NCBI GenBank assembly: GCA_019057385.1
Contig: JAHQJS010000004.1
Coordinates: 820,627 to 884,626 of the forward strand
Direction: 5' to 3'
DNA: 64,000 nucleotides
DNA from: Candidatus Borrarchaeum weybense
GTDB taxonomy: Archaea > Asgardarchaeota > Sifarchaeia > Borrarchaeales > Borrarchaeaceae
This document shows positions 1-64,000 of this stretch, piece after piece. A model generated the notes under the pieces. That model had not been told where the DNA came from, ran no database searches, and saw only the letters and a program-made list of their open reading frames with translations. How positions within the stretch are numbered: the first letter of the stretch is position 1; the number at the start of each line of letters is the position of its first letter. The position numbers and the translations under genes were made by a program.

Positions 1-1345
1 TCTTTACATTCAGTCTTATTGTTGTCGTAGTGTTACTGATGATCGATGCCTCACTTTCTTTTGTTATAACAAGCAAGGACGCATTTTCTCTTGTTGAGAC
101 TAAAATTTCATTTGAATATATCCTTTCTTCTGTCTGATCGTTGCTTTTATTTGTGCTTGCATAAGTAATTTGATCTGGTTTTATTAGAGTATCTATTCTT
201 TGTTTTGAAAGTTTAAGAATATAAGAATATGTAACATTGTCTCCAGGCAATATTTTCTTCCAAGATTGCTCTGATGTAAAATTAGAATGAAGTTTTACTC
301 CCTCTGGAATCTTGATGTCAATTTCGACATCATAAGCTGTATCTATCCCAACATTTTCTATCACTGTTTCCACAATAATTTGGTCACTAGATTCTACCAA
401 ATATTGATTGACAGTCTTTGTTGCTCTGAGAATTGGAAACTTCTTCATTGTATAATTAGCTTTTAGATACGAGATTGATTTAATTTTTTCAGGAAAAGAA
501 AAACTATAGATGTTTTCAGTTTTCGTACCTGGATATTTTGGAAGAATTTCATCTTCAACTATTTTACCTGGAAAGAAAATAGAGATGGTTGATTTGTCCG
601 ACTGTTCATATCTGTAAATCTGATCATCTAGTTGCATTACTTCTCCTAAATCGAATAAATGTTTCCCCTCAATGACTGGTATCGCTTTGGAATCTAATAA
701 CGATGTAATTTCTATAAATGATTGAAAATAAGGAGACGCATCAGATTTAGGTCGTAAGAAAAGATGTATTTGAGAAAAACGAGCTGTTTGGATCATTTCT
801 TCTGTAAATAGTGCTCCAAAAGACGTGTCTGGAAGAATCTCTTGAAACGTTTTTAGAACGGCAGAATAGTCAACGTTGGTTACATTAAAAGAGGAAAATA
901 TCAGTGTTCCACCTGATTGTTTTGTATTTCCATGAATTTCTACTTCCACACCAAATTGTTGCTCAATTAAGTAGTTAATTATTCGTGCCCTGTCTTTTGC
1001 CTCATCATCTTCTATTGATGAATAAGCAACTTCACTCCATAAACCTAATGTTGGACCTAGTCCTTCACCACCCTCTTTTCCACCTTGATTAGTTGAGAAG
1101 TAAATATGCAAATCACGCATTTTATAAAGTGACGTTATTTGAGGATCAAAACCAGAAATTGCCAATCTATTACTATCAAAGGATGCAGAAATTCTTATTG
1201 AGTCTCTATAGAGATTTACTTGAAGATTTTCATAATAATAAAACGAATCTGAGGTTGCTAAAGTCGGCTCTGGAATTACTAATGGAACAAGAAGAAGAAT
1301 ACATATTACAAAGAGAATTCTTTTTCTTATCACTATCACGTCCAT
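1..1345 (-). CDS. Secreted/surface protein with Ig-like (DUF11/BatD-like) repeats, runs off the window start
   Basis: Hand-translated open frame from ATG 1345: MDVIVIRKRILFVICILLLVPLVIPEPTLA (signal peptide). Later segment LRATKTVNQYLVESSDQIIVETVIENVGIDTAYDVEI resembles DUF11. Absent from the ORF track because it has no stop in the window. Confidence 0.75.
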   Translation of the reverse strand, partial: MDVIVIRKRILFVICILLLVPLVIPEPTLATSDSFYYYENLQVNLYRDSIRISASFDSNRLAISGFDPQITSLYKMRDLHIYFSTNQGGKEGGEGLGPTLGLWSEVAYSSIEDDEAKDRARIINYLIEQQFGVEVEIHGNTKQSGGTLIFSSFNVTNVDYSAVLKTFQEILPDTSFGALFTEEMIQTARFSQIHLFLRPKSDASPYFQSFIEITSLLDSKAIPVIEGKHLFDLGEVMQLDDQIYRYEQSDKSTISIFFPGKIVEDEILPKYPGTKTENIYSFSFPEKIKSISYLKANYTMKKFPILRATKTVNQYLVESSDQIIVETVIENVGIDTAYDVEIDIKIPEGVKLHSNFTSEQSWKKILPGDNVTYSYILKLSKQRIDTLIKPDQITYASTNKSNDQTEERIYSNEILVSTRENASLLVITKESEASIISNTTTTIRLNVK

Positions 1346-1995
1346 CAAGTAAGAATCATTACTTTGCCACAGCAACTCGTCTTAGTTATTTAAACGTTTT
1401 TCTTCTACATTTTTAACATCTTAAAGTATATACTCAACGTTTTATTAGGTGCAAATAGGATATGCGCAATGAGTTTTATTTTCATCTTTTATAAATCCAC
1501 TTTTAGCTTTTATGTACGTAAAGCTGTGAATTTTTAACTGAGTATGTTTATTATATATTCAGACTCAACAATCAACTGGTGTTATATATGATCTGTCGGA
1601 GGGTACATGAACTCCAACAATTTGGAGATTCATTTAGATTGTGAAATAATAAGAGATGGATCATGTATCATCATCTTACGCATTCTTTGGATTTTTGGTA
1701 AGCGAGGAGCGTTCAAAACCTCTGATGACGCTGGTAAACAAAACCGCTGTAAGAAATTTTAGAGACTTTTGTCTAGTCTTTCCACATCTAAAGGAGGCTC
1801 TTAAACTTGGCTAAAAAAAACAGCACAAAGAGAAATCGTAAAAGAGTTGGATTCCATGATTTCGTGGCAGAAATGTTAGACGGTAGTTTTATAGAGTCTG
1901 AGAAGGAAGAGGATAACTAAAAATTCCCTTCTTCTTTTTATTTAATCTTTAGTTTTCTTAGTCGCATATTTCATATATACCAAAACTGTTGCTGC

Positions 1996-2907
1996 TTAAA
2001 ACATACACATTTCTTTATACGCGCTATATCGCTGCTCTATTTCCTCCAGAGTAAGATCTAATAATTTCTTTACACTGAATTCTTCCACTACAAAACTGCC
2101 AATTATATGTCCGTACGCCATCGCCTCTTTTATCTTATTAATAGAAATACTTTTTTCGTTCTTAGTACTCCGTGCAATATGTCCTAAAAAGCCTCCAGCA
2201 AAAGCGTCGCCGGCTCCTGTTGGATCTACAATCTCCTCTAAGGGATAACCTGATGAGGGAAATATTCCATCTTTTGATACCAGTAATGCCCCATGTTCTC
2301 CTTTTTTAATAATAACATGTTTTGTGTTTGTTCCCCATTCCAAAAGGGTTTTACCGCCCTTTAACAGATTAGGAGTGCCACACAACAATCTTGTTTCTTC
2401 ATCATTCAAAATAACAACATCAACTTTAGACATCACTTCGAGGGTTTCATCCTTCATGGTTTCAATCCATAACTCAATGGTATCACAGGCTGTAAGTCTC
2501 GGCGATTTTATTTTCTTCAACAATTCTAAATTCTGAGTGGGTTCATTTGTTCCTAAATAGACAAACTCAGCGTCCTTATATGCTTCTGGTAGTGAGGGGG
2601 TGAAATCTTCCATAACTCCAAGGTGTGTTTTTGTATTATAACGTTTGCAAAGACTGTAATCATAGGTCGATTCAAACCGAAACGTCTTACCTTCCTCTAT
2701 TTTCAAACCGCGAAGATCTAAACGCTCGTCTAAAATATCATAATAATCCTTTGGGAAATCTGTCCCAATAACTCCAACAATCCCTGTCTCCTCAAAAAGA
2801 CTAGAAGCGAGAGAAAAATTCACTATAGCTCCACCTAACACCTCTTGAACTGTATCGAATGGCGTTGTGGTCGTATCCAGTGCTAGCGATCCAATTCCAA
2901 CTATCAT
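1996..2907 (-). CDS. PfkB-family carbohydrate/nucleoside kinase
   Basis: N-terminal GG motif, KKGEHGA, and PfkB signature VDPTGAGDAFAGG. Confidence 0.9.
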   Translation of the reverse strand: MIVGIGSLALDTTTTPFDTVQEVLGGAIVNFSLASSLFEETGIVGVIGTDFPKDYYDILDERLDLRGLKIEEGKTFRFESTYDYSLCKRYNTKTHLGVMEDFTPSLPEAYKDAEFVYLGTNEPTQNLELLKKIKSPRLTACDTIELWIETMKDETLEVMSKVDVVILNDEETRLLCGTPNLLKGGKTLLEWGTNTKHVIIKKGEHGALLVSKDGIFPSSGYPLEEIVDPTGAGDAFAGGFLGHIARSTKNEKSISINKIKEAMAYGHIIGSFVVEEFSVKKLLDLTLEEIEQRYSAYKEMCMF

Positions 2908-3041
2908 CTTATACTACCAAAGAATGCTACCTGTAAAAAGGTGGGGAATACGAGAATAAACTATCCTATATATATACCTTTTTTTGTATGTATTTTAAAG
3001 GACGTTTTATTTTAAATTAATTAAAAGTGATCTTATATTTT

Positions 3042-3875
3042 TCAGAAACAGAACTCACACGGGATATTAAAATCTGATTGAAATCTAAGAAGCGTTTTCT
3101 TAATATTTGTGAAATAATTATTGTTTTTTTGCTTATCAAAGAGTAAATCGCTCACCTGGCTTAATTTCTCCGGAAAATTTTCTCTTAAGGTATCTCTGAT
3201 AAGAGGCCAGTTTCCTGCCTTTATATTGAGTTTATCGATCGAGAGACGATCGATGACCCCCTCGCTAAATACATCTAATAATTGACTTAATGATTGTTCG
3301 GTTAGAACTGGAATAATTGGACCCAGAAAAACATAAGTTGCAATGCCTTGATCGTGTAGTTTCCGTAATGTAGAAATTCTTTGTTCTATTGGTGATGCTT
3401 CTGGCTCAAAAACCTCTCTTATCTTATCATTATAAGTGGTAATCGTGAAACCTACTTCGCACTCACTAAATTGACTTAAGAGATCGATATCTCGTGTAAC
3501 TAATGCAGATTTTGTTAAAATTGAAATTGTTCGATCATATCTCAATAAACGTTGTAGACATTTTCTTGTGAGTTCATATTTTTCCTCAACGGGCTGATAG
3601 GGATCTGTCACACTACTCAACAATATAAGCCCTTTTCCTTTTTTACGGGCGAGTTCCCCAGAAAGAAGATTCGCAATATTGGTTTTTATATCTACAAATT
3701 CGCCCCAAGGCTCTTTATGCTTCGTATATCGTTTCATAAACCGAGCATAACAGTACTTACAACCGTGAGTGCACCCAATGTAAGGATTGATCACATAATC
3801 AACATCATAGATCCGACTCTTTACCAAAGCTGACTTTACAATAATCTCTTGAATTAGCGACATTAGAAAACCCAT
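3042..3875 (-). CDS. Radical SAM protein, spore-photoproduct-lyase (SPL)-like family
   Basis: NPYIGCTHGCKYCYA (CxxxCxxC), SSVTDPYQP, ILTKS. Confidence 0.85.
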   Translation of the reverse strand: MGFLMSLIQEIIVKSALVKSRIYDVDYVINPYIGCTHGCKYCYARFMKRYTKHKEPWGEFVDIKTNIANLLSGELARKKGKGLILLSSVTDPYQPVEEKYELTRKCLQRLLRYDRTISILTKSALVTRDIDLLSQFSECEVGFTITTYNDKIREVFEPEASPIEQRISTLRKLHDQGIATYVFLGPIIPVLTEQSLSQLLDVFSEGVIDRLSIDKLNIKAGNWPLIRDTLRENFPEKLSQVSDLLFDKQKNNNYFTNIKKTLLRFQSDFNIPCEFCF

Positions 3876-4143
3876 AAAAATTGATTTAACTTCAATTTAA
3901 CATGTTAAAGAAAGTTATAAGAAAATATAACTGTTTTTCTGTAAGCAACCGATAGTTTTTCAAGGACAAAAACAAAATTTTTTGCGCCTAAATAAACTTG
4001 TCAAACACTTGAGAATCAAAAAGATATTTTGGCATAAGAAATGCATCGGTGTTGTTTGAGGTCCATTCTTATTTATCAAAATATCTAAAATATAGCTAAA
4101 TTTAAATAACCATATATCAAGTATAAAACTAAAAAATATATTC

Positions 4144-4770
4144 GTGTCAAGGTACTTTCTGCATCCAGTGATGACGATGACTTCCCGTAAGCAAACTATC
4201 AACAATACAACAAATCTAACACGCGTCATCATGCAAATGAAACATAAATTCGATATAATCTTAGAAGTGATTGCCACTGGAAAACCATTGATTGTATGTA
4301 CCGAATCTCGTAAAGATACTGAGCTATATGTACACACTCTAGCAAAACTTCGACCTGGAGTAAGTATTATCCCTTGGACGGAGGATGAGAATACTATCTT
4401 TTCCTTACAAGATAGAAATAATATAGTTGCAGGAGTTCCAATACAATATTTGATGAAACTTTCTGAAGAAGAAAATCTTACAATCATAAATTTAGTTTTT
4501 CTACGAATACATAGCAAGGTGCTCACTACTAAGAAATGGAAAGATATCGCAAAATACGCAAATAAAAACATCAAAGACCTAGGCGATGAAAGAATTTATA
4601 CTTACATTCAATCCCAGATGGAACCCCCTGCAGACGTAATTCAACCCCAGATGGTACCCACTGCAGACATTAAATGTTCAAAGTGTGGTGGCCCAATAAA
4701 AGTCCGCAAAATTTCGTTAGATAAAGTACAATTGAGTTGTGAGAACTGTGGTTCAATATGGGTAGAGTGA
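4144..4770 (+). CDS. DENN-core-like domain with C-terminal Zn ribbon; paralog of the C-half of 6376..7200
   Basis: Aligns by eye to 6376..7200 (KFDIILEVIATGKPLIVC vs KFEILLEVIASGKPLFIC). C-terminal CSKC..CENC. Start uncertain. Confidence 0.7.
   Translation: MSRYFLHPVMTMTSRKQTINNTTNLTRVIMQMKHKFDIILEVIATGKPLIVCTESRKDTELYVHTLAKLRPGVSIIPWTEDENTIFSLQDRNNIVAGVPIQYLMKLSEEENLTIINLVFLRIHSKVLTTKKWKDIAKYANKNIKDLGDERIYTYIQSQMEPPADVIQPQMVPTADIKCSKCGGPIKVRKISLDKVQLSCENCGSIWVE
4606..4671 (+). repeat. 33-bp imperfect in-frame tandem duplication (IQSQMEPPADV / IQPQMVPTADI)
   Basis: attcaatcccagatggaaccccctgcagacgta followed by attcaaccccagatggtacccactgcagacatt. Confidence 0.85.
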
Positions 4771-4891
4771 AGAGAAAAGAAGAACTGCTACTACCTCACT
4801 GTTTTTAAATGTCAATATTTTATAATTCTACGGAAAAATACTATCCACAAAAGACTCGACAACGGGCATTCCTGATTTGGTGTGCTAAATT

Positions 4892-6250
4892 ATGCCTCGA
4901 CAAAACCCACAAAAGATAGTTAAAAGGTTTCAAAAGAAGGTTCCTTGGTTATCCGAAGTGGTTAATACTGCTGAAATAGCATCTGATCTTAATATAGCTG
5001 ATTTTCGAGTAACAGCTACTTCTTCAAGCAGATGCAGTATTTGCAAAGGAGGAAAAATGCTTTGTGGCAAAATAAGATGTCCACTTCTTGCTAGAATTCG
5101 TTCCTATCTGAAAATAAAACCACTTTATGATCAAGAGGTCTTAGAAGGGGCTTCACCTCCTGGGGTCTTTGTTGGGAGAATAGGATATCCTTATGTATAT
5201 GCAGGTCCACTTGTTCCTCCTATTCAGGGTGACACCAGTCTTTTAGATGTGCCAGAACTTTGGTTTGGCAAATCAATAGAAGATATAGTTGATATGCGAT
5301 TCAAGCTGGTGCGAGGGAAGTATCGTGTGAATGTCAAGAAGCCTGATGAAGGAGGACGAATTTTAGATGATACACGGCTTTTAGGACTTGCTGGACGTTC
5401 TGTAGACATTGATCTGTCCTTAAAAACAAAACCTAGTTCCACTTTTACATTAAGTTCTGAAGTACAGCCTATGGGTCCTTCTGCATTAATTAACAATTTA
5501 GAAGTTGAAGGAAACATTAAAACTGAACGTCATCTTGAGAAAGCCTATAATGATACCGATCTTAAGGCGGCAAATGCTGTTGTTGATCTTTACAACAGCG
5601 ACGTAAGAGTCTCATCGATCCAGAAGGCTTTTTCTGTTGGATCATTCGGTCTGGAAGGTCAAAGGAAGTTGGTGCCAACTCGATGGAGTATAACGGCGGT
5701 CGACTCAATCCTGTCAAAGGAACTTATGAAGGACGTAAAGCGAAATCCAACTATTAATGAATTTCGTGTCTATGAATCTAATTATCTTGATAACTGTTTT
5801 CAAATTCTATTTCTTCCTGAGAACTGGAGATACGAGACCATGGAAGCGTGGTACCCAGGCACAATTTGGAATCCTGCAGATCAGAATATACATATGTTTA
5901 GCGACCATGAAGGTTATCATGGGCGTACCACTTATGCAAAAATTGGTGGATGTTATTACGCAGCTAGACTGGCAGTTAATGAACTTCTTGAGAAGGAAAG
6001 ACGCCAGGCAAGTGTTATTATACTTAGAGAAATTCGACCGGGCTATATTATGCCTGTAGGCGTGTGGAATGTCAGAGAAAACGTCAGAAACGCTTTGAAA
6101 CAAAAACCTCTAAAATTCGAAACTCTAAAAGAGGCATTAGATCATGTGCGAGCTCGGTTACACATCGATCTCGATGTTTGGATAAATAATAGCCAACTTT
6201 TGAAGGATGTACTAGTCCAGAAGAAAATTTCGGATTTCTTTCCTACTTGA
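4892..6250 (+). CDS. nreA: Archaeal DNA repair protein Nre (PCNA-interacting)
   Basis: CxxCKG..LCG...CP Zn motif, SPPGVFVGRIGYP, LVPTRWSITAVD, GGCYYAARL, C-terminal PIP box QKKISDFF. Confidence 0.92.
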   Translation: MPRQNPQKIVKRFQKKVPWLSEVVNTAEIASDLNIADFRVTATSSSRCSICKGGKMLCGKIRCPLLARIRSYLKIKPLYDQEVLEGASPPGVFVGRIGYPYVYAGPLVPPIQGDTSLLDVPELWFGKSIEDIVDMRFKLVRGKYRVNVKKPDEGGRILDDTRLLGLAGRSVDIDLSLKTKPSSTFTLSSEVQPMGPSALINNLEVEGNIKTERHLEKAYNDTDLKAANAVVDLYNSDVRVSSIQKAFSVGSFGLEGQRKLVPTRWSITAVDSILSKELMKDVKRNPTINEFRVYESNYLDNCFQILFLPENWRYETMEAWYPGTIWNPADQNIHMFSDHEGYHGRTTYAKIGGCYYAARLAVNELLEKERRQASVIILREIRPGYIMPVGVWNVRENVRNALKQKPLKFETLKEALDHVRARLHIDLDVWINNSQLLKDVLVQKKISDFFPT

Positions 6251-6375
6251 GATTTATGTCTAGTTGAATGGAATATAATCATTAATGAAAAGAAATACAG
6301 TATACTTTTACTACAAAATTTATATCTCATTCTTTCAATTTTCTATTTTGAGATTACTGTTTAGAAGGGATACTT

Positions 6376-7200
6376 TTGCTTCATAATGTGTACATATTTA
6401 AAGCAGATGGGGTCTGTCTTTTCACAAGAAAATATGGAAGTCTAGAGACTGATGAAGCAATTGTGACGGGCTTCTTAAGTGCGATTTCAAATTTTGGAGA
6501 GCAAATTGGAACGACTTCACTTCAAAGGCTTGATTTCGGTAATTATCGCATAATTCTTGTTAATACAGGAGAGAATTTAATAACAGCAGGTGTTATTGAC
6601 AAGGATGATGACGTTTTTGTCATGGAACATGGCTTGAAGCGATTAACTTTAGATTTTAAGAGTCACTATGAAAATATCAAAGATAGTGCAATCAGCAATA
6701 CTCTTTTTGAATCCTATACTGAAAATGCAGACAAGATTTTACAATTTATTTCTGATTCAAATAAAGAAATTAAAAAATTAAGGAATCTATCAAAGGTCAT
6801 TAAACAAATGAAAAGTAAATTCGAGATACTACTAGAAGTTATTGCCTCAGGCAAACCTCTATTTATTTGTTCAGAAAGTCGCGAAATAACGGAACTTTAC
6901 TGTCATAGTTTGGCAGCCCTCCGCCCTGATATTGAACTCATTCCTTGGATCGACAATGAGAATGCAGTATATATATTAAAACATCACAAAAACGTAATCG
7001 TTGGAATACCGTTACAGTATTTGATGAAACTTGCTGAAGATAAAGAAGTCACCATTGCTAACCTAACCCACTTTCGTATTCATGGCGCTGTGAAACCTTC
7101 AAAAAAATGGAAAGAAGTTGCAAAATATGCAACTAAACAAATCGAAGAATTAGGCGATGAGGGAATAACAAAATATATTCAGTCACGGATGGACAACTAA
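6376..7200 (+). CDS. Longin-domain protein with C-terminal DENN/folliculin-like core
   Basis: N-terminal longin pattern (VYIFKADGVCLF...GFLSAISNFG). The C-half resembles the DENN core alpha/beta pattern. Confidence 0.7.
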   Translation: MLHNVYIFKADGVCLFTRKYGSLETDEAIVTGFLSAISNFGEQIGTTSLQRLDFGNYRIILVNTGENLITAGVIDKDDDVFVMEHGLKRLTLDFKSHYENIKDSAISNTLFESYTENADKILQFISDSNKEIKKLRNLSKVIKQMKSKFEILLEVIASGKPLFICSESREITELYCHSLAALRPDIELIPWIDNENAVYILKHHKNVIVGIPLQYLMKLAEDKEVTIANLTHFRIHGAVKPSKKWKEVAKYATKQIEELGDEGITKYIQSRMDN

Positions 7201-7463
7201 TAGTGGTTTCGTTACTCTAAATGCTCTCGTGCGGAAAAGAATTACAGGCCTTTTTTAACCTAATTGTCACTTAATTAATCATCCTTTGCGCAGAGAGGAA
7301 TTTGCGATATTTAAATGACATCAGGTAAAGAGTTTTGTCACAAAACAAATAAATATAAGGAAACCATGCGAATATCGCATAAGTACAGTTTTAATTCATT
7401 GAAAAACTCACAGAAATCATGATAACATGGGAACTATGCTAAGTTGATAAGAGGTGAACTATA

Positions 7464-7706
7464 ATGGAAGAATCTACTCATGATGATGACCTTGTAAAAC
7501 AGTTGAAAGAACTTCAAAACATTATAAACGACTTCGTTGAAGACAAATGTGAACGCAATGAAGTCTTCAAAAAAATTATGTTGGTCTATAAATTCATGCA
7601 AAAGGACATAGCTTCTACCATGGGTGCTATTGCAAGCCCTTGTGGTGGATGTGGCAAGAATATACCCACAAAGACAAAAGAAGCGGAAAAGAGCATCTAT
7701 AGTTAA
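7464..7706 (+). CDS. Small hypothetical protein with CxxC
   Basis: 80 aa, AGGTGA SD 6 nt upstream, PCGGCG motif. Confidence 0.65.
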   Translation: MEESTHDDDLVKQLKELQNIINDFVEDKCERNEVFKKIMLVYKFMQKDIASTMGAIASPCGGCGKNIPTKTKEAEKSIYS

Positions 7707-7860
7707 GGAAAAAAATATACAATCATATTCTAAAATATTTTCTAATTTTCCTCTTTCATTCTTGATACAAGCTTTAATTATTGTTGCGCGCACCCAGTCT
7801 CCTTTTAAGTTTTGATTTTCCCGAAAGTTTTAAATACTTAATGCGCCTATTTATTTTTTG

Positions 7861-7884
7861 TACGTTTTAGAAAATTAAAACGTA
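7861..7884. promoter_or_regulatory. Palindromic operator TACGTTTTA-N6-TAAAACGTA
   Basis: Perfect 9-bp inverted repeat just downstream of a TTTAAATA box, upstream of the Yip1/ABC operon. A related copy lies at 14472. Confidence 0.7.
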
Positions 7885-7931
7885 TTATATGATTAAATGA
7901 TAACGATCACACAAATTATGGAGGTTGAAAG

Positions 7932-8648
7932 ATGAGCGAAATGACAACAACAGAAAAAACCAAAGCAGTACTTCAAACAGTAGCAGAGAATCTTAAAGTT
8001 TTGTATCAACGAGCATATCGAGCATTAACTTTTGACAAAAGTGTATACAATGAAGTCAAGGATGACCCAGAAGCAACTATTCCGTCAGCGATAATGCCTT
8101 TTCTAATTGAGATCGCATTTCTTTTCATTGTGGGAATTGCAACGATTCCACTCTGGCTCATGTACGGCTCTAATGCACAAATTCAAGGAAATATTACCCC
8201 TGCACATTGGGCTGCTGGAATCGGAATCGCTATTTCAGCGTCGGTAGTATTTTTCTTAGGCACATTTCTTATATGGGTTATATCACAAGCGATCATTGCG
8301 CGATTTGCGGGAGTTAAAGAACTTCAGATAAAGCAAGTATTAAGGAGCTCAGCGTTTGCTTTTGTTCCGTTATTCTTTGCACCCTTTGTCGTTGTAGCTA
8401 CAATGTATGCTGCAGTGGCGGGAGCTGAAATTGGAGCAGCTGCAATCTTCTTGATCGGTGGCGGAATTATTTTCATTCTTGTCGTGATCAATAATATCCT
8501 AGCATTCAGAGAAATAACCGGTGTTACCACTGGAGTCTCAATTATGTCGAATACATTTGCCTTTGTATTAGCTAGCATTCTAGGTATCCTGATGACTGTT
8601 GCCTATGGGTTTTCATTAGCAGGTATCGCTTGGCTTGTTTTGGCTTAG
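7932..8648 (+). CDS. Yip1-family-like membrane protein
   Basis: RALTFDKSVYNEVKDDPEAT N-terminus plus about five TM helices; paralog of 46553..47239. Confidence 0.7.
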   Translation: MSEMTTTEKTKAVLQTVAENLKVLYQRAYRALTFDKSVYNEVKDDPEATIPSAIMPFLIEIAFLFIVGIATIPLWLMYGSNAQIQGNITPAHWAAGIGIAISASVVFFLGTFLIWVISQAIIARFAGVKELQIKQVLRSSAFAFVPLFFAPFVVVATMYAAVAGAEIGAAAIFLIGGGIIFILVVINNILAFREITGVTTGVSIMSNTFAFVLASILGILMTVAYGFSLAGIAWLVLA

Positions 8649-8657
8649 ATTGTTGCA

Positions 8658-9515
8658 GTGAATTTGACAAACAATTCTTCCCCATTTTTTTTCAATTTTT
8701 TTTCTGAAGTAACGAATTTAATGTATGGAGGCATAAAATTGGCTGAAAAGGATGATATAGTAGTAGAGGCAGTCAATTTAAACAAAGAATATTATTTAGG
8801 AGAAATAACAGTTCCCGCTTTGAGAGAAATCAACATGAAGGTGAAAAAGGGAGAATTCATCGTTATCATGGGACCTTCAGGAAGTGGGAAATCAACGTTA
8901 CTAAACATAATAGGTGGTCTAGATAATCCTACCTCAGGAAAAGTCTACATTAATGGGCAGGACATTTCAGAAATGTCGGATGGAACCTTAACTGAACTGA
9001 GAGCGCAGGAGATTGGTTTTATCTTTCAATTTTATAATCTTGTTCCCGTACTGAGTGCGTTTGAAAATGTGGAATTACCAATGATGGTAAATGGGATTTC
9101 AGAAAAACAAGGAAAGAAACGGGCTAAAGAACTTTTAGAAATGGTTGGGCTCGCTGATCGAATGCATCACCGACCAGATGAACTCAGCGGTGGACAACGA
9201 CAGCGGGTGTCCATTGCACGCGCACTTGCGAACAAACCATCAATTGTAGTGGCAGATGAACCTACAGGTGATGTCGATACACGCACCGGTGATGAGATTT
9301 TGGAATTGATGCATGACTTAAACAAAAACATGGGCGTGACATTCATTGTTATCACTCACGATCCCAACATTGCAGAACATTGTGATAGACTCATTCGAAT
9401 AGTTGATGGGCAAATTGCATCAGATAAGCCGACAGTGCATGAAATACTATCCATTACCAATGAGGAACTGAGAGCCTACAAAGGTTTCACCGGGTATATC
9501 AGTGATTCTAGATGA
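8658..9515 (+). CDS. ABC transporter ATP-binding protein (LolD/MacB-like); real start probably TTG 8739
   Basis: [27 protein letters not shown]. Confidence 0.95.
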   Translation: MNLTNNSSPFFFNFFSEVTNLMYGGIKLAEKDDIVVEAVNLNKEYYLGEITVPALREINMKVKKGEFIVIMGPSGSGKSTLLNIIGGLDNPTSGKVYINGQDISEMSDGTLTELRAQEIGFIFQFYNLVPVLSAFENVELPMMVNGISEKQGKKRAKELLEMVGLADRMHHRPDELSGGQRQRVSIARALANKPSIVVADEPTGDVDTRTGDEILELMHDLNKNMGVTFIVITHDPNIAEHCDRLIRIVDGQIASDKPTVHEILSITNEELRAYKGFTGYISDSR

Positions 9516-9540
9516 GTATACTAAATGAAGGGGGTATTTT

Positions 9541-12495
9541 ATGCAACTAGGAATCTTAGGAGCAAATGTGATCGTATTAGTCATTCCCGTGATTATTGTT
9601 ATACTCGTGTTTCTTCTTTGGAAAGATAAGCGCTTAGTTAAGATGGCATTTCGCAACCTAGGGCGAAGAAAGACTCGTAATTTTCTCACTGTGGTAGGAG
9701 TGATGGCCTCTGTCAGTTTGTATGTAGCATTTAACATAGCTAGTGATAATACGTATCAAATTGTTTACAACGTGGTTGAACTTCTGGGAGGCAACGTAGA
9801 TTTCGAAGTCAGTCGAGTTGATGGTGAACCCTTTAATGAAGACCTTCTCGAGGACATCTTGCAGGTGGAGGGAGTGAAAGCAGCAGCCCCTCGGATACAG
9901 CGATATAGTGTGATCTATGTCAAAGCTGATGGAAACTCGACCACGGCAGTTGTTGTTGGCATAGATCCACAGTACGATAACGAGTTTGGAGAGCTCTTTG
10001 ATTACAACACTAGCGAATCCATCGATACCAGTGAAGTCCTTACTGGAAAGGTCGCCATAGTGAGTGAATCGCTGATGGATGGCATTAATTGGCAGGAAGA
10101 AGTCAATGATGATGAGTTTGAGATCGTCAATGCCACCGTTGGAGATAGCATGATGATTAAATACCGAGGTGGAAGCACAATAAAGAAGGAGCGTTGGGAG
10201 ATCGCCTCTTTTGCAGAAGTTACTGGTAAAGCCCAACAAGTGGGTTGGGGTTCGTGCGTCTTTATATCATTAGAAAGCGCCCAAAAGTTCTTTCCCAAGT
10301 GTAAGGGAAAGGTTGATCAGATTATAGTAGAAATGGATCCAGCGTACGGAACTGAATGGCAAGAAGTGCAGCAAAGAATTAAGGATGTAGTAGGAGAGGA
10401 TCTTGAGGTCTTTGCACCAAAACAAGCGACTTTGGAAGCTAACCAAGCTGTCATTTCATTTATTCAATTAGGTATCTTTTTCGCTGGAGCGGCAACATTG
10501 CTTGCGATGTTATTTCTGATATTTAATACAGCAAATATGACCATAGCCGAGCGTAAGTATGAAATAGGAGTCCTTCGATCCACTGGGTTTAAGAAAAGGC
10601 ATGTCTTTAGGATCTTTCTTTACGAAATTCTTGCATTCGGCATAGCGGGATCCGCAATTGGTATATTCGCCGGTATATGGCTATCAGATGGACTAACGTG
10701 GTACTTCAAAACTCTAATACAAATACCTATCGATGTGCCCTTTGAAGAGATGAAAGGCGTTGCTATTAATCCAGGATATCTCATAGAAGGTTTTGTTCTT
10801 GGCGTCATCTTCACACTACTTGGAGGCTTGTATCCGCTTTTCAGTATAACTAATTTGAACGTCATAAACGCACTGCGACCAGAAGCCCGATCAAGCAAGA
10901 AACTCACTTTGAAACATAGGATTCGATGGGTCGCTAGTGGGAGCGTACTCCTCGGTGTTGGTTTGAGTCTTATATTCGTTTTACCGTTTGTTCTGGGACT
11001 TGAAATTTCATTTCTTACGAGTATATTCCTGTTAATGGTGGCAACTGGAATAATACTCCTATTGGGTGGTCTTAAACGAAAATACCTAACGATTGGTGCA
11101 GGCGTAGTACTACTAGCAGTCGGTCTTTTTGATGTGTTCTTCGGTGGTTCAATTATTTCGATTTTTGCTCTCATGATAGGCTCTATCATCTTTACTGCAG
11201 GCATCCTCAGAGGTGTAGGAGGTGCGTTCGATTTCATCGTTGGACGTATTCCAGGGTTAAAGTATGTAAGCAATTTGGCGTCTAAGAACATAGCAAGAAA
11301 GCGGACCAGATCTACTCTTACCTTTGGAATTTTTACGATTTGTTTAGCGCTTGTAATTGCAATAGCTTCAATCATGACAGCACTCGAAATTGGAATTTTG
11401 GATTTCGTTGACCAAAGCTTAGAAGGTAACCTGATCGTTGGTACTGATGTTGGAGCACCCCCTACTCTCAGCGGAAATATTACAAGAAATATTGAAGGTA
11501 TTCACTGGGCAAATACAAGTGAAGGAATGATTCCAGCCTGCACTGTCTTGGAAGGAGCGGGTGCACGTTTCGAACTGTGGGATGAAGATTACGATTCGCT
11601 GCTTATAGGTATCAATAGCACTAATTATGTTGTCGTGAATGAACAAACTCTACCGTCTAAAATCATTGATCCAAATGGTACAGATACTTTCAAGTTATTT
11701 AAGCGACTTAAGAATCCACACGAAAATGCTTGTATCATAAGTGATAGACTTGCCTATGAACTCAATGTCAAAGTGGGACAAAAAACACCGATACAAATCT
11801 CAGCACATGGAAACACAACGGAGTTCAAAGTTATTGGGATAATGCATGAAGATTTATTCGGCTATCCGCAACCGGGTTACTTCTGCTTAATTGACATTGA
11901 TCGTTTCTATGAATTTGGCGTTGATAAAACGGTCCATACTTTCTTCATTAAATTAGACCGACGCTATATGAACGGCACAGCAGTTGATCCGCAAGTCGTG
12001 GCAGACCAGATCGACGAAAGGTGGGGCGACGAATACAAACTAGAATTTGTAATGAAAGAAGACATCAAACAGGAAGTTCACGAACAAGCCAAACAAATAG
12101 GGACATTCTTCAATATCATAACCTATTCCAGTATCGTTGTTGGCTTGCTAGTTTTGGCAACCACTATGATCAAAATAGTCAGTGAGAGACGGCGCGAAAT
12201 TGGCTTACTCCGAACAATAGGCATAAAAAAACAGGGCGTGATAATGCTTATCCTTTCTGAGTCGATATTCCTGGCTCTTATCGGGCTTTTGCTTGGGATT
12301 ATCGATGGATACATCTTAGGATATACACTTGTTCAGGCATTGGGTGACGTAGGTCCTATGCAGTTTGTAATGCCGTGGGACGCTATTGTCCAAACTACTG
12401 TAGTGGCACTCGCAATTGCAGTCATCGGTGCGATATTTCCCGCGTGGAAAGCCAGTCGGATACCTCCAGCTGAGTCATTGAGATATACAGGATAG
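9541..12495 (+). CDS. ABC transporter permease, duplicated FtsX/MacB domains
   Basis: AFRNLGRRKTR, two ER..EIG.LR..G motifs, terminal P.ESLRY. Confidence 0.92.
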   Translation: MQLGILGANVIVLVIPVIIVILVFLLWKDKRLVKMAFRNLGRRKTRNFLTVVGVMASVSLYVAFNIASDNTYQIVYNVVELLGGNVDFEVSRVDGEPFNEDLLEDILQVEGVKAAAPRIQRYSVIYVKADGNSTTAVVVGIDPQYDNEFGELFDYNTSESIDTSEVLTGKVAIVSESLMDGINWQEEVNDDEFEIVNATVGDSMMIKYRGGSTIKKERWEIASFAEVTGKAQQVGWGSCVFISLESAQKFFPKCKGKVDQIIVEMDPAYGTEWQEVQQRIKDVVGEDLEVFAPKQATLEANQAVISFIQLGIFFAGAATLLAMLFLIFNTANMTIAERKYEIGVLRSTGFKKRHVFRIFLYEILAFGIAGSAIGIFAGIWLSDGLTWYFKTLIQIPIDVPFEEMKGVAINPGYLIEGFVLGVIFTLLGGLYPLFSITNLNVINALRPEARSSKKLTLKHRIRWVASGSVLLGVGLSLIFVLPFVLGLEISFLTSIFLLMVATGIILLLGGLKRKYLTIGAGVVLLAVGLFDVFFGGSIISIFALMIGSIIFTAGILRGVGGAFDFIVGRIPGLKYVSNLASKNIARKRTRSTLTFGIFTICLALVIAIASIMTALEIGILDFVDQSLEGNLIVGTDVGAPPTLSGNITRNIEGIHWANTSEGMIPACTVLEGAGARFELWDEDYDSLLIGINSTNYVVVNEQTLPSKIIDPNGTDTFKLFKRLKNPHENACIISDRLAYELNVKVGQKTPIQISAHGNTTEFKVIGIMHEDLFGYPQPGYFCLIDIDRFYEFGVDKTVHTFFIKLDRRYMNGTAVDPQVVADQIDERWGDEYKLEFVMKEDIKQEVHEQAKQIGTFFNIITYSSIVVGLLVLATTMIKIVSERRREIGLLRTIGIKKQGVIMLILSESIFLALIGLLLGIIDGYILGYTLVQALGDVGPMQFVMPWDAIVQTTVVALAIAVIGAIFPAWKASRIPPAESLRYTG

Positions 12496-12825
12496 TCTGT
12501 GTACACTTCTTCTATCCTTTTCTTTCCTTTATTCAATAACAAACAAAAAACGACAAAAAAGAGGAGATAAATATGCCAAGTCTTATGAACGAAAATATTT
12601 GTTGGACTCTGCTATTGCTCTGTTTATGTGTATTGGTCATCTTATATGGCCTAATTTAGAAAGGATGTCTAAACTTAGGAGGAATTTTGACCATAACCAA
12701 TTCGTACATGATAGATTTCTTGACCATAAGCTATACAGGTTGTGTCATTACAAGAGTCCTAACAATCAAAGGAAGAAATAAAACCTTATATAATAAGGAA
12801 TATCCACATTTATCTGTTATCGTGC

Positions 12826-13734
12826 TTGATGTATGGATGGTTATCACCGGAGGTTTTAGATAAGATGAATGAGATCTCAGTTATTGGACGGATAAAAGAA
12901 GGATTCAAGATCTGGAGAAAAGGATGGTTAAGCTTCATACTTGCTGTAATTTTGCTATCATTTGTTTTTATAATCGTATTGATCCCAGTGAGTTTTGGCA
13001 TTGCGGGTATTGCGGGTATTGGAGTTTATTTTGAAGAAAGTTTGATTTCAGTAGCGATAACAGCTTTTACGGTAACAGTTTTTGGCATCGCATTTAATTT
13101 CATTGTTATCGGAACGATGTGCGGTCTAGGAAAAGAACTCATCGAGATCGAAGATACCCGAGCCGAAAACACTCTGCACTACATTAAAAGTTTTGGTTTA
13201 AGATTTGCTGCGATAGGTATCATAATCGGAGCTGTAGTTATTGGACCGTTTATGGTTGTAGGTATCACCTTCGCCTTCATAAACATCTTACCTGCTCTCT
13301 CATTAAATCTGTGGGCAGGTATTGCAGTTAGCATTTTATCGTTTATTGTTGCCTTTTTCCTCTTCGTTCCTTTCGCCCTCTCGATACCAGCATGCCTTAT
13401 AGAGGATATAGGGCCAATTGAATCAATAAAAACCAGTTTTCACGCTTTCAGAAAGAATCCTAAGACAATATCAGTATTGCTAGCGTCATTTATTGTAATT
13501 TTCGTTGCTTTACTTGCGCTTCCTATCATAGGTTTAATAATCGGATTTGTTCAAACACCCTTTGCTGTGATATTAGCCGGTGTTCTTGGCACATTTGCTG
13601 TTATAGCATTCTTTGTTTGTATTTTTGTGATTCTCCCGGTAATGTGCGTCACGTTTACAAAATTTTACTATGATTACAAACTCCCAGAAAAGGAGGAGGT
13701 TTCTGAAGAAGATCTGCCAATAAGGCTACTTTAA
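12826..13734 (+). CDS. Multi-pass membrane protein (copy 1 of duplicated pair)
   Basis: About 6 TM helices; shares GLGKELIE.EDTRAEN and VSEE..PI.L with 14583..15494. Confidence 0.8.
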   Translation: MMYGWLSPEVLDKMNEISVIGRIKEGFKIWRKGWLSFILAVILLSFVFIIVLIPVSFGIAGIAGIGVYFEESLISVAITAFTVTVFGIAFNFIVIGTMCGLGKELIEIEDTRAENTLHYIKSFGLRFAAIGIIIGAVVIGPFMVVGITFAFINILPALSLNLWAGIAVSILSFIVAFFLFVPFALSIPACLIEDIGPIESIKTSFHAFRKNPKTISVLLASFIVIFVALLALPIIGLIIGFVQTPFAVILAGVLGTFAVIAFFVCIFVILPVMCVTFTKFYYDYKLPEKEEVSEEDLPIRLL

Positions 13735-13777
13735 CGAAGATATTTTGCAAACGATCCAATACAAAAAAGCGACTTAG

Positions 13778-14389
13778 GTGAAACCTGAAATGCAACAAAC
13801 TATGGTTGTAAGAGATAAGGAAGTTCTGAAATCACTTATATCACCGATCCGATCGAAGATCTTACAACTTCTTATCAACGAAGAACTTGCAGTTCAACAA
13901 TTGGCAAATAAGTTAGAAACATCTGCCGGCTCAGCATATTATCATGTAAAAGGTTTACAGGACGCTGGACTCGTTGAAGAAACGCGTACAGAAATGGAAA
14001 AGAATATCATGATGCGGTTTTACCGTGCGGTAGCGAGGCAGTTCAAGGTTGATTTTAGTATAATTACTGACGAGGCTGATGAAGAGGTTACCAAATGGGT
14101 CAAGAGCCGTGTAGAAAGCATAATTACTGGTTTGCAAGCGTATAATATTGTAATCCCAAAAGAAAAATTTCCTGATGCTGTAAAGTATTTAACAGAGTTA
14201 GTTAACCTCGAAAACAAGATAAAGGAAGAGATCTCACCTACGAGTCCTGAACTATTGAATAATATTGCACCCTCCATACGTGAAGATATTTCTTCCCTCA
14301 TGGAAATGTATCATCAAAATCAAGACAATGATTTAATCAATGCGCGAGAAAAACTGATCTCTTTTCTAAGGAAATATGAAAAAACCTGA
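13778..14389 (+). CDS. ArsR/HTH_20 winged-helix regulator (copy 1)
   Basis: SPIRSKILQLL...YYHVKGLQDAGLVEE...RFYRAVA. Confidence 0.88.
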   Translation: MKPEMQQTMVVRDKEVLKSLISPIRSKILQLLINEELAVQQLANKLETSAGSAYYHVKGLQDAGLVEETRTEMEKNIMMRFYRAVARQFKVDFSIITDEADEEVTKWVKSRVESIITGLQAYNIVIPKEKFPDAVKYLTELVNLENKIKEEISPTSPELLNNIAPSIREDISSLMEMYHQNQDNDLINAREKLISFLRKYEKT

Positions 14390-14471
14390 AAGATTTCAGC
14401 ACTGTTTTTACCGAAAACTAGATTTTTTATCTTTTTTTCATAAAAAGATTTTTATATATTGATGTTCATTG

Positions 14472-14495
14472 TACGTTTGATTTATTTCAAACGTA
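14472..14495. promoter_or_regulatory. Palindromic operator TACGTTTGA-N6-TCAAACGTA
   Basis: Perfect 9-bp inverted repeat downstream of TTTTATATA; same architecture as 7861. Confidence 0.7.
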
Positions 14496-14582
14496 TGAAT
14501 TATTTATAAATAATTAAAAAAAATGGAGATTAAAAGATTAGTGAGAAGACAGCATTAGAAAGGATTAAGACAGTGTACTAGC

Positions 14583-15494
14583 GTGCAAACACTTTTTTTG
14601 AAAATCGAATGTAAACAAATCTTACTAGAAGACTTCATGGAGGTTATTGATGATATGGCAACGACCTCAATAACAGAGTTGCTAAAAGAAGGCTTTAGAA
14701 TTTGGAAACAAGGATGGTTAAGCTTCATTCTGTCAGAGATTTTGTTGTTTTTTGCTTTGGCAATCTTATTAGTTCCCACGATGGCTACAGCGAATTATCT
14801 TGGAATCGTGAGAGAAACTTCGCCAGCCTTCTTAAACCCAATATTAGTTTCAATAATGGCAATAATCGGTATAACCTTCAATAGCGTCGTTATGGGAAGT
14901 TTCTGTGGACTGGGAAAAGAACTAATTGAATTCGAAGATACTAGGGCAGAAAACGCGCTCTATTATTTAAAAAAACAAGGCTTAAGTTTTATAGGAGTTG
15001 GTCTCGTAATCGCAATCCTAATCGTTGTCCCATTGACACTGATACGCCTCTTCTTGGGTGTAGGCACAAACTTTGAACTTTTAAGAGGTCTTACTATTAT
15101 CGTTTTTATAATTATATTTTTCCTACTAGCTCCATTTGTTATCTCAATACCTGCTGCTGTCATTGATGAGTCAAATGCTATTGAATCAATTAAAACAAGC
15201 TTAAATTTCTTACGAGAAGATCCAAAAATGGTCTTGGGAGTGCTTGGATTTTTTACTATACTATACTTCTTACTTCTTAGCCCAACCTTGGCATTAACGA
15301 CCAGAAACGCTATTTTGACACATAGATTCATACCTGTATTCACTCCAGCTATTCTAGCAGTGATAGCCTTCGTTTGTTTCCTTTTTGTGCTGTTCCCGAT
15401 GATGTCAATCACCTTCACAAAGCTTTACTACAATTGCAGAATCCCAAAGAAGAAACAGGTTTCAGAAGAGGAGTCACCAATTAGTCTGTTCTAA
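14583..15494 (+). CDS. Multi-pass membrane protein (copy 2); real start probably ATG near 14655
   Basis: Paralog of 12826..13734; GGAGG SD upstream of MATTSIT. Confidence 0.8.
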   Translation: MQTLFLKIECKQILLEDFMEVIDDMATTSITELLKEGFRIWKQGWLSFILSEILLFFALAILLVPTMATANYLGIVRETSPAFLNPILVSIMAIIGITFNSVVMGSFCGLGKELIEFEDTRAENALYYLKKQGLSFIGVGLVIAILIVVPLTLIRLFLGVGTNFELLRGLTIIVFIIIFFLLAPFVISIPAAVIDESNAIESIKTSLNFLREDPKMVLGVLGFFTILYFLLLSPTLALTTRNAILTHRFIPVFTPAILAVIAFVCFLFVLFPMMSITFTKLYYNCRIPKKKQVSEEESPISLF

Positions 15495-15519
15495 AAAAGT
15501 TCGTAGGAGTAGAAACAAG

Positions 15520-16143
15520 TTGAAACAACTTATGGTTTTGAGAAATATAGAAGTTTTGAAAGCACTCCTCTCTAGCTGGAGATCGAAAATACTGCAGCTT
15601 CTTATTGTCCAAGAATATACGGTGCAACAATTGACAAAAATGTTGATAGAGATGACAGGAGAGAAGATTAACCCTGGTACGGTATACCATCATATAAAAG
15701 TCTTGCAGGAGGCAGGACTAGTTGAAGAAACACGCCAAGAAATTGAAAAAAATATAGTTATGAAGTTTTACCGCGCCGTAGCCAGAGATTTTAGAGTTGA
15801 TTTTAGTGTATTAACAGGCAAAGATGAGACTCATAGAGATGTTACTCAATGGCTTGAAAGCCGTGTAACAGGTTTAATAGACACGTTAAAAGCTTATAAT
15901 ATCAATATTGATCCTGAAAATTACGTCGAAGCAGCAGAGCATATAAAAGAATTCATCAACCTTGAAAATAAACTAAAAGAAGAGATTTCATCAAAAAATC
16001 CTGAACTCTTAAAAAATAAAGATCCTTCGATAATAAAAGACGCCTTCTCGCTCATGACCCTTTATCTCCTAAACCAAAATGAAGAATACGTTATGTTACG
16101 AGAAAAATTGTTAGATTTCCTAAAAATGCATGAAAGTTCATGA
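15520..16143 (+). CDS. ArsR/HTH_20 winged-helix regulator (copy 2)
   Basis: RSKILQLL...VYHHIKVLQEAGLVEETR; paralog of 13778..14389. Confidence 0.88.
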   Translation: MKQLMVLRNIEVLKALLSSWRSKILQLLIVQEYTVQQLTKMLIEMTGEKINPGTVYHHIKVLQEAGLVEETRQEIEKNIVMKFYRAVARDFRVDFSVLTGKDETHRDVTQWLESRVTGLIDTLKAYNINIDPENYVEAAEHIKEFINLENKLKEEISSKNPELLKNKDPSIIKDAFSLMTLYLLNQNEEYVMLREKLLDFLKMHESS

Positions 16144-16224
16144 AGTAAAAAGGTGTTGGATTAGAAAGATTTATTTGCTAATAAATATCTTTCAAAAACT
16201 CCACTCCAAAAGAGGTAGAAAAAG

Positions 16225-16941
16225 TTGAATAAAGAAAATTCGACGATGGTAAAGACAATCAACCTTCACAAAACATACGTCTCAGGTTCACTTGCCGTAC
16301 AGGCGGTTCGTGGCATAGATTTAGAAGTTAAAAAAGGCGAATTTATAGCAATCATGGGTCCTAGTGGCTCGGGAAAATCGACTTTGATAAACTGTTTAGC
16401 CGCTATAGACACGCCAACAATGGGAGACATTTTCATTGAAGGGCGAAATATCGCCGCACTTAGTGACGATGAATTAGCTGAGATCCGTTTACGTAAAATT
16501 GGCCTTGTTTTTCAGACATTTCAGTTATTTGAATTATTGACCGCATTAGAAAACGTAGAAATGCCTATGACTTTCCTGAAGATGCCCAAAAAGAAAAGAC
16601 AAGAGCGAGCTTTAGAATTATTACGAATGGTAGGTCTTAAAGCCCGTGCAAAACATCTACCCTCCGAATTGAGTGGAGGAGAGCAACAACGAATTGCTGT
16701 TGCCAGAGCTCTTGCAAACGATCCACCGATTCTCTTCTTGGATGAGCCAACTGGTGATCTTGACTCCAAAAATGGGCAGATGGTCATGGAACTACTCGCC
16801 TCGATTCATGACAAGGGTGAAACATTAGTTATGGTCACTCACGACCCCGAAATGGCCACCTATGCAGATCGTGTAATTAATATGCTCGATGGAAAAGTTC
16901 TAAATGAAGAAATCAATAACAAGACCAAAAAAACTAACTAG
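16225..16941 (+). CDS. ABC transporter ATP-binding protein (LolD/MacB-like)
   Basis: [26 protein letters not shown]. Confidence 0.95.
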   Translation: MNKENSTMVKTINLHKTYVSGSLAVQAVRGIDLEVKKGEFIAIMGPSGSGKSTLINCLAAIDTPTMGDIFIEGRNIAALSDDELAEIRLRKIGLVFQTFQLFELLTALENVEMPMTFLKMPKKKRQERALELLRMVGLKARAKHLPSELSGGEQQRIAVARALANDPPILFLDEPTGDLDSKNGQMVMELLASIHDKGETLVMVTHDPEMATYADRVINMLDGKVLNEEINNKTKKTN

Positions 16942-16956
16942 TAAGAGGATATAACA

Positions 16957-19845
16957 ATGAGTTATTTGCGATACTTGTTCACTGGAATGCGTCGTAAAAA
17001 AGCCCGTACTATTCTGGGTATATTAGGTATTATTGTCTCAGTTGCGTTGCTTACAGGTATGAATGCGACAGTTGATTCATACAGTTATTCTTACATTGAC
17101 CAGGCTGAACAAAACGAAGGCATTATCGACTTTATGATTACTCGAAACACGTATGACAAAGTAAATCCGGGTTTCGAGGACGCTATATTCCTAGAAGCAA
17201 AGCCACGTTCACTTGCGGAAAGTGTGGATGGCGTTCAGGGTGTTTCACCTCGCCTTAGGGCACTCGTAGAGGTTGAAGTAATTAAGAAAGGTACAGAACA
17301 ATTAGAAATCGACCTTGAACTGATCGGTATGGATTTTGATAGAGAACAAGAACTTGGAATTGGACAAATTCGCATAATTGAGGGTGAGTTCGACCTGGTA
17401 GGCAAAAAGGTGTTTATACAGCGAAGAACAGCTGATCTTCTAAGTGTAGAAGTCGGGGATAAAATTAGATTTAATCCAGTGGAGTGGAACAAAGATGCTG
17501 GCGGCCGAAAAGGGCAATTTTTTGAAGTCAGTGCAATCATCGAAGATGAAAATCGTTTGGCAGATTCTGATAATAATGCAATGATATGCGGATTATGGAG
17601 TGCGAGAGATCTATTAAGATCTTCAAAATACGTTACTGAATTAGTAGGTGTTTTTGAAAACAGAGATTTCCTATACGATATTCGTGAAATTGACGCGACA
17701 GTTTCAAGGATTGTAAAATTGGGAACACGAATACAAGACGCAGTGGGTATTGAATACAACGTGGAATTACCGATTACTGAAGAATTGCAGCAGCTCGATC
17801 AACAAGGGGTCTTTATTAGAATCATCCTTGGAATGGTAGCAGTAATCTCACTGGTCATTTCTTGTGTGCTAATGTACAGTCTTTTAACAATCTCGGTTGA
17901 AGAGAAGACGCATGATTTTGGTCTATTTATGGCTATCGGAGCAAAGAAGAAGCACATATATCGACTTGTCATATTGGAAGCGGTGATAATAGCTGTTTTA
18001 GGTACAGTTGTCGGAGTCGTTCTTGGATTTCTGTTGAGTTTAGGACTTCTCTATCTATTAACGGCGGGAGGTCTTCAATTTCTGGTAGGATCTGTAACAT
18101 TGCAGATTATTGTCACACCCACGACCATAGCAATGAGTATAGTCGCAGGAATTGCAGTAGGTCTAATTAGTTCCATTTATCCCGCGATGAAAGTCACTCG
18201 GGTTAACATTGTCGATTCCCTTACGCCTATGCGGGGAACCCCTACCTATCAACGTGTAGTAAGAGAGAGGGGCGTCAGTTCGAAGTTAATTACATATGGG
18301 TTTATTATTTCAGGTGTCTCGGGATTTGTTTTCTTCATATTTCCTACAGCTTTTATTACTATGGATCTGTCTGTGATCGGTACATTATTCCTTGGAATGA
18401 TGCTTGCCTTGCTATTAGGATTTGACCTGATTGGCCTTGGTGGCTTAGTTCCAAGCGTAGAAAAGTTACTTGTACGAATAATTCGCCCGTTTACCCGCCG
18501 AATTAATGACGTTGTCGCAATGTATCTTAAAAAACACCGCAGAAGAAATACATTAACCGCTATTATGTACAGTGTTTCAATTGCATTCATTTTATTCCTT
18601 TCAACGATGCTAACGGTACAGACACTGTACAATATAGATGCTGTACGAGCTGAAGTTGGAACGGATTTAGCTCTTGTCTCAACCACAAGTTCAGTGCGAG
18701 GTGCAGGATTTGGCGGAGGATTTGGACCCGGTACTACAAGCGATATTCCAATCTGGATAAACGATACAGATCTTGTCCCTAAGATTAAAGAGATAAACGG
18801 TGTAGTAGCTATTACGCGAGTAAGTCCAGAAAATCATCCAAATGGGTCTTCAACGGTTAGAATGGGTGACCTGATAATGTTTGAAGATGTAAGCGCTAGC
18901 GTATATGCAGTAGATGCTGATTTCCCTAACGTCACGTTCTTTGATATTGCCAGATTTACAGAAGGGGACGTTCAAGCTTTTAAGACAATTAATGAGGTGG
19001 AAAATACTACAATTATCTCCGAGGGTGCAGCAAAAAGACTTCAGGTTCATGTTGGAGACAAAGTCCGCATTCAATCCACTAGAAATCTAGCTACAGGAAG
19101 AGAAGTTTTAACTACTGAGCTTACTGTTGTTGCGCTTGCTAGTGATATGCCTGCCTTCTCGGGCTTTCAAGAGAGAGAGTCAGGTTTTAGTGACGTTTTG
19201 GTATCTCAAACTACTTACGCTTTGATCTTTAACCTCTATGAGGAACAAGATATCGATAGAACCCATAGCGGGGAACTAGAAGACTATGTCGAACCAGTCG
19301 ATAGACTATTAATACAAACGACTACTTCTGAGGCTTCAAGAAGTGTCGCTCTTAACCTTAGACGATCTTATTCAGCAAGGGAAGGATTAAACGTCATAGT
19401 CGTTGTGGAAGAAATAGAAGAGGTGCAACGAAGTCTTCTTACTCTCCAATTGTTCTTTACGATAGCACTAGGATTTGGTATGGTTATTGCTCTATTTGGC
19501 CTCACAGCTAGTTGCTATACGACCATCCAAGAATCAATAAGGGAGATAGGAATCATGAAAAGTGTAGGACTTAAACGCAAACACATAACAAACATTTTTA
19601 TGTTTGAGTCCATAATCCTGACGATGGCAGCTGGCCTATCAGGTACTTTTGTAGGATATTTCACAGGACTTTCGTTAATTGCACAACAGTCCATATTCAC
19701 TGAACAACCGTTGCCGCTGTATATCCCTTGGCTGGAACTAGGATTAGTGATCGTTGCATCAATTATAATAGGTGCTATTGGAGCATGGATTCCATCTCGT
19801 ATAATCTCGAAGAAAAATACTGCTGAAATTCTTAGAATGCGGTAA
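16957..19845 (+). CDS. ABC transporter permease, duplicated FtsX/MacB domains
   Basis: RRKKARTIL, EEKTHDFGLFMAIG, ESIREIGIMKSVG. Confidence 0.9.
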   Translation: MSYLRYLFTGMRRKKARTILGILGIIVSVALLTGMNATVDSYSYSYIDQAEQNEGIIDFMITRNTYDKVNPGFEDAIFLEAKPRSLAESVDGVQGVSPRLRALVEVEVIKKGTEQLEIDLELIGMDFDREQELGIGQIRIIEGEFDLVGKKVFIQRRTADLLSVEVGDKIRFNPVEWNKDAGGRKGQFFEVSAIIEDENRLADSDNNAMICGLWSARDLLRSSKYVTELVGVFENRDFLYDIREIDATVSRIVKLGTRIQDAVGIEYNVELPITEELQQLDQQGVFIRIILGMVAVISLVISCVLMYSLLTISVEEKTHDFGLFMAIGAKKKHIYRLVILEAVIIAVLGTVVGVVLGFLLSLGLLYLLTAGGLQFLVGSVTLQIIVTPTTIAMSIVAGIAVGLISSIYPAMKVTRVNIVDSLTPMRGTPTYQRVVRERGVSSKLITYGFIISGVSGFVFFIFPTAFITMDLSVIGTLFLGMMLALLLGFDLIGLGGLVPSVEKLLVRIIRPFTRRINDVVAMYLKKHRRRNTLTAIMYSVSIAFILFLSTMLTVQTLYNIDAVRAEVGTDLALVSTTSSVRGAGFGGGFGPGTTSDIPIWINDTDLVPKIKEINGVVAITRVSPENHPNGSSTVRMGDLIMFEDVSASVYAVDADFPNVTFFDIARFTEGDVQAFKTINEVENTTIISEGAAKRLQVHVGDKVRIQSTRNLATGREVLTTELTVVALASDMPAFSGFQERESGFSDVLVSQTTYALIFNLYEEQDIDRTHSGELEDYVEPVDRLLIQTTTSEASRSVALNLRRSYSAREGLNVIVVVEEIEEVQRSLLTLQLFFTIALGFGMVIALFGLTASCYTTIQESIREIGIMKSVGLKRKHITNIFMFESIILTMAAGLSGTFVGYFTGLSLIAQQSIFTEQPLPLYIPWLELGLVIVASIIIGAIGAWIPSRIISKKNTAEILRMR

Positions 19846-19871
19846 CTTTCTTTACTTTTTTTTATTCTAAT

Positions 19872-19939
19872 TAGTTTTTTTCCATATTATAGATTTGTCT
19901 CTCTCTAGTTTTTTTCCATATTATAGATTTGTCTCTCTC
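19872..19939. repeat. 34-bp perfect tandem duplication
   Basis: tagtttttttccatattatagatttgtctctctc x2. Confidence 0.9.
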
Positions 19940-20231
19940 TTTGTACCAAGTATTGGAATTATATGCTATACATGATCTTATTGAATTTTGAGAATTGAAG
20001 AATGACGCACAACTTATCATAAACATGTAATAATGATAGAAACAGTAACATATAATAGTCACGAGTTAATAAAATTAACATTATTGTAATTGCTGTTGCT
20101 CGAAGTGTACCTATAGTAAATCTAAAAATCAGATGAAGGTTATATATAACAGAAAACAGTAGTTGCCTTTTTCAATGTATTGAAAAAGAAGAATTGATAA
20201 AATTAGTAGTTGACTAAGGATATAGACTGAA

Positions 20232-20924
20232 ATGACTCGTGGGATTATCTTTACACACTCTGAATTGAAAGGAAACCTAAAGCCGTTATACATTTACCCC
20301 TCGACATTAGAGGAGAATCTAATTCATAAAATAATTATAAAATCATCAACGCTGGTTTTAACGACATTAGATCTTTCCATAGATTATGAAGGGGCATCAA
20401 TACTTCAATTTCCTGAACTTACAGTCCTCGTTTACTATTTCCTGCACCCACATGAAGAAAATGGAACAAAAAGTCAGATACCCACAACTATTTCCGTTTT
20501 TGTTGAATCAGAGTTCGAATGGTTTTTCTTTAAAGAGGTCGAACCTTTAGTTCAACGAATTAAAAGCTTAGTTCAACGAATTAGAAATACAGGTCAAATA
20601 ATGGAAGAGGAATTCAAAGAACTATACAACTTTCTTGATTCGGTTTTGCAGACAGACGAAATGAATGAAAATAAGCAGACCATTCAAACACAAGCAATTA
20701 TGAAACCTGTTTATATATCTGATCAACAAGGATTTCTCGACTATTACCCATTTATTAATTTGGATTTAAGAGAGGAGATTGTTTCGCGACTTATTGAGGG
20801 TGATTCTTCTTTAGATGAACTTTCAAAAGACCTCAAAACGTCCTCTTTTGAAGTGTTTCCACTATTGCAGCGCCTTCTTCGTTACAAACTAATTTCATTG
20901 CAAAATAGTGCTATTAGTGACTGA
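20232..20924 (+). CDS. uDENN/NPR2-like longin domain with C-terminal winged helix
   Basis: RGIIFTH....KPLYIYP...ILQFP...YYF pattern; C-terminal SLDELSKDL...LQRLLRYKLI wHTH. Confidence 0.55.
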   Translation: MTRGIIFTHSELKGNLKPLYIYPSTLEENLIHKIIIKSSTLVLTTLDLSIDYEGASILQFPELTVLVYYFLHPHEENGTKSQIPTTISVFVESEFEWFFFKEVEPLVQRIKSLVQRIRNTGQIMEEEFKELYNFLDSVLQTDEMNENKQTIQTQAIMKPVYISDQQGFLDYYPFINLDLREEIVSRLIEGDSSLDELSKDLKTSSFEVFPLLQRLLRYKLISLQNSAISD

Positions 20925-20941
20925 TTTTTGCTAGGTGCGTC

Positions 20942-20988
20942 TTTAACTTTATCGGCAGGATGCTCCATCCGTAAGAGAGGTAGTTCAC
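20942..20988 (+). mobile_element. Short IS200/IS605 right-end-like relic, copy 1
   Basis: tttaactttatcggcagga...gaggtagttcac; ends in the TnpB-element type terminus GTAGTTCAC. Confidence 0.6.
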
Positions 20989-21046
20989 CGAGATGTTAAA
21001 AATTAAAGAAGGAATAAAAAAGAGTAATAGGGCTATGGATGGAATT

Positions 21047-21388
21047 TTATTCAAGATATGGAATTAAACAGACGAATTTGAGCCCTTTTTCACCAGCTTT
21101 GAAATTGTGTTTCTCGTTCCCTGGAACCCAGACGATGTCCCAAGGTTTTAGTGTTTTTTCAGTCCCGTCAGGAAACGTAACGGTACCATCGCCTTCTAAA
21201 ATAAATACTTCGTGCTCCCAACTATGGTCATGAAATGGCGAATGGCCCCCAGGTTCCAATTCAAATAATCGCATCGCAAAATTCTCTGCACCGTCTTTTT
21301 CTTTCGTGATTAGCCAGCGTACGTATGTATCTTTTGCACCTGCTTCTGCCTTTTCTTTTGTAACATCAGTCCAGTGGAATAATTTCAT
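21047..21388 (-). CDS. Cupin domain protein
   Basis: FELEPGGHSPFHDHSWEHEVFILEG, VPGNEKH. Confidence 0.92.
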   Translation of the reverse strand: MKLFHWTDVTKEKAEAGAKDTYVRWLITKEKDGAENFAMRLFELEPGGHSPFHDHSWEHEVFILEGDGTVTFPDGTEKTLKPWDIVWVPGNEKHNFKAGEKGLKFVCLIPYLE

Positions 21389-21439
21389 TCAATACCCTCC
21401 ATAAGTATTTCACGTGTCCTTAGTATCAGAAATTTTCTT

Positions 21440-21489
21440 TTTAACTTTATCGGCGGGAAATCCCCTTCCGACAGCTGGAGGTAGTTCAC
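21440..21489 (+). mobile_element. Short IS200/IS605 right-end-like relic, copy 2
   Basis: tttaactttatcggcggga...gaggtagttcac; direct repeat of 20942..20988. Confidence 0.6.
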
Positions 21490-21595
21490 TCTTGTTGTTT
21501 CGAATTGAAAGAACAATTTACTGAAGCAATTCAAAGGCAGTTTTCGAAATTCATTCACTTTTCATTCAATTTGGTTTGAGTATTACTGATTTATC

Positions 21596-21649
21596 ATTGC
21601 GTAATATCCAACGTGTCTGTAGATGTAACTACCTTAAGTATTACGCAAT
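21596..21649. promoter_or_regulatory. 11-bp inverted repeat ATTGCGTAATA / TATTACGCAAT, candidate regulator site
   Basis: Perfect inverted pair with a 32-bp spacer, between the divergent cupin and microprotein genes. Confidence 0.4.
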
Positions 21650-21751
21650 CTTATAATCCGTAATATTGAAAAGTGGCGTTTTACAAAACTTTTTAAAGAA
21701 AAAGCGCTTTATAGATACAAACAATAAATTATAGTTTTTTTGGTGACTATT

Positions 21752-21808
21752 ATGAAAAAGATCAGAAAGAAAACAGCAACTGCTTGCAAATGCGGAGCAA
21801 GCTGCTAA
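21752..21808 (+). CDS. Putative 18-aa microprotein MKKIRKKTATACKCGASC
   Basis: GGTGA SD 5 nt upstream, TTTTTAAA box about 60 nt upstream, T-rich tract downstream. Confidence 0.5.
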   Translation: MKKIRKKTATACKCGASC

Positions 21809-21897
21809 AATCTAAAACAATAATACATGTGAAAAATTCACCAATTTCTTTTTTATTTTTCTAAATTTCGAGGAAAAACAAGAGTTTTTGATGCAAA

Positions 21898-24255
21898 TCA
21901 TTTTTCTAATAACTTTTTCTTTGACTTAGTTACTGCAGGACAAGATGGGCAGAAATCTGTCAAAAATCTGTAGATCCGTTCAATTTCCAATGAATTAAGA
22001 TCGTAAAGCGTAAATAATAATGTATTAATTCTCTTTAGGTGGTTTTGGATATCAGAATCATTAGCGTTAGCTTCAAGAATTTTGTTAACATTTTTTACAA
22101 TTTCATCAATGATATTTTCTTCTGTTGAGGTTTCTGGTAATTTAAGGGGAAGATATCTCAGAATTTCCCTATATTTTATACTTCCTCCAGGAATTACTAA
22201 TCCCCAAAACATTGCTCGATAGTAAAATTCGGCTAATGGGGAATTTAAATAGGCCAAGGCGTATTTTGTTAAAAGATTCTCACGATCCTCATTGTATTTG
22301 TCCTTTAAAAAAAGTAGATAAAGTGTATTGAGGGCGTAAAAAAACTTTGCATGGTCTGGTTTTGAATCATCCCCACCATCATAGGCTACTGTTAGGAATT
22401 TGCTTGTATTTCTGAAAAATAGTTTTTTTCTATTAAAAATAGACGGTTTTTTGGATAGATAGAGCCTTTCATGATCTGTTTCTGGCTTATATTTAAGATA
22501 TATATGCCTCCAGTTAATTCTGTATCGATCTATATCTAAACCATCAATAATTCTTCGATGGCGTTTTTGTTGTAATGATGACAAGGATTTGTATTGTTCT
22601 TCACTGATTAGAACTAATTTTCGCGTCTCTGGGCTTCCAATTCGTATGCATTGCTCAATCTTAAAGACATCTCCCAATAAAGATACCTCATCTTCCATCT
22701 TTTTAATAATCGAATAATATTTTTTGCCTAAAAATGGAGAAAAGATGTTTTCTTGCGTCATAAAAAAGTAAGATTGGGGGAACATCATTACAATATGTTT
22801 TGGTGTTTCTTTCTCAGGAGAGGGTATAGAACTTAACGAGTGTAAATCGTTTGTCTTGAGAACAACTGAAGTTATCGGATCGACCTTTTTATTAGTCTTT
22901 GTCTTTTGAAAAATGTAAATTCCTACACTAACGTCCTGTTTAAATACTGATTCATATAATGCGAGGTTAATCATTTTTTTGATGCGACACTTTTCTAATA
23001 TGTATTCACGCAATGCTCTCCCATATCCACTATAAACCATAAAAGCGGTTGGTAAAAGAAATCCAAGCATTCCATCAGATTTTAAAAGATCGATCGATCG
23101 TTCTATAAAGAGAACATATAGATTTAGACGTCCTTTTGCAGTTCTAAATTTTTTCTGATAAGACTCTCTCTTTTCTTTTGATATTTGTGTAACACCAACG
23201 TATGGGGGATTTCCTATGATGTAATCAAAAGAATCGTCGTCAAGTCCTGATTCGGTCAGAAAATCAGAACAGAATATCGGAGTTTTAGGAAGTACGAATG
23301 ATGGTTTCTCTTGAAGAGCTTTTTTGTAATAAGGCAATAATTCGAGTACAAACCTTAGTTTTGTCATAAGACAAGAAAAGGGATAGATATCGAGACCTAA
23401 AATCTTTGAGCTATTGAATAACTCCTCTAAAACTTGAGACCATCCGAATAATTCGGCATCTTCTGTCACATCTGAGATATATCGTTTCAAAGCCTCTATT
23501 AGAAAAACTCCACTACCACATGAAGGATCTAACAGTTTCTTTTTGTTCAGTTGATTTCCTTTTAGATAACCAACACTATCTAGAATAATTTTAACTACAG
23601 ATAATGGTGTATAAAACTCTCCTAAGTTTTTTCGAATCTGTCTATCTATTATATGTTGATAAAGTTCACCAAAAATGTCAGTTTCTTGAGATAAAGATGT
23701 TTCTTCTAAGAACTTCATCATGTTACTTAAACCAGTTCTCAATTTCTCTAAATGAGATAACATTCTTTCGGGTACGGCTTTTTCGTTTTCGAATTTTTCA
23801 AAAGGTTCAAACCACCAATCGAATTGTTTTTCGTAGGGTTCACTATAGAGAAGATGAGTATCTATTTCGAAAATGAATTGCACGATATCAGTTAAAGATT
23901 GCTTTTTAGAAGCGAAAGCTGCTTGAGAAAAAGGTAATTTGTATTTCTGTGAGAAAATCGCTAGAATGGATTTGAATAACATAACCAGTAAGGTTTCAAT
24001 ACAAAAAAGTGTTTTTTGCGTACTTTCATTCTTCAAACCCACATCGTTTATTATATTTTTCCATGTGCGAGGTATTATTTTGGGTAGTTTTCCTTTGGAA
24101 TACAGTTTCCATTCAGTAAAAATGATTTGAAGTTTTTTTGAATCATAAAGATGATATTCAAACAAAGCAAGCAAAGATTGAACGACAATGTAAAAAGAAG
24201 AATCCTCTTTTAGAGCAAATATTTTTAAAACTTTGTCCTTTGCAATAGAGTCCAT
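21898..24255 (-). CDS. N6-adenine DNA methyltransferase (Eco57I/TaqI-like) with target recognition domain
   Basis: GEFYTP, LDPSCGSGVFL, IGNPPY, LAYLNS TaqI_C-like region. Confidence 0.9.
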   Translation of the reverse strand: MDSIAKDKVLKIFALKEDSSFYIVVQSLLALFEYHLYDSKKLQIIFTEWKLYSKGKLPKIIPRTWKNIINDVGLKNESTQKTLFCIETLLVMLFKSILAIFSQKYKLPFSQAAFASKKQSLTDIVQFIFEIDTHLLYSEPYEKQFDWWFEPFEKFENEKAVPERMLSHLEKLRTGLSNMMKFLEETSLSQETDIFGELYQHIIDRQIRKNLGEFYTPLSVVKIILDSVGYLKGNQLNKKKLLDPSCGSGVFLIEALKRYISDVTEDAELFGWSQVLEELFNSSKILGLDIYPFSCLMTKLRFVLELLPYYKKALQEKPSFVLPKTPIFCSDFLTESGLDDDSFDYIIGNPPYVGVTQISKEKRESYQKKFRTAKGRLNLYVLFIERSIDLLKSDGMLGFLLPTAFMVYSGYGRALREYILEKCRIKKMINLALYESVFKQDVSVGIYIFQKTKTNKKVDPITSVVLKTNDLHSLSSIPSPEKETPKHIVMMFPQSYFFMTQENIFSPFLGKKYYSIIKKMEDEVSLLGDVFKIEQCIRIGSPETRKLVLISEEQYKSLSSLQQKRHRRIIDGLDIDRYRINWRHIYLKYKPETDHERLYLSKKPSIFNRKKLFFRNTSKFLTVAYDGGDDSKPDHAKFFYALNTLYLLFLKDKYNEDRENLLTKYALAYLNSPLAEFYYRAMFWGLVIPGGSIKYREILRYLPLKLPETSTEENIIDEIVKNVNKILEANANDSDIQNHLKRINTLLFTLYDLNSLEIERIYRFLTDFCPSCPAVTKSKKKLLEK

Positions 24256-24452
24256 AGTCTTCCATCACGAATACGATTTGAATCACAGAAACGGTATTTG
24301 AACATCTATACTGATAACTAAACCGTATTTTGACTTATAACTTAACTGGCGAGTAGACTCGTAAAAAAGATAATCTTATAAGGCAAAATATAGAAATATG
24401 AGTTCAAAACTCGACCTTAGGCGGTTGATACTAAGAAACAAGGTGAACGAAA

Positions 24453-24752
24453 ATAGCTTTTGAAATGGATGATATTCTAGCAGAATTAGATAAAGAAAAA
24501 CAGGCATTGAGAATTAGCATAGTTAGACGCAAATATGGGAAAAAGGTCACTCTCCTTTCTGGTTTTGGAATTTCAAAAAGTAAGCTCAAACAAATAGCTA
24601 AAAAATTGAAAAAGACGCTTGGTTGCGGAGGTACAGTAACCGAAGTTAATCAAGAACTTATTATTGAACTTCAAGGCGATTGGCGTAATGATCTTCCAGA
24701 GCTTCTAGAAGCTGAGGGGTATAATGCAGAGGAAATAACCATCAGAAAATAG
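24453..24752 (+). CDS. sui1: Translation initiation factor aIF1/SUI1; start either AUA 24453 or AUG 24465
   Basis: RRKYGKKVT, LKKTLGCGGTV, IELQGD. The SD spacing favours ATA at 24453. Confidence 0.9.
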   Translation: MAFEMDDILAELDKEKQALRISIVRRKYGKKVTLLSGFGISKSKLKQIAKKLKKTLGCGGTVTEVNQELIIELQGDWRNDLPELLEAEGYNAEEITIRK

Positions 24753-25135
24753 ATCTAAAAACTTGTTTGCGTTCAGATCAAGAAATCTGTATGTGCTCAA
24801 ATATATCAATATTTGAAGTTAAATTGATCCGTTATGAGCTGAACTTTAGTAAATAAGCTGGTGAAGGGTCAGCAGGTTAAATTTCGTGCAACTACGATAT
24901 TCTCCTCTTTTTCCAATTTTTAAACTCTTTAAACCTCTATTACGTGCATGAGTTATCAATTATATTATATTATATTGAACGTCAAAGTTGTATACTAATT
25001 TTAGTGGTATTCGTGATCATATAAGGTATTTTTTTATAGAAGGATTTGCAATAAAAAGCAGTATTATACTATTTTTTGATGACGAAAAAGGATGTCATGT
25101 TTCTGTAAAAATCGTTTAAGAGAATGATAGGTGAA

Positions 25136-25385
25136 GTCAATTACCCCACCCTGACGGATGGGGCTTGTTCCGTGAGGAGCAAGAGCAATTAGTTGATTAG
25201 CCTAAGAGAGGTCGTGGTAAAACATGGCGGTATCTACGTTATCAGGAGTGTTAAAGAACACACCAAGGGATGCTTCTCTAGTCCCTTGCTCTGTAAATGG
25301 TGGTTTAAACAGAGAGGAAACTCTCAGTGATCATCGTACAGTACTGACTGATAACCTTGGCGAAGAGAACCAACCTACTTTAATA
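25136..25385 (+). ncRNA. omega-RNA (HEARO-type) scaffold; guide is the 5' flank ending at 25135
   Basis: HEARO-like motifs GTCAA.TACCCC..., GTTGATTAGCCT, CTACGTT, ACACC..GGATGC..CT.AGTC, CTTGGCGAAG directly upstream of iscB; 3' end approximate. Confidence 0.85.
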
Positions 25386-25408
25386 TTCGTTAAAGGAGGA
25401 GATAGGAC

Positions 25409-26620
25409 TTGAGAGTACCTATCTATGTCTTAAACATGAGAGGGCAACCGCTCATGCCTACCACACAACCCAAAGGAAAGAAATTATTACACGAAGGCAA
25501 GGCAAAGGTTGTTCAGCGATGCCCTTTTACCATTCAGTTGAACTATGCAACCGGAGAAACCAAACAACCGATTACACTCGGATTGGACATCGGATATACG
25601 AACATCGGATTTAGTGCCAAGACCGAAAAATTAGAAGTCATCAGCGGCACGTTAATCTTACGACAAGACGTCTCTAACAAGCTAGACGAAAAACGGAGGT
25701 ACCGCAAAACTCGTAGAGGTAGACTAGGGTATCGACCACCTCGCTTTAATAACCGAACACGACCTGAAGGCTGGTTAACCCCTAGTACTCAGCATCGACT
25801 TGACTCACATATTCGATTAGTTGAAAAACTTGAAACACTGCTGCCGATCAGCTACAAGAAGGGAGAAGTGGCTAATTTCGACGCTCACAAAATGCAGCAG
25901 CCAGAAATTACAGGAGTCGCATATCAGCAGGGCACACTTCAAGGCTATGAAGTCAAAGAATATCTGTTAGACAAGTGGGGACGTGCATGTGCTTATTGTG
26001 GTAAAACAAACATCCCCTTAGAAGTCGAGCATATCGTCCCGAAAAGCCGAGGTGGAACAGACCGAGTGTCGAATTTGACGTTATCATGTAGGAAATGTAA
26101 CCTTAAAAAAGGAGATCAGACCGCCGAGGAGTTTGGCTATCCTACCATTCAGAAACAGGCAAAGCAGCCTCTTAAAGCACCGGCATGTCTGAATACTATT
26201 CGTTGGAGGATCGTGGAGCAGTTAGGGGCAGAGTATACTTACGGATACGTAACAAAATACCACCGCAATAAGTTAGGGCTGGAAAAGTCGCATGTTAATG
26301 ACGCATTTGTCATTGCCGGCGGCAAAAACCAAGAACGATGCCTACCTTATGAGGTCATGCAAGTGAGGCGTAATAATCGTTCTATACAGACGAATCGAAA
26401 GGGATTTAAACCGTCAATTAGGAGACAGAGGTATCAGTTGCAACCCCACGATGTGGTAAGCTGTAATGGAAAACCATACAAAGTCAAAGGCGTATTCAAT
26501 TATGGAAGATGGGTACGATTATGCGATTCACAGGGAGCAATCGTCAACGCCACGATCAAACACGTGGTGTTGTTGAAATACGGAAAAGGATTAGTATTTA
26601 CGTTTGAAAATAACAACTAA
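25409..26620 (+). CDS. iscB: RNA-guided endonuclease IscB
   Basis: PLMP motif, RuvC-I LGLDIG, Arg-rich RRYRKTRR bridge helix, RuvC-II E, HNH (CAYCG..EVEHIVP..N..CRKCN), RuvC-III SHVNDA. Confidence 0.96.
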   Translation: MRVPIYVLNMRGQPLMPTTQPKGKKLLHEGKAKVVQRCPFTIQLNYATGETKQPITLGLDIGYTNIGFSAKTEKLEVISGTLILRQDVSNKLDEKRRYRKTRRGRLGYRPPRFNNRTRPEGWLTPSTQHRLDSHIRLVEKLETLLPISYKKGEVANFDAHKMQQPEITGVAYQQGTLQGYEVKEYLLDKWGRACAYCGKTNIPLEVEHIVPKSRGGTDRVSNLTLSCRKCNLKKGDQTAEEFGYPTIQKQAKQPLKAPACLNTIRWRIVEQLGAEYTYGYVTKYHRNKLGLEKSHVNDAFVIAGGKNQERCLPYEVMQVRRNNRSIQTNRKGFKPSIRRQRYQLQPHDVVSCNGKPYKVKGVFNYGRWVRLCDSQGAIVNATIKHVVLLKYGKGLVFTFENNN

Positions 26621-26677
26621 AATACCGCAATTCAACTCCACCCTTGTGGATGGAGTCTTCTTGCGGAGGTGAAATAA

Positions 26678-27037
26678 ATGGATGAAGAAAATTCTAATGA
26701 AAATGAAGATAAAATGAAATATGTTAAATATGTTGAATTTTTAGATCTTGATAACATGATTAGAGCAATGGTAAGTTCTAGAGCGCCGTTACTTTTGCAT
26801 ATAGACTTTAATGGAAGGCATATATATTTCCAATCCCAACCAGGATTCAAGGAGACAATTTTTTACTATGTTGAATTACCTGAAGCAATTAATGAAAACT
26901 TTGTTGTGTATGACTTAATGACTGGAAAGATTAGTTTTTCAGACCAGCTACAAATAGACCCAAACCGGAGATCAATTCCGATCGTCGAAATATCGAAACA
27001 AAACATTTTTCCTAAGGAGATCTTAGATTCAAAGTAG
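26678..27037 (+). CDS. Conserved archaeal hypothetical protein
   Basis: 119-aa ORF whose AGGTGA SD is supplied by the IscB element end. Confidence 0.7.
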   Translation: MDEENSNENEDKMKYVKYVEFLDLDNMIRAMVSSRAPLLLHIDFNGRHIYFQSQPGFKETIFYYVELPEAINENFVVYDLMTGKISFSDQLQIDPNRRSIPIVEISKQNIFPKEILDSK

Positions 27038-28469
27038 ATAAGGGTTTTTGATAGACTTTATACAATGTAGAACTAATTAGTATTATTGCTGGAAGAATTA
27101 TAGCGAATCCTAGCAGTGGCGAAATATTCCAGACAAAACTGTGTATTTGTCCTGCAAATAATAGACGTAAATTGTAGTCCAAATATTCTACATTTGTTGG
27201 ATGGACATTTGTAAGAGCACCAAGTCCATTTACTGCAATACTAACAAAGGTCAACAAACTAAAGACAGTCCAAAATGCATATACACCATATTTTTTCACA
27301 ATTGAGTTATTCTGTAAATACTCACCAAAGAAGATTTTTCTAGGGTCAGTCAAGATTCTCCCTATTGGGATACAGAGCAGTGGTAATACTGGATCTAAAC
27401 GTCTCGATCCAAATACGTATCCACTTGAATAGGCAAGAGGGGCAAAAAAGAACAGAATGATTAAAAAAATAGAGAGGAAGAGAATACCTTCTTTTCTATC
27501 TTGCGAATCCCTTATCATTAAAATGAAACCTGGAATTGAAAATAATAAAACAGATGAATAGAAAAAGAGCCCACGACGAGGTGTCAATAAAAATCTGAGC
27601 AAACCAAGATGTAACGGACGTGAATAGCTCCAATCAAATGCATTTTTAGGATATATTGCATACGTATAAGTTGTTACAAAAGGACTTCCGAAGCATACAT
27701 AATGATATGTTAATAGAACAAGCAACCAGAGGATAGCAGGCAGGATAAAAGAGAAAACAAGTCGTCGATTCTCTCTAAATAATATATAACCGATAAAGGG
27801 CAGGAAGAATACAACATTTGAATAGTCTAATAAGAGAAGATATCCCGCTAAAGTTCCTGAAAGTAAGTATCGAATCATCTGGTTTTTTACATCCTCATCT
27901 TTATTCCTTGAAATTAGAAAATAGACTGCTGAAAGTACAAAGAATGCAGAGAAGGAATTGGCATATAAGGTGACTGCGTGAGGAAAGGCAAAGGTAGCAA
28001 AACCATATATTGAACTTACCAACAAGCCTGTCTTTTCTGACATTCCTAAAGAGTTGACACATAGTAAATATAAGAGAGTAACAGTGGCAGATGTAAAGAC
28101 ACATGTTAATGAAATAAGAATGATTCCATCAAGAGGATATGGGATCCCTAGCACCTTGGTAATAAAAAGAACTGGAACACCCAAAAATGTGAGACCTGGG
28201 GGTTTGTTTGGGTAAAAATGCCCTGAGGGGGCAAGGACAAGATCCCACATATCATTTCTAAGAAATGTTGGTACAAAACGATCAATATACAAAACATTGT
28301 CTTCTACAATTGCTTTAATCTGTACATATCTTGTTCTTTCACTCGCAGAGTCCCAGTATAGACCGTTATTAAAGAAAACATAAACCAAAAATGTTCCAAG
28401 AAACAGTTTGAGAGAATTTAACTCCTTAAGGGAACGTATTCTAATACGCCATGTGCTTTGGTTATCCAA
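27012..28469 (-). CDS. GT-C fold membrane glycosyltransferase-like protein
   Basis: Many TM helices, YPNKPPGLTFL, RGLFFYS, FGSRRL. Confidence 0.7.
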   Translation of the reverse strand: MDNQSTWRIRIRSLKELNSLKLFLGTFLVYVFFNNGLYWDSASERTRYVQIKAIVEDNVLYIDRFVPTFLRNDMWDLVLAPSGHFYPNKPPGLTFLGVPVLFITKVLGIPYPLDGIILISLTCVFTSATVTLLYLLCVNSLGMSEKTGLLVSSIYGFATFAFPHAVTLYANSFSAFFVLSAVYFLISRNKDEDVKNQMIRYLLSGTLAGYLLLLDYSNVVFFLPFIGYILFRENRRLVFSFILPAILWLLVLLTYHYVCFGSPFVTTYTYAIYPKNAFDWSYSRPLHLGLLRFLLTPRRGLFFYSSVLLFSIPGFILMIRDSQDRKEGILFLSIFLIILFFFAPLAYSSGYVFGSRRLDPVLPLLCIPIGRILTDPRKIFFGEYLQNNSIVKKYGVYAFWTVFSLLTFVSIAVNGLGALTNVHPTNVEYLDYNLRLLFAGQIHSFVWNISPLLGFAIILPAIILISSTLYKVYQKPLSTLNLRSP

Positions 28470-28529
28470 CAGATCACCTATATATAATATCTTGTGCTAA
28501 CAATCTCGGCTAAAACTGACTCATGTGAG

Positions 28530-28955
28530 TTAGAATGAAAAAATTTCTTTTTCATTCATCTTTAAGACTTGTTCAGCAATGTTATGCATATTAAACCGAT
28601 CTACATCTTTAATTTGTTTCTTAATGTGCTCTAAAAATTCTGGGAGAACCTTAATTTCAAATTTGTTACCAGATTGTGTCTTAAAAACTCCAAAAATATC
28701 TCCATTTCTAGAGTATTTTATTTCAAGATTACCTTTTCCAATTGTACACCCTGTCGAAAATTGGATTCCATCAAGTAGACATCGATAGGGAGGCCTCTCC
28801 CTTGTTTGAATAAAGGCCTCTAGTTCGAAATGTCCTTTAGAATTTAAGTATTCGAGGGCTAAGAGACCCATGCGGATACCTATAGCTAAGAAAACACCTG
28901 GATGACCATGAAATCGAACAGAGTGATCATATATTGTCTTCAGTTCTGTATCCAT
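28530..28955 (-). CDS. FmdE/FwdE family protein
   Basis: FHGHPGVFLAIGIRMG, CLLDGIQFSTGCTIGKGNL. Confidence 0.9.
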   Translation of the reverse strand: MDTELKTIYDHSVRFHGHPGVFLAIGIRMGLLALEYLNSKGHFELEAFIQTRERPPYRCLLDGIQFSTGCTIGKGNLEIKYSRNGDIFGVFKTQSGNKFEIKVLPEFLEHIKKQIKDVDRFNMHNIAEQVLKMNEKEIFSF

Positions 28956-29091
28956 TTTTTACCACACATATAAGTCTGAAAAGATTGAATCTTGCGGATT
29001 ATTTTTCGAGAAAATTTATTTATTTATTGTTTGATTTTTTAATTGTACAAGTAGAAGTACTCAAAGATATTAAAAACAATTATGTCGCGCA

Positions 29092-29574
29092 GTGGGTCAC
29101 CTAGAACGGGGGTCTTTTTTGATCGATGAACTTATCATAATGAATCAACAAGGCACAATTTTATTTTACACTAATTACACGGATGAGAAATGTGATAATA
29201 ACTTTATATCGAACCTCATTCTAGCAATACAACAATTCGCCGAAATAGTTCTTAGTAGTAATTTGGAAGCAATCAGACTTAAGGATAGTAAATATATTTT
29301 TTTAAAAGATGATGATTTGTCAGTTGCCATTAGAACAAATGAACAGCAAGTCACCGAAAAAATGCAAGAACTTATCTATTTAATAAGAAATCGATTTTTG
29401 GAAAAATTTGGATTGCTTAAAAACTTCTCTGGCGACGTTTCGATTTTTAATACATTTGAAAATGAATTGTTAGAGATATTACCAAATGAGAAGCCAAAAA
29501 TAACAAGCCAAGAGCTTCTTACAGAACTTTTTGGAATCAAAATAAACAGCAAAAAGATACTAAATGAACTATAA
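29092..29574 (+). CDS. Longin-domain protein
   Basis: LIIMNQQGTILF...LILAIQQFA...RFLEKFG..NFSGDVSIFNTFE. Confidence 0.75.
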   Translation: MGHLERGSFLIDELIIMNQQGTILFYTNYTDEKCDNNFISNLILAIQQFAEIVLSSNLEAIRLKDSKYIFLKDDDLSVAIRTNEQQVTEKMQELIYLIRNRFLEKFGLLKNFSGDVSIFNTFENELLEILPNEKPKITSQELLTELFGIKINSKKILNEL

Positions 29575-29585
29575 ATTATAAGGAG

Positions 29586-29921
29586 ATGATTAGAATACAG
29601 GAAATTTCTACGGTATTATTGGGTACAATATTTTCAGTATTAGGACTGATTTTGTTCCTTTATTGTTTACTAGTTGTTAGAAAAATACTGCAGCTCTTTC
29701 CACAGGCAAAAATGCGTAAAGATTGGATGATAATAGGAATTTTGATCGGATTTTTCGCGATTGGGTATGCAGTCAATATTTGGGCACTTCTCACAGAAAA
29801 TCTTCTCGTTCAAAGCTTCATGCAATCATTCGTGTACTTGTTTGGTGCCATATTTGTGGTAGTTGTCATCCAGCTGAGTTATAGAACATATAAACTCATT
29901 CTAAAATCTGCTAAAGAATGA
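29586..29921 (+). CDS. Small 3-TM membrane protein, resembles N-terminal sensor modules of signalling proteins
   Basis: W..IGILIGFFAIGY...VYLFGAIFVVVVIQLS. Confidence 0.65.
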   Translation: MIRIQEISTVLLGTIFSVLGLILFLYCLLVVRKILQLFPQAKMRKDWMIIGILIGFFAIGYAVNIWALLTENLLVQSFMQSFVYLFGAIFVVVVIQLSYRTYKLILKSAKE

Positions 29922-29939
29922 TGGCAATAGTTTGAAGAC

Positions 29940-29968
29940 CTAGTAGATTCAAAAAACGAATCTACTAG
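29940..29968. terminator. Perfect hairpin after the 29586..29921 gene
   Basis: ctagtagattc-N7-gaatctactag. Confidence 0.5.
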
Positions 29969-30075
29969 CATTTTCTTATTCAATACGCAAGAACACATTT
30001 TTTTCAAAGGATAGAACATGGATACATGCCAATATGTCCATAACATCATGTTTATATCTAAGTTGAAACATTAAA

Positions 30076-30582
30076 TTGATGCTCAATTTTGATGATCGCA
30101 TTATTTACGAAAGGAGTGGTAATCACATGCAAAAGATTGAATTTGATAGTGAACCATTATTACAGGAATTTCAATTCGCACTCTTATGTTCCCTTAAAGA
30201 TCCCAAAAGAGAATTAAATAAAGCATGCAGCGTTATTGGTGAACGTTTTGGAGATATTGATATAAAATTTTCATCCTTAGATGAGTTCGCAAATTATTTT
30301 CAAAACTTCCTAAAAGATTATCTCAATATAGCAGATGGCGTTTCTGTGAAGTATGAAAATCATGTATTAACAATTGATATAGAAGGATGTAAATTCTGTC
30401 CAGCGAACACTAAATTTAAAATTGAAAAGAAGCAGGGTGCAGTATGTCCCCTAGGAGGGCTACTTCGAGGTGCTCTCAAAAATGTTGATGGGAAAATGAA
30501 GTTATTTCGCTGGAAAGCCACAGAAAAACCTCCAGAAACTATTGGGATTTGTACTACCACTTACGAAGTTAAAATCGAATGA
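30076..30582 (+). CDS. V4R / methanogen output domain-like protein
   Basis: IDIEGCKFC...VCPLGGLLRGAL...C pattern. Confidence 0.6.
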   Translation: MMLNFDDRIIYERSGNHMQKIEFDSEPLLQEFQFALLCSLKDPKRELNKACSVIGERFGDIDIKFSSLDEFANYFQNFLKDYLNIADGVSVKYENHVLTIDIEGCKFCPANTKFKIEKKQGAVCPLGGLLRGALKNVDGKMKLFRWKATEKPPETIGICTTTYEVKIE

Positions 30583-30627
30583 AACAAATCAAGAAAGACT
30601 TACTTTCTTCATATACTTCTTTTTTAC

Positions 30628-30947
30628 GAGTAGCTAAGCAAGAAAGCACCACCGCTTCAGCGTAGTGATGAATGGCGGTAGGGTGTGTTCACTTTCATCA
30701 CGTGCATCGAGGGGTCTCCCTAACGTTATATAGGTGGAATGAGGAAGGTATCAATACCAATTGGAGGGATCATACGCACACTTGCCAACAAGGTGCATAC
30801 TCCGATTCGATTGCCTCACCATCGTTAGCCGTACCTACGGGGCGTAGGGATGTTAAGCCTGTGGAGATAAGACCTCCGTAACCCGCAAGGGGATCGAGTC
30901 TGTCGTTGAAGCAGGAAGCCTTGTGGCTTTAGCACGAGGTAGCTCAC
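30628..30947 (+). mobile_element. Protein-less IS605-type mini-element retaining a TnpB reRNA/omega-RNA
   Basis: TTAC target, LE with AAAG at +16..+19 and a hairpin; tnpB-tail sequence gtacctacggggcgtaggga..aagcctgtggagat...tgaagcaggaagcc; RE hairpin ending in TCAC. Confidence 0.85.
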
Positions 30948-31064
30948 TATAATTTAGTGTCTCAAAGTCTATAAATGATCCAGAACTCTCAGGATTTTAT
31001 TTCTGGTAAAAACTCTCATTTTTTTAAAAAAAGGTAGGGGATCTGAGCCCCTTACGAAAAAAGT

Positions 31065-32360
31065 CTACAAACCGTATTGCTCTTTTACAAGATTAGCGAT
31101 TCCCATCTGTTCCAGACGTGCCATTGGGACGAGACTAGAGATGTGAACGACACCTGGAAGTCGACCGATTTCAATGCCGCCGGTGATAGTTACACGGTTC
31201 TTCACTTCGTTTATGTCCATAGAGCATAACTGTGCCATTCGTTCGAGACCGTTCATTGTTGCAGCATTGAGATCTCCACCTGTGCCCACTACAGATATAG
31301 GGGCAACTGCGGTTTGAAGTTCAAGGTTATATTTCTTAGCTACGGATCGCGCGATCTCCAGTTCATTACTAGAAGGCAATCTTGCTAATGGCGGTAGATC
31401 TTCCATCTTTGGTATCAATATCGGACCATCATTCCCCAATTTCTTAATAACTTCAACACCCATAGTGACCTCAGCAGAAACGTCCGTCGTGTGACCAGAA
31501 ATCTCTCCATCACCCTGCATCGCATGTACATCGCCTACAACTATGCCAGCTCTATCCACTTTAACAGGTGCGATAACAATTGTTCCTTCACCAACTGTAT
31601 CAACGTCCATGTGTGAATCGCTACGTAACGCTAGCTCTTCTGCTGTAATAGCATGGTCGTGAGGAGCTCCTATAAGAAACGTACCAAAGTCCCCGGCGTT
31701 ATGACTGCTGGGCATTTCAACACCAGGTAATGTTCCAAAGTTTCCTAGCATTGGTCGTACCTTAGATATAATGCCGGCTGGTGTATCTGCCAAAGCTAAA
31801 AGCAATATCGAATGGCATGTAAAACCTGCAGGTGCTGCTGCATATTCTTTTGCGTTTCTAGCTATATCTTCCGCTGTGGCTTTGTCAACAGTCACTCCAA
31901 CAGTACGACCATCGTCAAACACCATAGTATAGCCATTTGTTACATCAAATGCAGATACAGGCGTATCACAATCGGCACATCGAATTGCATCCTTACCAGT
32001 TCCCTTCACAACGGTGTTAGGGTTTACTTTTCCACATCCCGGACATTTCTTAGCTACAAAGGGATCACCAACATAACTTCCTTCTCGAGCAGTTTCTGTA
32101 CCAGAAGCTGCTGCCTTAGAAGTGATCGAGATTTTCTTAATTTTGAGAACTAAGCCGTCTCCAACAGCTGCACCCTCAACAGCTACGGGTCGTGAAATTG
32201 TATGACCACTTCTGATTTCTGGCGTGATCATGGGTCCATAACAGGCTGGTTCAGTACCCGTTGTTAAAACGCCTCCATCCCTCACGGGGCCAAGCATATC
32301 AGTTTTAGGTCCGATCAAGTCTACAAATTCACTAACATAAACGGTATCTGATGCGACCAT
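31065..32360 (-). CDS. Acetamidase/formamidase family protein
   Basis: GHTISRPVAVEGA..GD, HMDVD, GDVHAMQGDGEISG; CxxC insert. Confidence 0.88.
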   Translation of the reverse strand: MVASDTVYVSEFVDLIGPKTDMLGPVRDGGVLTTGTEPACYGPMITPEIRSGHTISRPVAVEGAAVGDGLVLKIKKISITSKAAASGTETAREGSYVGDPFVAKKCPGCGKVNPNTVVKGTGKDAIRCADCDTPVSAFDVTNGYTMVFDDGRTVGVTVDKATAEDIARNAKEYAAAPAGFTCHSILLLALADTPAGIISKVRPMLGNFGTLPGVEMPSSHNAGDFGTFLIGAPHDHAITAEELALRSDSHMDVDTVGEGTIVIAPVKVDRAGIVVGDVHAMQGDGEISGHTTDVSAEVTMGVEVIKKLGNDGPILIPKMEDLPPLARLPSSNELEIARSVAKKYNLELQTAVAPISVVGTGGDLNAATMNGLERMAQLCSMDINEVKNRVTITGGIEIGRLPGVVHISSLVPMARLEQMGIANLVKEQYGL

Positions 32361-32478
32361 TTAGTTTCCTCCTACATTTTTCTTTTTAAATCACCTAAAA
32401 AACGAGGTGTGAAGTATTACTATGGCATATCAGATATATAACACCAACATCTGTTGCATGTGGTTATTTTTTGTAGTA

Positions 32479-32736
32479 GTGAACTACCACCCTACAAGTA
32501 AGCTGGCTTCCTGAATCATCCATTCCCCAGCGGGACATGTCAAACAGTCTCTACGGGCAGTCCCTGCCCTGAACGTGATATGAATGTGAGAACTGGCGAG
32601 TGTTATCTCAGTTCAATTCTACTTAGAATCTCTGCAAAACCGTATTTGAAGATTAGGGAGTATCGTGAAAGTGAAAAAAGTAACACACGCAATTCATCCC
32701 CCCAACACGTTGAGGGGGTCTTCTTGCGGAGACATG
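32479..32736 (-). mobile_element. Protein-less IS605-type mini-element with a degenerate TnpB reRNA
   Basis: Minus strand reads TTAT|catgtctccgcaagaagacccc..ggggatgaattgcg ... agggcagggactgccc ... tcaggaagcc..gtggtagttcac. Confidence 0.82.
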
Positions 32737-33001
32737 ATAATCCCGAATAAACGTGAGATTCTTTACGTGGTACAAATAGAAGTTTTTACAGAAACCGAAA
32801 TATTTTTTAATTCATTATGTTTTTCGATAATAGACAGAATTAAAAAAATTACTCACACGAATAGTAATTGTTGTAACGCAAATTTTAAATTGCGTTCAGA
32901 AATTGCCTACTAGAAATGAGAGGTTGATTCATAGAAATCAAATGAAACATCTCTTAAATACTTATAATTGAAGTCAATATAATGACAAAAGAGGTATACA
33001 A

Positions 33002-34216
33002 ATGGCGAAATTTCCTGAAGTTTTAGACGTTACATATGCTAATAGTTTACCAGTTTCAAAGATACCGACAGAAATTGTGGAAAGAAAAGGTGCAGGGCAT
33101 CCAGATGTACTTTGTGATAAAGCATCAGAAGAATTGAGTATTAAACTCTCTGAATGGTATCTGGATACTTTTGGAGCAATTATGCATCACAATGTTGATA
33201 AATGCGTCCTTAGCGGCGGACAGTCGAATGCACGGTTTGGAGGTGGAGAAGTTATTGAACCAATCTACCTACTGCTTGTTGGCAGGGCTGTCGGAATTGT
33301 TGGCGGTGATCGAGCTAATCAAGTGCCGATTGGTAAGCTGGCGGTACGACATACAAAGCGATGGCTCGCTGATACGCTTCCGCATTTAGATGTTGATGGC
33401 GATATCATTATTGATTATAAAATTCGAAGTGGAAGCACTGACTTGGTGGGGAACTTTGAAGAAGGCGTGGACGTCCCACGTTCGAATGATACTTCTATTG
33501 GAGTTGGTTATGCTCCTTTTACTGATTTAGAGCGCTTAACATACGAGTCTGAAATGCTTCTTAACTCACGAAAAGTTAAGTATCGATTCCCTGAAATTGG
33601 CGAGGATATCAAGGTCATGGGAGTTCGTAGAAACGATAAAATACAACTTACCGTTGCAAATGCTATCATCTCAAGTGTATGTCCTGATGCAGATCACTAT
33701 ATGAGCGTAAAGGATGATATTAAGGAACTCGTCTTGAGACAATCTGCTGATATTACTGACAAGGAAGTTATTGTAAAAGTGAATACCGCTGATGATCCCA
33801 GCGCAGGAATCTACTATCTGACGTGCACAGGTACGAGTGCTGAACATGGAGATGACGGTCAAGTTGGCAGGGGTAATCGCTCAAATGGCTTGATTACTCC
33901 AAAACGTCCTATGACACTAGAAGCTGCTGCTGGTAAGAACCCTATAAGTCATGTTGGCAAAACGTATAATGTAGCAGCACGCAGAATTTGTAATAAAATA
34001 GTGGATGAACTTACAGAAGTCACAGACGCTTCGTGTTGCATCGTTTCAGAAATCGGGTGCCCCATCACAGAGCCTCAGGTTCTTGAAGTAGAACTACATG
34101 CAGGGAATTCAAGTCCCGAAATCAATTCCACAGTTGCCTCAATTGCTGAAGAAGTTATGAATGAATTGCCAACAATCTGGCGTGGATTCCTTAATCGTCA
34201 ATATGAACTTTATTGA
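33002..34216 (+). CDS. mat: Archaeal S-adenosylmethionine synthetase
   Basis: EIVERKGAGHPD, HHNVDK, NDTS, GEDIKVMG, GQVGRGNR, AAGKNP.SHVGK. Confidence 0.96.
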   Translation: MAKFPEVLDVTYANSLPVSKIPTEIVERKGAGHPDVLCDKASEELSIKLSEWYLDTFGAIMHHNVDKCVLSGGQSNARFGGGEVIEPIYLLLVGRAVGIVGGDRANQVPIGKLAVRHTKRWLADTLPHLDVDGDIIIDYKIRSGSTDLVGNFEEGVDVPRSNDTSIGVGYAPFTDLERLTYESEMLLNSRKVKYRFPEIGEDIKVMGVRRNDKIQLTVANAIISSVCPDADHYMSVKDDIKELVLRQSADITDKEVIVKVNTADDPSAGIYYLTCTGTSAEHGDDGQVGRGNRSNGLITPKRPMTLEAAAGKNPISHVGKTYNVAARRICNKIVDELTEVTDASCCIVSEIGCPITEPQVLEVELHAGNSSPEINSTVASIAEEVMNELPTIWRGFLNRQYELY

Positions 34217-34363
34217 AGACCGAAATTAAATTTCTTAGCGAGAGCATTTTTCCCTCTATTTTTTCTTATTTCTTTTAAAATTTCACTATGGTACTTGTCA
34301 TAGCCTCATTTGAGTTTTTAAGGTAGTCAAAACTCTTTAAGCCGTCTTTTCTATAGGTGCAAA

Positions 34364-34405
34364 AGTTTTTTATTAAAGATATACAGTTTTTTATTAAAGA
34401 TATAC
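34364..34405. repeat. 21-bp perfect tandem duplication
   Basis: agttttttattaaagatatac x2. Confidence 0.9.
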
Positions 34406-34508
34406 AGCGTAATGAATGATATAGAAATTGAAACTAGACTTAATTGCGTAAAACTAAGTTTAAATTTTTAAACTTGGATTGTCTAACTGTATCGTTGAGG
34501 TTCTATTT

Positions 34509-35024
34509 ATGAGCACGCGTTATACATTCAAGTGTATTGTAGCAGGCGATGGGGGTACAGGAAAAACAACATTGATTAACAGATATATTACCAAAACATT
34601 CTCAGTTGATACAAAGGTCACAATTGGTGCTGGTTTCTATACAAAGACTCTAGAGATAAATGATTCAATTTTGAAACTTCAAATATGGGACTTCGGAGGC
34701 GAAAAACGGTTTCGGTTCATCCTACCCACATACTGCAAAGGCGCACATGGAGTAATTATGGCTTTTGATCTTACGCGGCTTCCAACATTAATAGGTCTCG
34801 ACGAATGGATAGATATCATTAAGAAAAATGCAGCAACAAATCCAAAGATCATTCTTATCGGAACAAAGAGTGACTTAGGACAAATAGTAGATGAGGAAAT
34901 AATCAACGAGTTCCTCGCAAGAAATAAAGACGTTTCTTCATTCTATAAAACAAGTTCAAAGACTGGAGAAAACATTGAGGTTGTTTTCGAACAAATGGGA
35001 CAACTATTGCTTGACAGAGTTTAA
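34509..35024 (+). CDS. Rab-like small GTPase
   Basis: GDGGTGKT, TIG..F, LQIWDFGGE, GTKSD, TSSKTGENI; ATG 34509 follows a GAGG SD. Confidence 0.92.
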   Translation: MSTRYTFKCIVAGDGGTGKTTLINRYITKTFSVDTKVTIGAGFYTKTLEINDSILKLQIWDFGGEKRFRFILPTYCKGAHGVIMAFDLTRLPTLIGLDEWIDIIKKNAATNPKIILIGTKSDLGQIVDEEIINEFLARNKDVSSFYKTSSKTGENIEVVFEQMGQLLLDRV

Positions 35025-35034
35025 GGTAATAAAA

Positions 35035-35310
35035 ATGCCTGAAAACGAAAAAAAGGTCGTTGTCTTTTGCAAGATATGTGATTGCTTTGTTTCCATTATA
35101 TTTTCAAAAAAAGAATTTCTCGAAAAGGCAAAGTTTGATGGTGGACTTGTTTCAGGCACATTTTTGCATAAATCAAAGAATAAAGAAGATCCCGCGCATG
35201 CTCTCTTAGTTTATTTCGATAAGAATTTCAATCATCGTGGTACAGTATGCTCAAAAGTAATTAAGACAAAAAGTACAAAACGTACAAAGGGAGAGGAAAT
35301 GAAGAGGTAG
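35035..35310 (+). CDS. Small putative Zn-binding protein (CxxC...H...H)
   Basis: FCKICD...FLH...HALLVYFDKNFNHRG; starts 10 bp after the GTPase. Confidence 0.65.
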   Translation: MPENEKKVVVFCKICDCFVSIIFSKKEFLEKAKFDGGLVSGTFLHKSKNKEDPAHALLVYFDKNFNHRGTVCSKVIKTKSTKRTKGEEMKR

Positions 35311-35463
35311 TCTTCACCGCCCTAAGGTTCCCTATGTTTTCAAAACTTGTTTACTGCAAGCTGAGTTATTTATGTCTTTTTCTATGTGTTGATGAGAAGG
35401 TTTTTAATTTTTTAAGTTTATTGAAGCCGCATAAAAGAAATATATTTTACAATCGATAAGGGA

Positions 35464-36882
35464 TTGCTTTTGAAAATACTTTTAATCAACCCACCTGTTT
35501 TTCACGCAAAAGAAGTACGTATCAAATCACGTCTTTTTACCACTGAGAAATATATGAATGTGTTTGGAGAGCCGATAGGTCTTATGTATCTTGCAAATTA
35601 TTTGCAAGCAAATGGGCATGAAGTACAAATTGTTGATGTATCTAATGATAAAATTTGGAACAATTTACCTGATATAATCCGTAAATCAGGTGAAGATTTA
35701 ATTGGAATTTCCAGTATGACGACTGGCATTATCGAAGCACTAGAAACTGCTCAAATATGTAAAGAAGAGCTTAATGTACCAGTTGTTTTTGGTGGGGCTC
35801 ATGCCTCTGGGACTCCTGAAACTCTTACTAAACACCCAGCTGTTGATATATCCGTTATAGGAGAAGGAGAACAAACATTTGTAGAGTTACTATCCACAAT
35901 TGAACAAGGGACTTCACTAAAAGAAGTCGATGGAATTTGTTTTAAACACAATGGATCTATTGTACGAACCGCCCCAAGGCAGTTGATTGGTGATTTAGAC
36001 AGTATCCCTTGGCCAGCTCGTGATCTTGTTGATATGAAAAACTATTACATGGACATCTCGTCACATCGAGGCATCTGGCCTGCTTATACAGTGTTTGCAT
36101 CACGCGGCTGTCCTTTTAATTGCTCCTTTTGTACCTCTAATATCTGGGGTAGACGTTGGAGAAAGCGCGACCCAAAAAAGGTAGTAGATGAAATAGAAGC
36201 AGTATATGAACAATTTCGTAGACCTGGCATCAAATTTGGAGATTTTGTTTTTAATGTTGATAAGAATTGGGTAAAGCAAATCTGCAATGAGATATTGAGT
36301 AGAGGACTTGATATTAAATGGAGCGCTAAAACAAGCATACATGGGGTTACACCTGAACTTCTTGATTTGATGAACCGTTCAGGATGCGTTTTACTGAAAT
36401 ATGGTGGAGAAAGTGCAGATCAAGAGATTTTATCACTTCTAAATAAAAAACAAACTAACGATGAAGTCGAAAACGCAATAAAATGGACAAGAGAGGCGGA
36501 TATTTCACCTCACTTATATTTTCTTGTAGGTGTTCCACAAGAAACAGAAGAATCAAAAAAACGAACATTTGAATTTGCGAAACGACTTTTTCACAAATAT
36601 GATGCAAAAATTAAGTTCAGCACTTTGTATGTGTTTCCAGGAACAGAAATTGAAGAAATGGCTGGATTAAAGGGGTATGATTATTATACTCCTTTACCCG
36701 AAATTGAATCTACTTCACGTGCTCCTTTATACAGTGTTGTTACAGGAATGTACTCTGAAAACGAAATTAATCGAATACGTGAACGTTACGATAAATATTT
36801 CGCAATTCGTTCGGCATGGAGATACGTACGTAGAAATCCTTTTAGTTTACGTAGCTGGAAGTATATATTCCGCAATCTTTAA
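35464..36882 (+). CDS. Cobalamin-binding radical SAM protein
   Basis: PIGLMYLA, GGAHAS, GEGE, SRGCPFNCSFC, G.ES. Confidence 0.92.
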   Translation: MLLKILLINPPVFHAKEVRIKSRLFTTEKYMNVFGEPIGLMYLANYLQANGHEVQIVDVSNDKIWNNLPDIIRKSGEDLIGISSMTTGIIEALETAQICKEELNVPVVFGGAHASGTPETLTKHPAVDISVIGEGEQTFVELLSTIEQGTSLKEVDGICFKHNGSIVRTAPRQLIGDLDSIPWPARDLVDMKNYYMDISSHRGIWPAYTVFASRGCPFNCSFCTSNIWGRRWRKRDPKKVVDEIEAVYEQFRRPGIKFGDFVFNVDKNWVKQICNEILSRGLDIKWSAKTSIHGVTPELLDLMNRSGCVLLKYGGESADQEILSLLNKKQTNDEVENAIKWTREADISPHLYFLVGVPQETEESKKRTFEFAKRLFHKYDAKIKFSTLYVFPGTEIEEMAGLKGYDYYTPLPEIESTSRAPLYSVVTGMYSENEINRIRERYDKYFAIRSAWRYVRRNPFSLRSWKYIFRNL

Positions 36883-36994
36883 AAAAAGGTATTCTTTCTT
36901 GATCTATATCTCGTATTCTACAAAGGTCTAAAACACTAGGCAAACTTTTGTTTTATCAGCCTACGGAACTTTATCATTATTTTGGCGAAATATC

Positions 36995-38299
36995 ATGGAA
37001 TCTTCAGCTGGTTTCAAAGAAAGCGTATACACGGTCAGCACATGCACTCTTGCTATTTCATCATTTGTAGTAAATCTTGGCTTTGGATTAACGTTGCCCT
37101 ATTTCCCATTATTTGCTATTGAGTTGGGCGCGAAAGTCTGGCACGTAGGTTTTCTTGTTACCTCTTTCATTGTGGGGCGTGTTCTATTTAATGACAGGGC
37201 CGGAAGGTTTTCAGATAAATACGGGAGGAAACTTATCATCAACCTCGGTGCCCTTGGGTATGCATTAATTTCGATCGTCATGTTCTTCATCACACACTGG
37301 TTACACATGCTGGTACTGAATTTCTTCTGGGGAATGGCTTCCGCTTTTGTTTGGTCGCCGAGTGAGGCGTGTTTGGTAGATCAGGTCTCACCTAAGAAAA
37401 GAGGAGAAGCACTTAGCATGTTTTTCACACTTACTAACTTCGGATGGGTTGGCGGACCGGCAATAGGGGGTTTAGCGCAACATTATGCTTTCACTACCCT
37501 CAATATGTCGATCGCAGACTCGTTTCGCTTCCCATTCTATATAGTCTTTGTACTTTCTTTACTTTCACTTGTCATTGTGCGTCTTTGTGTCCAAGAAACG
37601 CGTGGAAAAGGAACTGCATGCGAAATTTCTGGCCCATCCTTGAAGATTGACAATCCCGGTGAAGGAAACTCAAAATTACCTAAATATTTGAAAAGAAACC
37701 TCTACGTATTTTTCTTCGCTGCATTTGCAAATGGGTTCAGCTGGGCATTCCTTGAGCCTTTATTGCCCATTTACTTGACCGATAAAATTGGAGCTATTCC
37801 TCTTGAGATCGGTATAATCTTTACTACAGCAGGTTTGTGTGGTATATTTGTGAATTATCCCTCTGGACGAATGAGTGACAAATTTGGTAGAAAACCACTT
37901 ATCAGCGTTGGGATGGTCTGCTCGCGAACAGCGACTTTATTAATACCAGCGTTCTCTCAAACAGCTGCAAATGTAATCGGTGTAATGGGCGTCAGATCTG
38001 TCGGTTTTAATGTAAGTCAGCCAGCTCTACGCGCTCTACAAGCAGATCAAGTTCCACATGCTCGACGAGGACAATTATTTGGACGAATTGAAATGTTCTT
38101 TGATGTCGGAATGATTATAGGTTCTCTTATCTCCCCCCCTCTCTATTCTGCATTTGGATCTGTCCCGTTGTTTACTTTATTTGGACATGTCATTCTTGGA
38201 GAAATTATACCCTTTGCGATTCCAGCTATTATGGGGATAACGGCATTGGTATGCATTTTGGTGTTTATCCTTACAAAAAAAGAAAGTGAGGAATGTTAG
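36995..38299 (+). CDS. MFS transporter
   Basis: GRFSDKYGRK and GRMSDKFGRK motif A; about 12 TM helices. Confidence 0.92.
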   Translation: MESSAGFKESVYTVSTCTLAISSFVVNLGFGLTLPYFPLFAIELGAKVWHVGFLVTSFIVGRVLFNDRAGRFSDKYGRKLIINLGALGYALISIVMFFITHWLHMLVLNFFWGMASAFVWSPSEACLVDQVSPKKRGEALSMFFTLTNFGWVGGPAIGGLAQHYAFTTLNMSIADSFRFPFYIVFVLSLLSLVIVRLCVQETRGKGTACEISGPSLKIDNPGEGNSKLPKYLKRNLYVFFFAAFANGFSWAFLEPLLPIYLTDKIGAIPLEIGIIFTTAGLCGIFVNYPSGRMSDKFGRKPLISVGMVCSRTATLLIPAFSQTAANVIGVMGVRSVGFNVSQPALRALQADQVPHARRGQLFGRIEMFFDVGMIIGSLISPPLYSAFGSVPLFTLFGHVILGEIIPFAIPAIMGITALVCILVFILTKKESEEC

Positions 38300-38373
38300 G
38301 TTATTATTCTTCATTTTTCATTGCTAAGACGCTGATTTTTCTAAAAAACTCTATTAATAATAGAAAAAATCTG

Positions 38374-39381
38374 TTAAGTTTCCTTCGTTTTTATCCCTCG
38401 ATTAATAACAACCTCAGCAATATCTGCAGAATAATCGACGATTCTTTCTAAACTTGCAGCGATCGCTGCAAGATTTACCGCCAACTTAGTAGTAGAAGAA
38501 GATATTATGGGCTCAATCTTTTCATTGATCATATGCCGAATTTCTTCTTTCTTAAGAATCTGCCCATTCGCTTCTTTTAAGTCTCGAGAAAACAATGATT
38601 TAAATGCAGTTGAGTAGATCTCTAGCGTTTCTTGACCTAGTTCATACAGCTGTTCCGTAGGACATTCCAATTCTTCTTGAAGTATTGTATCCCAATTTCT
38701 CGCAATCATCACTAAGTGATCACTAATCCGCTCTATAGAGCGAGTTACAGCATAAAAGTCAATAATTTCTTGTTCTCGGATTCCGATCTGCTTAAGTACC
38801 ATAGGGTTCCTTAAACCACCCTTCAATTGTTTGATCGCAAGAAAGTATAATCTGTCTACAACCTCTTCTTGATTCGTAACTTCCTCCAGAGGTGATTTAT
38901 TATCAATCATTGATGTCATAATAGTCTTATGCATAGAAGAGGTGAGCAAGAATAAGCGTCGAATCACTTTCCCTATTGAAAGTTCTTCGAATGACGTTAA
39001 ATCTTGAAGAACAATTTTGTTCTCGTATTCTTCAATAATTTCAACACCTAAAAGGCGATGTACGCGTTTAAGTGTCCTTTTTCTATATTCTGGCGAGATA
39101 GGACCTTTAGAATTAATTCGAATTATTTTTGGTCCATTTAAATATTTGGCAATGAGTACACGTTCGTATAGATCAATATCCTTAAAATCATCAACATTAA
39201 TAGACTCTTCGAAAAAATAGTTGTTGCCTGATGTATTAGGTGATAATAAGAGCGACCCATCAAGCTTGTCTACAATTGAAACCTCATCTCCTGCTTTTAA
39301 CCCAATTTTCTTCGCCCAATTTTTTGGAAGTGAAACGATATATGTAGAAGTTCCTGTCAGCTGAACTTTCCTTCGTTCCAA
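38374..39381 (-). CDS. phoU: AbrB-PhoU phosphate uptake regulator
   Basis: RKVQLTGTSTYIVSLPKNW (AbrB), ERISDH, ERIVDY. Confidence 0.92.
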   Translation of the reverse strand: MERRKVQLTGTSTYIVSLPKNWAKKIGLKAGDEVSIVDKLDGSLLLSPNTSGNNYFFEESINVDDFKDIDLYERVLIAKYLNGPKIIRINSKGPISPEYRKRTLKRVHRLLGVEIIEEYENKIVLQDLTSFEELSIGKVIRRLFLLTSSMHKTIMTSMIDNKSPLEEVTNQEEVVDRLYFLAIKQLKGGLRNPMVLKQIGIREQEIIDFYAVTRSIERISDHLVMIARNWDTILQEELECPTEQLYELGQETLEIYSTAFKSLFSRDLKEANGQILKKEEIRHMINEKIEPIISSSTTKLAVNLAAIAASLERIVDYSADIAEVVINRGIKTKET

Positions 39382-39731
39382 TAATCACACCCCAGAATGT
39401 AATCTTGATATTGCCTAAATAGACTAAATAGATGCCTTAGATCACAAGAATCTTATACAAATATATAGATTTTGGAGATGGTATATATATTATACTATAG
39501 GTCTATATTTTCTATATACTATTAATAAAGAATCTTGACTCAATCTAGCTTACAATCTATTGAAAAATCTATGGTATAGATAGAGGCTGAATTTAATAAA
39601 AAAGGCCCATTTGAGACTTTTTGCCCATTTCAAATTGATAAAAGATAATTTCACTTTTATGTCGCTTCTATATATTCTATATAGGGGTAAAAAAACTAAC
39701 AAGGGAAATTTGAAATAGTTTAGCCTTTGAT

Positions 39732-40655
39732 GTGGGGGCAAAACATCAAAAAAATCATACAGAGAGTGAATACTTGAAGCTTAACAAAAAGATAATCGGA
39801 GGAGTTGCGATCATCGTTATTTTGATGATCAGTCTCGGCGTTGTCTTTGGCACAGGATACGACAAACCACACCGCACAATTAATATCACGGGCTCAACAA
39901 CAGTTCTTCCAATCTCACAACGATGCGCAGAAGAATGGACTACGACGAAGAATCCAGATCGAAACTATCCTTATTATGACGAGATTAACGTTGCTGGAGG
40001 CGGCTCTGGTGTGGGCAAAAAGGATCTAATTGATGGAAACAATGATATCGCTGATTCTTCTTCACCTATGAAACCTGAAGAGTATGCAGATGCATACGCA
40101 AATGGCGTTAACCCTGTAGAACATGTTATTGCCCTTGACGGTCTCTCAATAGCGGTACATCCGACAAATGGACTCACTGATATTAGCATGGCTGAAATAA
40201 AAGCTATCTATGACGGAACAATTACCGACTGGAGCGAACTTGGACAACCCGCTGGCACTATCGTGGTATATAACCGTGAGAGTTCGTCTGGATCCTTCGA
40301 AACATTCGAAAAGAAAGTAATGGATGAAGAACCCATTCGTGCTGACGCCATTGAAAAGACTTCGAACGGCGCTATGAAGCAAGCAGTATCTGGCGATCCA
40401 CTTGGTATCGCTTATATTGGTATTGGCTACGTAGATGGAACAGTAAAGGCATTAACAGTTGACGGTATCGTCGCCTCAGAAGACACTGTTCGCGCTGGAA
40501 AATATCCTATTGCGCGTGAATTATACATGTACACAGACGGCACCTTAGCGGAACAAGAAAACACCTTAGTAACAGACTTTATTAATTTCGTCTTATCCAC
40601 GCAAGGGCAAGAACTTGTAGTAGAGGTCGGATTTATCTCTGTTCATGCACTCTAG
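39732..40655 (+). CDS. pstS: Phosphate ABC transporter substrate-binding protein; start probably TTG 39774
   Basis: GSTTVLP, GGSGVG, RESSSGS, YPIARELY. Confidence 0.93.
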   Translation: MGAKHQKNHTESEYLKLNKKIIGGVAIIVILMISLGVVFGTGYDKPHRTINITGSTTVLPISQRCAEEWTTTKNPDRNYPYYDEINVAGGGSGVGKKDLIDGNNDIADSSSPMKPEEYADAYANGVNPVEHVIALDGLSIAVHPTNGLTDISMAEIKAIYDGTITDWSELGQPAGTIVVYNRESSSGSFETFEKKVMDEEPIRADAIEKTSNGAMKQAVSGDPLGIAYIGIGYVDGTVKALTVDGIVASEDTVRAGKYPIARELYMYTDGTLAEQENTLVTDFINFVLSTQGQELVVEVGFISVHAL

Positions 40656-40797
40656 CAACTGAACCACGACAACTCCGAATAAATAGAACTCTATCAATCC
40701 CCTTCTTTTTTTGTTTTTTTGTTTAATTTGGCAATAACGGATTTTTATCTCATTTTCATTACGCTAGTCTTCTAACATGAGTGCTCCTAATAATAAA

Positions 40798-40874
40798 CTA
40801 TATAGTTTATATAGTTATATAGAGCCGTGTATAGGGCAATATAGTGAAATATATAGGGATATAGAGCGCTATAG
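40798..40874. promoter_or_regulatory. Phased array of eight TATAG motifs upstream of pstC
   Basis: TATAG at 40801, 40810, 40818, 40830, 40840, 40852, 40860 and 40870. Confidence 0.55.
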
Positions 40875-40970
40875 TTTATGGACATCGGATCCAGCGCCTT
40901 CATAGAAAACTTTATAACCTAAGACCTATCTAGAGCAACTTAGAAGGTAACAGATTTAATATGGAATCAG

Positions 40971-41945
40971 ATGATGATGTCCGATAGTGCAAGTTATAAA
41001 TCAAAATCTAAAAATTTATTCTCAAAAATCATTGATCCACAGTATCTTTGGAAAACAATCAAAACTTTTGGAATAAAGGAATTTCTCCTGATTTGTGCAT
41101 CAATTTCTGTCTTTGCAGTCCTTTTTATCTTTGTTTTTCTTTTCATAGAGGGTATTCAAGTATTCTTTGAAGTTAGCCCAATTGAATTCTTCTTTGGAAC
41201 GACTTGGCGGCCAGCAGCTATTCCCAAATACAGAGCGTGGGGTATCGCTCCAATGATTATCGGCTCTCTAATGGTCTCTTTCGGTGCATTAGCCGTAGCC
41301 ATTGTTTTCGGTATAATGGCGGCAATCTATATAGCTGAAGTTGCCCCTCCACAAATAAGAGATTTCGTAAAGCCGATAATAGAAATCCTTGCAGGAATTC
41401 CATCAGTTGTGTACGGATTTTTTGGTCTCGTAATTTTAGTTCCTTGGATTAGGGAAACATTCAATGTTGTTGTTGGTGAAACTGCATTCACTGGTTCGCT
41501 CATTTTATCGGTGATGATACTACCAACGATTGTAAGTGTTTCTGAAGATGCAATCTCAGCAGTTCCAAGACACCTTAAAGAGGGTTCTCTTGCATTAGGA
41601 GCAAATGAATTTCAAACACTTAAAGCGGTTGTTCTTCCTGCAGCATTATCTGGGATTCTAGCAGCGATAGTTTTGGCTTTTGGAAGAGCGATTGGCGAAA
41701 CAATGGCTGTCTTAATGGTTACAGGTGGTTCTCCAATAATTCCATCTCCATTTTGGAATTACTTAAGCCCGGTGAGAGTAATGACGGCATCTATTGCGGC
41801 AGAAATGGGAGAAGCAGTCCAAGGTGGCACACATTATCATGCACTTTTTGCTATTGGAATTGTTTTATTTGCCATCACATTTGTTCTTAATAATGTTTCC
41901 CGGAGAGTTGTTCGAAAACGAATAAAGATGCTTAAAAGACTTTAG
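40971..41945 (+). CDS. pstC: Phosphate ABC permease
   Basis: LAGIPSVVYG, EGSLALGA, GRAIGETMAV. Confidence 0.95.
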   Translation: MMMSDSASYKSKSKNLFSKIIDPQYLWKTIKTFGIKEFLLICASISVFAVLFIFVFLFIEGIQVFFEVSPIEFFFGTTWRPAAIPKYRAWGIAPMIIGSLMVSFGALAVAIVFGIMAAIYIAEVAPPQIRDFVKPIIEILAGIPSVVYGFFGLVILVPWIRETFNVVVGETAFTGSLILSVMILPTIVSVSEDAISAVPRHLKEGSLALGANEFQTLKAVVLPAALSGILAAIVLAFGRAIGETMAVLMVTGGSPIIPSPFWNYLSPVRVMTASIAAEMGEAVQGGTHYHALFAIGIVLFAITFVLNNVSRRVVRKRIKMLKRL

Positions 41946-41962
41946 GAGGCTTAAACACAACA

Positions 41963-42826
41963 ATGCCACCACTTTCAGCAAACAAATACGTGCAAAAAAT
42001 ATTTTTCACCCTCACTGGAATCGCAGTCGTAATTATTATGGGTGTATTATTCTTCCTACTGGGTTTAATATTCATTAGAGGTGCACCAGTTATCAATTTG
42101 GAATTTCTAACACAAGCGCCTAGAAAAGGCATGACTGAAGGCGGAATCATGCCCGCTATTATTGGTACGCTGTTATTAGTAGCATTCGCAGTAGCATTCG
42201 CATTACCTGTAGGGCTATTTGGTGCTATCTATTTAGTGGAATATGCAAAGGAAGGACGAATTACAAGAATAATAAATGAAGCCATTGAAAACCTAAATGC
42301 AGTTCCATCCATTGTTTTCGGTCTTTTTGGATTAGCATTCTTTGTAACTTTCTTAGGATTTGGAAGGAGCATTCTTTCTGCTTCATTGACGCTTGCAATG
42401 ATGATTTTACCCACAGTTATGGTGACTTCAGTAGAAGCTCTGAAGGCTATCCCTCAGAGTTTCAGGGAAGGAAGTTTGGCGCTGGGTGCGTCTAAATGGC
42501 GTACAATTCAAGATGTCGTCCTTCCAGAGGCATTTGCAGGGGTCTTAACAGGAGTGATACTTGCTATCGGACGTGTCGCCGGAGAAACTGCACCTATCCT
42601 GTTTACCGGCGTCGTATATTACAAATACGCTTTACCCTCCTCACCGTTCGATCAAACTATGGCTTTAACATATCATTTATTTGTATTGGCAACTGAAAGC
42701 CCCGATATCGCAAAAACACGGCCAATACAATATGGAACTGCCTTAGTTTTAGTGGGGCTTGTTTTACTAGTAGATGCAACTGCCATCTATATTCGACGAA
42801 ATATATTGAGCAAAAGAAGGTGGTAA
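41963..42826 (+). CDS. pstA: Phosphate ABC permease
   Basis: VPSIVFGLFG, REGSLALGA, RVAGETAP. Confidence 0.95.
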   Translation: MPPLSANKYVQKIFFTLTGIAVVIIMGVLFFLLGLIFIRGAPVINLEFLTQAPRKGMTEGGIMPAIIGTLLLVAFAVAFALPVGLFGAIYLVEYAKEGRITRIINEAIENLNAVPSIVFGLFGLAFFVTFLGFGRSILSASLTLAMMILPTVMVTSVEALKAIPQSFREGSLALGASKWRTIQDVVLPEAFAGVLTGVILAIGRVAGETAPILFTGVVYYKYALPSSPFDQTMALTYHLFVLATESPDIAKTRPIQYGTALVLVGLVLLVDATAIYIRRNILSKRRW

Positions 42827-42829
42827 GAA

Positions 42830-43657
42830 ATGGACGCTGTAGATTTCGAAACTAAAAGTGATGTCCTTGATTTAGTTCAATTACCTGAGAGTAGTATAGA
42901 CGAAGAAGAAATTGTACTAGAAACGAAGAATCTATCATTATGGTATGGGGATCTCAAGGTTTTACATAATATCTCACTCAAGGTTGTAAAAAATGCTGTG
43001 ACTGCACTTATTGGACCCTCAGGGTCTGGAAAGTCCACTTTAATTCGCTGTTTCAATCGTATGAACGATCTAATTAATGGTGTACACATTGAGGGAACAG
43101 TTCTACTAGATGGTAATGATATTACTGAGCCAGATGTAGATGTTATACAGTTAAGACGACAAGTTGGAATGATGTTTCAAAAGCCGAATCCGTTTCCAAA
43201 GTCGATCTATGATAACATCACCTATGGTCCAAAAGTTCATGGATTTAATGGAACTTTATACGATGAAATAGTGGAAAAAAATCTCAGACGCGCAGCGTTA
43301 TGGGATGAAGTGCATGAGAGGCTAGAAGATAATGCTCTTGACTTATCAATTGGTCAACAACAGAGATTATGCTTAGCAAGAACGTTAGCCGTTAATCCTG
43401 AAATCATTCTCATGGATGAACCATGTTCTGCTCTTGATCCCATTTCAACAGCAAAAATCGAAGATTTAATCCAGGAACTGAAGGAAAACTATACAGTTAT
43501 TATCGTAACTCACAATATGCAACAGGCAGCACGTGTAGCGGATTATACCGCCTTTATGTGCTTAGGGGAACTTGTTGAGTTTGGAGCTACTCTTCAAGTA
43601 TTCGAAGCACCGAAATGCAAACAAACAGAGGATTATGTTTGTGGACGTTTCGGCTAA
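42830..43657 (+). CDS. pstB: Phosphate ABC ATP-binding protein
   Basis: [34 protein letters not shown]. Confidence 0.96.
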
Positions 43658-43723
43658 TACGTTCACTCATTCTAGCACATTATCTCTTTACTTTTTTTTT
43701 GAATATGCTTTAGTTTTAGTATT

Positions 43724-44725
43724 TCACATGTAATTCTGTGTTAATTCATCAATTCGTGACATCTCGTCTTTTGAAAGTTTAATGTGCATTGCACCAATAT
43801 TCTGTTCCATTTGACTTGTCTTTGATGCACCTGGTATAGTTACAACTACATCGCCATGAAAATTGATAAGCCAATTTAGAGATACTTGTGCGGGAGAAGC
43901 GTTATGGGCTTGAGCAATCTCTTCTAGAGCGTCAATCAGTGGTTGGGTACGCTCTAGTTTCTTTTTTGGGCGAAGCCCAAAGCTCATCATTTTTCGCAAT
44001 CTCCCGAGTTTTTTAATCAGAGACGGGTCCTCGTGGAACCTTCCAGTAAGCAATCCTTGCTCAAGAGGAGAGTACGCAATTATTGTTATACCTAGCTCTC
44101 TAGCAGTATCTAAGATATCATTCGTCTCAATTTTACGATCAAGTAAGCTATATTTCACTTGATTGGAAACTAGCTGTAACTCGTGTTTTTCTTCAAGTAT
44201 TTCGAACCCTCTTCTCATTTTACCTGCTGACCAATTACTAACTCCTATTGAACGAATTTTGCCATCTTTAACCAAATCAGCCATTGCATCCATCATTCCT
44301 TTAGTCGATGCTAATGCAATAGATGCATGAATCTGATGCAAATCAATTCCAAATCCGTCCAAATAATGTAGTCGTTTATCAATTGTTTTCCGAATTGAGT
44401 TCGCTCTTCTTGGAAATGGAAACCACTTAGTAGCAATGACAACGTCACCGTTTTTCATGCCTGCCGCGTGAAGAGCATTTGCAAGATTTCGCTCTGACTT
44501 TCCAGCACCATAAGCCTCTGCCGTATCAAACCAGTTAATACCTCCATCAAGAGCAACTTTTACGATTTCGTTTATGATTTCGGGAGATAAAGAAGGCCAA
44601 TATCGTCCACCAAATCCTCCTGATCCCCCTGAAAATTGCCAGCAACCTAGACCGATTTTAGTGATTTCAATTTCTGATTTTCCGAGATTTACTTTGTTGA
44701 TTTGATTCATTTTAGTCACAACCAT
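43724..44725 (-). CDS. Aldo/keto reductase
   Basis: IGLGCW, FDTAEAYG, IATK, IGVSN, AYSPL. Confidence 0.93.
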   Translation of the reverse strand: MVVTKMNQINKVNLGKSEIEITKIGLGCWQFSGGSGGFGGRYWPSLSPEIINEIVKVALDGGINWFDTAEAYGAGKSERNLANALHAAGMKNGDVVIATKWFPFPRRANSIRKTIDKRLHYLDGFGIDLHQIHASIALASTKGMMDAMADLVKDGKIRSIGVSNWSAGKMRRGFEILEEKHELQLVSNQVKYSLLDRKIETNDILDTARELGITIIAYSPLEQGLLTGRFHEDPSLIKKLGRLRKMMSFGLRPKKKLERTQPLIDALEEIAQAHNASPAQVSLNWLINFHGDVVVTIPGASKTSQMEQNIGAMHIKLSKDEMSRIDELTQNYM

Positions 44726-44726
44726 A

Positions 44727-45491
44727 CTAATGAAGAATAATTTTGTCTTTATCTTTGAGATATTCTGGAACTATTGAGATAACATTTTTCACAGAAAAAA
44801 TCACGTCGTCACCAAATCCCTTTGAATAAAGATTTCTTGCATGTGAGGAGTTTATGGCAGCAAAATGCTCCAAACCTTCAACGAATTTCATATCTTCCTT
44901 AAGGAAATCATCAAGAATACATCCTTCATTCTCTAGAATTTTGGCAATTAGTGAGGCTGCTGCTAAATCTTCTCTAGCTTTAAGTTCCGATGGACCACCT
45001 GAAAGAACCATAACTATATTACGTTTCATCCTTTTTGCTTCCTTTAAAGATGTATAAGCAACTGCATTCGCATTTACTATAGCTCCTATAAAAATTCGAG
45101 CTGCTGCCTTGGCTTTTGATAGTCCCTTTGGAAAATTTGTGGACGAGAAAATTATGATTTTTCCTACAATTCTATTTCTTGCTGATTCTAGATCATTCCT
45201 GTATGGAGAATTGCCGAGGTCAAAATCCTCGATCCGTTCCATGTTCCTTTCTCCAACAAGAAGAGCATCTGGAAATTTTGTTTCTTTTACATTTCTTGCT
45301 TCTTCAGGAGTGATCCGTACGTGAATTTCTTTTGCACCATTTTTTAGAAGGACAATACAGTTAGTTGTAGCCCTCAATACATCAATAACTATAGCAACAT
45401 TATTTTTGATTTGTTCAGGATCGACTGGTTTTATCTGATCGCTTTCTCGCCTCCATACAAGAAATACTCGCGGATTTTCAGAGATCGACAT
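44727..45491 (-). CDS. comB: 2-phosphosulfolactate phosphatase family protein
   Basis: VIDVLRATT, GER, DLGNSP, STN, ED. Confidence 0.85.
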   Translation of the reverse strand: MSISENPRVFLVWRRESDQIKPVDPEQIKNNVAIVIDVLRATTNCIVLLKNGAKEIHVRITPEEARNVKETKFPDALLVGERNMERIEDFDLGNSPYRNDLESARNRIVGKIIIFSSTNFPKGLSKAKAAARIFIGAIVNANAVAYTSLKEAKRMKRNIVMVLSGGPSELKAREDLAAASLIAKILENEGCILDDFLKEDMKFVEGLEHFAAINSSHARNLYSKGFGDDVIFSVKNVISIVPEYLKDKDKIILH

Positions 45492-45530
45492 TGTTGTACA
45501 TCCTTAAGCATAGGATCTTGTTAGTCTGGC

Positions 45531-46382
45531 TCAGAGTTTTAGAATAGTCCCTGTATTAAATAATTTAAATCCTTCCAAATTGTCAGAAAAGATTTTTTGT
45601 GCAAGAAAGCCCGTGCAGTGGCATGGTGCGAGTACTGTTGGATTCAAGGCGTTTAGAATCTCTAAAACCGCTTTTATAGTTTCTGGGTCACTTTCTACTA
45701 AATGAAAGCCTCCGATAACTCCAATGATTTCTTCACGATTTGTAAGTTTTTGTGAATGGAAGATTGTATTTACGATTCCTGAGTGTGCACAACCAGCTAT
45801 TATGACAAGTCCTTCCTTCATATTAACTATCAGAGCTTGATCGTCAAGTAATTCATCTTTCACAAGCATATCGTTTTTCTTGGTTAAAAGTTTGTTTGAT
45901 AATGATGAAATTGAGGTTCGATTAATTTCCCCAGTTGTGCATGCTGACGGCGCAATTTTTACTGGAGTCTCAGATAATGTTAGGATTCCTGTGTGCTGAA
46001 GATCATCTTTGGAAAATGGAACCCCGATATATCTTAAACGTGCATGCTTTGAGTATTTCTTATCAAACATATTAGGATGTCCAATAATAGGAATTTTTTT
46101 TGGTATCTTTCGCAGGATATCTAAGAGTGCCCCAGTATGGTCATAATGGCCGTGGGAGATTACTATGGCATCAATTTCTGTTAAATCAATTTTAAGCCGT
46201 TGAACATTATTAAAAAATGCGAAAGTAGATTGACCTGCGTCCATTAGAATCTTTGTCGTGTTATCCTCCAAGATAATCTCGATTAACATGGAAAGCCCAT
46301 GCTCTGCATAAAACCCCGGTTTATTTGAAGTATTTTCGACAATAGCTGTTATTGTGACCTCATCAGCAGGTTCTAGTTCCAT
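45531..46382 (-). CDS. MBL-fold metallo-hydrolase
   Basis: AEHGLS, SHGHYDHTG, GCAHSG, GGFHL, HCTG. Confidence 0.9.
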   Translation of the reverse strand: MELEPADEVTITAIVENTSNKPGFYAEHGLSMLIEIILEDNTTKILMDAGQSTFAFFNNVQRLKIDLTEIDAIVISHGHYDHTGALLDILRKIPKKIPIIGHPNMFDKKYSKHARLRYIGVPFSKDDLQHTGILTLSETPVKIAPSACTTGEINRTSISSLSNKLLTKKNDMLVKDELLDDQALIVNMKEGLVIIAGCAHSGIVNTIFHSQKLTNREEIIGVIGGFHLVESDPETIKAVLEILNALNPTVLAPCHCTGFLAQKIFSDNLEGFKLFNTGTILKL

Positions 46383-46552
46383 AAAAATTTCCTCCTGAAC
46401 CTAGTAAGATAACTTTGTCTTATGGTGAAATAACGAGTTTATAAAAATGAGGCTTGTCAACAATTGCGTGAAAGTACTGTTTCACGTAATGACAGTCTAT
46501 CTAAAAATGAATCATAAAAAACTTCTTCGAATAATATAAAAAAAGGGGTAGG

Positions 46553-47239
46553 TTAAGGGAAAATTACTCCAACTAATCCTGCAATCGCTAGACCAAAACC
46601 AACGGCTACCCCTGCAAATATTAAGCCAAAGATTATGAATGCAAAGATATTTGCTAATATGGAAACTCCTGTAGTTGTATCAGCAACCTCTCTGAATGAT
46701 AGTACATTGCTAATAAATAATAGAAGACCAATGATTAGACCGCCTCCTACAGCGATTACAGCAACTTCGACGCCACCACCACCGACTGCAGTATATATTA
46801 GCGCTATGAAGAGAATAACATACAGGAATGCGTGTGAAAATGCAAATCCAGTAACTCTTAGGACCTGTATACCTTGAATGCCTTTGGATCCTACAAACTT
46901 ACCCATTAGAAAAAGTACGAAAACCCAGATTATAAATGGGACAAATACGAAGAAAATGGACGCCACAATGAATATAAGAATTCCCGTAGCAATTTCGATT
47001 GGGGTACCTCCAATTGTCCAGGGACCGTAAATAAACCAGAGTGGAAGTAAAGCAATAGTTCCAATGACTAACAAGACGACCTCGATTAGAAAAGGCATAA
47101 GAACTGATTGAGTGGTTGCGGCAGGGTCATCCTTGACTTCGCTATATACACTTTTATCAAGTTTCATTGCACGTAAAATGCGCTCAGACATTTTTCTGAT
47201 TGTTTCTCCAGTTGTCATTTTCATCCTCCAAAATTTCAA
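46553..47239 (-). CDS. Yip1-family-like membrane protein
   Basis: RAMKLDKSVYSEVKDDPAAT; paralog of 7932..8648. Confidence 0.7.
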   Translation of the reverse strand: MKFWRMKMTTGETIRKMSERILRAMKLDKSVYSEVKDDPAATTQSVLMPFLIEVVLLVIGTIALLPLWFIYGPWTIGGTPIEIATGILIFIVASIFFVFVPFIIWVFVLFLMGKFVGSKGIQGIQVLRVTGFAFSHAFLYVILFIALIYTAVGGGGVEVAVIAVGGGLIIGLLLFISNVLSFREVADTTTGVSILANIFAFIIFGLIFAGVAVGFGLAIAGLVGVIFP

Positions 47240-47310
47240 ATAAACTTGATGTAGGGTGTTTATTTTCTTTGTAGTATAAAAATATAGTTTGTTGTCGAGG
47301 AAAGGATTCT

Positions 47311-48870
47311 TCAGTTACTGAAATCACGAGACTGATTATTAATAGGGATTACTACATGAAAGATGCTTCCTTTGCCGATACTACTTTCCGCCCAAATTAA
47401 ACCACCGTGCATTTTAACATATTCTTTTGTGATGGCCAGACCTAGACCTGTACGTTCAAACTTAGATTGAAAATCAGCTGATACTGATAGATCAACAACA
47501 TGAAACGGTTGAAATATCTTATCAATATCTTTTTCCATGATTCCGATCCCCGTATCCTTCACCATAACATGAATGGTCTCGCCTTCTTTCATTAATCTGA
47601 TTGTAATTTTGCCTCCGTTAGGCGTGTATTTGACAGCGTTGGAGAGTAAGTTATTGAAGATTGTTCTCATAATTACGATATCCATGTAAATTAAAGGTAA
47701 CGGCTCAGGAGTAATAAGGTCAAGCATATGTCCATGTTTTCTTGCTAATGGCAAGATATCTTTGATAACTTGGACAACTACACTTTCAAGAGAACCTAAT
47801 TCAGGTTCTAATTTTTTCGTACCAGCTTCAAGTCGTGAATAATCAAGGAAATTATTAACAAGCACTGTTAGTCTTTCAGCACTATCTGCAATAATTTCTA
47901 TCCTACTCCTAATTGCCTTATGAAGATCTAAATTTTTGCTTTTCATTTCTAGAAGATCAACATTTACTTTCAAAGCACTTAATGGTGTACGCAGTTCGTG
48001 AGCTGCAGTATTAATAAATTTTGATTGTATCTGATCAACTTTTTTCCTCAAAGTAATATCGCGGATTATTGCCATCAAAGCAGCTCTACCCTTATAGTCA
48101 ATTACACTGACATTTAATTCAACAGGTATCTTTCTCCCATTCTTTGCAAGAATCTCTATTTCATATCTATTTAGTACTCCTTCACCAGACATCCTTCTTT
48201 TATACCTATTTAATACTAATTCTCTGTATTCTGGAGCAACAAAATCAATAAATTGTTTCCCAAGAGCTTCATCTCTTGAAAAGCCAGTAAGTTCGATCAT
48301 CTTTGTATTTACAAATTTTAGTTCTTTATCTTGAACAATACAAATTCCATCGTTTCCTTTTTCCACAAGCGTTGAATATTTTTTCTCCGATTCTTTTAAC
48401 GCTTCTTCAGTCAACTTGTATTCAGTTATATCTTTAACTACTTCCACAACAGCGATAATTTCACTATTAGAGTCTCTTACAGGAGAACTAGTAGTTAAAA
48501 TATAGATTGGGCTGCCATCTGGGCGTAGAATCATTCCTTCTGAAATCACCGTTTTCTTTTTTTCAAGAACCATTTTAACTGTACAATTTGGACATGGTGA
48601 TTCTAGCCCCTTATACGCTCTGTAACATTTCTCTCCAATAACATTTCCATAAATTGCTCTTTCTGGTTGATTTATCCAAATAATGTCCAAATCCCTATTT
48701 TGTATCGTAATGAGGTCTCCAATAGCGTTTAAAATTGCCTGTTGGGTAGCTTCCGATTTAATCAAAGCCATCTTTTGTTCTTCAAAGTTCTTTTCTTGAG
48801 GTTCAATATATCCTAGCACATGAGGAATCAATTTCTTTGGCGGAATTTCACGATGATTTGAGCTAGACAA
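47311..48870 (-). CDS. PAS-PAS histidine kinase
   Basis: Two PAS domains, AHELRTPL, NLLSNAVKYT, DTGIG, GLGL. Confidence 0.93.
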   Translation of the reverse strand: MSSSNHREIPPKKLIPHVLGYIEPQEKNFEEQKMALIKSEATQQAILNAIGDLITIQNRDLDIIWINQPERAIYGNVIGEKCYRAYKGLESPCPNCTVKMVLEKKKTVISEGMILRPDGSPIYILTTSSPVRDSNSEIIAVVEVVKDITEYKLTEEALKESEKKYSTLVEKGNDGICIVQDKELKFVNTKMIELTGFSRDEALGKQFIDFVAPEYRELVLNRYKRRMSGEGVLNRYEIEILAKNGRKIPVELNVSVIDYKGRAALMAIIRDITLRKKVDQIQSKFINTAAHELRTPLSALKVNVDLLEMKSKNLDLHKAIRSRIEIIADSAERLTVLVNNFLDYSRLEAGTKKLEPELGSLESVVVQVIKDILPLARKHGHMLDLITPEPLPLIYMDIVIMRTIFNNLLSNAVKYTPNGGKITIRLMKEGETIHVMVKDTGIGIMEKDIDKIFQPFHVVDLSVSADFQSKFERTGLGLAITKEYVKMHGGLIWAESSIGKGSIFHVVIPINNQSRDFSN

Positions 48871-49203
48871 AATTATTCAACTTCATTTATTTTGAAAAGT
48901 GAATCAGGAGATCTCATTAAAGAAGATTCTCGATACTAATTGATTCTCATTTTCAATCTATTTCATTAAGTCTGTGCAAACTGATACTACTCAATACTTG
49001 TTAAAAAATTGTTTGGTTTGAAGAATATTTCAAAATAGCTCATCTGTCTGAAAAATCATTGTTCACAAAAGGAATCAAAGATTTCTGTAATTTCCACTCA
49101 ATTGAATAATTACTATACGTTTCATTAGAAAGTTAAAAGAATGCATCTTTATATACAAAAAATAAAAACTGAAACACTTAACTTGTGTTAAAGGTGAAAA
49201 AAA

Positions 49204-49476
49204 ATGAGTGTTAAAGCAAGTCACATCCTTGTGAAGAAGAAATCTCTCGCAGATCAATTACTTGAACGTATAAACAATGGCGAATCCTTTTCCAAACTAG
49301 CTAAAGAATTCTCTGAATGTCCTTCTAAGAAACGCGGTGGATCGCTTGGTGAATTTTCTCGAGGTCAGATGGTTAAGCCTTTTGAAAAAGCTACATTTGC
49401 CCTTAAAGTCGGTGAAGTCACTCCAGAACCTGTAAAGACACAATTTGGATACCACATTATTAAGCGAACAGGATAG
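49204..49476 (+). CDS. ppiC: Parvulin peptidyl-prolyl isomerase
   Basis: [34 protein letters not shown]. Confidence 0.95.
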
Positions 49477-49511
49477 ATCTCTAAATACAAAATACAAATG
49501 GAGGACACTTT

Positions 49512-50087
49512 ATGAAAACTCAAAAAGAGCCTGTATGGCCAAATTTTTTATTTCCATCACCCGTTGTTTTGGTAACCTGCTTAGATGAAGAGAAAGGAGG
49601 AGCAAATATCATAACACTTGCCTGGGCATCGAATTTTTCATTAAATCCTCCTACAATAGGAATAGGTGTCGGTACAGGAAGATATTCGTATAAACTCATT
49701 GAAAAAACAGGCGAGTTTGTTGTAAATATCCCGTCAAAGAAGCATCTACATGAATCCGATTTTTGTGGTGTGACTTCTGGGAAAAAGGTTGACAAGTTTT
49801 CTTTGACAAAGTTCAATACCGTGCCTGCAATCAAAGTAAAAACACCACTTATTAAAGAATGCCCTGTAAATATCGAATGTAGGGTTTCTAAAATCATCGA
49901 CAGTGGAAGTCATGGGATCATTATCGGAGAAATTCTATTGATGCATGTCGATGAAGAAATACAAACATCACAAGAGACTATTGATTACTCAAAAGCAGAT
50001 CCGATATTATATCTCAATGGAGATTATTGGAGTGTTGGAGAAGAAATAGGAAAACACGGTCTTTCTAAAGGAAAACCCCGCGAATAA
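49512..50087 (+). CDS. Flavin reductase-like protein
   Basis: PSPVVLV, NIITLAW, GEFVVNIP, ECPVNIEC, SH. Confidence 0.9.
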   Translation: MKTQKEPVWPNFLFPSPVVLVTCLDEEKGGANIITLAWASNFSLNPPTIGIGVGTGRYSYKLIEKTGEFVVNIPSKKHLHESDFCGVTSGKKVDKFSLTKFNTVPAIKVKTPLIKECPVNIECRVSKIIDSGSHGIIIGEILLMHVDEEIQTSQETIDYSKADPILYLNGDYWSVGEEIGKHGLSKGKPRE

Positions 50088-50115
50088 AATGAAATGTGTT
50101 GCAGAGGCGATTTAA

Positions 50116-51957
50116 ATGAAAGGCTGGAATGGGAAAATTCTCAGAGTGAATTTATCAAATAAAACACATCTCGTAGAGACATTTAACGAAAATTTTGCCA
50201 AGAAATGGCTCGGTGGAAGAGGATTTGCACTAAAAATATTGTGGGATGAATTAAAGCCAGGAATAGATCCATTAGGTCCCGAAAACAAACTTATTATTGC
50301 ATTAGGACCGATTTCTGGAATTAGTGCACCAAACACTGGCAAGGTTGTTGTTGCGGCTAAATCTCCTTTAACAGGAGGATACGGAGATGGTAATATTGGC
50401 TCACATATCGCAATCCAATTGAGAAAAGCTGGATATGATGCTTTAGTTGTTGAAGGCATTTCTAATGAACCTGTGTGTCTTTCTATTGAAGATGATAAAG
50501 TGGATTTTCTTTCAGTAAAGGAATGGTGGGGAAATGGTACATATGAAACAATAGAACTTATTGAGGAAAAATTTGGAAAACATGCGGCGCATCTTGTAAT
50601 AGGACAAGCTGGAGAAAATCTTGTTAGATATGCCGTAATTAGATCAATGGAAGGGAGAGCAGGTGGACGACCTGGTATTGGCGCCGTTATGGGCTCAAAG
50701 AAATTGAAAGCAATAGTTGTCAAAGGAACAAAGAATTTATATGATATAGTCGCAGATCAAGAAAAAATGAAACAATTGGGTTCTCAAGGAATGAAGAAAG
50801 TTAGGGAACTTGATGATCAGACTAATTGGACAAAACAATCAACCAACGCAATTTTATCCTGGTGTAACGATTTTGATGCACTTCCAGTTAGGAATTTCAG
50901 GAAAACGTCACATCCATTATCACACAAAATCGATGGTGAAGCATTACAAAAAGCACGTATTGCAACATATGGATGTCCTCATTGTGTTATGAGGTGCGGT
51001 ATTGCCATTAATGATGATGAAGGACATATCAGTGAACTCGATTATGAGAACATTGGTATGCTGGGTGCAAATTTAGAAATATTTGACCTTCCAGCTGTTG
51101 GGACTCTTAATTATCTCTGTGACGATTATGGACTAGATACGATAAGTACAGGGAGTGTTTTAGGTTTCTATGCAGATGCTATAGAACAGGGACTCTATAA
51201 TGGCAATTTTAAATTTGGAGATGCAGAGGCTGCTAAAGAACTCATCAAAATGATTGCTTATAGAAAAGATGTTGGTGACTTCTTAGCCGAAGGAACTAAA
51301 CGTATGAGTGAAGAAATCGGTAATAATTCACATGAATTTGCGATGCAAGTGAAAGGACTTGAAGTTTCTGCTTATAATTGTAAATTCTGTCCTGGTATGG
51401 CATTAGCCTTTGGTACTTCAGGCATTGGAGCTCATCACAAAGAAGCTTGGGTAATTATGTTTGAATTAACTGAAATGAAACGTGAATCATATGACGCGAA
51501 GAAAGCTGAGAAGGTTATTGAACTTCAAAGAATTCGCGGAGGATTGTTCGAAGGACTAATTAGTTGTAGATTTCCTTGGATAGAAGAAGGATTTGAGTTA
51601 GAAAACTATCTAAATTATTTTGAAGCAACTACTGGCATTAGCTTCTCATTCGATGATTTTTGGGAGATTGCTGATAGATATTATGCCTTAATGCGGGCAT
51701 TTTTAGTTAGAGAATTTGCAGAAGAATGGAATCGCAGAATGGATCATCCACCTGCAATGTGGTTTAAGGACCCAATCCCGAACGGTGAACTTGCTGGAAA
51801 GATCCTGGACTTGCAGAAATATGATGAACTTCTATCAGCTTACTATGAATTGAGAGGATGGGACGAGAGAGGAATACCTAAGAAAACTACTTTTGAAAAA
51901 CTCAAAATTATTGATGTCTCAAAGGAATTATCGAACTTCATCAATCTATCATCCTAA
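50116..51957 (+). CDS. Tungsten aldehyde:ferredoxin oxidoreductase family protein
   Basis: LGGRG, KSPLTG, GRPGIGAVMGSK, CPHC...C, YEN, GLDTIS, YYELRGWD. Confidence 0.93.
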   Translation: MKGWNGKILRVNLSNKTHLVETFNENFAKKWLGGRGFALKILWDELKPGIDPLGPENKLIIALGPISGISAPNTGKVVVAAKSPLTGGYGDGNIGSHIAIQLRKAGYDALVVEGISNEPVCLSIEDDKVDFLSVKEWWGNGTYETIELIEEKFGKHAAHLVIGQAGENLVRYAVIRSMEGRAGGRPGIGAVMGSKKLKAIVVKGTKNLYDIVADQEKMKQLGSQGMKKVRELDDQTNWTKQSTNAILSWCNDFDALPVRNFRKTSHPLSHKIDGEALQKARIATYGCPHCVMRCGIAINDDEGHISELDYENIGMLGANLEIFDLPAVGTLNYLCDDYGLDTISTGSVLGFYADAIEQGLYNGNFKFGDAEAAKELIKMIAYRKDVGDFLAEGTKRMSEEIGNNSHEFAMQVKGLEVSAYNCKFCPGMALAFGTSGIGAHHKEAWVIMFELTEMKRESYDAKKAEKVIELQRIRGGLFEGLISCRFPWIEEGFELENYLNYFEATTGISFSFDDFWEIADRYYALMRAFLVREFAEEWNRRMDHPPAMWFKDPIPNGELAGKILDLQKYDELLSAYYELRGWDERGIPKKTTFEKLKIIDVSKELSNFINLSS

Positions 51958-52020
51958 TTTTTTAAAGAAATTTGCATGAAGAAAAATAACTTTTCTTTTT
52001 TTTTAAGCTGCAAAAACAAG

Positions 52021-52160
52021 GATAAGAAGAAGGTAGCGGTTATCCGAAAAAGAGTAGAAGGGATCTTGATGACCGCTACCATATCTTATTTCTTATCGCG
52101 CGCACTACATGGGGGGCAAGAAAATTGATAGCACTATTCAAATGCTATTCAAGTGCAATT
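52021..52160 (-). ncRNA. Candidate structured ncRNA
   Basis: Nested stems 52021-28/52090-97 and 52032-40/52072-80; minus-strand TTTTTATA box at 52183-52190. Confidence 0.3.
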
Positions 52161-52388
52161 AATTTACTATTCGCATGAATAGTATAAAAAGATTTCTGTT
52201 TTTGTGTTATGCTCGTCATTTTTTTGCGAACATCACAATTTTTTAGAACTTTGGAACCTTAATTATGTATTTTTTTTGCGAACATCGTAATAAAGTTTTA
52301 TAATCAGATTTCAAAAAAAATTTGTCATTATAATCTAAGAAAAAGAAATGACAGGAAAGTTCGAAAGAGCGAGAAAGTCTTCAGAAAA

Positions 52389-53120
52389 TTAAATGTCTGT
52401 AGGTTGAATGTAGCAATCAATTGCATTCAGACGAAGAAGCTGTCTTAGAGTGAGTGCTAAGTCCTCTTCATTTAGTGCATCAACACGCGAATTTAATTCG
52501 GCAAAATTGACTAAATCTGTACGTAACACAGATATAGCTTCGTCAACACCTTCTTCAGTGATTGTATCATAGCTATTGATAAAAATCTGAACAGAAGCTG
52601 ATTTTTTCTTTTTCTCATAAATTACTGCGCCTTCTTTGCCTACATGCCAGTAGAATTTTTCTTTCTCATCTAGAAGATATTTAACATCTCCAATATCTTC
52701 AACTTGTTGAAAGATTAGATCTTGGAAGTTCTTTAAAACTATGTCGCCGACTTCTGCAATTACAGCTTCCTCAAGAACATCCTTTTTGAACTCTTCAGCT
52801 AAACGGGCTTCTAGTTCAAATACTGTTTCTGTAAGGATAGTTCCAAACCTCTTGCTCTCTAATCCAACTAAAAGTACGCCGATAACGTGTGCTCCGTATC
52901 GAAAAACTAGGAAACTGTCTCCATAATTCATAGTCATCTCGTTTAAACCAGTTTCTACATCTGAAGGAAAAGTTGTTTCAACGACTTTAGAAACAGTCTC
53001 TACAAACCCACTGATTGTATCAGCATCTATAGATCCATTTTTTATCAATTCTTTCCAAACTAAAACCCGTTTTGTCCTTGAATGAAGAAAGAAGAATGAT
53101 TGTAGCATATAATCCCTCAT
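52389..53120 (-). CDS. Longin-like protein with possible C-terminal winged helix
   Basis: FFFLH...DADTISGFVETV...FLVFRYGAHVIGVLLV. Confidence 0.55.
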   Translation of the reverse strand: MRDYMLQSFFFLHSRTKRVLVWKELIKNGSIDADTISGFVETVSKVVETTFPSDVETGLNEMTMNYGDSFLVFRYGAHVIGVLLVGLESKRFGTILTETVFELEARLAEEFKKDVLEEAVIAEVGDIVLKNFQDLIFQQVEDIGDVKYLLDEKEKFYWHVGKEGAVIYEKKKKSASVQIFINSYDTITEEGVDEAISVLRTDLVNFAELNSRVDALNEEDLALTLRQLLRLNAIDCYIQPTDI

Positions 53121-53365
53121 TGGTACATTGTTTAATATAATGCAATATATGGGATATTTAACTGTAAAAAGATTTCGTCTTTAGCAGAATTTTTAAATTG
53201 TTTTTGAAAAACGGTTTCCATCTATGAAGAGCACAAGATTTAACCGTCATTTTAAATAACTAATTCACTAGTTTAAAAAAACTCAAACTCATGAAGGTAA
53301 AACATAAAACAACTAAATAGTGGTATATATCACGCATTTTTTTAATTTAGTGGGGTATCAACAGC

Positions 53366-55336
53366 ATGGATACAGGAATAGATGCACGAAAATGGATTTA
53401 CGTGCTATTTGTAGTAGGTTATATTCCTGCTGTTTGGGTTTTATTGCCAGGTATCCCTACAGGCGATGATACGAGTACTCACTTATTCTTTTCTATATTT
53501 ATGATCAATGAACTAAAAATAGCAGGTCATATGCCCGCATGGTTTCCCTATTGGTATTGTGGTATCATTGCATTCCCGTTTTACGAGCCAGGATTTCCTT
53601 TAATTGTTAATGATTTGCATTTATTCTCGGGGATAAATCCTTTCCTATCTTACAAGATGTTTGTATTTTTTTCCTATGGGTTAGTAAATTTTTCATTATA
53701 TATTCTAGCACGTAGTTTTGAATTAGACGAGAAAACTACAGCTGTAACATTATTGTTCTTTCAACTTACGAATGGTTTCTTTTATCAAGTGATAAGAATT
53801 GGTGGGTCAACAACAGCAATTGGGTTATTCTTCTTGTGTACGTATGTAACGTTTTTGAAGAAGATGAAGGATGAAGTCTCACAAGAAAGCTACAAATCTA
53901 CAATTCTGTCGGGAATTTTTCTTAGTGCAATTTTCCTTACTCATTATACCACTTTTTTTGCAGCAATTCTTTTATTCACGCTATTTCTATTGATCAACAG
54001 AAATATTTCGATATTGAAGCATATACTAGGCAGTTTTCTCATTTTCGTTGTTTTTTCGTCACCTATATTCGTTTTATTGATTCCGCAGTTAGGAATTGCG
54101 AGATTATCTTATTATCTACCCCCTGCATCACCTCTGTTTCTAGTTCTAAGAAGTTATCCTGCTTTTATTATAGGGGGGTTAGGTCTAATTCGTCACTTCT
54201 TGGGTGACAAGAGACTCTTAAAACTTCCCTGGCAAATAATTGTAGGCCTATTTGTGATAATAGCAGGACTTTTGTTATTCGTAAATGAATTATCTATTTT
54301 AAACAGATTCGTCACTTACGGAATGGTAGCTACGGTTTTAGGATTACTTATGATTGGCAAAAATGAGATGAATATTCCTCCTAAACTAGTTGAATTTGGA
54401 ACGCTTTGGCTAATAGCATGTAGCATTATTTTTTTTGGTAGTCATTTACCATTAACTCCATACTGGCCTGAATTGGCGGAGATTTTAATTCAGAGGAATT
54501 TATCAAATAGATTCGTTATTTATGGATCACCAATTGCTGCACTATTTGGAGGCGCAACTATTTCTCACAAACTAAATTTCAAATTGTCAAAAAATTGGAG
54601 AAAAGAACAGTTTTTACCATTTGTCATAATGGGTCTGGTTATTTCTACATCGATAGCTATTTGGGTACCATCGCTTCCTACTGGAAACGAAGTAATTCCA
54701 CAGGGCATTATTGACTACTTCAATGAACAAAATGATGAAGGCCGAATCCTTTTAGCAGGATGTGGTAACCACTTTCAATTATTGCCCATTTACACAGGAA
54801 AATCGATTTTTCAAGGGCATCGGCCAGAATCCGCCCAATTAGATATTTTTAAAGAGGCGGCAACTGACGTGATGGGAACTTATTCGAAGATTATTGAAAA
54901 TGCAGAGTTATATGGGATTAAATGGATAATTGTTGGAACCTGGGAATTCTTCTTATTGGTGGATTCATCACAAAAATTCAGCGTCGTTCACGATGAATTT
55001 GTACAGAAAGGCGATAAGATAATTGCATATCGAATTTTTAAGACAGATGCAAAGATTTCCTTCTTAGACGTACAGCCCTCAAGTTTACAAGACAGATTTA
55101 CATATGAGCGATTAAATGTACACGAAATTAAAATTGCAGCACACAATGTGGATACTCCAGTGAAATTACTTGTAAAAGAAGCCTACACCACAGATTGGAG
55201 CGCATATGTAGATGGGAGTGAGGAGATTAAACTATCCCAGAATAATGAAACAGGTTTTATTGAATTTGAAATTCAGAAACAGGGCTCATATGAAGTCATA
55301 TTGGTATTTTCTCTTTCATTGATAACTTCATCTTGA
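53366..55336 (+). CDS. PTPS-related / GT-C fold membrane protein
   Basis: GDDTSTHL, PAWFPYWYCG..FPFYEP; many TM helices; C-terminal WSAYVDG. Confidence 0.7.
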   Translation: MDTGIDARKWIYVLFVVGYIPAVWVLLPGIPTGDDTSTHLFFSIFMINELKIAGHMPAWFPYWYCGIIAFPFYEPGFPLIVNDLHLFSGINPFLSYKMFVFFSYGLVNFSLYILARSFELDEKTTAVTLLFFQLTNGFFYQVIRIGGSTTAIGLFFLCTYVTFLKKMKDEVSQESYKSTILSGIFLSAIFLTHYTTFFAAILLFTLFLLINRNISILKHILGSFLIFVVFSSPIFVLLIPQLGIARLSYYLPPASPLFLVLRSYPAFIIGGLGLIRHFLGDKRLLKLPWQIIVGLFVIIAGLLLFVNELSILNRFVTYGMVATVLGLLMIGKNEMNIPPKLVEFGTLWLIACSIIFFGSHLPLTPYWPELAEILIQRNLSNRFVIYGSPIAALFGGATISHKLNFKLSKNWRKEQFLPFVIMGLVISTSIAIWVPSLPTGNEVIPQGIIDYFNEQNDEGRILLAGCGNHFQLLPIYTGKSIFQGHRPESAQLDIFKEAATDVMGTYSKIIENAELYGIKWIIVGTWEFFLLVDSSQKFSVVHDEFVQKGDKIIAYRIFKTDAKISFLDVQPSSLQDRFTYERLNVHEIKIAAHNVDTPVKLLVKEAYTTDWSAYVDGSEEIKLSQNNETGFIEFEIQKQGSYEVILVFSLSLITSS

Positions 55337-55403
55337 TTTAAACAGAAACTCTAGATATGAGAAAAGACTATTTTGGATAATTAAAAAAAGAAAATACTTG
55401 CTA

Positions 55404-55709
55404 TTAAACTTCTTTTTCGGCCTCTCTTAGTACAATTAACGTTTGTTCTTCCTCAGGGGCTACAAGAATGTTCCCCTCTTGCGTATCTAAAATCAGGAAG
55501 TTGTAGCTTTCCTCGCCGAGAGCCTGAACAACTTGTGACGTTTTTTTAACTAATGATGTAATTAATGCCGCAACCTTCTCTGTTTTCTCCATATCTATCG
55601 TTGAGCTGATAGGTAGTCCCTCAGAGCTTGTTACTATGACACCTTTCACGCCTTTGAATGACGCTAATTTCTTTTTAGTGCTCTCAAAATCATCCTGAGA
55701 TATCATCAA
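55404..55709 (-). CDS. Roadblock/LC7 domain protein
   Basis: KGVKGVIVTSSEGLPISS...VAAL...ILVAP. Confidence 0.9.
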   Translation of the reverse strand: MMISQDDFESTKKKLASFKGVKGVIVTSSEGLPISSTIDMEKTEKVAALITSLVKKTSQVVQALGEESYNFLILDTQEGNILVAPEEEQTLIVLREAEKEV

Positions 55710-55858
55710 AAGTCACATCCCATAAGACTAAAAATGTGAAATACCTTCTGGCTAAATAATGATTCGGTCACTTAAAAATTTTCGTAATACTCTTATCTGT
55801 TAATCTTAACAAATATGATTATAAGCGATCATATTTCTCACAAAAAGGTAGAGCAAAA

Positions 55859-57103
55859 TTGAAACTAATTATTTTTGATGTTGAAGGTGTAGTATTTGAT
55901 GATTACTACGTACTTCATGTTGCCAAGAATTTAGGGCCTCTTGTATTCTTCAAATTCCTACTATATGCAGCTATCTATAAGCTTCGGATTATTGAGGTCG
56001 AAGACGCATTCAAAAAAATCTATAGAAGTTTTAGAGGTGCTCCTAAATCGGTTTTCATTCATAGTTATAGCATGTTAAAAAAAATGGATGGATGGAAACA
56101 GACTGCAGAAGCCTTAATTCGAAATGGTAACCTTATTGCCTTTGTTTCAATTGGGTTTCCAACCTTTCTTCTCCGAAAATTAGCAAAAGAGATACATACA
56201 GAGACGAATCTTGTTTTTGGCGTAGATTTGGAATTTGTCGATGGGCATTTTTCAGGAAACATCTCGGGTGAAGTGACAAATTGTGGTGGTAAAGCTTTTA
56301 TTGTTGAAAGTATGTTAACTCAACTTAATTTGACTAAGCAAAATGTTGTTACTGTTTCAAATGACAGAAATAACATCTGTATGTTTCAATATGCGAATCT
56401 TAACATAGGTTTTAAGCCAGATCTGAAGTTAAGACGCATCGCAGATGCATTAGTCGGTGAAAAAGACATTGAACTGATCTTGCCCTATATCATAAAAGGC
56501 TATGAGTTAAAAGAACGTGAGACCCCGATTAAACTTGTAAGAGAAGTTAAGAGACAATTAGTACATATGTCTGGCTTTTTTGCAGTTTTTTTGTGGATAG
56601 TTTCTCCGCTGTTGTCGTTTGCGATTTTATTTTCTTTGATATTTTCATACATATTCTCAGAATCTCTTCGAATGGATGGATTATACATCTTTCCAGTTGA
56701 ACGAATAGTCCGGACGCTAGGCAGGAGAGAAGAACTTCATTTGTTTGTTGTGAATCCACTTTATTTAGCAATTGGAATTCTGCTTCCACTACTTCTTTTT
56801 GTTCCTCCAATTTCATTTGTTGCAGTTACTGTTTTAGCGTTTGGTGACAGTATTTCAACTATCGTTGGAATTAAACTTGGACGGCATCATATCCCTTATA
56901 ATAAAACTAAAAGCCTTGAAGGAAGTATTTCAGGGTTCATTGTTGCTTCTATTATGTCGTCCCTCTTTATTTCACCCTTGTTTGCTATAATTGCAGCTTT
57001 GAGTGGAATGATAATTGAGTCTTTGCCAATTCCCGTTAATGATAATATTTCCATTCCATTGAGCATAGGGATTATTTTGACTGTCTGGATGTTGGTGTTC
57101 TAG
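55859..57103 (+). CDS. HAD (SerB-like) hydrolase fused to dolichol/phytol-kinase-like domain
   Basis: N-terminal IFDVEGV, K, ND..N; C-terminal RQLVH, GDSIS.IVG..LGRH, KSLEGS, DNISIP. Confidence 0.8.
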   Translation: MKLIIFDVEGVVFDDYYVLHVAKNLGPLVFFKFLLYAAIYKLRIIEVEDAFKKIYRSFRGAPKSVFIHSYSMLKKMDGWKQTAEALIRNGNLIAFVSIGFPTFLLRKLAKEIHTETNLVFGVDLEFVDGHFSGNISGEVTNCGGKAFIVESMLTQLNLTKQNVVTVSNDRNNICMFQYANLNIGFKPDLKLRRIADALVGEKDIELILPYIIKGYELKERETPIKLVREVKRQLVHMSGFFAVFLWIVSPLLSFAILFSLIFSYIFSESLRMDGLYIFPVERIVRTLGRREELHLFVVNPLYLAIGILLPLLLFVPPISFVAVTVLAFGDSISTIVGIKLGRHHIPYNKTKSLEGSISGFIVASIMSSLFISPLFAIIAALSGMIIESLPIPVNDNISIPLSIGIILTVWMLVF

Positions 57104-57149
57104 TAGAAAAGAATTTTTCATTAAATCAATTAATTCGTCTTATTAAAGT

Positions 57150-57614
57150 TTAAAATTCTTCACCCGATAGAATTCTTTCCTTATGAAAGGAAATGAATTT
57201 TTTAAGCCATTCTTGGCTTTCTTGTGTATGTTGGATAAATTCTATCAGACTTGTAAGACGTTTAACTGTTTCTTGATTCACATTATGCTCTATTTCGCAC
57301 GCATCTCTCTCTGCAACTTCATCATTAATTCCTAACAATTGTAAAAATGCTTTTAGAATATCATGACGTCTTCTAACAATTTCCGCGATTTTGGTTCCCT
57401 TTTCAGTCAATTTAATGGGGCTATACCTTTCCTGAGTAACAAAACCTCTTTTTTTCAACTTTTGAACCATTTCTGTGACGCTGGCAGGGCTTATACCTAA
57501 TTTTCCTGCGATATCGGAAACACGTGCTTTCCCCTTTTCACTTATGAGTTCCAAAATTACCTCAAGATATTCTTCTTCAACTTTTTTCCGTCCCGTCATT
57601 TTTCTCAAATCCAT
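57150..57614 (-). CDS. DtxR/MntR metal-dependent regulator
   Basis: EEYLEVI, SPASVTEMV, RRHDIL, DACEIEH. Confidence 0.93.
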   Translation of the reverse strand: MDLRKMTGRKKVEEEYLEVILELISEKGKARVSDIAGKLGISPASVTEMVQKLKKRGFVTQERYSPIKLTEKGTKIAEIVRRRHDILKAFLQLLGINDEVAERDACEIEHNVNQETVKRLTSLIEFIQHTQESQEWLKKFISFHKERILSGEEF

Positions 57615-57628
57615 TTTTAGTTTTTGAC

Positions 57629-59266
57629 TCAGGACTTTTCTAAAAGATCTTCAAAAACCTTAATGGTATTAACATCGACATCGATTACAGTAGGACGTTG
57701 AGAGGATATTGCTTCTTTTAGAGCTGCTTTAAAACTACCAACATCAGTAGGATCAACTTTGATACCGTCTGCTCCGAAACCTTCTGCAATTTTGGCGTAA
57801 TCGGTCCTCGTTAGATTGACTGCACGAATTTTTTTATCATACTCAAGTTGTTGAAATTTAATTAAACCGTAAGCTGAGTCATTGAAAACTATCGTGGTCA
57901 TTGGTAACTCATAACGAACCAATGTTTCTAGATCACACATCACCATGGAAAACGCTCCGTCTCCGGTAAGTGAAATCACTGTTTTTTCGTTATTCTTGTC
58001 GGCAAATTTTGCACCAACTGCAGCTGGAAATGAAAATCCCATCGGATAGAAACCACCTGGAAACAGCCATGCTCCAGGTTTTGAGCTTTTTATTTTTAAA
58101 TGTCTCACTGCAAGGAATGCATGTATACCAACATCCAAAGACACAACCGAATTTCTATCTAAAACATCATTTACTGTCTCGATGAGATCTAATCCTATAT
58201 TTTGAATTCTGAGACGATTGAGAGTCTTGCTCCAGTTCTTTTTAAGTTCTACAAACTTAGCGTGTTTTTCTGTTTGTTGTCTTGAGGGAATCGATTTTAT
58301 TATTTTTTGAAGTGTTAATCTGAGGTTACTGCTAACAATTTCGTAAGAAGAATCATATTGGGACTTGATTTTAAGAGGGTGAGTGCTAATAAAGAAAACA
58401 TCCCTCGAAGGAAGAGGGAAACGCGGTGCCAGTTCAAAATCATTTGCTCCTACCACTATCACTAAATCGGATTGTTCTAACACCCAATTAGCATGAGGTG
58501 ATGTTAATGTGGTTTTCCATACTTTTGCAACTATCCCACCAAAAAGTAAATCATCTGGATGAAGAATGCCCATTGCATTTCGTGTACATAAAACTGGCAT
58601 TTGTAAGCGCTCAGAAAGTTGAGAAATCTCTTGAGAACAGCCTTGCAATTTAGCCTCCCATGCACAAATCAAAACAGGAAATTCCGATTTGTTGAGTAGT
58701 TTTACTAATTCTGATGTATCAGCATTTTCAGTTTCATCTTTTTGTTTCTCCTCAGATGGATGGACATTTTCAATTTCTTTTCTTTGGAGGTCCATCGGAA
58801 AATCAATATGCACTGGACCTGGTGGACTGCTTGCTGCCAAAGTAAATGCATCGTCAAAATAGGGTTGAATTTGGTTACCGTCAGTAATTCTAACGCTTTT
58901 CTTTGTGATGGTTTCAAAAATCCGCGGGTGATCCAAAAACTGAGGATACGGTTTACCAAAATAAGACAACGGCATCTGCCCCGTTATTGCTACTAATGGG
59001 TGATGACATTGAAAGGCATTGGCTACACTAATTACAAGGTTCGCTGCACCCGGACCTCCCCTAACGAATGTAACTCCCGGTCTCTGTTTCGCAAGTCCGT
59101 ATCCTGCTGCCATAAAACCAGCACATTCTTCATGGCGAGTTGAAACAAACTCTACATCTTCTAAATCTTCAATAACTTCCATGACGTCTCCGCCTGGAAT
59201 CCCAAAGAAATAATCAATATCATGTTTAACTAAGCTCTCCTCAAATATTTTTGAACCACGTTTCAT
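57629..59266 (-). CDS. Thiamine-diphosphate-dependent enzyme (acetolactate synthase/decarboxylase family)
   Basis: FGIPGG, RHEECAGFMA, GPGAAN, GDGAF...ND. Confidence 0.92.
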   Translation of the reverse strand: MKRGSKIFEESLVKHDIDYFFGIPGGDVMEVIEDLEDVEFVSTRHEECAGFMAAGYGLAKQRPGVTFVRGGPGAANLVISVANAFQCHHPLVAITGQMPLSYFGKPYPQFLDHPRIFETITKKSVRITDGNQIQPYFDDAFTLAASSPPGPVHIDFPMDLQRKEIENVHPSEEKQKDETENADTSELVKLLNKSEFPVLICAWEAKLQGCSQEISQLSERLQMPVLCTRNAMGILHPDDLLFGGIVAKVWKTTLTSPHANWVLEQSDLVIVVGANDFELAPRFPLPSRDVFFISTHPLKIKSQYDSSYEIVSSNLRLTLQKIIKSIPSRQQTEKHAKFVELKKNWSKTLNRLRIQNIGLDLIETVNDVLDRNSVVSLDVGIHAFLAVRHLKIKSSKPGAWLFPGGFYPMGFSFPAAVGAKFADKNNEKTVISLTGDGAFSMVMCDLETLVRYELPMTTIVFNDSAYGLIKFQQLEYDKKIRAVNLTRTDYAKIAEGFGADGIKVDPTDVGSFKAALKEAISSQRPTVIDVDVNTIKVFEDLLEKS

Positions 59267-59303
59267 TTTACCTCACCTTATCACATGATCATTCCTAATA
59301 TCG

Positions 59304-60689
59304 TCAATAAATAAATGGAACGCCGAGATCCTCAAGTTCTTTACGTGTTTTGCTGTAAAGCTCAAAATATTCAGACGAAGGTTTACATTTTCGTATATCA
59401 TAACATTCTCTAAAACTTTTTCCTAAAGGAGCATTTTCGATGTTTTCTTCATAGGTCTTAAGAAGAGTCAGAGCAATATCATTTGCATTTTCTCTAGAGA
59501 ACATCTCTTTTGCAGCACCACATCCTACTTCTGAAGCCATCCTTGCCTCCATTGGTGTTGCGTAGTTTTTGTGTAAATTCTTAGCCACGGCAATTTCCCA
59601 AAGATTGGCGCCAGAAACAACTGAAACAAGACCATGGGTTGCAGCCTCTCTTAATACCATTGGGGTACAAGGCCCAGCAGCTGTAAATCCATTTGATAAA
59701 GAGACTAAATTGCTGTTACGACATAACGCTTGATAAGTTGTTGAAATCACCCATAGAAGTTCACGCATGGTATTGGATATGTATTTTAAGTGAATAGGGA
59801 AATAATTCATAAAATGAGCTTGGTTCACAACTAATCCTTGTAGATGATACGCAATACCAACAATGGCTGTTCCCTCTGGTCCTCCTGAATATCCTCCTAG
59901 AAGTGGACCTGTAAGAGCCCCTACAAAGCAACCGTAAGTATGAAAATGTACCATTTTGTTCAATAATGAGTTATTCACTTTCAATTCAGTCACACTGGCA
60001 ACGAAGCGACCATCAGTCAATCTCTCTCCCCATTCGGAATTACTAGCTGCAATTTGAGCAGCGTCAGATTCTGCAGTTCCTACGCTTTTGAGGAAAATAC
60101 CTGGTCTTCCAACTCTTCGTGCTGCTTCTCGAAACATCATAGCATGGGCAACAGAACCCTTTAATTCAGAAGGAAAACCAGAGCGGATGGGCATTCCTTC
60201 AACCTCATCAAGAATGGGGGCACAAACGCCATCAGCTAAAGGTTCCTGTAAGTATGCCATAGACATTGGAACAAAAAGATCCTCATCACACGTGATGTCA
60301 GGCGAGAAAAGACAGAAAGGTTTTCGAGGATCCTCGATTTGTCTACTCGAAATTTCTTTAGAGTCCCGTCCAAAACCCAGTGTAAACTTTCCAGGGAAAT
60401 TTCCCAATGCTTCTTTCATCTCAGCCTCTGTAAAAAGAATTCTGCGATGGGTATCAGTGCAAAGCGTCCCAACTTCAAGATAAAGATCCATGGCAGCCTT
60501 CCATAGATTATCAGCTAGATCATTATCACTTGGAACTGGTGACATTGGATCAAAAGAGATATCATATTCTTTTATTACTCTTCTTAGTTCAGGAACAAGT
60601 AGTTTGAGATCAAAATCCTTTTCTAAACAGATAGGACCGTTTACTGCTCGTTCTAGCACTTCATTAATACGCCACGGAGGAGTACCCAT
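59304..60689 (-). CDS. Non-pyrrolysine monomethylamine methyltransferase MtmB-family protein
   Basis: ERAVNGP, CTDTHR, GRPGIFLKS (Pyl-equivalent segment), ELKV, GGYSGGPEG, AGPCT; ATG 60689 lies 5 nt after AGGTGA. Confidence 0.85.
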   Translation of the reverse strand: MGTPPWRINEVLERAVNGPICLEKDFDLKLLVPELRRVIKEYDISFDPMSPVPSDNDLADNLWKAAMDLYLEVGTLCTDTHRRILFTEAEMKEALGNFPGKFTLGFGRDSKEISSRQIEDPRKPFCLFSPDITCDEDLFVPMSMAYLQEPLADGVCAPILDEVEGMPIRSGFPSELKGSVAHAMMFREAARRVGRPGIFLKSVGTAESDAAQIAASNSEWGERLTDGRFVASVTELKVNNSLLNKMVHFHTYGCFVGALTGPLLGGYSGGPEGTAIVGIAYHLQGLVVNQAHFMNYFPIHLKYISNTMRELLWVISTTYQALCRNSNLVSLSNGFTAAGPCTPMVLREAATHGLVSVVSGANLWEIAVAKNLHKNYATPMEARMASEVGCGAAKEMFSRENANDIALTLLKTYEENIENAPLGKSFRECYDIRKCKPSSEYFELYSKTRKELEDLGVPFIY

Positions 60690-60702
60690 TTTATTCACCT
60701 TT

Positions 60703-61818
60703 CTAAGGAATTAAATATTTATCAACAACATTATCCTTTAACTCTACTCCTAATCCTGGATCTGTGGGGATTGTTACCATACCTTGTCCATCGAATTCTA
60801 GAGGTTTTTTTAGCAGAGATTTATATAAAGCATAATCGGTTACATCGAACTCTAACCATTCGCAATTGGGTGTGCATGCCATCACTTGTAGTGTTGCTGC
60901 TAGTCCAACGCCTGTAGTATAGTTGTGGGGAGTGCATATCACGTCAAATGCTTCTGCTAAGGCGCATATCTTTTTAGTCTCGGTTATACCTCCACACCTC
61001 ATTATATCTGGCATAGCGAAGTCCACAGCATTTTTAAGAAAGAGTTCCTTAAATCCCCATTTTGTATACTCGTTCTCACCTGTCGCAATGGGAATGTCAA
61101 GTTTATTCTTTAAATACGCTAATCCATCTATATCGTACGGCGATAAAGGCTCTTCATACCAGTAAATATCGTATTTTTCAAGCATTTTCCCTACCTTGAA
61201 TGCTTCCACTCGATCATAGCCACAATTCATGTCTATCATTAAGTCAACATCCCCTATTGCGTCCTTTATCGCTTTGACTCTTTCCTCATCTTCCTTTAGC
61301 CCACGTCCTAGATGGGTCTTCACCGCAGAATACCCTTGTAATGCAAACTGTCGAGCTGATTCAGCCATAATCTCAGGGGTATCCCAGAACAAATCACTTG
61401 CATAAGCCTTCACCTTTCCATTTCCTTTAGCATCACCGCCAAGAAGCTTGTAGATTGGCGCATTATAAAATTTTCCAGCGATATCCCAAAGTGCCATGTC
61501 AACGCCACTAGCTGCTGATACCCCTTGACCTTTTTGATCCCAGTAAACAAAAACCGGGTCCATCAGCATCCTGCGCCATAATCTTTCTATGTCTAGCGGA
61601 TCTTGACCAATCAATAATGGTTTAAATTTGTCATCAACTATTGTCTTGACAATATATGATTCTGGTCCATATCCTTCTCCAATACCCTGTATTCCTTCGT
61701 CTGTGTCGATGATCACCAAAGCTGCTCCTCTAGAGTTGAATTCTCTGTCTTTAGAAACGCCTAGAGGCTTCGGAAGTTGAACACCTAACTTGATTACTTT
61801 AACATCCGTAATTTTCAT
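60703..61818 (-). CDS. Mandelate racemase/enolase superfamily protein
   Basis: DMALWDIAGK, KTH, IDMN, WYEEP, GENE, PD..RCGG, PHN. Confidence 0.92.
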   Translation of the reverse strand: MKITDVKVIKLGVQLPKPLGVSKDREFNSRGAALVIIDTDEGIQGIGEGYGPESYIVKTIVDDKFKPLLIGQDPLDIERLWRRMLMDPVFVYWDQKGQGVSAASGVDMALWDIAGKFYNAPIYKLLGGDAKGNGKVKAYASDLFWDTPEIMAESARQFALQGYSAVKTHLGRGLKEDEERVKAIKDAIGDVDLMIDMNCGYDRVEAFKVGKMLEKYDIYWYEEPLSPYDIDGLAYLKNKLDIPIATGENEYTKWGFKELFLKNAVDFAMPDIMRCGGITETKKICALAEAFDVICTPHNYTTGVGLAATLQVMACTPNCEWLEFDVTDYALYKSLLKKPLEFDGQGMVTIPTDPGLGVELKDNVVDKYLIP

Positions 61819-61847
61819 TTAATGCCCCCAAACTGCTTGTGAGTGTA

Positions 61848-62258
61848 TTAATCATTTTTTTCCTCAAAGTAAAACGGTTTTTCACCTTCAAGAAAGTCCT
61901 TACGTATTGGTGAAAAGATATCAATGAAAATCCCTTTTTCTGGTCCCAATATCTCTGCTCCATGTTCAACATTAGGTGGAATTCTGTAGAATGTATTTTT
62001 CTCTACAATTTTAGTCTCCTTTCCTATAGTAAATTTTGCTTTTCCTTGCAAGACGAACCCTAACTGCTCATGTTCATGTTTATGTAATGGGAATGACGCT
62101 GGGGGAGATTCTATCTCCAAACATACAATCATCATTCTCGGATCATTCTCACAATAGAATAACTTTCTTTTAATTCCTGGGGCAATTTCTTTAGCTTCCA
62201 TTTCGTTCAATTTTTCCCAATAACTCAAATCTCTCACTTCCCCTTTAATTTTCTTCAA
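61848..62258 (-). CDS. Cupin domain protein
   Basis: PLHKHEHEQLG, IPPNVEH, IDIFSPIRKD. Confidence 0.9.
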   Translation of the reverse strand: MKKIKGEVRDLSYWEKLNEMEAKEIAPGIKRKLFYCENDPRMMIVCLEIESPPASFPLHKHEHEQLGFVLQGKAKFTIGKETKIVEKNTFYRIPPNVEHGAEILGPEKGIFIDIFSPIRKDFLEGEKPFYFEEKND

Positions 62259-62360
62259 TGAATTCTAAACAAGCGGCTTTTAAAGCTTAGAATTAGTTTT
62301 AAATTTTTCTAAGAAAAGATAGTGGATGTTCTTTTTTTCAGTCACGAAAGATCATTTAAT

Positions 62361-63515
62361 TCATCTAAGAAACTGTCTTAGATGCCCTACGAAGTAAAGG
62401 ATATCGTTTTCAGTATTGTAGATATGGGGCGATACCCTTATCATTCCTAATCTTAAACTAAATTCTACTGGTTTCTCCAATTTACGTAATGCTTGGGCAA
62501 TTGCCGAACTGTCCTTATCTGTGGGTTCGAATGTTAAAATCGAACATCTATCTTCAGGTGGCGTTATAATGTCGATATTCTTGATTGAATTCAATTGCTC
62601 AGCCAAAATATCGACTAATTTCTTATTATGATCATAGATATTTTTTATCCCGATGTTTCTAAGATATTTAATTGATTCTGCGAGCCCTAACTTTACGCTA
62701 TAAGCACTAGAACTGTATTCAAACTTCCTTGCTGTAGACGCATAGCTCAAATCGAGAGCGTCAAAATCCCACATGTTTTCTCTAGATCGCCAACCTACGA
62801 GTGCAGGGTCCAATTCATCGCATAGATCCTTAGAAACATAAGCTATTGCTGTTCCAAAAGGAGCTAGCAGCCATTTGTAGCTACCAGCAATATAAATATC
62901 GACGTTTAGTTCTTTGACGTTTATTGGTAGATATCCAGCAGCTTGAATGCCATCAACTATTAGTAAGCCACCGATTTCATGGACCTGCTTTGCAATTTTC
63001 TTTATATCATCATCATCGAATTTCTGACCAGTAAGATATTCTACGTGGCTTAGAACCACAACTTTTGTGTTTTCATCGATTTCATTCAATATTACGTTTA
63101 TTGGAATACGCCAGTTTTCAGCAGTGATAAGCTTCACATTAATGTTTTCCTTTCGTGCAATTCTTAGCCAAGGATAGGTAACACTTGGAAATTCTACGCC
63201 AGTTGAAATAACCTTACCGTCGTCCTTTAAGTCTAAACTCCATGCGAAAGAATTCAATGCTTCTGTAGTGCTATTAAAAATAGCAATATCCGTTGAATCA
63301 CAGCTAAAAAGTTTGCTCCCTTCTTCCCTAAGACCATCATAAATTAAGGTTTCCTTTTCCTCATCTAAAGCTAAAGTCCCACCTTTTGCTATCTCGGTTT
63401 CAATTTCTGTCGATCTTTCGATGACAGGATTTGGAACGAGTCCAATACTTGCCGCATTTAAATAATCGACTCTCTTTGTAGTTGGAAAATCTTTCAAAAC
63501 CTCTTCAGTGTCCAT
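62361..63515 (-). CDS. PLP-dependent aminotransferase class V (desulfurase/lyase-like)
   Basis: YLNAAS, EFPS, SHV, VDGIQAAG, GSYKWLL, RVSPHIYN. Confidence 0.92.
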   Translation of the reverse strand: MDTEEVLKDFPTTKRVDYLNAASIGLVPNPVIERSTEIETEIAKGGTLALDEEKETLIYDGLREEGSKLFSCDSTDIAIFNSTTEALNSFAWSLDLKDDGKVISTGVEFPSVTYPWLRIARKENINVKLITAENWRIPINVILNEIDENTKVVVLSHVEYLTGQKFDDDDIKKIAKQVHEIGGLLIVDGIQAAGYLPINVKELNVDIYIAGSYKWLLAPFGTAIAYVSKDLCDELDPALVGWRSRENMWDFDALDLSYASTARKFEYSSSAYSVKLGLAESIKYLRNIGIKNIYDHNKKLVDILAEQLNSIKNIDIITPPEDRCSILTFEPTDKDSSAIAQALRKLEKPVEFSLRLGMIRVSPHIYNTENDILYFVGHLRQFLR

Positions 63516-63964
63516 TTAATCACTACCCGATTTTTTTGGTTTTTTAACTTAAGTAATTATAAAGCTGTATATTTCCCCTTTATAATCTCAGATATATAAC
63601 TAACAACTGCAAGGATCAATGATTTTCTTTCCATTATACTCAATCCTCTACATTATTTCGAAATAGTTAATAAAGAGTTACACATGCGGCTACATTTCCA
63701 AGATGGTAAAAATCATTTTCTTCGTTTTCTTGATATTCTAAAGATTTAAGTTTAGATTTCAAATTTGGAGAGAATTTTATAATTAGAATAAACTATTAAA
63801 TTTTCAGAAATAAATTGCATGCGTTTATGATTATTATAGAACCTTTTTGTCATGCTTAACTGAAACTTTGTAAGTTAAACAACAAGATTTTTGTAACAAT
63901 GCATTAGATATCATTAATATCAAAACGGTTTATAATTAAACAAATTCAATAGGAGAGATTTATA

Positions 63965-64000
63965 ATGTCTTTTAAAGACGTCGATGAGACGGAAATAGAA
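63965..64000 (+). CDS. Start of the next gene, truncated by the window end
   Basis: AGGAG SD followed by ATG, MSFKDVDETEIE. Confidence 0.4.
   Translation, partial: MSFKDVDETEIE

Follow-up and report, generated by a model that had tools for sequence, protein, structure and literature searches.

In bacteria, translation of infC, which encodes IF3, starts at an AUU codon and is autorepressed (Butler et al. 1987, as cited in PMC4705826), and in eukaryotes eIF1 (SUI1) is made from an AUG in poor Kozak context and is autoregulated (Ivanov et al. 2010; Martin-Marcos et al. 2011, both cited through PMC4705826 and PMC6237735). The archaeal ortholog of eIF1, aIF1, keeps 30S complexes from forming on AUU and discriminates against non-AUG codons in S. 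solfataricus (as summarised in PMC4705826), and it supports start fidelity in P. abyssi (PMC6237735). A full-text literature search returned nothing on the start codon of the archaeal aIF1 gene itself or on near-cognate starts in Asgard archaea. The aIF1 gene of the Asgard archaeon Candidatus Borrarchaeum weybense carries an AUA codon at the position where an initiation codon would be expected, and its layout can be set beside those of the described systems. It resembles infC in that the gene of the start-rejecting factor itself has a near-cognate codon behind a Shine-Dalgarno (SD) motif, and in that the non-AUG codon is kept across relatives. It differs from infC in that the folds of IF3 and aIF1 are unrelated, in that AUA, CUG and UUG vary here whereas AUU is fixed in infC, in that an in-frame AUG follows four codons on, and in that the autorepression of infC is established whereas the present case is known from sequence. 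With eIF1 it shares an orthologous SUI1-domain protein and a suboptimal start signal on that protein's own mRNA, although in eukaryotes it is the context of an AUG, reached by scanning of the mRNA, that is weakened, whereas in aIF1 the SD-positioned codon itself is non-AUG. Other Asgard aIF1 genes with AUU, AUA or CUG are likewise single-copy and have the same SD-plus-near-cognate layout; they encode a zinc knuckle and have no canonical start, whereas the Borrarchaeum gene has no knuckle and keeps a downstream ATG, and because this ATG is retained the Borrarchaeum case is the less forced. What the Borrarchaeum locus adds is turnover among three near-cognate codons within one genus, together with further genes of the same genome that have such starts.

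The window analysed here is a 64,000-nt stretch of DNA (positions 820,627-884,626 of contig JAHQJS010000004.1, assembly GCA_019057385.1, forward strand), in which the aIF1 locus is made up as follows.

24331-24440, + strand: promoter and 5' leader, conserved (nucleotide diversity 0.11-0.12)
24398-24463, + strand: upstream 21-codon ORF opening with ATG, probably not functional; its TGA is at 24461-24463 and its frame varies among relatives
24441-24446, + strand: SD motif AGGTGA, complementary to the 16S rRNA 3' end ...GATCACCTCCT; AAGGTG is invariant (pi = 0) in 14 Borrarchaeum haplotypes
24447-24452, + strand: spacer that separates the SD from the near-cognate codon, non-coding; 6, 7, 8 or 9 nt in relatives when counted from the G that ends GGTG; diversity 0.42, like neutral sites
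24453-24455, + strand: ATA, the proposed near-cognate initiation codon, 6 nt past AGGTGA; ATA, CTG or TTG in relatives
24453-24752, + strand: aIF1/SUI1 frame read from ATA, 99 codons and a stop (SUI1 Pfam match, 7e-20)
24465-24467, + strand: in-frame ATG, read as Met5 in the long form or else the alternative start of a 95-aa form; invariant in all relatives and 18 nt from the SD

The first-pass annotation had described AGGTGA with an in-frame ATA 6 nt beyond it and the first ATG 18 nt beyond it, and both codons lie where it placed them: AGGTGA is followed by ACG AAA, by ATA, by GCT TTT GAA and then by ATG. The genes that it cited for comparison, at 7464, 26678, 49204, 59266 (- strand) and 60689 (- strand), do each have ATG 5-6 nt past AGGTGA. 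Because the last three letters of the motif (24444-24446) form a TGA that closes the aIF1 frame upstream, this frame cannot open before 24447. The long form would begin (M)AFEMDDILAELDK, that is, M-AFEMDDIL if the initiator tRNA decodes ATA, and the short form begins MDDILAELDK. The ORF at 24465-24752 encodes a SUI1 domain protein of 95 aa (Pfam PF01253, 7e-20; 71.7 bits against a cut-off of 25.5, with residues 12-86 spanning positions 2-76 of the 77-position profile), and it is the one SUI1 gene, aIF1, in the 4.18-Mb genome. No cysteine motif of the CX2CGLPX3CxC zinc-knuckle type was found upstream of the SUI1 domain in any frame. Such an N-terminal knuckle is present in 64% of archaeal aIF1 proteins and is not obligatory (PMC6237735), and it is also missing in an aIF1 from another Asgard family (L008) and in several distant homologues.

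The 3' end of the 16S rRNA of this genome reads ...GGATCACCTCCT, so that AGGTGA pairs with it perfectly over 6 nt. Since AGGTGA is not significantly enriched in the window alone (34 occurrences against 26 expected), spacing had to be assessed genome-wide. When ORFs of at least 100 codons are considered in the frame in which the TGA of GGTGA is the stop, 65 ATG-ORFs fall at spacer 6, whereas each of the spacers 12 to 30 accounts for about 4. Likewise, among 2525 ORFs with ATG as the first canonical codon, an SD 5-mer is found at an aligned spacing of 4-8 nt before that ATG in 17.5% and at 14-18 nt in 0.8%, which is the background level. By this rule the ATA at 24453, which combines a match to 16S rRNA with a functional spacing, sits at the optimum, whereas the ATG at 24465, with its spacer of 18 nt, is at a distance at which SD motifs are no more than chance occurrences. 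No SD 5-mer lies 4-8 nt before about 82% of the first ATGs of the genome, which implies that SD-independent initiation exists here and would be possible at ATG 24465. We note that the 16S rRNA match itself (L001, G000:C5:332567-335232) spans 2666 nt against a model of 1478 positions, which makes one or more large insertions or introns in this gene probable.

Comparison with close relatives bears directly on which codon follows the SD. Genus-level genomes, together with metagenome contigs and assemblies, yielded 13 distinct sequences of the upstream region, with 87-100% identity at the protein level; the sample is small, its members are related to one another, and attention was drawn to the near-cognate pattern only after the fact. 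AAGGTG does not vary among these Borrarchaeum relatives, and the codon that begins 6-9 nt past GGTG is in all 13 sequences one mutation away from ATG and never ATG itself: ATA in the organism's own group (three independent assemblies) and in L051, CTG in L034, L004, L045, L052, L053 and L054, and TTG in L005, L046 and L047/48. The first-pass annotation had pointed to an alignment of aIF1 upstream regions as the check on its reading, and to ATG at this position in relatives as evidence against it; the alignment has a near-cognate codon at SD distance in the Borrarchaeum relatives and at many Asgard loci, and only ATA, CTG or TTG in the 13 sequences. The middle T of the codon is invariant and positions 1 and 3 vary; conditional on that T, three near-cognate states would be expected with a chance of roughly 6%. 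A tree of the coding sequences has the ATA, CTG and TTG states interleaved, so that at least three changes are needed. Nucleotide diversity is 0 in the SD, 0.42 in the spacer and 0.70, 0 and 0.67 at positions 1, 2 and 3 of the codon, against 0.33 at third positions of the coding sequence and 0.44 downstream. Indels between the SD and the codon are not multiples of three and break the frame upstream of the codon, whereas the stretch that leads from the codon to the ATG measures 12 nt, shortened to 9 nt in L046-L048 by loss of an entire Ala codon, with the frame kept; only the part downstream of the near-cognate codon thus behaves as coding sequence. In the TTG-type relatives the arrangement is an ordinary SD-plus-TTG start, and gene callers give the 99-aa protein MAFEM... 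(P0013, P0016).

Taken with the spacing rule, this pattern suggests that the near-cognate codon of aIF1 is probably used as a start, and we infer that AUA, rather than the AUG downstream, is the main one. As for the claim of the first-pass annotation that aIF1 starts at ATA, the anatomy and the conservation of an SD-placed near-cognate codon bear it out in part, and the invariant ATG downstream could be the sole or an additional start. A suboptimal non-AUG codon is thus conserved across relatives without being the only usable start, and because an in-frame ATG lies four codons downstream the use of AUA is not forced.

We propose that aIF1 would be translated at least in large part from AUA 24453, with the 6-nt SD setting this codon in the P site to give the 99-residue protein M-AFEMDDIL.... 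aIF1 would destabilise initiation complexes on non-AUG codons and, because it rejects such codons, a non-AUG start on its own mRNA should respond inversely to the level of aIF1: with the weak start, synthesis would go up as aIF1 runs low and down as it accumulates, while the downstream ATG may yield a basal, unregulated 95-aa product. The feedback step would follow by analogy with infC and eIF1 and from the biochemistry of aIF1 in other archaea rather than in this organism. We put forward tentatively, as plausible if short of probable, the compound reading in which initiation takes place at the near-cognate codon and this use serves feedback as well.

The chief alternative is that AUA is a real start with no role in feedback, and that this lineage uses AUA, AUU and CUG behind strong SDs on about 1% of its genes as a means of setting expression. 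We think this unlikely, and the evidence that bears on it comes both from other genes of this genome and from other Asgard genomes. In the stretches that lead from an upstream stop to the first canonical codon, an SD precedes 4.9% of CTG, 2.3% of ATA and 2.2% of ATT codons against a background of 1.4% for other codons, a modest enrichment in keeping with such a habit. Six genes are convincing in this respect because their first canonical codon comes only after the Pfam domain has begun: ATT is found directly behind a strong SD in the genes for CofD, an IU-nucleoside hydrolase, a TFB paralogue (the Zn ribbon of which would be cut without the ATT start) and Sua5, ATA in that for an ACS-like CoA ligase, and CTG in that for HcyBio (G000 loci L113, L116, L117, L118, L120 and L122). 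At least six genes other than aIF1 therefore need ATT, ATA or CTG starts, and their near-cognate codons are as conserved in the genus as that of aIF1, with one replacement by GTG and one by TTG. These genes make an AUA start of aIF1 mechanistically credible, and by the same token aIF1 is not alone here in having a weak start or in conserving one. In yeast, start-codon selection is altered in SUA5/t6A mutants, and Sua5, with its ATT start, may be a second case linked to fidelity. We also note that CofD paralogues in two congeners (G002:C193:2192-3136 and G004:C44:11687-12631) lie in frames of 743-745 aa with a single in-frame TGA, which could reflect a fusion, read-through or a selenocysteine codon.

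Against an account in which AUA has nothing to do with feedback stands the distribution of such codons across the Asgard archaea. We surveyed 55 aIF1 loci from 54 genomes of 19 Asgard families and, because the genomes are related, give the counts without test statistics. Thirteen of the 55 loci, in six families, have no in-frame ATG, GTG or TTG between the upstream stop and the CxxCGLP zinc knuckle. The codon in question is CTG in family f4 and in one f7 genome, ATA in f9, in f15 and in one f14 genome, and ATT in f10; it lies at SD distance wherever an SD of at least 5 nt is recognisable, with the SD of f10 being weak or absent (only a 4-mer in most loci). At one locus (L016) ATA stands exactly in place of the Met of the MSEICP found in other families. 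About nine further loci, including that of Borrarchaeum, have the SD on a near-cognate codon with a canonical codon that lacks an SD also available; the remaining starts are GTG or TTG at 7 loci and ATG at about 26. Near-cognate aIF1 starts are thus indicated in at least 8 of the 19 families, with differing codons, against a genome base rate of about 1%, whereas the aIF1A gene, taken as a control from the same genomes, has a canonical start (ATG, GTG or TTG) at 30 of 30 loci. Within this genome, the weak start is shared with at least the six genes named above. Moreover, any non-AUG start of aIF1 should respond to the level of aIF1 whether or not it was selected for doing so. Concerning aIF1A itself, its gene in this genome starts with TTG 6 nt past GGAGG (L093, G000:C5 near 326,350), and roughly half of the 30 Asgard aIF1A loci (L083-L112), read by eye, appear to start with TTG or GTG; it may be that genes for initiation factors more widely have starts that are canonical but weak.

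A further possibility, to which we give less credence, is that aIF1 is translated from ATG 24465 only, as a 95-aa protein. AGGTGA and the NTN codon would then be parts of a conserved leader that serves a different purpose, for instance in promoter spacing, in RNA structure or as a binding or standby site. This ATG does not vary and the full SUI1 domain can be read from it, most genes here have no SD, and among public gene calls for near-identical DNA, which give 95, 99, 102, 117 or 118 aa, most give 95 aa. The whole leader is conserved as well: diversity at 24331-24445 is 0.11-0.12 against 0.33 at third positions of the coding sequence, and the invariance of the SD may therefore reflect another role. 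Pairing of the TTTGAA before the ATG with a TTCAAA in the leader could explain the conservation of the former without its being coding, although no covariation accompanies it. A fold of the leader RNA finds no support in RNAalifold on 12 leaders (-4.2 kcal/mol, with no compensatory pair) or in a single-sequence z of 0.21, and an Rfam scan of the whole window matched no element in the leader, its only match being a HEARO RNA downstream of aIF1. As regards the promoter, TTATAA at 24376-24381 is only a candidate TATA element of aIF1; TATA-like hexamers form no peak near -30 genome-wide, so that the distance from TATA to start gives no calibration by which to place the transcription start. Translation from ATG 24465 only would put the SD 18 nt from its start codon, at the background frequency of 0.8%, and would leave unexplained why a single mutation always separates the codon at SD distance from ATG, why indels disturb the frame upstream but not downstream of that codon, and why the TTG-type relatives have an ordinary SD-plus-TTG start there. 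It is also at odds with the alignment of FEMDDIL, in which the Met matches an internal Met of ...DIFSMDRIL in the knuckle-less aIF1 of another family (L008, G009), and with other Asgard aIF1 genes, which have no such ATG. Deep homologues (phmmer against 1.8 billion representatives; alignment A2) do not decide between 95 and 99 aa since their N-terminal tails are variable, and among them only the FSMDRIL of L008 is suggestive.

We considered as main mechanisms, and rejected, a 117/118-aa N-terminal extension, reinitiation after an upstream ORF and a +1 frameshift, because the upstream frame is not conserved. Of the 13 variants, 5 have the upstream ATG in frame with aIF1, in 5 it opens a frame that ends just before the aIF1 ATG, and in 2-3 it opens one that ends at the SD; L005 lacks it. 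A conserved 15-nt segment is translated in one frame in the 117-aa form and in another in the 118-aa form, from which we conclude that the leader is conserved as nucleotides and not as protein. That the upstream ATG 24398 is the true start, whether of a frameshifted 117-aa aIF1 with +1 slippage on the T run at 24458-24461 or of an upstream ORF followed by reinitiation at ATG 24465, is highly improbable: the ATG is in frame in several relatives, giving rise to the 117/118-aa gene calls, and the TGA at 24461-24463 lies one nt before the aIF1 ATG on a T run that resembles an RF2 shift site, but ORF, shift site and stop are not in register across relatives, no SD precedes ATG 24398, and both the scatter of frames among the 13 variants and the reading of the same conserved nucleotides in two frames are as expected of a non-coding leader.

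If aIF1 is indeed under feedback through a near-cognate start, then in all three domains the factor for start-codon fidelity would be kept in check by a poor start of its own mRNA and, since the archaeal factor is the ortholog of eIF1, the origin of eukaryotic stringency control would become testable in Asgard archaea. One can go further and suppose that the arrangement is the archaeal counterpart, possibly the forerunner, of eIF1 autoregulation, and that the same setting of stringency jointly tunes the AUU, AUA and CUG genes of Borrarchaeum, including those for the TFB paralogue and the t6A enzyme Sua5; we regard this wider idea as rather doubtful. Whatever the function of the weak start, the inconsistent annotation of aIF1, together with Asgard genes left without a proper start, argues that gene callers should accept a near-cognate start in these lineages when a strong SD precedes it.

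Lastly, several features flank the aIF1 gene in the window.

21898-24255, - strand: 785-aa Eco57I/MmeI-like N6-adenine methyltransferase with a TaqI_C specificity domain, divergent from aIF1
25136-25374: HEARO/omega RNA (RF02033, 134.7 bits)
25409-26620: 403-aa RRXRR and HNH protein, following the HEARO/omega RNA

The methyltransferase also neighbours aIF1 in the relatives L045 and L047, and the 209-nt intergenic region between the two genes is unusually conserved. Just downstream of aIF1, the RNA and the 403-aa protein make up a complete IscB-type element (25136-26620). In a close relative (P0009) a gene for a protein of 119 aa lies about 300 nt past aIF1, whereas here a 119-aa ORF is found beyond the element, at 26678-27037; the two 119-aa genes are likened by size, and on that footing the IscB-type element looks like an insertion.

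Follow-up and report, generated by a model that had tools for sequence, protein, structure and literature searches.

The window, the whole 64,000-nucleotide stretch of Candidatus Borrarchaeum weybense DNA that was analysed, carries at positions 25136-26673 (plus strand) a 1,538-bp element of the non-autonomous IS200/IS605 type (ISC/OMEGA). With a GC content of 44-46%, compared to roughly 31% in its flanks, the element comprises an omega-RNA scaffold of the HEARO family, an iscB gene and a hairpin at either end. It is preceded by the host sequence predicted to serve as guide (25116-25135, plus strand) and followed by the motif ATAAA and a host gene of 119 aa (26678-27037, plus strand, from the list of open reading frames), whose 5' UTR took the insertion. 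In contigs with an empty site, this host gene is called 307 nt after SUI1; it belongs to no known family, and searches of Pfam and NCBIfam gave no match.

The IscB protein and its omega-RNA

The iscB gene (25409-26620, plus strand) starts with TTG and encodes a protein of 403 aa. A ribosome-binding site, GGAGG, can be read 9 nt before this start (25395-25399, plus strand), and the same TTG, in the context LRVPIYV, is used by all close paralogs. The open reading frame matched the Pfam families RRXRR (1.5e-56) and HNH (4e-14) as well as the NCBIfam equivalog NF040563, 'RNA-guided endonuclease IscB' (365 bits, cut-off 175), and the top matches in the PDB were solved IscBs (E 1e-39 to 1e-47). The original prediction had described a 403-aa IscB with PLMP, three RuvC motifs and intact HNH residues, all of which were found in this reading frame: PLMP at residues 14-17, D60 in RuvC-I, E153 in RuvC-II, H295 and D298 in RuvC-III, and H208, N222 and N231 in the HNH domain, which is inserted into and splits RuvC and is accompanied by an intact four-cysteine zinc site (C194, C197, C227 and C230). 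With PLMP at the N-terminus, no REC lobe and a length within the range of about 400-500 aa, the protein has the layout of IscBs. The catalytic residues are kept near-uniformly in ten close paralogs, two of which have a single Cys-to-Tyr exchange each in the zinc site. All ten paralogous reading frames (400-402 aa) are still open, and comparison with the paralogs yielded a dN/dS of 0.14-0.20 over a dS of 0.5-1.3. As both would be unexpected in the absence of selection on the protein, these values indicate that iscB is under purifying selection; judged by its sequence, this copy is apparently complete and working.

An AlphaFold2 model of the protein, built from an alignment of 19 sequences, was poor overall (mean pLDDT 53.9, pTM 0.30), and only the HNH domain and the C-terminal beta-barrel were usable; multi-domain superpositions had an rmsd of about 15 Å and served only to match chain ranges. 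When the model was superposed, the C-terminal domain (residues 340-398) aligned with the C-terminal ends of OgeuIscB and IsrB, and the barrel is taken to be the TAM-interacting domain. Because of the poor model, residues 363-402 are assigned to this domain on the basis of a Z of about 7-8 and of their position in the chain. OgeuIscB (PDB 7UTN, 7XHT, 8CSZ) has the same domain order and catalytic residues (phmmer E ~1e-39), and its HNH and C-terminal domains align structurally; however, it is larger (496 aa compared to 403 aa), and the sequence alignment covers only residues 1 to ~326 of the window protein.

The cognate HEARO scaffold lies directly upstream of iscB on the same strand (25136-25374) and ends 34 nt before the start of the gene. 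A HEARO-like scaffold had been proposed to begin at 25136, and in a covariance-model check the match to Rfam RF02033 started exactly there. It spans the full model (1-211 of 211) with 134.7 bits (E 8.5e-28 for the whole window), well over the gathering score of 83, is the sole Rfam match within the 64 kb, equals the highest score of any copy in the genome and displays no notable difference from described HEARO RNA. Pairing is also conserved among 28 paralogs, with 97% of the consensus-pair cells being canonical and compensatory changes occurring in 6 of the 17 recovered pairs. The first stem-loop of the scaffold (25144-25163) doubles as the hairpin of the transposon RE.

The guide had been placed in the flank directly 5' of the scaffold. 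This segment adjoins 25136, ends in the host gene's own Shine-Dalgarno sequence, AGGTGA, and is present with the same sequence in alleles without the element, while the corresponding flanks differ among the 36 scaffold copies of this genome. A guide length of 16-20 nt is assumed here, the value of 20 nt being a guess; for published IscBs, a heteroduplex of about 15 bp has been described, and tests used 18-nt matches. The predicted target of the window guide is GAGAATGATAGGTGAA, with the TAM on its 3' flank. As the guide sequence is unique in the genome at lengths of at least 12 nt, self-targeting would not be expected.

Element ends, empty alleles and possible mobilisation

The host had been regarded as Asgard-like. 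The closest IscBs were found in MAGs of Borrarchaeota, Sifarchaeum and Promethearchaeota, and the genome encodes two full-length actins (455 bits), supporting a Borrarchaeota-like Asgard archaeon as the host; a profilin search for Asgard affiliation gave no match anywhere, including the controls. The genome contains 36 omega-RNA scaffolds, 16 IscB/IsrB matches and a single tnpA, and congeners hold 5-37 scaffolds. Many copies with identical ends occur at different sites, and occupied and empty sites are polymorphic among relatives. About 20 elements of 360-415 bp share the scaffold and ends with the window element and are devoid of iscB, resembling stand-alone omega-RNAs or PATE-like protein-less IS200/IS605 derivatives; in contrast to these, the window copy has its full length and codes for the protein. 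Degraded family members also occur, one with an internal TGA and one truncated to 367-368 aa.

Hairpins had been predicted at both ends, and DNA folds revealed them at 25144-25163 and 26636-26655. Both fold better as minus-strand than as plus-strand DNA, with -7.9 kcal/mol (z -2.4) for the first and -12.8 kcal/mol (z -4.1) for the second. An outer stem (26625-26630 with 26661-26666) encloses the second hairpin, and these two parts, together with an 18-nt linker (26656-26673), constitute the transposon LE in the sense of TnpA (26625-26673, minus strand). By the same convention, the RE corresponds to the omega-RNA end, and the minus strand would carry the TAM as TTTAT on the 5' side of the LE. 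The spacing of 18 nt between hairpin and TAM is constant in all subfamilies, and the window-type LE terminus is kept at 8 other loci of the genome. Subterminal imperfect hairpins, the lack of terminal inverted repeats, insertion 3' of TTTAT (minus strand), the absence of a target duplication and an empty site made up of left flank, ATAAA and right flank place the element within IS200/IS605.

The sequence AGGTGAA occurs just 5' of the scaffold (25129-25135) and again at the far end of the element, where it makes up the final 7 nt (26667-26673), and the insertion point is therefore formally ambiguous by 7 nt. Comparison with the 35 other copies places it at 25136: the scaffold start GTCAA is fixed in 36 of 36 copies, and the sequences upstream are all unrelated. 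The repeat is not a TSD, as it is absent from all 29 other copies with a defined right end (right ends were definable in 30 copies of this genome); the terminus consensus of the subfamily is AGGTTAG. A boundary after TTCAC, with an RE ending in ...TTGACTTCAC, was also ruled out, since 36 of 36 copies end in ...TTGAC next to unrelated flanks.

An empty site of the form ...GATAGGTGAA/ATAAATG (the slash marks the junction) had been postulated, and when relatives were searched it was found, at exactly the predicted junction, in two genomes of the same genus and in five metagenome or NCBI contigs. One of the genomes (G004:C63, 13348/13349) joins window position 25135 directly to 26674 and reads ...GATAGGTGAA/ATAAATGG; at the same junction, the other (G002:C218, 10800/10799) reads ...AATAGGTGAA/ATAGATGA, and the five contigs (loci L116-L120) are empty there as well. 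The insertion postdates the split of this lineage from its nearest sampled relatives. The host flanks are 5-10% different from the nearest empty allele, whereas the element has a DNA identity of only 86% to its closest paralog in the genome; the source copy therefore lies outside this assembly.

In agreement with the original prediction, no tnpA was found within the element, and a related search identified a single Y1 tnpA in the genome (G000:C7:194191-194619). The RE of the tnpA element, AGCCCCATCCTTCAGGGTGGGGTAGTTCAC, is identical in 24 of 25 nt to that of the window element, AGCCCCATCCGTCAGGGTGGGGTAATTGAC, and because of this match between the end hairpins the C7 TnpA is a plausible candidate for mobilising the window element in trans. 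The same hairpin also ends TnpB-type elements. A search of the window LE against the tnpA locus gave nothing significant, the RE hairpin being the sole match, and the hairpins at the left ends of the tnpA and window elements resemble each other only loosely.

The predicted TAM and the proposed cycle

The motif ATAAA (26674-26678, plus strand) is host DNA outside the element and overlaps the host start codon, whose A is also the final A of the motif. Empty alleles already have it at the junction; it thus belongs to the empty site and did not arrive with the element. All 12 copies read with the window-type terminus in this genome are followed by ATAAA, as are both such copies in other Asgard MAGs. 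The IscBs flanked by ATAAA form a single clade, and all 10 columns diagnostic for this class fall at residues 363-402, within or just past the confidently modelled C-terminal barrel; in the sister subfamilies, the flanking motifs are ATGAA and GTGAA. A TAM of ATAA(A) had been suggested at this position, and its occurrence in the empty site and after every same-type terminus as well as its co-variation with the IscB clade support that proposal. We therefore infer that ATAAA is the TAM of the window IscB. The published TAM of OgeuIscB differs from ATAAA. For GstIscB, a TAM of TTCAT has been measured (Meers et al. 2023, bioRxiv 10.1101/2023.03.14.532601), which is the reverse complement of the ATGAA of the sister subfamilies. 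ATAAA itself was the TAM used in experiments with IscB.m13, which has an omega-RNA scaffold of 211 nt (PMC13622844); at 481 aa compared to 403 aa, IscB.m13 is likened to the window system by TAM and scaffold.

The true TAM might be shorter, longer or degenerate, with the conserved ATAAA reflecting only the target choice of the transposase and not being read by IscB. The case for the TAM is a comparative one, the genome is AT-rich, and one empty allele (G002) has ATAGA. However, published work has shown that an element's TnpA and IscB share their recognition motif, the motif co-varies with the protein clade and its C-terminal residues, and a characterised IscB uses ATAAA, all of which renders a different TAM rather unlikely.

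With ATAAA as the putative TAM, window 25136-26673 is very probably a non-autonomous IS200/IS605-family (ISC/OMEGA) transposon with an omega-RNA and an intact, constrained iscB, which would undergo the guide/TAM cycle by the published mechanism (Altae-Tran 2021, as presented in papers citing it; Meers et al. 2023). Transcription would enter from the upstream host DNA, with the interrupted gene's promoter as its probable source, so that the transcript would begin with the host flank as guide and continue into the scaffold and the iscB mRNA. The omega-RNA would then be bound by IscB. Seamless excision of the element by the sole TnpA of the genome would restore the rejoined site GATAGGTGAA/ATAAA, i.e., guide target plus TAM, which IscB would cut with its HNH and RuvC domains. 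At the occupied locus, GTCAAT comes directly after the guide; as this sequence is no TAM, the locus would be spared.

Two other readings of the element were considered. It could be an immobile relic, in which the insertion is fixed, iscB and omega-RNA are unused, and the reading frame is intact merely through youth. Such a view would agree with the missing tnpA and the only one in the genome, with the lack of any paralog above 86% DNA identity and with the degraded members of the family, including those about 20 without a protein gene. It is nevertheless quite improbable, given the dN/dS values, the ten open paralogous reading frames, a scaffold score as high as that of any copy, and a site that is empty in all sampled relatives. 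Co-option of IscB and omega-RNA by the host, e.g., for defence or gene regulation instead of transposon maintenance, is hardly tenable. With a different guide on each of the 36 scaffolds, other targets might in principle be addressed, and a third of the copies lie in host-gene 5' UTRs. However, the guide at this locus is simply the neighbouring host sequence, without a second match in the genome; the element has kept both of its transposon ends, and relatives differ in whether they have the insertion, in line with a standard selfish architecture.

Placement at start codons and relation to described systems

The insertion of the window element lies in front of the 119-aa gene, 4 nt from its start codon. 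On the plus strand, the element's linker has the Shine-Dalgarno-like sequence GGAGGTGA 4 nt before the host ATG, and two substitutions in the window terminus create this full motif. A third of the copies in this genome separate a host gene's start codon from its Shine-Dalgarno sequence. The pattern is not claimed to be general, as in the congener G001 only 1 of 10 definable copies is placed in this way. Tentatively, and with rather less than even confidence, we propose that the IscB elements of this Asgard lineage are adapted to host 5' UTRs. Landing between Shine-Dalgarno and start codon might result from the TAMs, as ATGAA, or ATAAA followed by TG, coincides with start-codon context. The host promoter would be borrowed for guide, omega-RNA and iscB mRNA, and the conserved terminus, GAGGT or GGAGGT at 4-9 nt before the ATG, would provide the host gene with a replacement ribosome-binding site. 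If so, the donated site would make the insertion nearly harmless, and the window copy would be the clearest example. Among the titles and abstracts of ten listed papers, no earlier description of such a placement of IscB elements was found; it is possibly the sole new biology at this locus.

In most respects the system is closely matched by the GstIscB element (ISGst family) of Geobacillus stearothermophilus (Meers et al. 2023), a non-autonomous IS200/IS605 element with a HEARO upstream of iscB bounded by the RE, a guide derived from the flank, a TAM equal to the TnpA target motif, TnpA acting in trans and coexisting protein-less derivatives. The window element differs from it in its Asgard host, in the motif ATAAA and in the frequent position of the genome's copies between Shine-Dalgarno and start codon. 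The window system belongs to a described family, in which it is nothing out of the ordinary, and leaves the current understanding unchanged. The locus provides a fully resolved natural example of an IscB/omega-RNA system for which genomes alone suffice to read the boundaries, guide, empty target, target motif and candidate transposase. It also extends the well-documented OMEGA biology to a Borrarchaeota-like Asgard archaeon, whose genus has dozens of copies. Of practical interest is the compact IscB of 403 aa with its predicted TAM of ATAAA, and, as the sister clades with ATGAA and GTGAA differ only in the short C-terminal stretch 363-402, the family may serve as a natural experiment for TAM engineering.

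Boundaries and mobility of the element

The left and right flanks of the element were searched separately in 30 related genomes, and in two genomes of the same genus the flank matches were found to be adjacent: in G004 (contig C63) the left-flank match runs up to 13348 and the right-flank match begins with 13349, and in G002 (contig C218) the matches adjoin at 10800 / 10799. Base by base, the empty site reads ...TTAAGAATATGATAGGTGAA|ATAAATGGATG in G004 and ...TTAAGAGAATAATAGGTGAA|ATAGATGAC in G002. In addition, a look-up of the neighbouring protein SUI1 identified six environmental/NCBI places, including GCA_029856345.1, in each of which the gene for a 119-aa protein is located 307 nt after SUI1, and the five contigs with DNA (L116-L120) have the same empty junction as G004 and G002, identical to that given in the original prediction. 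The inserted segment is 25136-26673 (1,538 bp). Occupied and empty sites among relatives amount to a mobility polymorphism. As ATAAA (26674-26678) is present in the empty sites, it is part of the target and not of the element. The predicted guide (12-20 nt) has a single occurrence in the source genome (G000), with GTCAAT next to its 3' side, and the occupied locus is therefore no target.

The window spans C4:820627-884626 of G000. This genome (4.18 Mb, 8 contigs) contains 36 matches to the omega-RNA scaffold model HEARO, of which 28 exceed the gathering score, and, genome-wide, 16 RRXRR (IscB/IsrB) matches and one Y1 TnpA. The scaffold starts with GTC/GCC-AA in 36/36 copies and the 5' flanks are unrelated to one another, which places the left boundary at 25136. 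In an all-against-all comparison, full-length elements measured ~1,530-1,545 bp, and some 20 elements of ~360-415 bp lacking a protein gene kept scaffold and far end. In every subfamily the far end consists of a hairpin, an 18-nt linker and a short motif, after which similarity ends. The window-type terminus ...CTTGCGGAGGTTAG| is followed by ATAAA, two other terminus types by ATGAA, ATGAG or TATGA, and a fourth by GTGAA or GTGAG. The hairpins expected at both element ends are present at 25144-25163 on the right-end (RE) side (-7.9 kcal/mol on the minus strand vs -5.3 on the plus strand) and, inside an outer stem, at 26636-26655 at the far end (-12.8 vs -10.7 kcal/mol); both are stabler on the minus strand, as expected if this is the transposase's active strand. 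A minimal element of ~46 nt, GTCAATTACCCCACCCTGACGGATGG/AGTCTTCTTGCAGAGGTTAG followed by ATAAA, occurs at G000:C7:~90575-90640 (-); it has neither scaffold nor gene and joins the omega-RNA-end hairpin directly to the far-end linker, as recombination between the two end hairpins would do.

The sequence AGGTGAA forms the last 7 nt of both the element (26667-26673) and the left flank (25129-25135). A target duplication was rejected, as no other copy shows the repeat and the subfamily consensus at this position is AGGTTAG; our best guess is that both copies are Shine-Dalgarno sequences for one downstream gene. The same repeat geometry was observed in the tnpA-tnpB element (G000:C7 ~194080-194100, 195886-195895), where the 10-nt ATAGACTTGG directly follows both the putative left-end (LE) TAM and the RE.

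Two further features lie near the element. An AT-rich insertion of ~87 nt between SUI1 and iscB (24934-25021), missing from the G004 allele, matches no Rfam family and is possibly a small mobile element; the closest IscB paralog has a 74%-identical copy at a distance of ~300 nt (G000:C6:905096-905176), and more occur in G001 and G003. Just upstream of SUI1, a 785-aa ORF (21898-24255, minus strand), orthologs of which carry N6_Mtase, Eco57I and TaqI_C domains, resembles a type IIG/IIL restriction-modification fusion.

Scaffold, IscB and a putatively shared transposase

HEARO (RF02033) was the sole Rfam match in the window (25136-25374, plus strand; 134.7 bits vs a gathering score of 83; full model length), beginning at exactly the base proposed as scaffold start. 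In described systems, the transposon RE delimits the HEARO/omega-RNA that precedes iscB (bioRxiv 10.1101/2023.03.14.532601). In a de novo RNAalifold consensus of 28 scaffolds, which covers just part of the Rfam HEARO structure, 97% of the cells in recovered pairs were canonical and compensatory double changes occurred in 6/17 recovered pairs.

The iscB ORF (25409-26620, plus strand) starts with TTG, is preceded by a GGAGG read from the sequence at 25395-25399 (+), and encodes 403 aa. Its product matches Pfam RRXRR (1.5e-56) and HNH and reaches 365 bits with the NCBIfam equivalog 'RNA-guided endonuclease IscB' (cut-off 175), and solved IscBs and IscB-like Cas9 relatives head its PDB matches. 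PDB and paralog alignments bore out every residue of the predicted PLMP, RuvC and HNH motifs: PLMP at 14-17, D60 (RuvC-I), E153 (RuvC-II), H295/D298 (RuvC-III), H208/N222/N231 of the HNH, and the zinc cysteines C194, C197, C227 and C230. The GC content of the element is 44-46% vs ~31% in the surroundings. With dN/dS of 0.14-0.20 at dS 0.5-1.3 against eight paralogs, codon substitutions show selection on the protein, and the frames of ten close paralogs are still open (400-402 aa, same TTG start). G000 also encodes a second, distant RRXRR family (~26% aa identity; C8:112429-113149 (-), C6:254078-254801 (-), C4:509707-510439 (+) and C6:820629-821363 (-)), in which the histidine and asparagines of the HNH and the zinc cysteines are missing and which is therefore IsrB-like. 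A weaker HEARO match (56-98 bits) precedes each of the four, and in three the terminus is followed by ATGAA, the far end of the C4 copy not being defined.

The sole tnpA in G000 (C7:194191-194619; NCBIfam IS200/IS605 transposase model, 132 bits) is followed by a gene for a 427-aa TnpB, and 41 TnpB-type hits (PF07282) face this one tnpA. The RE of the tnpA element, ...AGCCCCATCCTTCAGGGTGGGGTAGTTCAC|, and the omega-RNA-end hairpin of the window element on the minus strand, ...AGCCCCATCCGTCAGGGTGGGGTAATTGAC|, are alike in 24/25 nt, and several TnpB-type elements close with that hairpin. The left ends of the two elements have the same architecture but sequences that are not alike. A subset of the TnpB elements shares its end hairpin with the IscB elements, the termini reading ...GGGGTAGTTCAC| against ...GGGGTAATTGAC|. 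In earlier work iscB was seldom found beside tnpA (~1.5%), and in Geobacillus experiments a single TnpA served IscB-type, TnpB-type and protein-less elements (bioRxiv 10.1101/2023.03.14.532601). By analogy, one TnpA may serve all three kinds of element in G000.

The predicted TAM

TnpA and IscB share one recognised motif, which for GstIscB is TTCAT, written 5' of the LE (bioRxiv 10.1101/2023.03.14.532601). In IscB orientation this equals ATGAA 3' of the target, the motif of two G000 subfamilies, and by the same strand logic the window's ATAAA corresponds, on the minus strand, to TTTAT 5' of the LE. The target is directly followed by the TAM, which for IscB.m13 is ATAAA, the very motif flanking the window element (PMC13622844). 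In other Asgard MAGs, insertions that arose independently pair terminus type and motif in the same way (L038/L039 with ATAAA, L041/L051 with ATGAx, L047/L049 with GTGAA), and in a tree of 20 IscBs the four ATAAA-flanked proteins form one clade. The columns that split the ATAAA class from the ATGAA/GTGAA classes all fall at window residues 363-402 (F363, N364, W368, R370, D373, S374, V379, N380, L389 and N402).

The AlphaFold model of the window IscB is poor overall (pLDDT 53.9) and confident for the HNH and a C-terminal beta-barrel (~340-393), which can be superposed, at Z ~7-8, on the C termini of OgeuIscB (8csz_D, to residue 493) and IsrB (8dmb_P, 259-346). It is in this part of the protein that published structures have the TAM-interacting domain. 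The original reading of ATAA(A) as TAM agrees with its presence in the empty sites and its pairing with terminus type and IscB clade, and ATAAA as the predicted TAM thus has good comparative support. Across all subfamilies, TAM positions 1 and 3 were observed to co-vary in Watson-Crick manner with the first and fourth nucleotides beyond the hairpin foot (TCTTC with ATAAA, TCTCC with ATGAA, CTTCC with GTGAA). With three or four classes, the resemblance to IS608, where cleavage sites are recognised under DNA guidance, is faint.

Distribution and possible siting at host start codons

The closest IscBs (71-85% aa identity) are from the MAGs Candidatus Borrarchaeum yapensis, Borrarchaeota archaeon Yap75.bin3.45, Sifarchaeum marinoarchaea and Promethearchaeota archaeon, followed by a Heimdallarchaeota MAG (66%) and by Methanoperedens and a few bacteria (<=60%). 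G000 encodes two full-length actin homologs (Pfam Actin, 455 bits; C4:895388-896497 (-) and C5:134969-136078 (-)), the former 11 kb past the window end on the same contig. Each of the five genomes of the genus has HEARO matches (36, 37, 5, 12 and 9), which are only sporadic in the other searched families of the phylum. IscB-HEARO systems are already known in archaea. Stand-alone omega-RNAs and PATE-like derivatives have likewise been described (bioRxiv 10.1101/2023.03.14.532601). To the known IscB/omega-RNA elements the window copy adds a further member, clean and of full length.

The mechanism proposed is the standard OMEGA model, of which the anatomy of the element, its mobility polymorphism, selection on the protein and the conserved motif are shown here. 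Transcription would enter the element from the host side (IscB omega-RNAs have been argued to depend on outside transcription; Meers et al., bioRxiv 10.1101/2023.03.14.532601), IscB and omega-RNA would assemble into an RNP, the rejoined donor site would be cleaved after TnpA excision, and recombination would restore the element.

Of the 30 G000 copies whose far end is defined, 10 have an ATG within the TAM or at most 11 nt behind it that begins an ORF of 119-853 aa. Reconstruction of the empty site shows the frame upstream of this ORF to close in no more than 8 codons. By chance, these 5-mers would be so placed in 1.6% of cases across the genome and in 7.0% of cases among non-genic sites (binomial p 3e-11 and 2e-5). 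SD-like sequence ends the left flank in these copies, which are co-oriented with the host gene, and GAGGT or GGAGGT stands in the element terminus itself 4-9 nt before the ATG. The pattern is plainest in the window copy (26656-26680), with AGGTGAA-ATAA-ATG at the empty and GGAGGTGAA-ATAA-ATG at the occupied site; others are G000:C3:137099 (-), C6:825499 (-) and C7:540666 (+). In the fragmented genome of the congener G001 the pattern was found in 1/10 definable copies, and we therefore report this placement as a lead rather than a finding. Such copies in G000 would sit between the host Shine-Dalgarno sequence and start codon, which would go beyond the textbook picture of these elements.

Follow-up and report, generated by a model that had tools for sequence, protein, structure and literature searches.

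An IscB element between the SD and the start codon of a conserved Asgard gene, and the 7-nt identity shared by its flank and its end

The DNA analysed is positions 820,627 to 884,626 of the forward strand of contig JAHQJS010000004.1 in the genome of Candidatus Borrarchaeum weybense (GCA_019057385.1); this entire stretch of 64,000 nt is termed the window, and all coordinates count from its first letter. Positions 25136-26673 are occupied by a non-autonomous IS200/IS605 element of the ISC type, belonging to an Asgard archaeon of the genus Candidatus Borrarchaeum and measuring exactly 1,538 bp between two copies of AGGTGAA (Table 1). A preliminary description, made from the letters alone, had called it an IS200/IS605 element with IscB and omega-RNA, and this is borne out by the HEARO match, by the Pfam domains of the protein (RRXRR, 1.5e-56; HNH, 4e-14) and by its matches to solved IscB chains (1.5e-47 to 1e-38), with which the GLDIG, EVEH..N..CN and HVNDA motifs align. 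The iscB reading frame is apparently intact, with the PLMP motif in frame downstream of the TTG codon. The HEARO match starts exactly at the element boundary, which is the transposon RE in the TnpA sense and agrees with the empty sites described below, and the omega-RNA scaffold probably extends as far as the iscB start. Subterminal imperfect hairpins are present at both ends without terminal inverted repeats, as is typical of ISC elements; the hairpins and linker are common to dozens of copies, and the TnpA sense is opposite to the iscB sense, matching published elements. The putative guide is host sequence in two congeneric genomes (G004 and G002) and one metagenome contig, and the guide of IscB systems is known to lie beyond the RE boundary (Meers et al. 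2023, bioRxiv 10.1101/2023.03.14.532601).

Table 1. Features of the IscB element and of its insertion site in the window.
Feature	Coordinates	Strand	Evidence
Predicted omega-RNA guide, about 16 nt of host 5' UTR beside the scaffold, host SD included	25120..25135	+	directly 5' of HEARO model position 1
Left AGGTGAA, host SD (AGGTGA) plus 1 nt, outside the element	25129..25135	+	complementary to 16S 3' end GGATCACCTCCT
Omega-RNA scaffold, Rfam RF02033 HEARO	25136..25374	+	134.7 bits, E=5e-29, model positions 1-211
RE subterminal imperfect hairpin CCCCACCCTGACGGATGGGG, 8 nt inside the boundary	25144..25163	+	sequence, predicted fold
iscB SD AGGAGGAG, 7 nt ahead of the TTG start	25394..25401	+	sequence
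iscB, 403 aa, TTG start; RRXRR/PLMP-RuvC region, HNH domain, RuvC-III motifs	25409..26620	+	Pfam, structure matches
LE subterminal imperfect hairpin CTCCACCCTTGTGGATGGAG	26636..26655	+	sequence, predicted fold
LE linker, 18 nt, TCTTCTTGCGGAGGTGAA	26656..26673	+	family comparison
Right AGGTGAA, final 7 nt of the insert, rebuilt SD	26667..26673	+	unpaired in predicted RNA fold
TAM ATAAA (TTTAT in TnpA sense), host DNA, overlapping the A of ATG	26674..26678	+	related ends, G004 empty site
Host gene (119 aa), conserved among Asgard archaea, without a known family	26678..27037	+	orthologue comparison

The gene downstream of the element is 96-97% identical to its orthologues in G004 and G002, and other families have relatives at 26-36% identity; its product has no Pfam match and no reliable atlas match. 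The genome contains one match to PF01797, in an intact tnpA-tnpB IS605 (C7:194108-195886) whose TEM matches that of the window element and whose RE hairpin is nearly identical to its counterpart there. The window element is thus putatively mobilised in trans by a Y1 TnpA, and the C7 enzyme is only a putative source, since its own element has the TAM TTAAA (iscB sense) and not ATAAA.

The empty site, ...GATAGGTGAA/ATAAATGG (a slash marks the insertion point), is found in both congeneric genomes (...gatAGGTGAA/ATAAATGGATGAAG in G004; ...aatAGGTGAA/ATAGATGACTG in G002) and, in the G004-type sequence, in metagenome contig Ga0209427_10013891, which was retrieved from public metagenomes by a pattern search with the host UTR; a search of public metagenomes found no other alleles of the filled right junction. 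These empty sites split between the SD and the ATG, so the element was inserted between the host SD and the start codon, as the preliminary description had proposed. Its reading that the filled site keeps the same SD and spacing also holds: the filled site is AGGTGAA-ATAA-ATG, identical to the empty site, and in the predicted RNA fold a stem ends at GCGG and leaves AGGUGAAAUAAAUG unpaired just 3' of it, with the SD stretch single-stranded. In this genome, where the 16S 3' end is GGATCACCTCCT, SD 5-mers are most frequent at -12 to -9 before starts. The ATAAA TAM was already present in the G004 empty site, and the guide together with the TAM reproduces the empty-site sequence, a perfect match to the donor joint, at which RNA-guided cleavage would be expected from the logic of guide and TAM. 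At the right junction, as first described, the TAM is joined by 7 nt that match the guide at its TAM-proximal end.

In more than 20 other copies the left flank differs from copy to copy as far as /GTCAA, which marks the left AGGTGAA as host DNA. These varied flanks also exclude a boundary displaced by 7 nt in which AGGTGAA would be the motif cleaved by TnpA at either end, as does the retention of GGAGGTnnn before ATAAA in related ends despite unrelated left flanks. Among 49 related ends, collected without any TAM requirement, ATAAA follows about three quarters at the same offset. The suggestion that the family end always reads GGAGGTGAA did not survive comparison: 13 related ends read GGAGGT followed by TAG, or by TAA, CAG or TAT, only the window copy ends in GAA, and its nearest relatives share 0-2 nt with their own flanks. 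Within the LE linker TCTTCTTGCGGAGGT is family-conserved, and five of the seven positions of AGGTGAA correspond to the conserved AGGTnAn, the last three nucleotides differing from the consensus (GAA for TAG). Judged from the related ends, the family of the window element does not share the exact 7-nt identity. This copy belongs to a subfamily of only about 7 copies and is 12-17% diverged from all others, none of which is closer than 88% identity.

Two further expectations of the preliminary description fared less well. Enrichment of insertions just upstream of ATG codons is weak for the family with the ATAAA TAM, of which 4 of 59 ends precede start codons (versus 2.8% of non-coding ATAAA sites, p=0.085), and such ends are not clearly enriched there in this genome. 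An SD match of at least 5 nt occurs in 15 of the 59 ends versus a background of 4.2%, which, the copies being related, makes SD-carrying ends only suggestive as an adaptation. To our knowledge, the textbook rule is that IS200/IS605 elements leave no target duplication. This trait fails in the window copy, with its 7-nt direct repeat of host sequence, and in about 5% of the elements of this genome.

In a survey of 117 left ends that made no assumption about the right end, the flank 7-mer plus TAM recurs downstream of 5 ends, versus a mean of 0.4 in shifted controls, and flank 9-mers recur three times versus none. The 7-nt identity in the window is not a chance match. Five other IS605-type elements possess flank-end identities of 6-10 nt: C8:113149 (an IscB-type element, the 10-nt case), C4:1154437, the autonomous IS605 of C7, C5:386423 and C4:892922; one 9-nt case is a 47-nt element that has neither nuclease nor guide. 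Empty sites in relatives are available for the window element, C8:113149 and C4:1154437, and establish the host origin of the identity at the latter two. The flank of C4:892922 departs from the G004 empty site toward the element's own end, and sequence may therefore flow both ways. For the mini element C5:386423 no empty site was found, its left flank not being syntenic in relatives. A seventh candidate, C4:1217832, lies inside one copy of a local host repeat and was left out of the count. At 39 IscB loci elsewhere (Asgard, Methanoperedens, Ignavibacteria, Bacteroidota and Sutterellaceae) flank-end identity is at the null level, which rules it out as a general IscB trait. The window copy is read as an exceptional junction, not as a reason to remove the element from the IS200/IS605 family.

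Taken as a whole, the locus is probably best explained by an ISC element that inserted in the usual way beside an ATAAA TAM, with an SD-like end and a rare copying of host sequence during healing of the junction. Insertion would have been by the single-strand mechanism usual for such elements and directly 5' of the TAM in the iscB sense. This TAM happens to fall between the SD AGGTGA and the ATG, so the omega-RNA guide would consist of host 5' UTR, SD included, and the host promoter would drive omega-RNA, iscB and the host gene, probably as one transcript, which fits the published requirement of IscB guides for transcription starting outside the element (Meers et al. 2023). The SD-like end of the family, GCGGAGGTnAn, puts an SD as far from the ATG as it had been before, which probably made the insertion near-neutral for translation. 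The exact identity would be one instance of a rare event that recurs in this genome: next to the TAM, 6-10 nt become a copy of host sequence from the other side of the element in about 5% of IS605-type insertions, the switch point lying within a microhomology of 2-5 nt. Most likely TnpA occasionally leaves the TAM-side (LE) joint unsealed, and repair would then copy a short stretch of the intact target and join it through microhomology; this route is our best guess from the anatomy of the junctions. For the window copy it needs a flank that, ahead of the event, already agreed with the family end in AGGT and in the A that stands two bases from the TAM; this prior agreement may be either a requirement for microhomology or a coincidence.

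Two other origins of the duplicated segment were rejected. In IscB, the HNH domain cleaves the target strand some 3 nt away from the TAM. The non-target strand is cut at 8-11 nt (PMC9581776), and filling in such staggered ends would duplicate -8 to -4, whereas the observed segment is -7 to -1. Alternative TEM or TAM choice by TnpA, conceivable given its flexible spacing (Meers et al. 2023), does not fit six duplicated segments that have no TEM-like or TAM-like end motif in common.

An unlikely reading is convergence aided by chance, in which both 7-mers are SDs in the same ATG register, the end being SD-like by descent (GGAGGT) and the two variable positions matching by luck or drift. Conservation of AGGTnAn at five of seven positions, the variability of the terminal triplet among relatives and the divergence of the window copy from all others are consistent with it, but AGGTnAn precedes only 34 of the 24,027 ATAAA sites in the genome, the subfamily has only about 7 copies, and the 6-10-nt identities of the five other elements cannot be SD convergence. 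It is somewhat more improbable that the identity is a scar of homing, left when IscB cut the donor joint after TnpA excision and repair from a sister copy kept the three host bases on the TAM side of the cut, converting TAG to GAA. The bases that differ from the family consensus are exactly the three TAM-proximal ones, guide and TAM match the donor joint perfectly, and donor-joint cleavage with recombinational re-installation has been published for IscB and TnpB (Meers et al. 2023). Such a scar would nevertheless leave unexplained the 9-nt identity of the 47-nt element, which lacks nuclease and guide alike, and the 10-nt identity of C8:113149, and the AGGT match must still be coincidental.

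Selection after insertion is very unlikely to account for the junction. An end GGAGGTTAG would have landed, and substitutions restoring the native SD and spacer would have been favoured by the need of the host gene, which is conserved across Asgard families; the change of T to G does lengthen the anti-SD pairing to GGAGGTGA. Against this, GGAGGTTAGATAAATG is already a strong, well-spaced SD, to which the extra GG adds little since it is paired in the stem of the predicted fold; the change of G to A has no obvious benefit, and the other duplications, which are not SDs, are left unexplained. Least credible, and highly improbable, is self-recognition, first raised in the preliminary description, whereby the TAM and a seed of 7-10 nt would be kept at the occupied LE junction for putative non-cutting binding of an IscB or TnpB RNP, blocking TnpA excision or tuning the transcription or translation of neighbours. 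Of the six duplications, four belong to elements with omega-RNA and nuclease-type regions, including the sole tnpA-bearing IS605, whose LE, the end on the tnpA side, holds the mimic; the other two cases have no nuclease or guide, the feature is absent from the 39 IscB loci elsewhere, and one engineered IscB requires about 15 nt for effective recognition (PMC12660989). There is also a doubtful but broader idea, that a hitherto unrecognised side route of IS200/IS605 transposition replaces the 6-10 nt that separate the conserved LE linker from the TAM, the new sequence being copied from the flank on the guide side, and that the resulting mimic of TAM plus seed lets the IscB or TnpB RNP dock on its own LE junction, here over the host SD, damping excision or the expression of neighbours. 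If true, such a route would account for the wide variation of the stretch between TAM and linker among subfamilies.

Cas9 descends from IscB elements, and the way in which these live alongside their hosts is a matter of active study. With empty sites as controls and at single-base resolution, the locus demonstrates that an IscB element can occupy a translation initiation region; it would draw on the host promoter for its guide and gives an SD in return. The window copy breaks the no-duplication rule, as do five further sites in this genome, which points to an alternative sealing of the TAM-side junction and ties the chemistry of the transposase to DNA repair and to the target of the nuclease itself in a way that can be tested. 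Should the duplication be a repair scar, it may be a genomic sequence mark of past abortive or nuclease-assisted events.

Like the ISC transposons of Kapitonov, Makarova and Koonin (2016, PMC4810608), the window element is short and non-autonomous, encodes IscB only, starts with 5'-GTCA, has subterminal hairpins and a short specific target, carries iscB on the strand opposite to tnpB of sister IS605 elements, and has ends in common with IS605 elements and PATEs of the same genome. The published ISC targets are GT/GG, GT/RA and N/ATGA, "without target site duplication" (PMC4810608), whereas the target in the window is N/ATAAA and a direct repeat of 7 nt of host sequence accompanies this copy. 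The omega-RNA is a full-length match to HEARO RNA (RF02033), well over the gathering score and with no notable difference. Resemblances to GstIscB and ISGst of Geobacillus stearothermophilus (Meers et al. 2023) include the RE-bounded omega-RNA with its guide outside the element, an AT-rich TAM common to TnpA and nuclease, a TEM of the TTCAC/TTGAC kind, one TnpA serving several families and PATEs, and a guide that matches the donor joint; unlike that system, the host is an archaeon and the element lies within a translation initiation region, with an end that restores the SD. That study does not describe flank-end identity, and reports a flexible TAM/TEM spacing able to capture flanking bases. 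Seating at start codons is already published as the target of IscB families with an ATGA TAM, and at 11 Sutterellaceae loci the element indeed lies between the host SD and the start, in the orientation of the host gene. In those ATGA-type elements the start codon doubles as the TAM and no SD is present in the right end observed, whereas in the window the TAM begins 4 nt upstream of the ATG and the element end supplies the SD.

The IscB element of the window (1,538 bp) lies between the SD (ribosome-binding site) and the ATG of a conserved 119-aa gene, to which Pfam and atlas searches assigned no family, and AGGTGAA occurs twice, at 25129-25135 and at 26667-26673. The left AGGTGAA is host DNA, because the flanks of other copies differ up to /GTCAA (the slash marks a boundary) and the HEARO RNA begins at 25136. 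The right AGGTGAA forms the final 7 nt ahead of ATAAA. When related ends were collected with no condition on the pentamer that follows, about three quarters proved to have ATAAA at the identical offset; ATAAA is thus the TAM (the target motif adjoining LE; TTTAT in the sense of TnpA, in which LE and RE are named). Orthologous host genes lacking the element read ...gatAGGTGAA/ATAAATGGATGAAG and ...aatAGGTGAA/ATAGATGACTG in two congeneric genomes (G004 and G002, respectively), and the G004-type empty site is also present on one metagenome contig; all three agree exactly with the empty site reconstructed in the preliminary description.

The source genome (G000; 4.18 Mb, 37% G+C; the window belongs to its contig C4) encodes an archaeal 16S rRNA with the 3' end GGATCACCTCCT. 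The match to this gene (C5:332567-335232) covers 2,666 nt, whereas the model has 1,478 positions, so at least one large insertion or intron is probably present. The nearest named relatives of the host gene and of IscB are the Asgard MAGs Candidatus Borrarchaeum yapensis and 'Promethearchaeota archaeon'. Upstream of the host gene, 80 nt (24935-25014) are missing from the otherwise collinear G004; no IS605-type hairpin ends were found on this stretch.

The window element is clearly a member of the ISC/IscB branch of IS200/IS605: solved IscB structures match its ORF up to 1.5e-47, with RuvC and HNH motifs aligned. Full-length relatives in G000 number about ten, at 75-87% identity, alongside many remnants that consist of omega-RNA only and dozens of hairpin elements of 46-400 nt with the same ends. 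The sole Y1 transposase gene of G000 belongs to an intact tnpA-tnpB IS605 on contig C7, whose orientation identifies the end with the GTCAATTA-hairpin as RE; the direction of iscB is therefore opposite to that of tnpA and tnpB, an arrangement already described for ISC elements (Kapitonov et al. 2016) and ISGst (Meers et al. 2023). Single-hairpin elements of 46-47 nt (C7:90577-90622, C2:8616-8661, C6:553860-553905 and others), in which one hairpin is framed by linkers of 8 nt (RE) and 18 nt (LE) and each of which sits before ATAAA, appear to mark the lower size limit for IS200/IS605 passengers.

Features of the insertion region and elements of G000 with flank-end identity
Feature	Position	Strand	Details
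Eco57I/MmeI-type fused methylase-restriction protein	21898-24255	-	785 aa; just upstream of insertion region
SUI1 (aIF1) gene	24465-24752	+	just upstream of insertion region
HEARO/omega-RNA, full-length	25136-25374		134.7 bits (gathering score 83); model positions 1-211
Imperfect hairpin, first	25144-25163		
IscB ORF	25409-26620		403 aa; TTG start with AGGAGGAG ahead; RRXRR and HNH domains (Pfam)
Imperfect hairpin, second	26636-26655		
Terminal linker	LE end of window element		18 nt, TCTTCTTGCGGAGGTGAA
Window element	25136-26673		7-nt identity; empty sites in G004, G002, metagenome contig
Element on C8	C8:113149-111871		10-nt identity, CGTCATATTT before ATGAA; empty site in G002
Element on C4	C4:1154437-1153053		7-nt identity; empty site in G002
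Autonomous IS605	C7:194108-195886		10-nt identity, found too at orthologous insertion in G004
47-nt element without nuclease	C5:386423-386469		9-nt identity
254-nt element	C4:892922-893175		6-nt identity; flank unlike G004 empty site

The 7-nt identity is unlikely to have originated by chance; AGGTnAn, the family-conserved portion of the 7-mer, precedes 34 of the 24,027 ATAAA sites in G000. For 117 left ends bearing a hairpin, the k-mer adjoining each on the outside was sought again, followed by a TAM, within 2.4 kb downstream; there were five recurrences at k=7 (mean of shifted controls, 0.4), three at k=8 (0.1) and three at k=9 (0). The six elements listed exclude one local-host-repeat case and include the 47-nt element, added from end-pairing. 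The excluded 335-nt element (C4:1217832-1218234) lies inside one copy of a host repeat, CAGTTAGGT-ATAAAnTnTAGAAAGACCT, that occurs twice, 68 nt apart, and so mimics a target duplication. All six, in the TnpA sense, read TAM/X-LE...RE/X when filled and TAM/X when empty, formally a 6-10-bp target duplication, and the switch from flank to element falls within 2-5 shared bases (AGGT in the window copy; GATAT, GAGTG, CC and CG in others). Duplication is rare: the remaining surveyed elements of G000 show none, and flank-end identity in 39 IscB loci of other genomes matches the null distribution. The left flank of the 254-nt element, GAGTGC, resembles its own end, and the empty site of G004 (locus L183) has AAGTAC; the two differ at five of 17 nt, and the region as a whole is 93% identical. 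The element may have served as the source for a rewriting of this flank. Host DNA around the C8 insertion (C8:111800-113200) holds a short direct repeat, TTCTTCTTAnTATGAC, and G004 (locus L176) seems to have lost the DNA between both copies.

GGAGGTGAA is not the regular end of the family: 13 related ends (seven in G000, six in congeners) have GGAGGT-TAG, with single TAA, CAG and TAT variants, and none finishes in GAA. Between the left flank and the end of each of these copies in G000, the identity is 0-2 nt. The favoured reading of the duplications is repair-type healing of the TAM-side joint, in which transfer on the RE side would be normal, the TAM-side joint would sometimes be left unsealed, and a short stretch of the intact target would be copied, re-annealing to LE at a microhomology. 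Such healing would explain why duplications vary in length and also occur in nuclease-less elements, why the switch falls in microhomology, why the RE junction stays canonical and intact, and why the window copy departs from the family consensus only at three TAM-proximal bases.

For the window copy alone, an attractive alternative is a homing scar: IscB would cut the donor joint at a distance of about 3 nt from the TAM, and sister-templated repair would retain those three host bases, but this model accounts neither for the nuclease-free element nor for the 10-nt case. Alternative TAM/TEM choice by TnpA does not fit, as no motif of either kind is common to the duplicated segments, and filling in a staggered nuclease cut would give a duplication at other positions than those observed (the non-target-strand nick is published at 8-11 nt; PMC9581776). 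Selection for the SD after insertion and a regulatory role of RNP docking at the junction are both possible, with little support.

AGGTGA is complementary to the 16S rRNA 3' end; SD 5-mers in G000 peak 12 to 9 nt before starts, where the AGGTGA of the host gene falls, and filled and empty sites are the same from AGGTGAA to ATG. In the predicted RNA fold of the right junction, CCGCAA (26625-26630) pairs with UUGCGG (26660-26665) around the LE hairpin and AGGUGAAAUAAAUG is single-stranded, so that the extra GG of GGAGGTGA is probably out of reach and the usable SD of the filled site would be the original one. The predicted guide of about 16 nt (25120-25135) is host 5' UTR. Meers et al. 2023 (bioRxiv 10.1101/2023.03.14.532601) argue that IscB guides need transcription that starts outside the element, and also report that orientation is biased with respect to upstream genes; a transcript shared by omega-RNA, iscB and the host gene is therefore likely.

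Enrichment of insertions upstream of start codons is weak at best for ATAAA-type ends of G000: among 59 such ends, 4 are no more than 10 nt away from the start of an ORF of at least 100 codons, versus 2.8% of non-coding ATAAA sites (p=0.085). SD-like strings occur in the final 12 nt of 15 of the 59 (versus 4.2%), an excess that, the copies being related, is no more than suggestive. Among the 39 IscB loci of other genomes, 13 have SD-like 4-mers 3-16 nt before the left boundary, versus 13% of shifted controls (p=0.004). Other families show another pattern: at 11 Sutterella and Duodenibacillus loci (L124, L127-L130, L132-L134, L137-L139) the element ends ...cgcggaatttct/ATG, 27 nt past the iscB stop, and at each locus the ATG opens a different long host ORF; no SD is visible in these element ends. 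One such ORF starts MKEVHFDVRGMSCAAC, presumably resembling a copper-ATPase N-terminus. The G000 junction at an MNT-HEPN pair reads GAGGTGGTAAT/TATG. An N/ATGA target was published by Kapitonov et al. 2016 (PMC4810608), a paper from which the term 'start codon' is absent.

An element parked at a start codon is thus a theme already present in published target lists; recurrent duplications backed by empty sites are what a specialist would not expect. The window element differs from described ISC/IscB members in its TAM, ATAAA, in its SD-like end, which here restores the SD of the host gene, and in breaking the rule of no target duplication.
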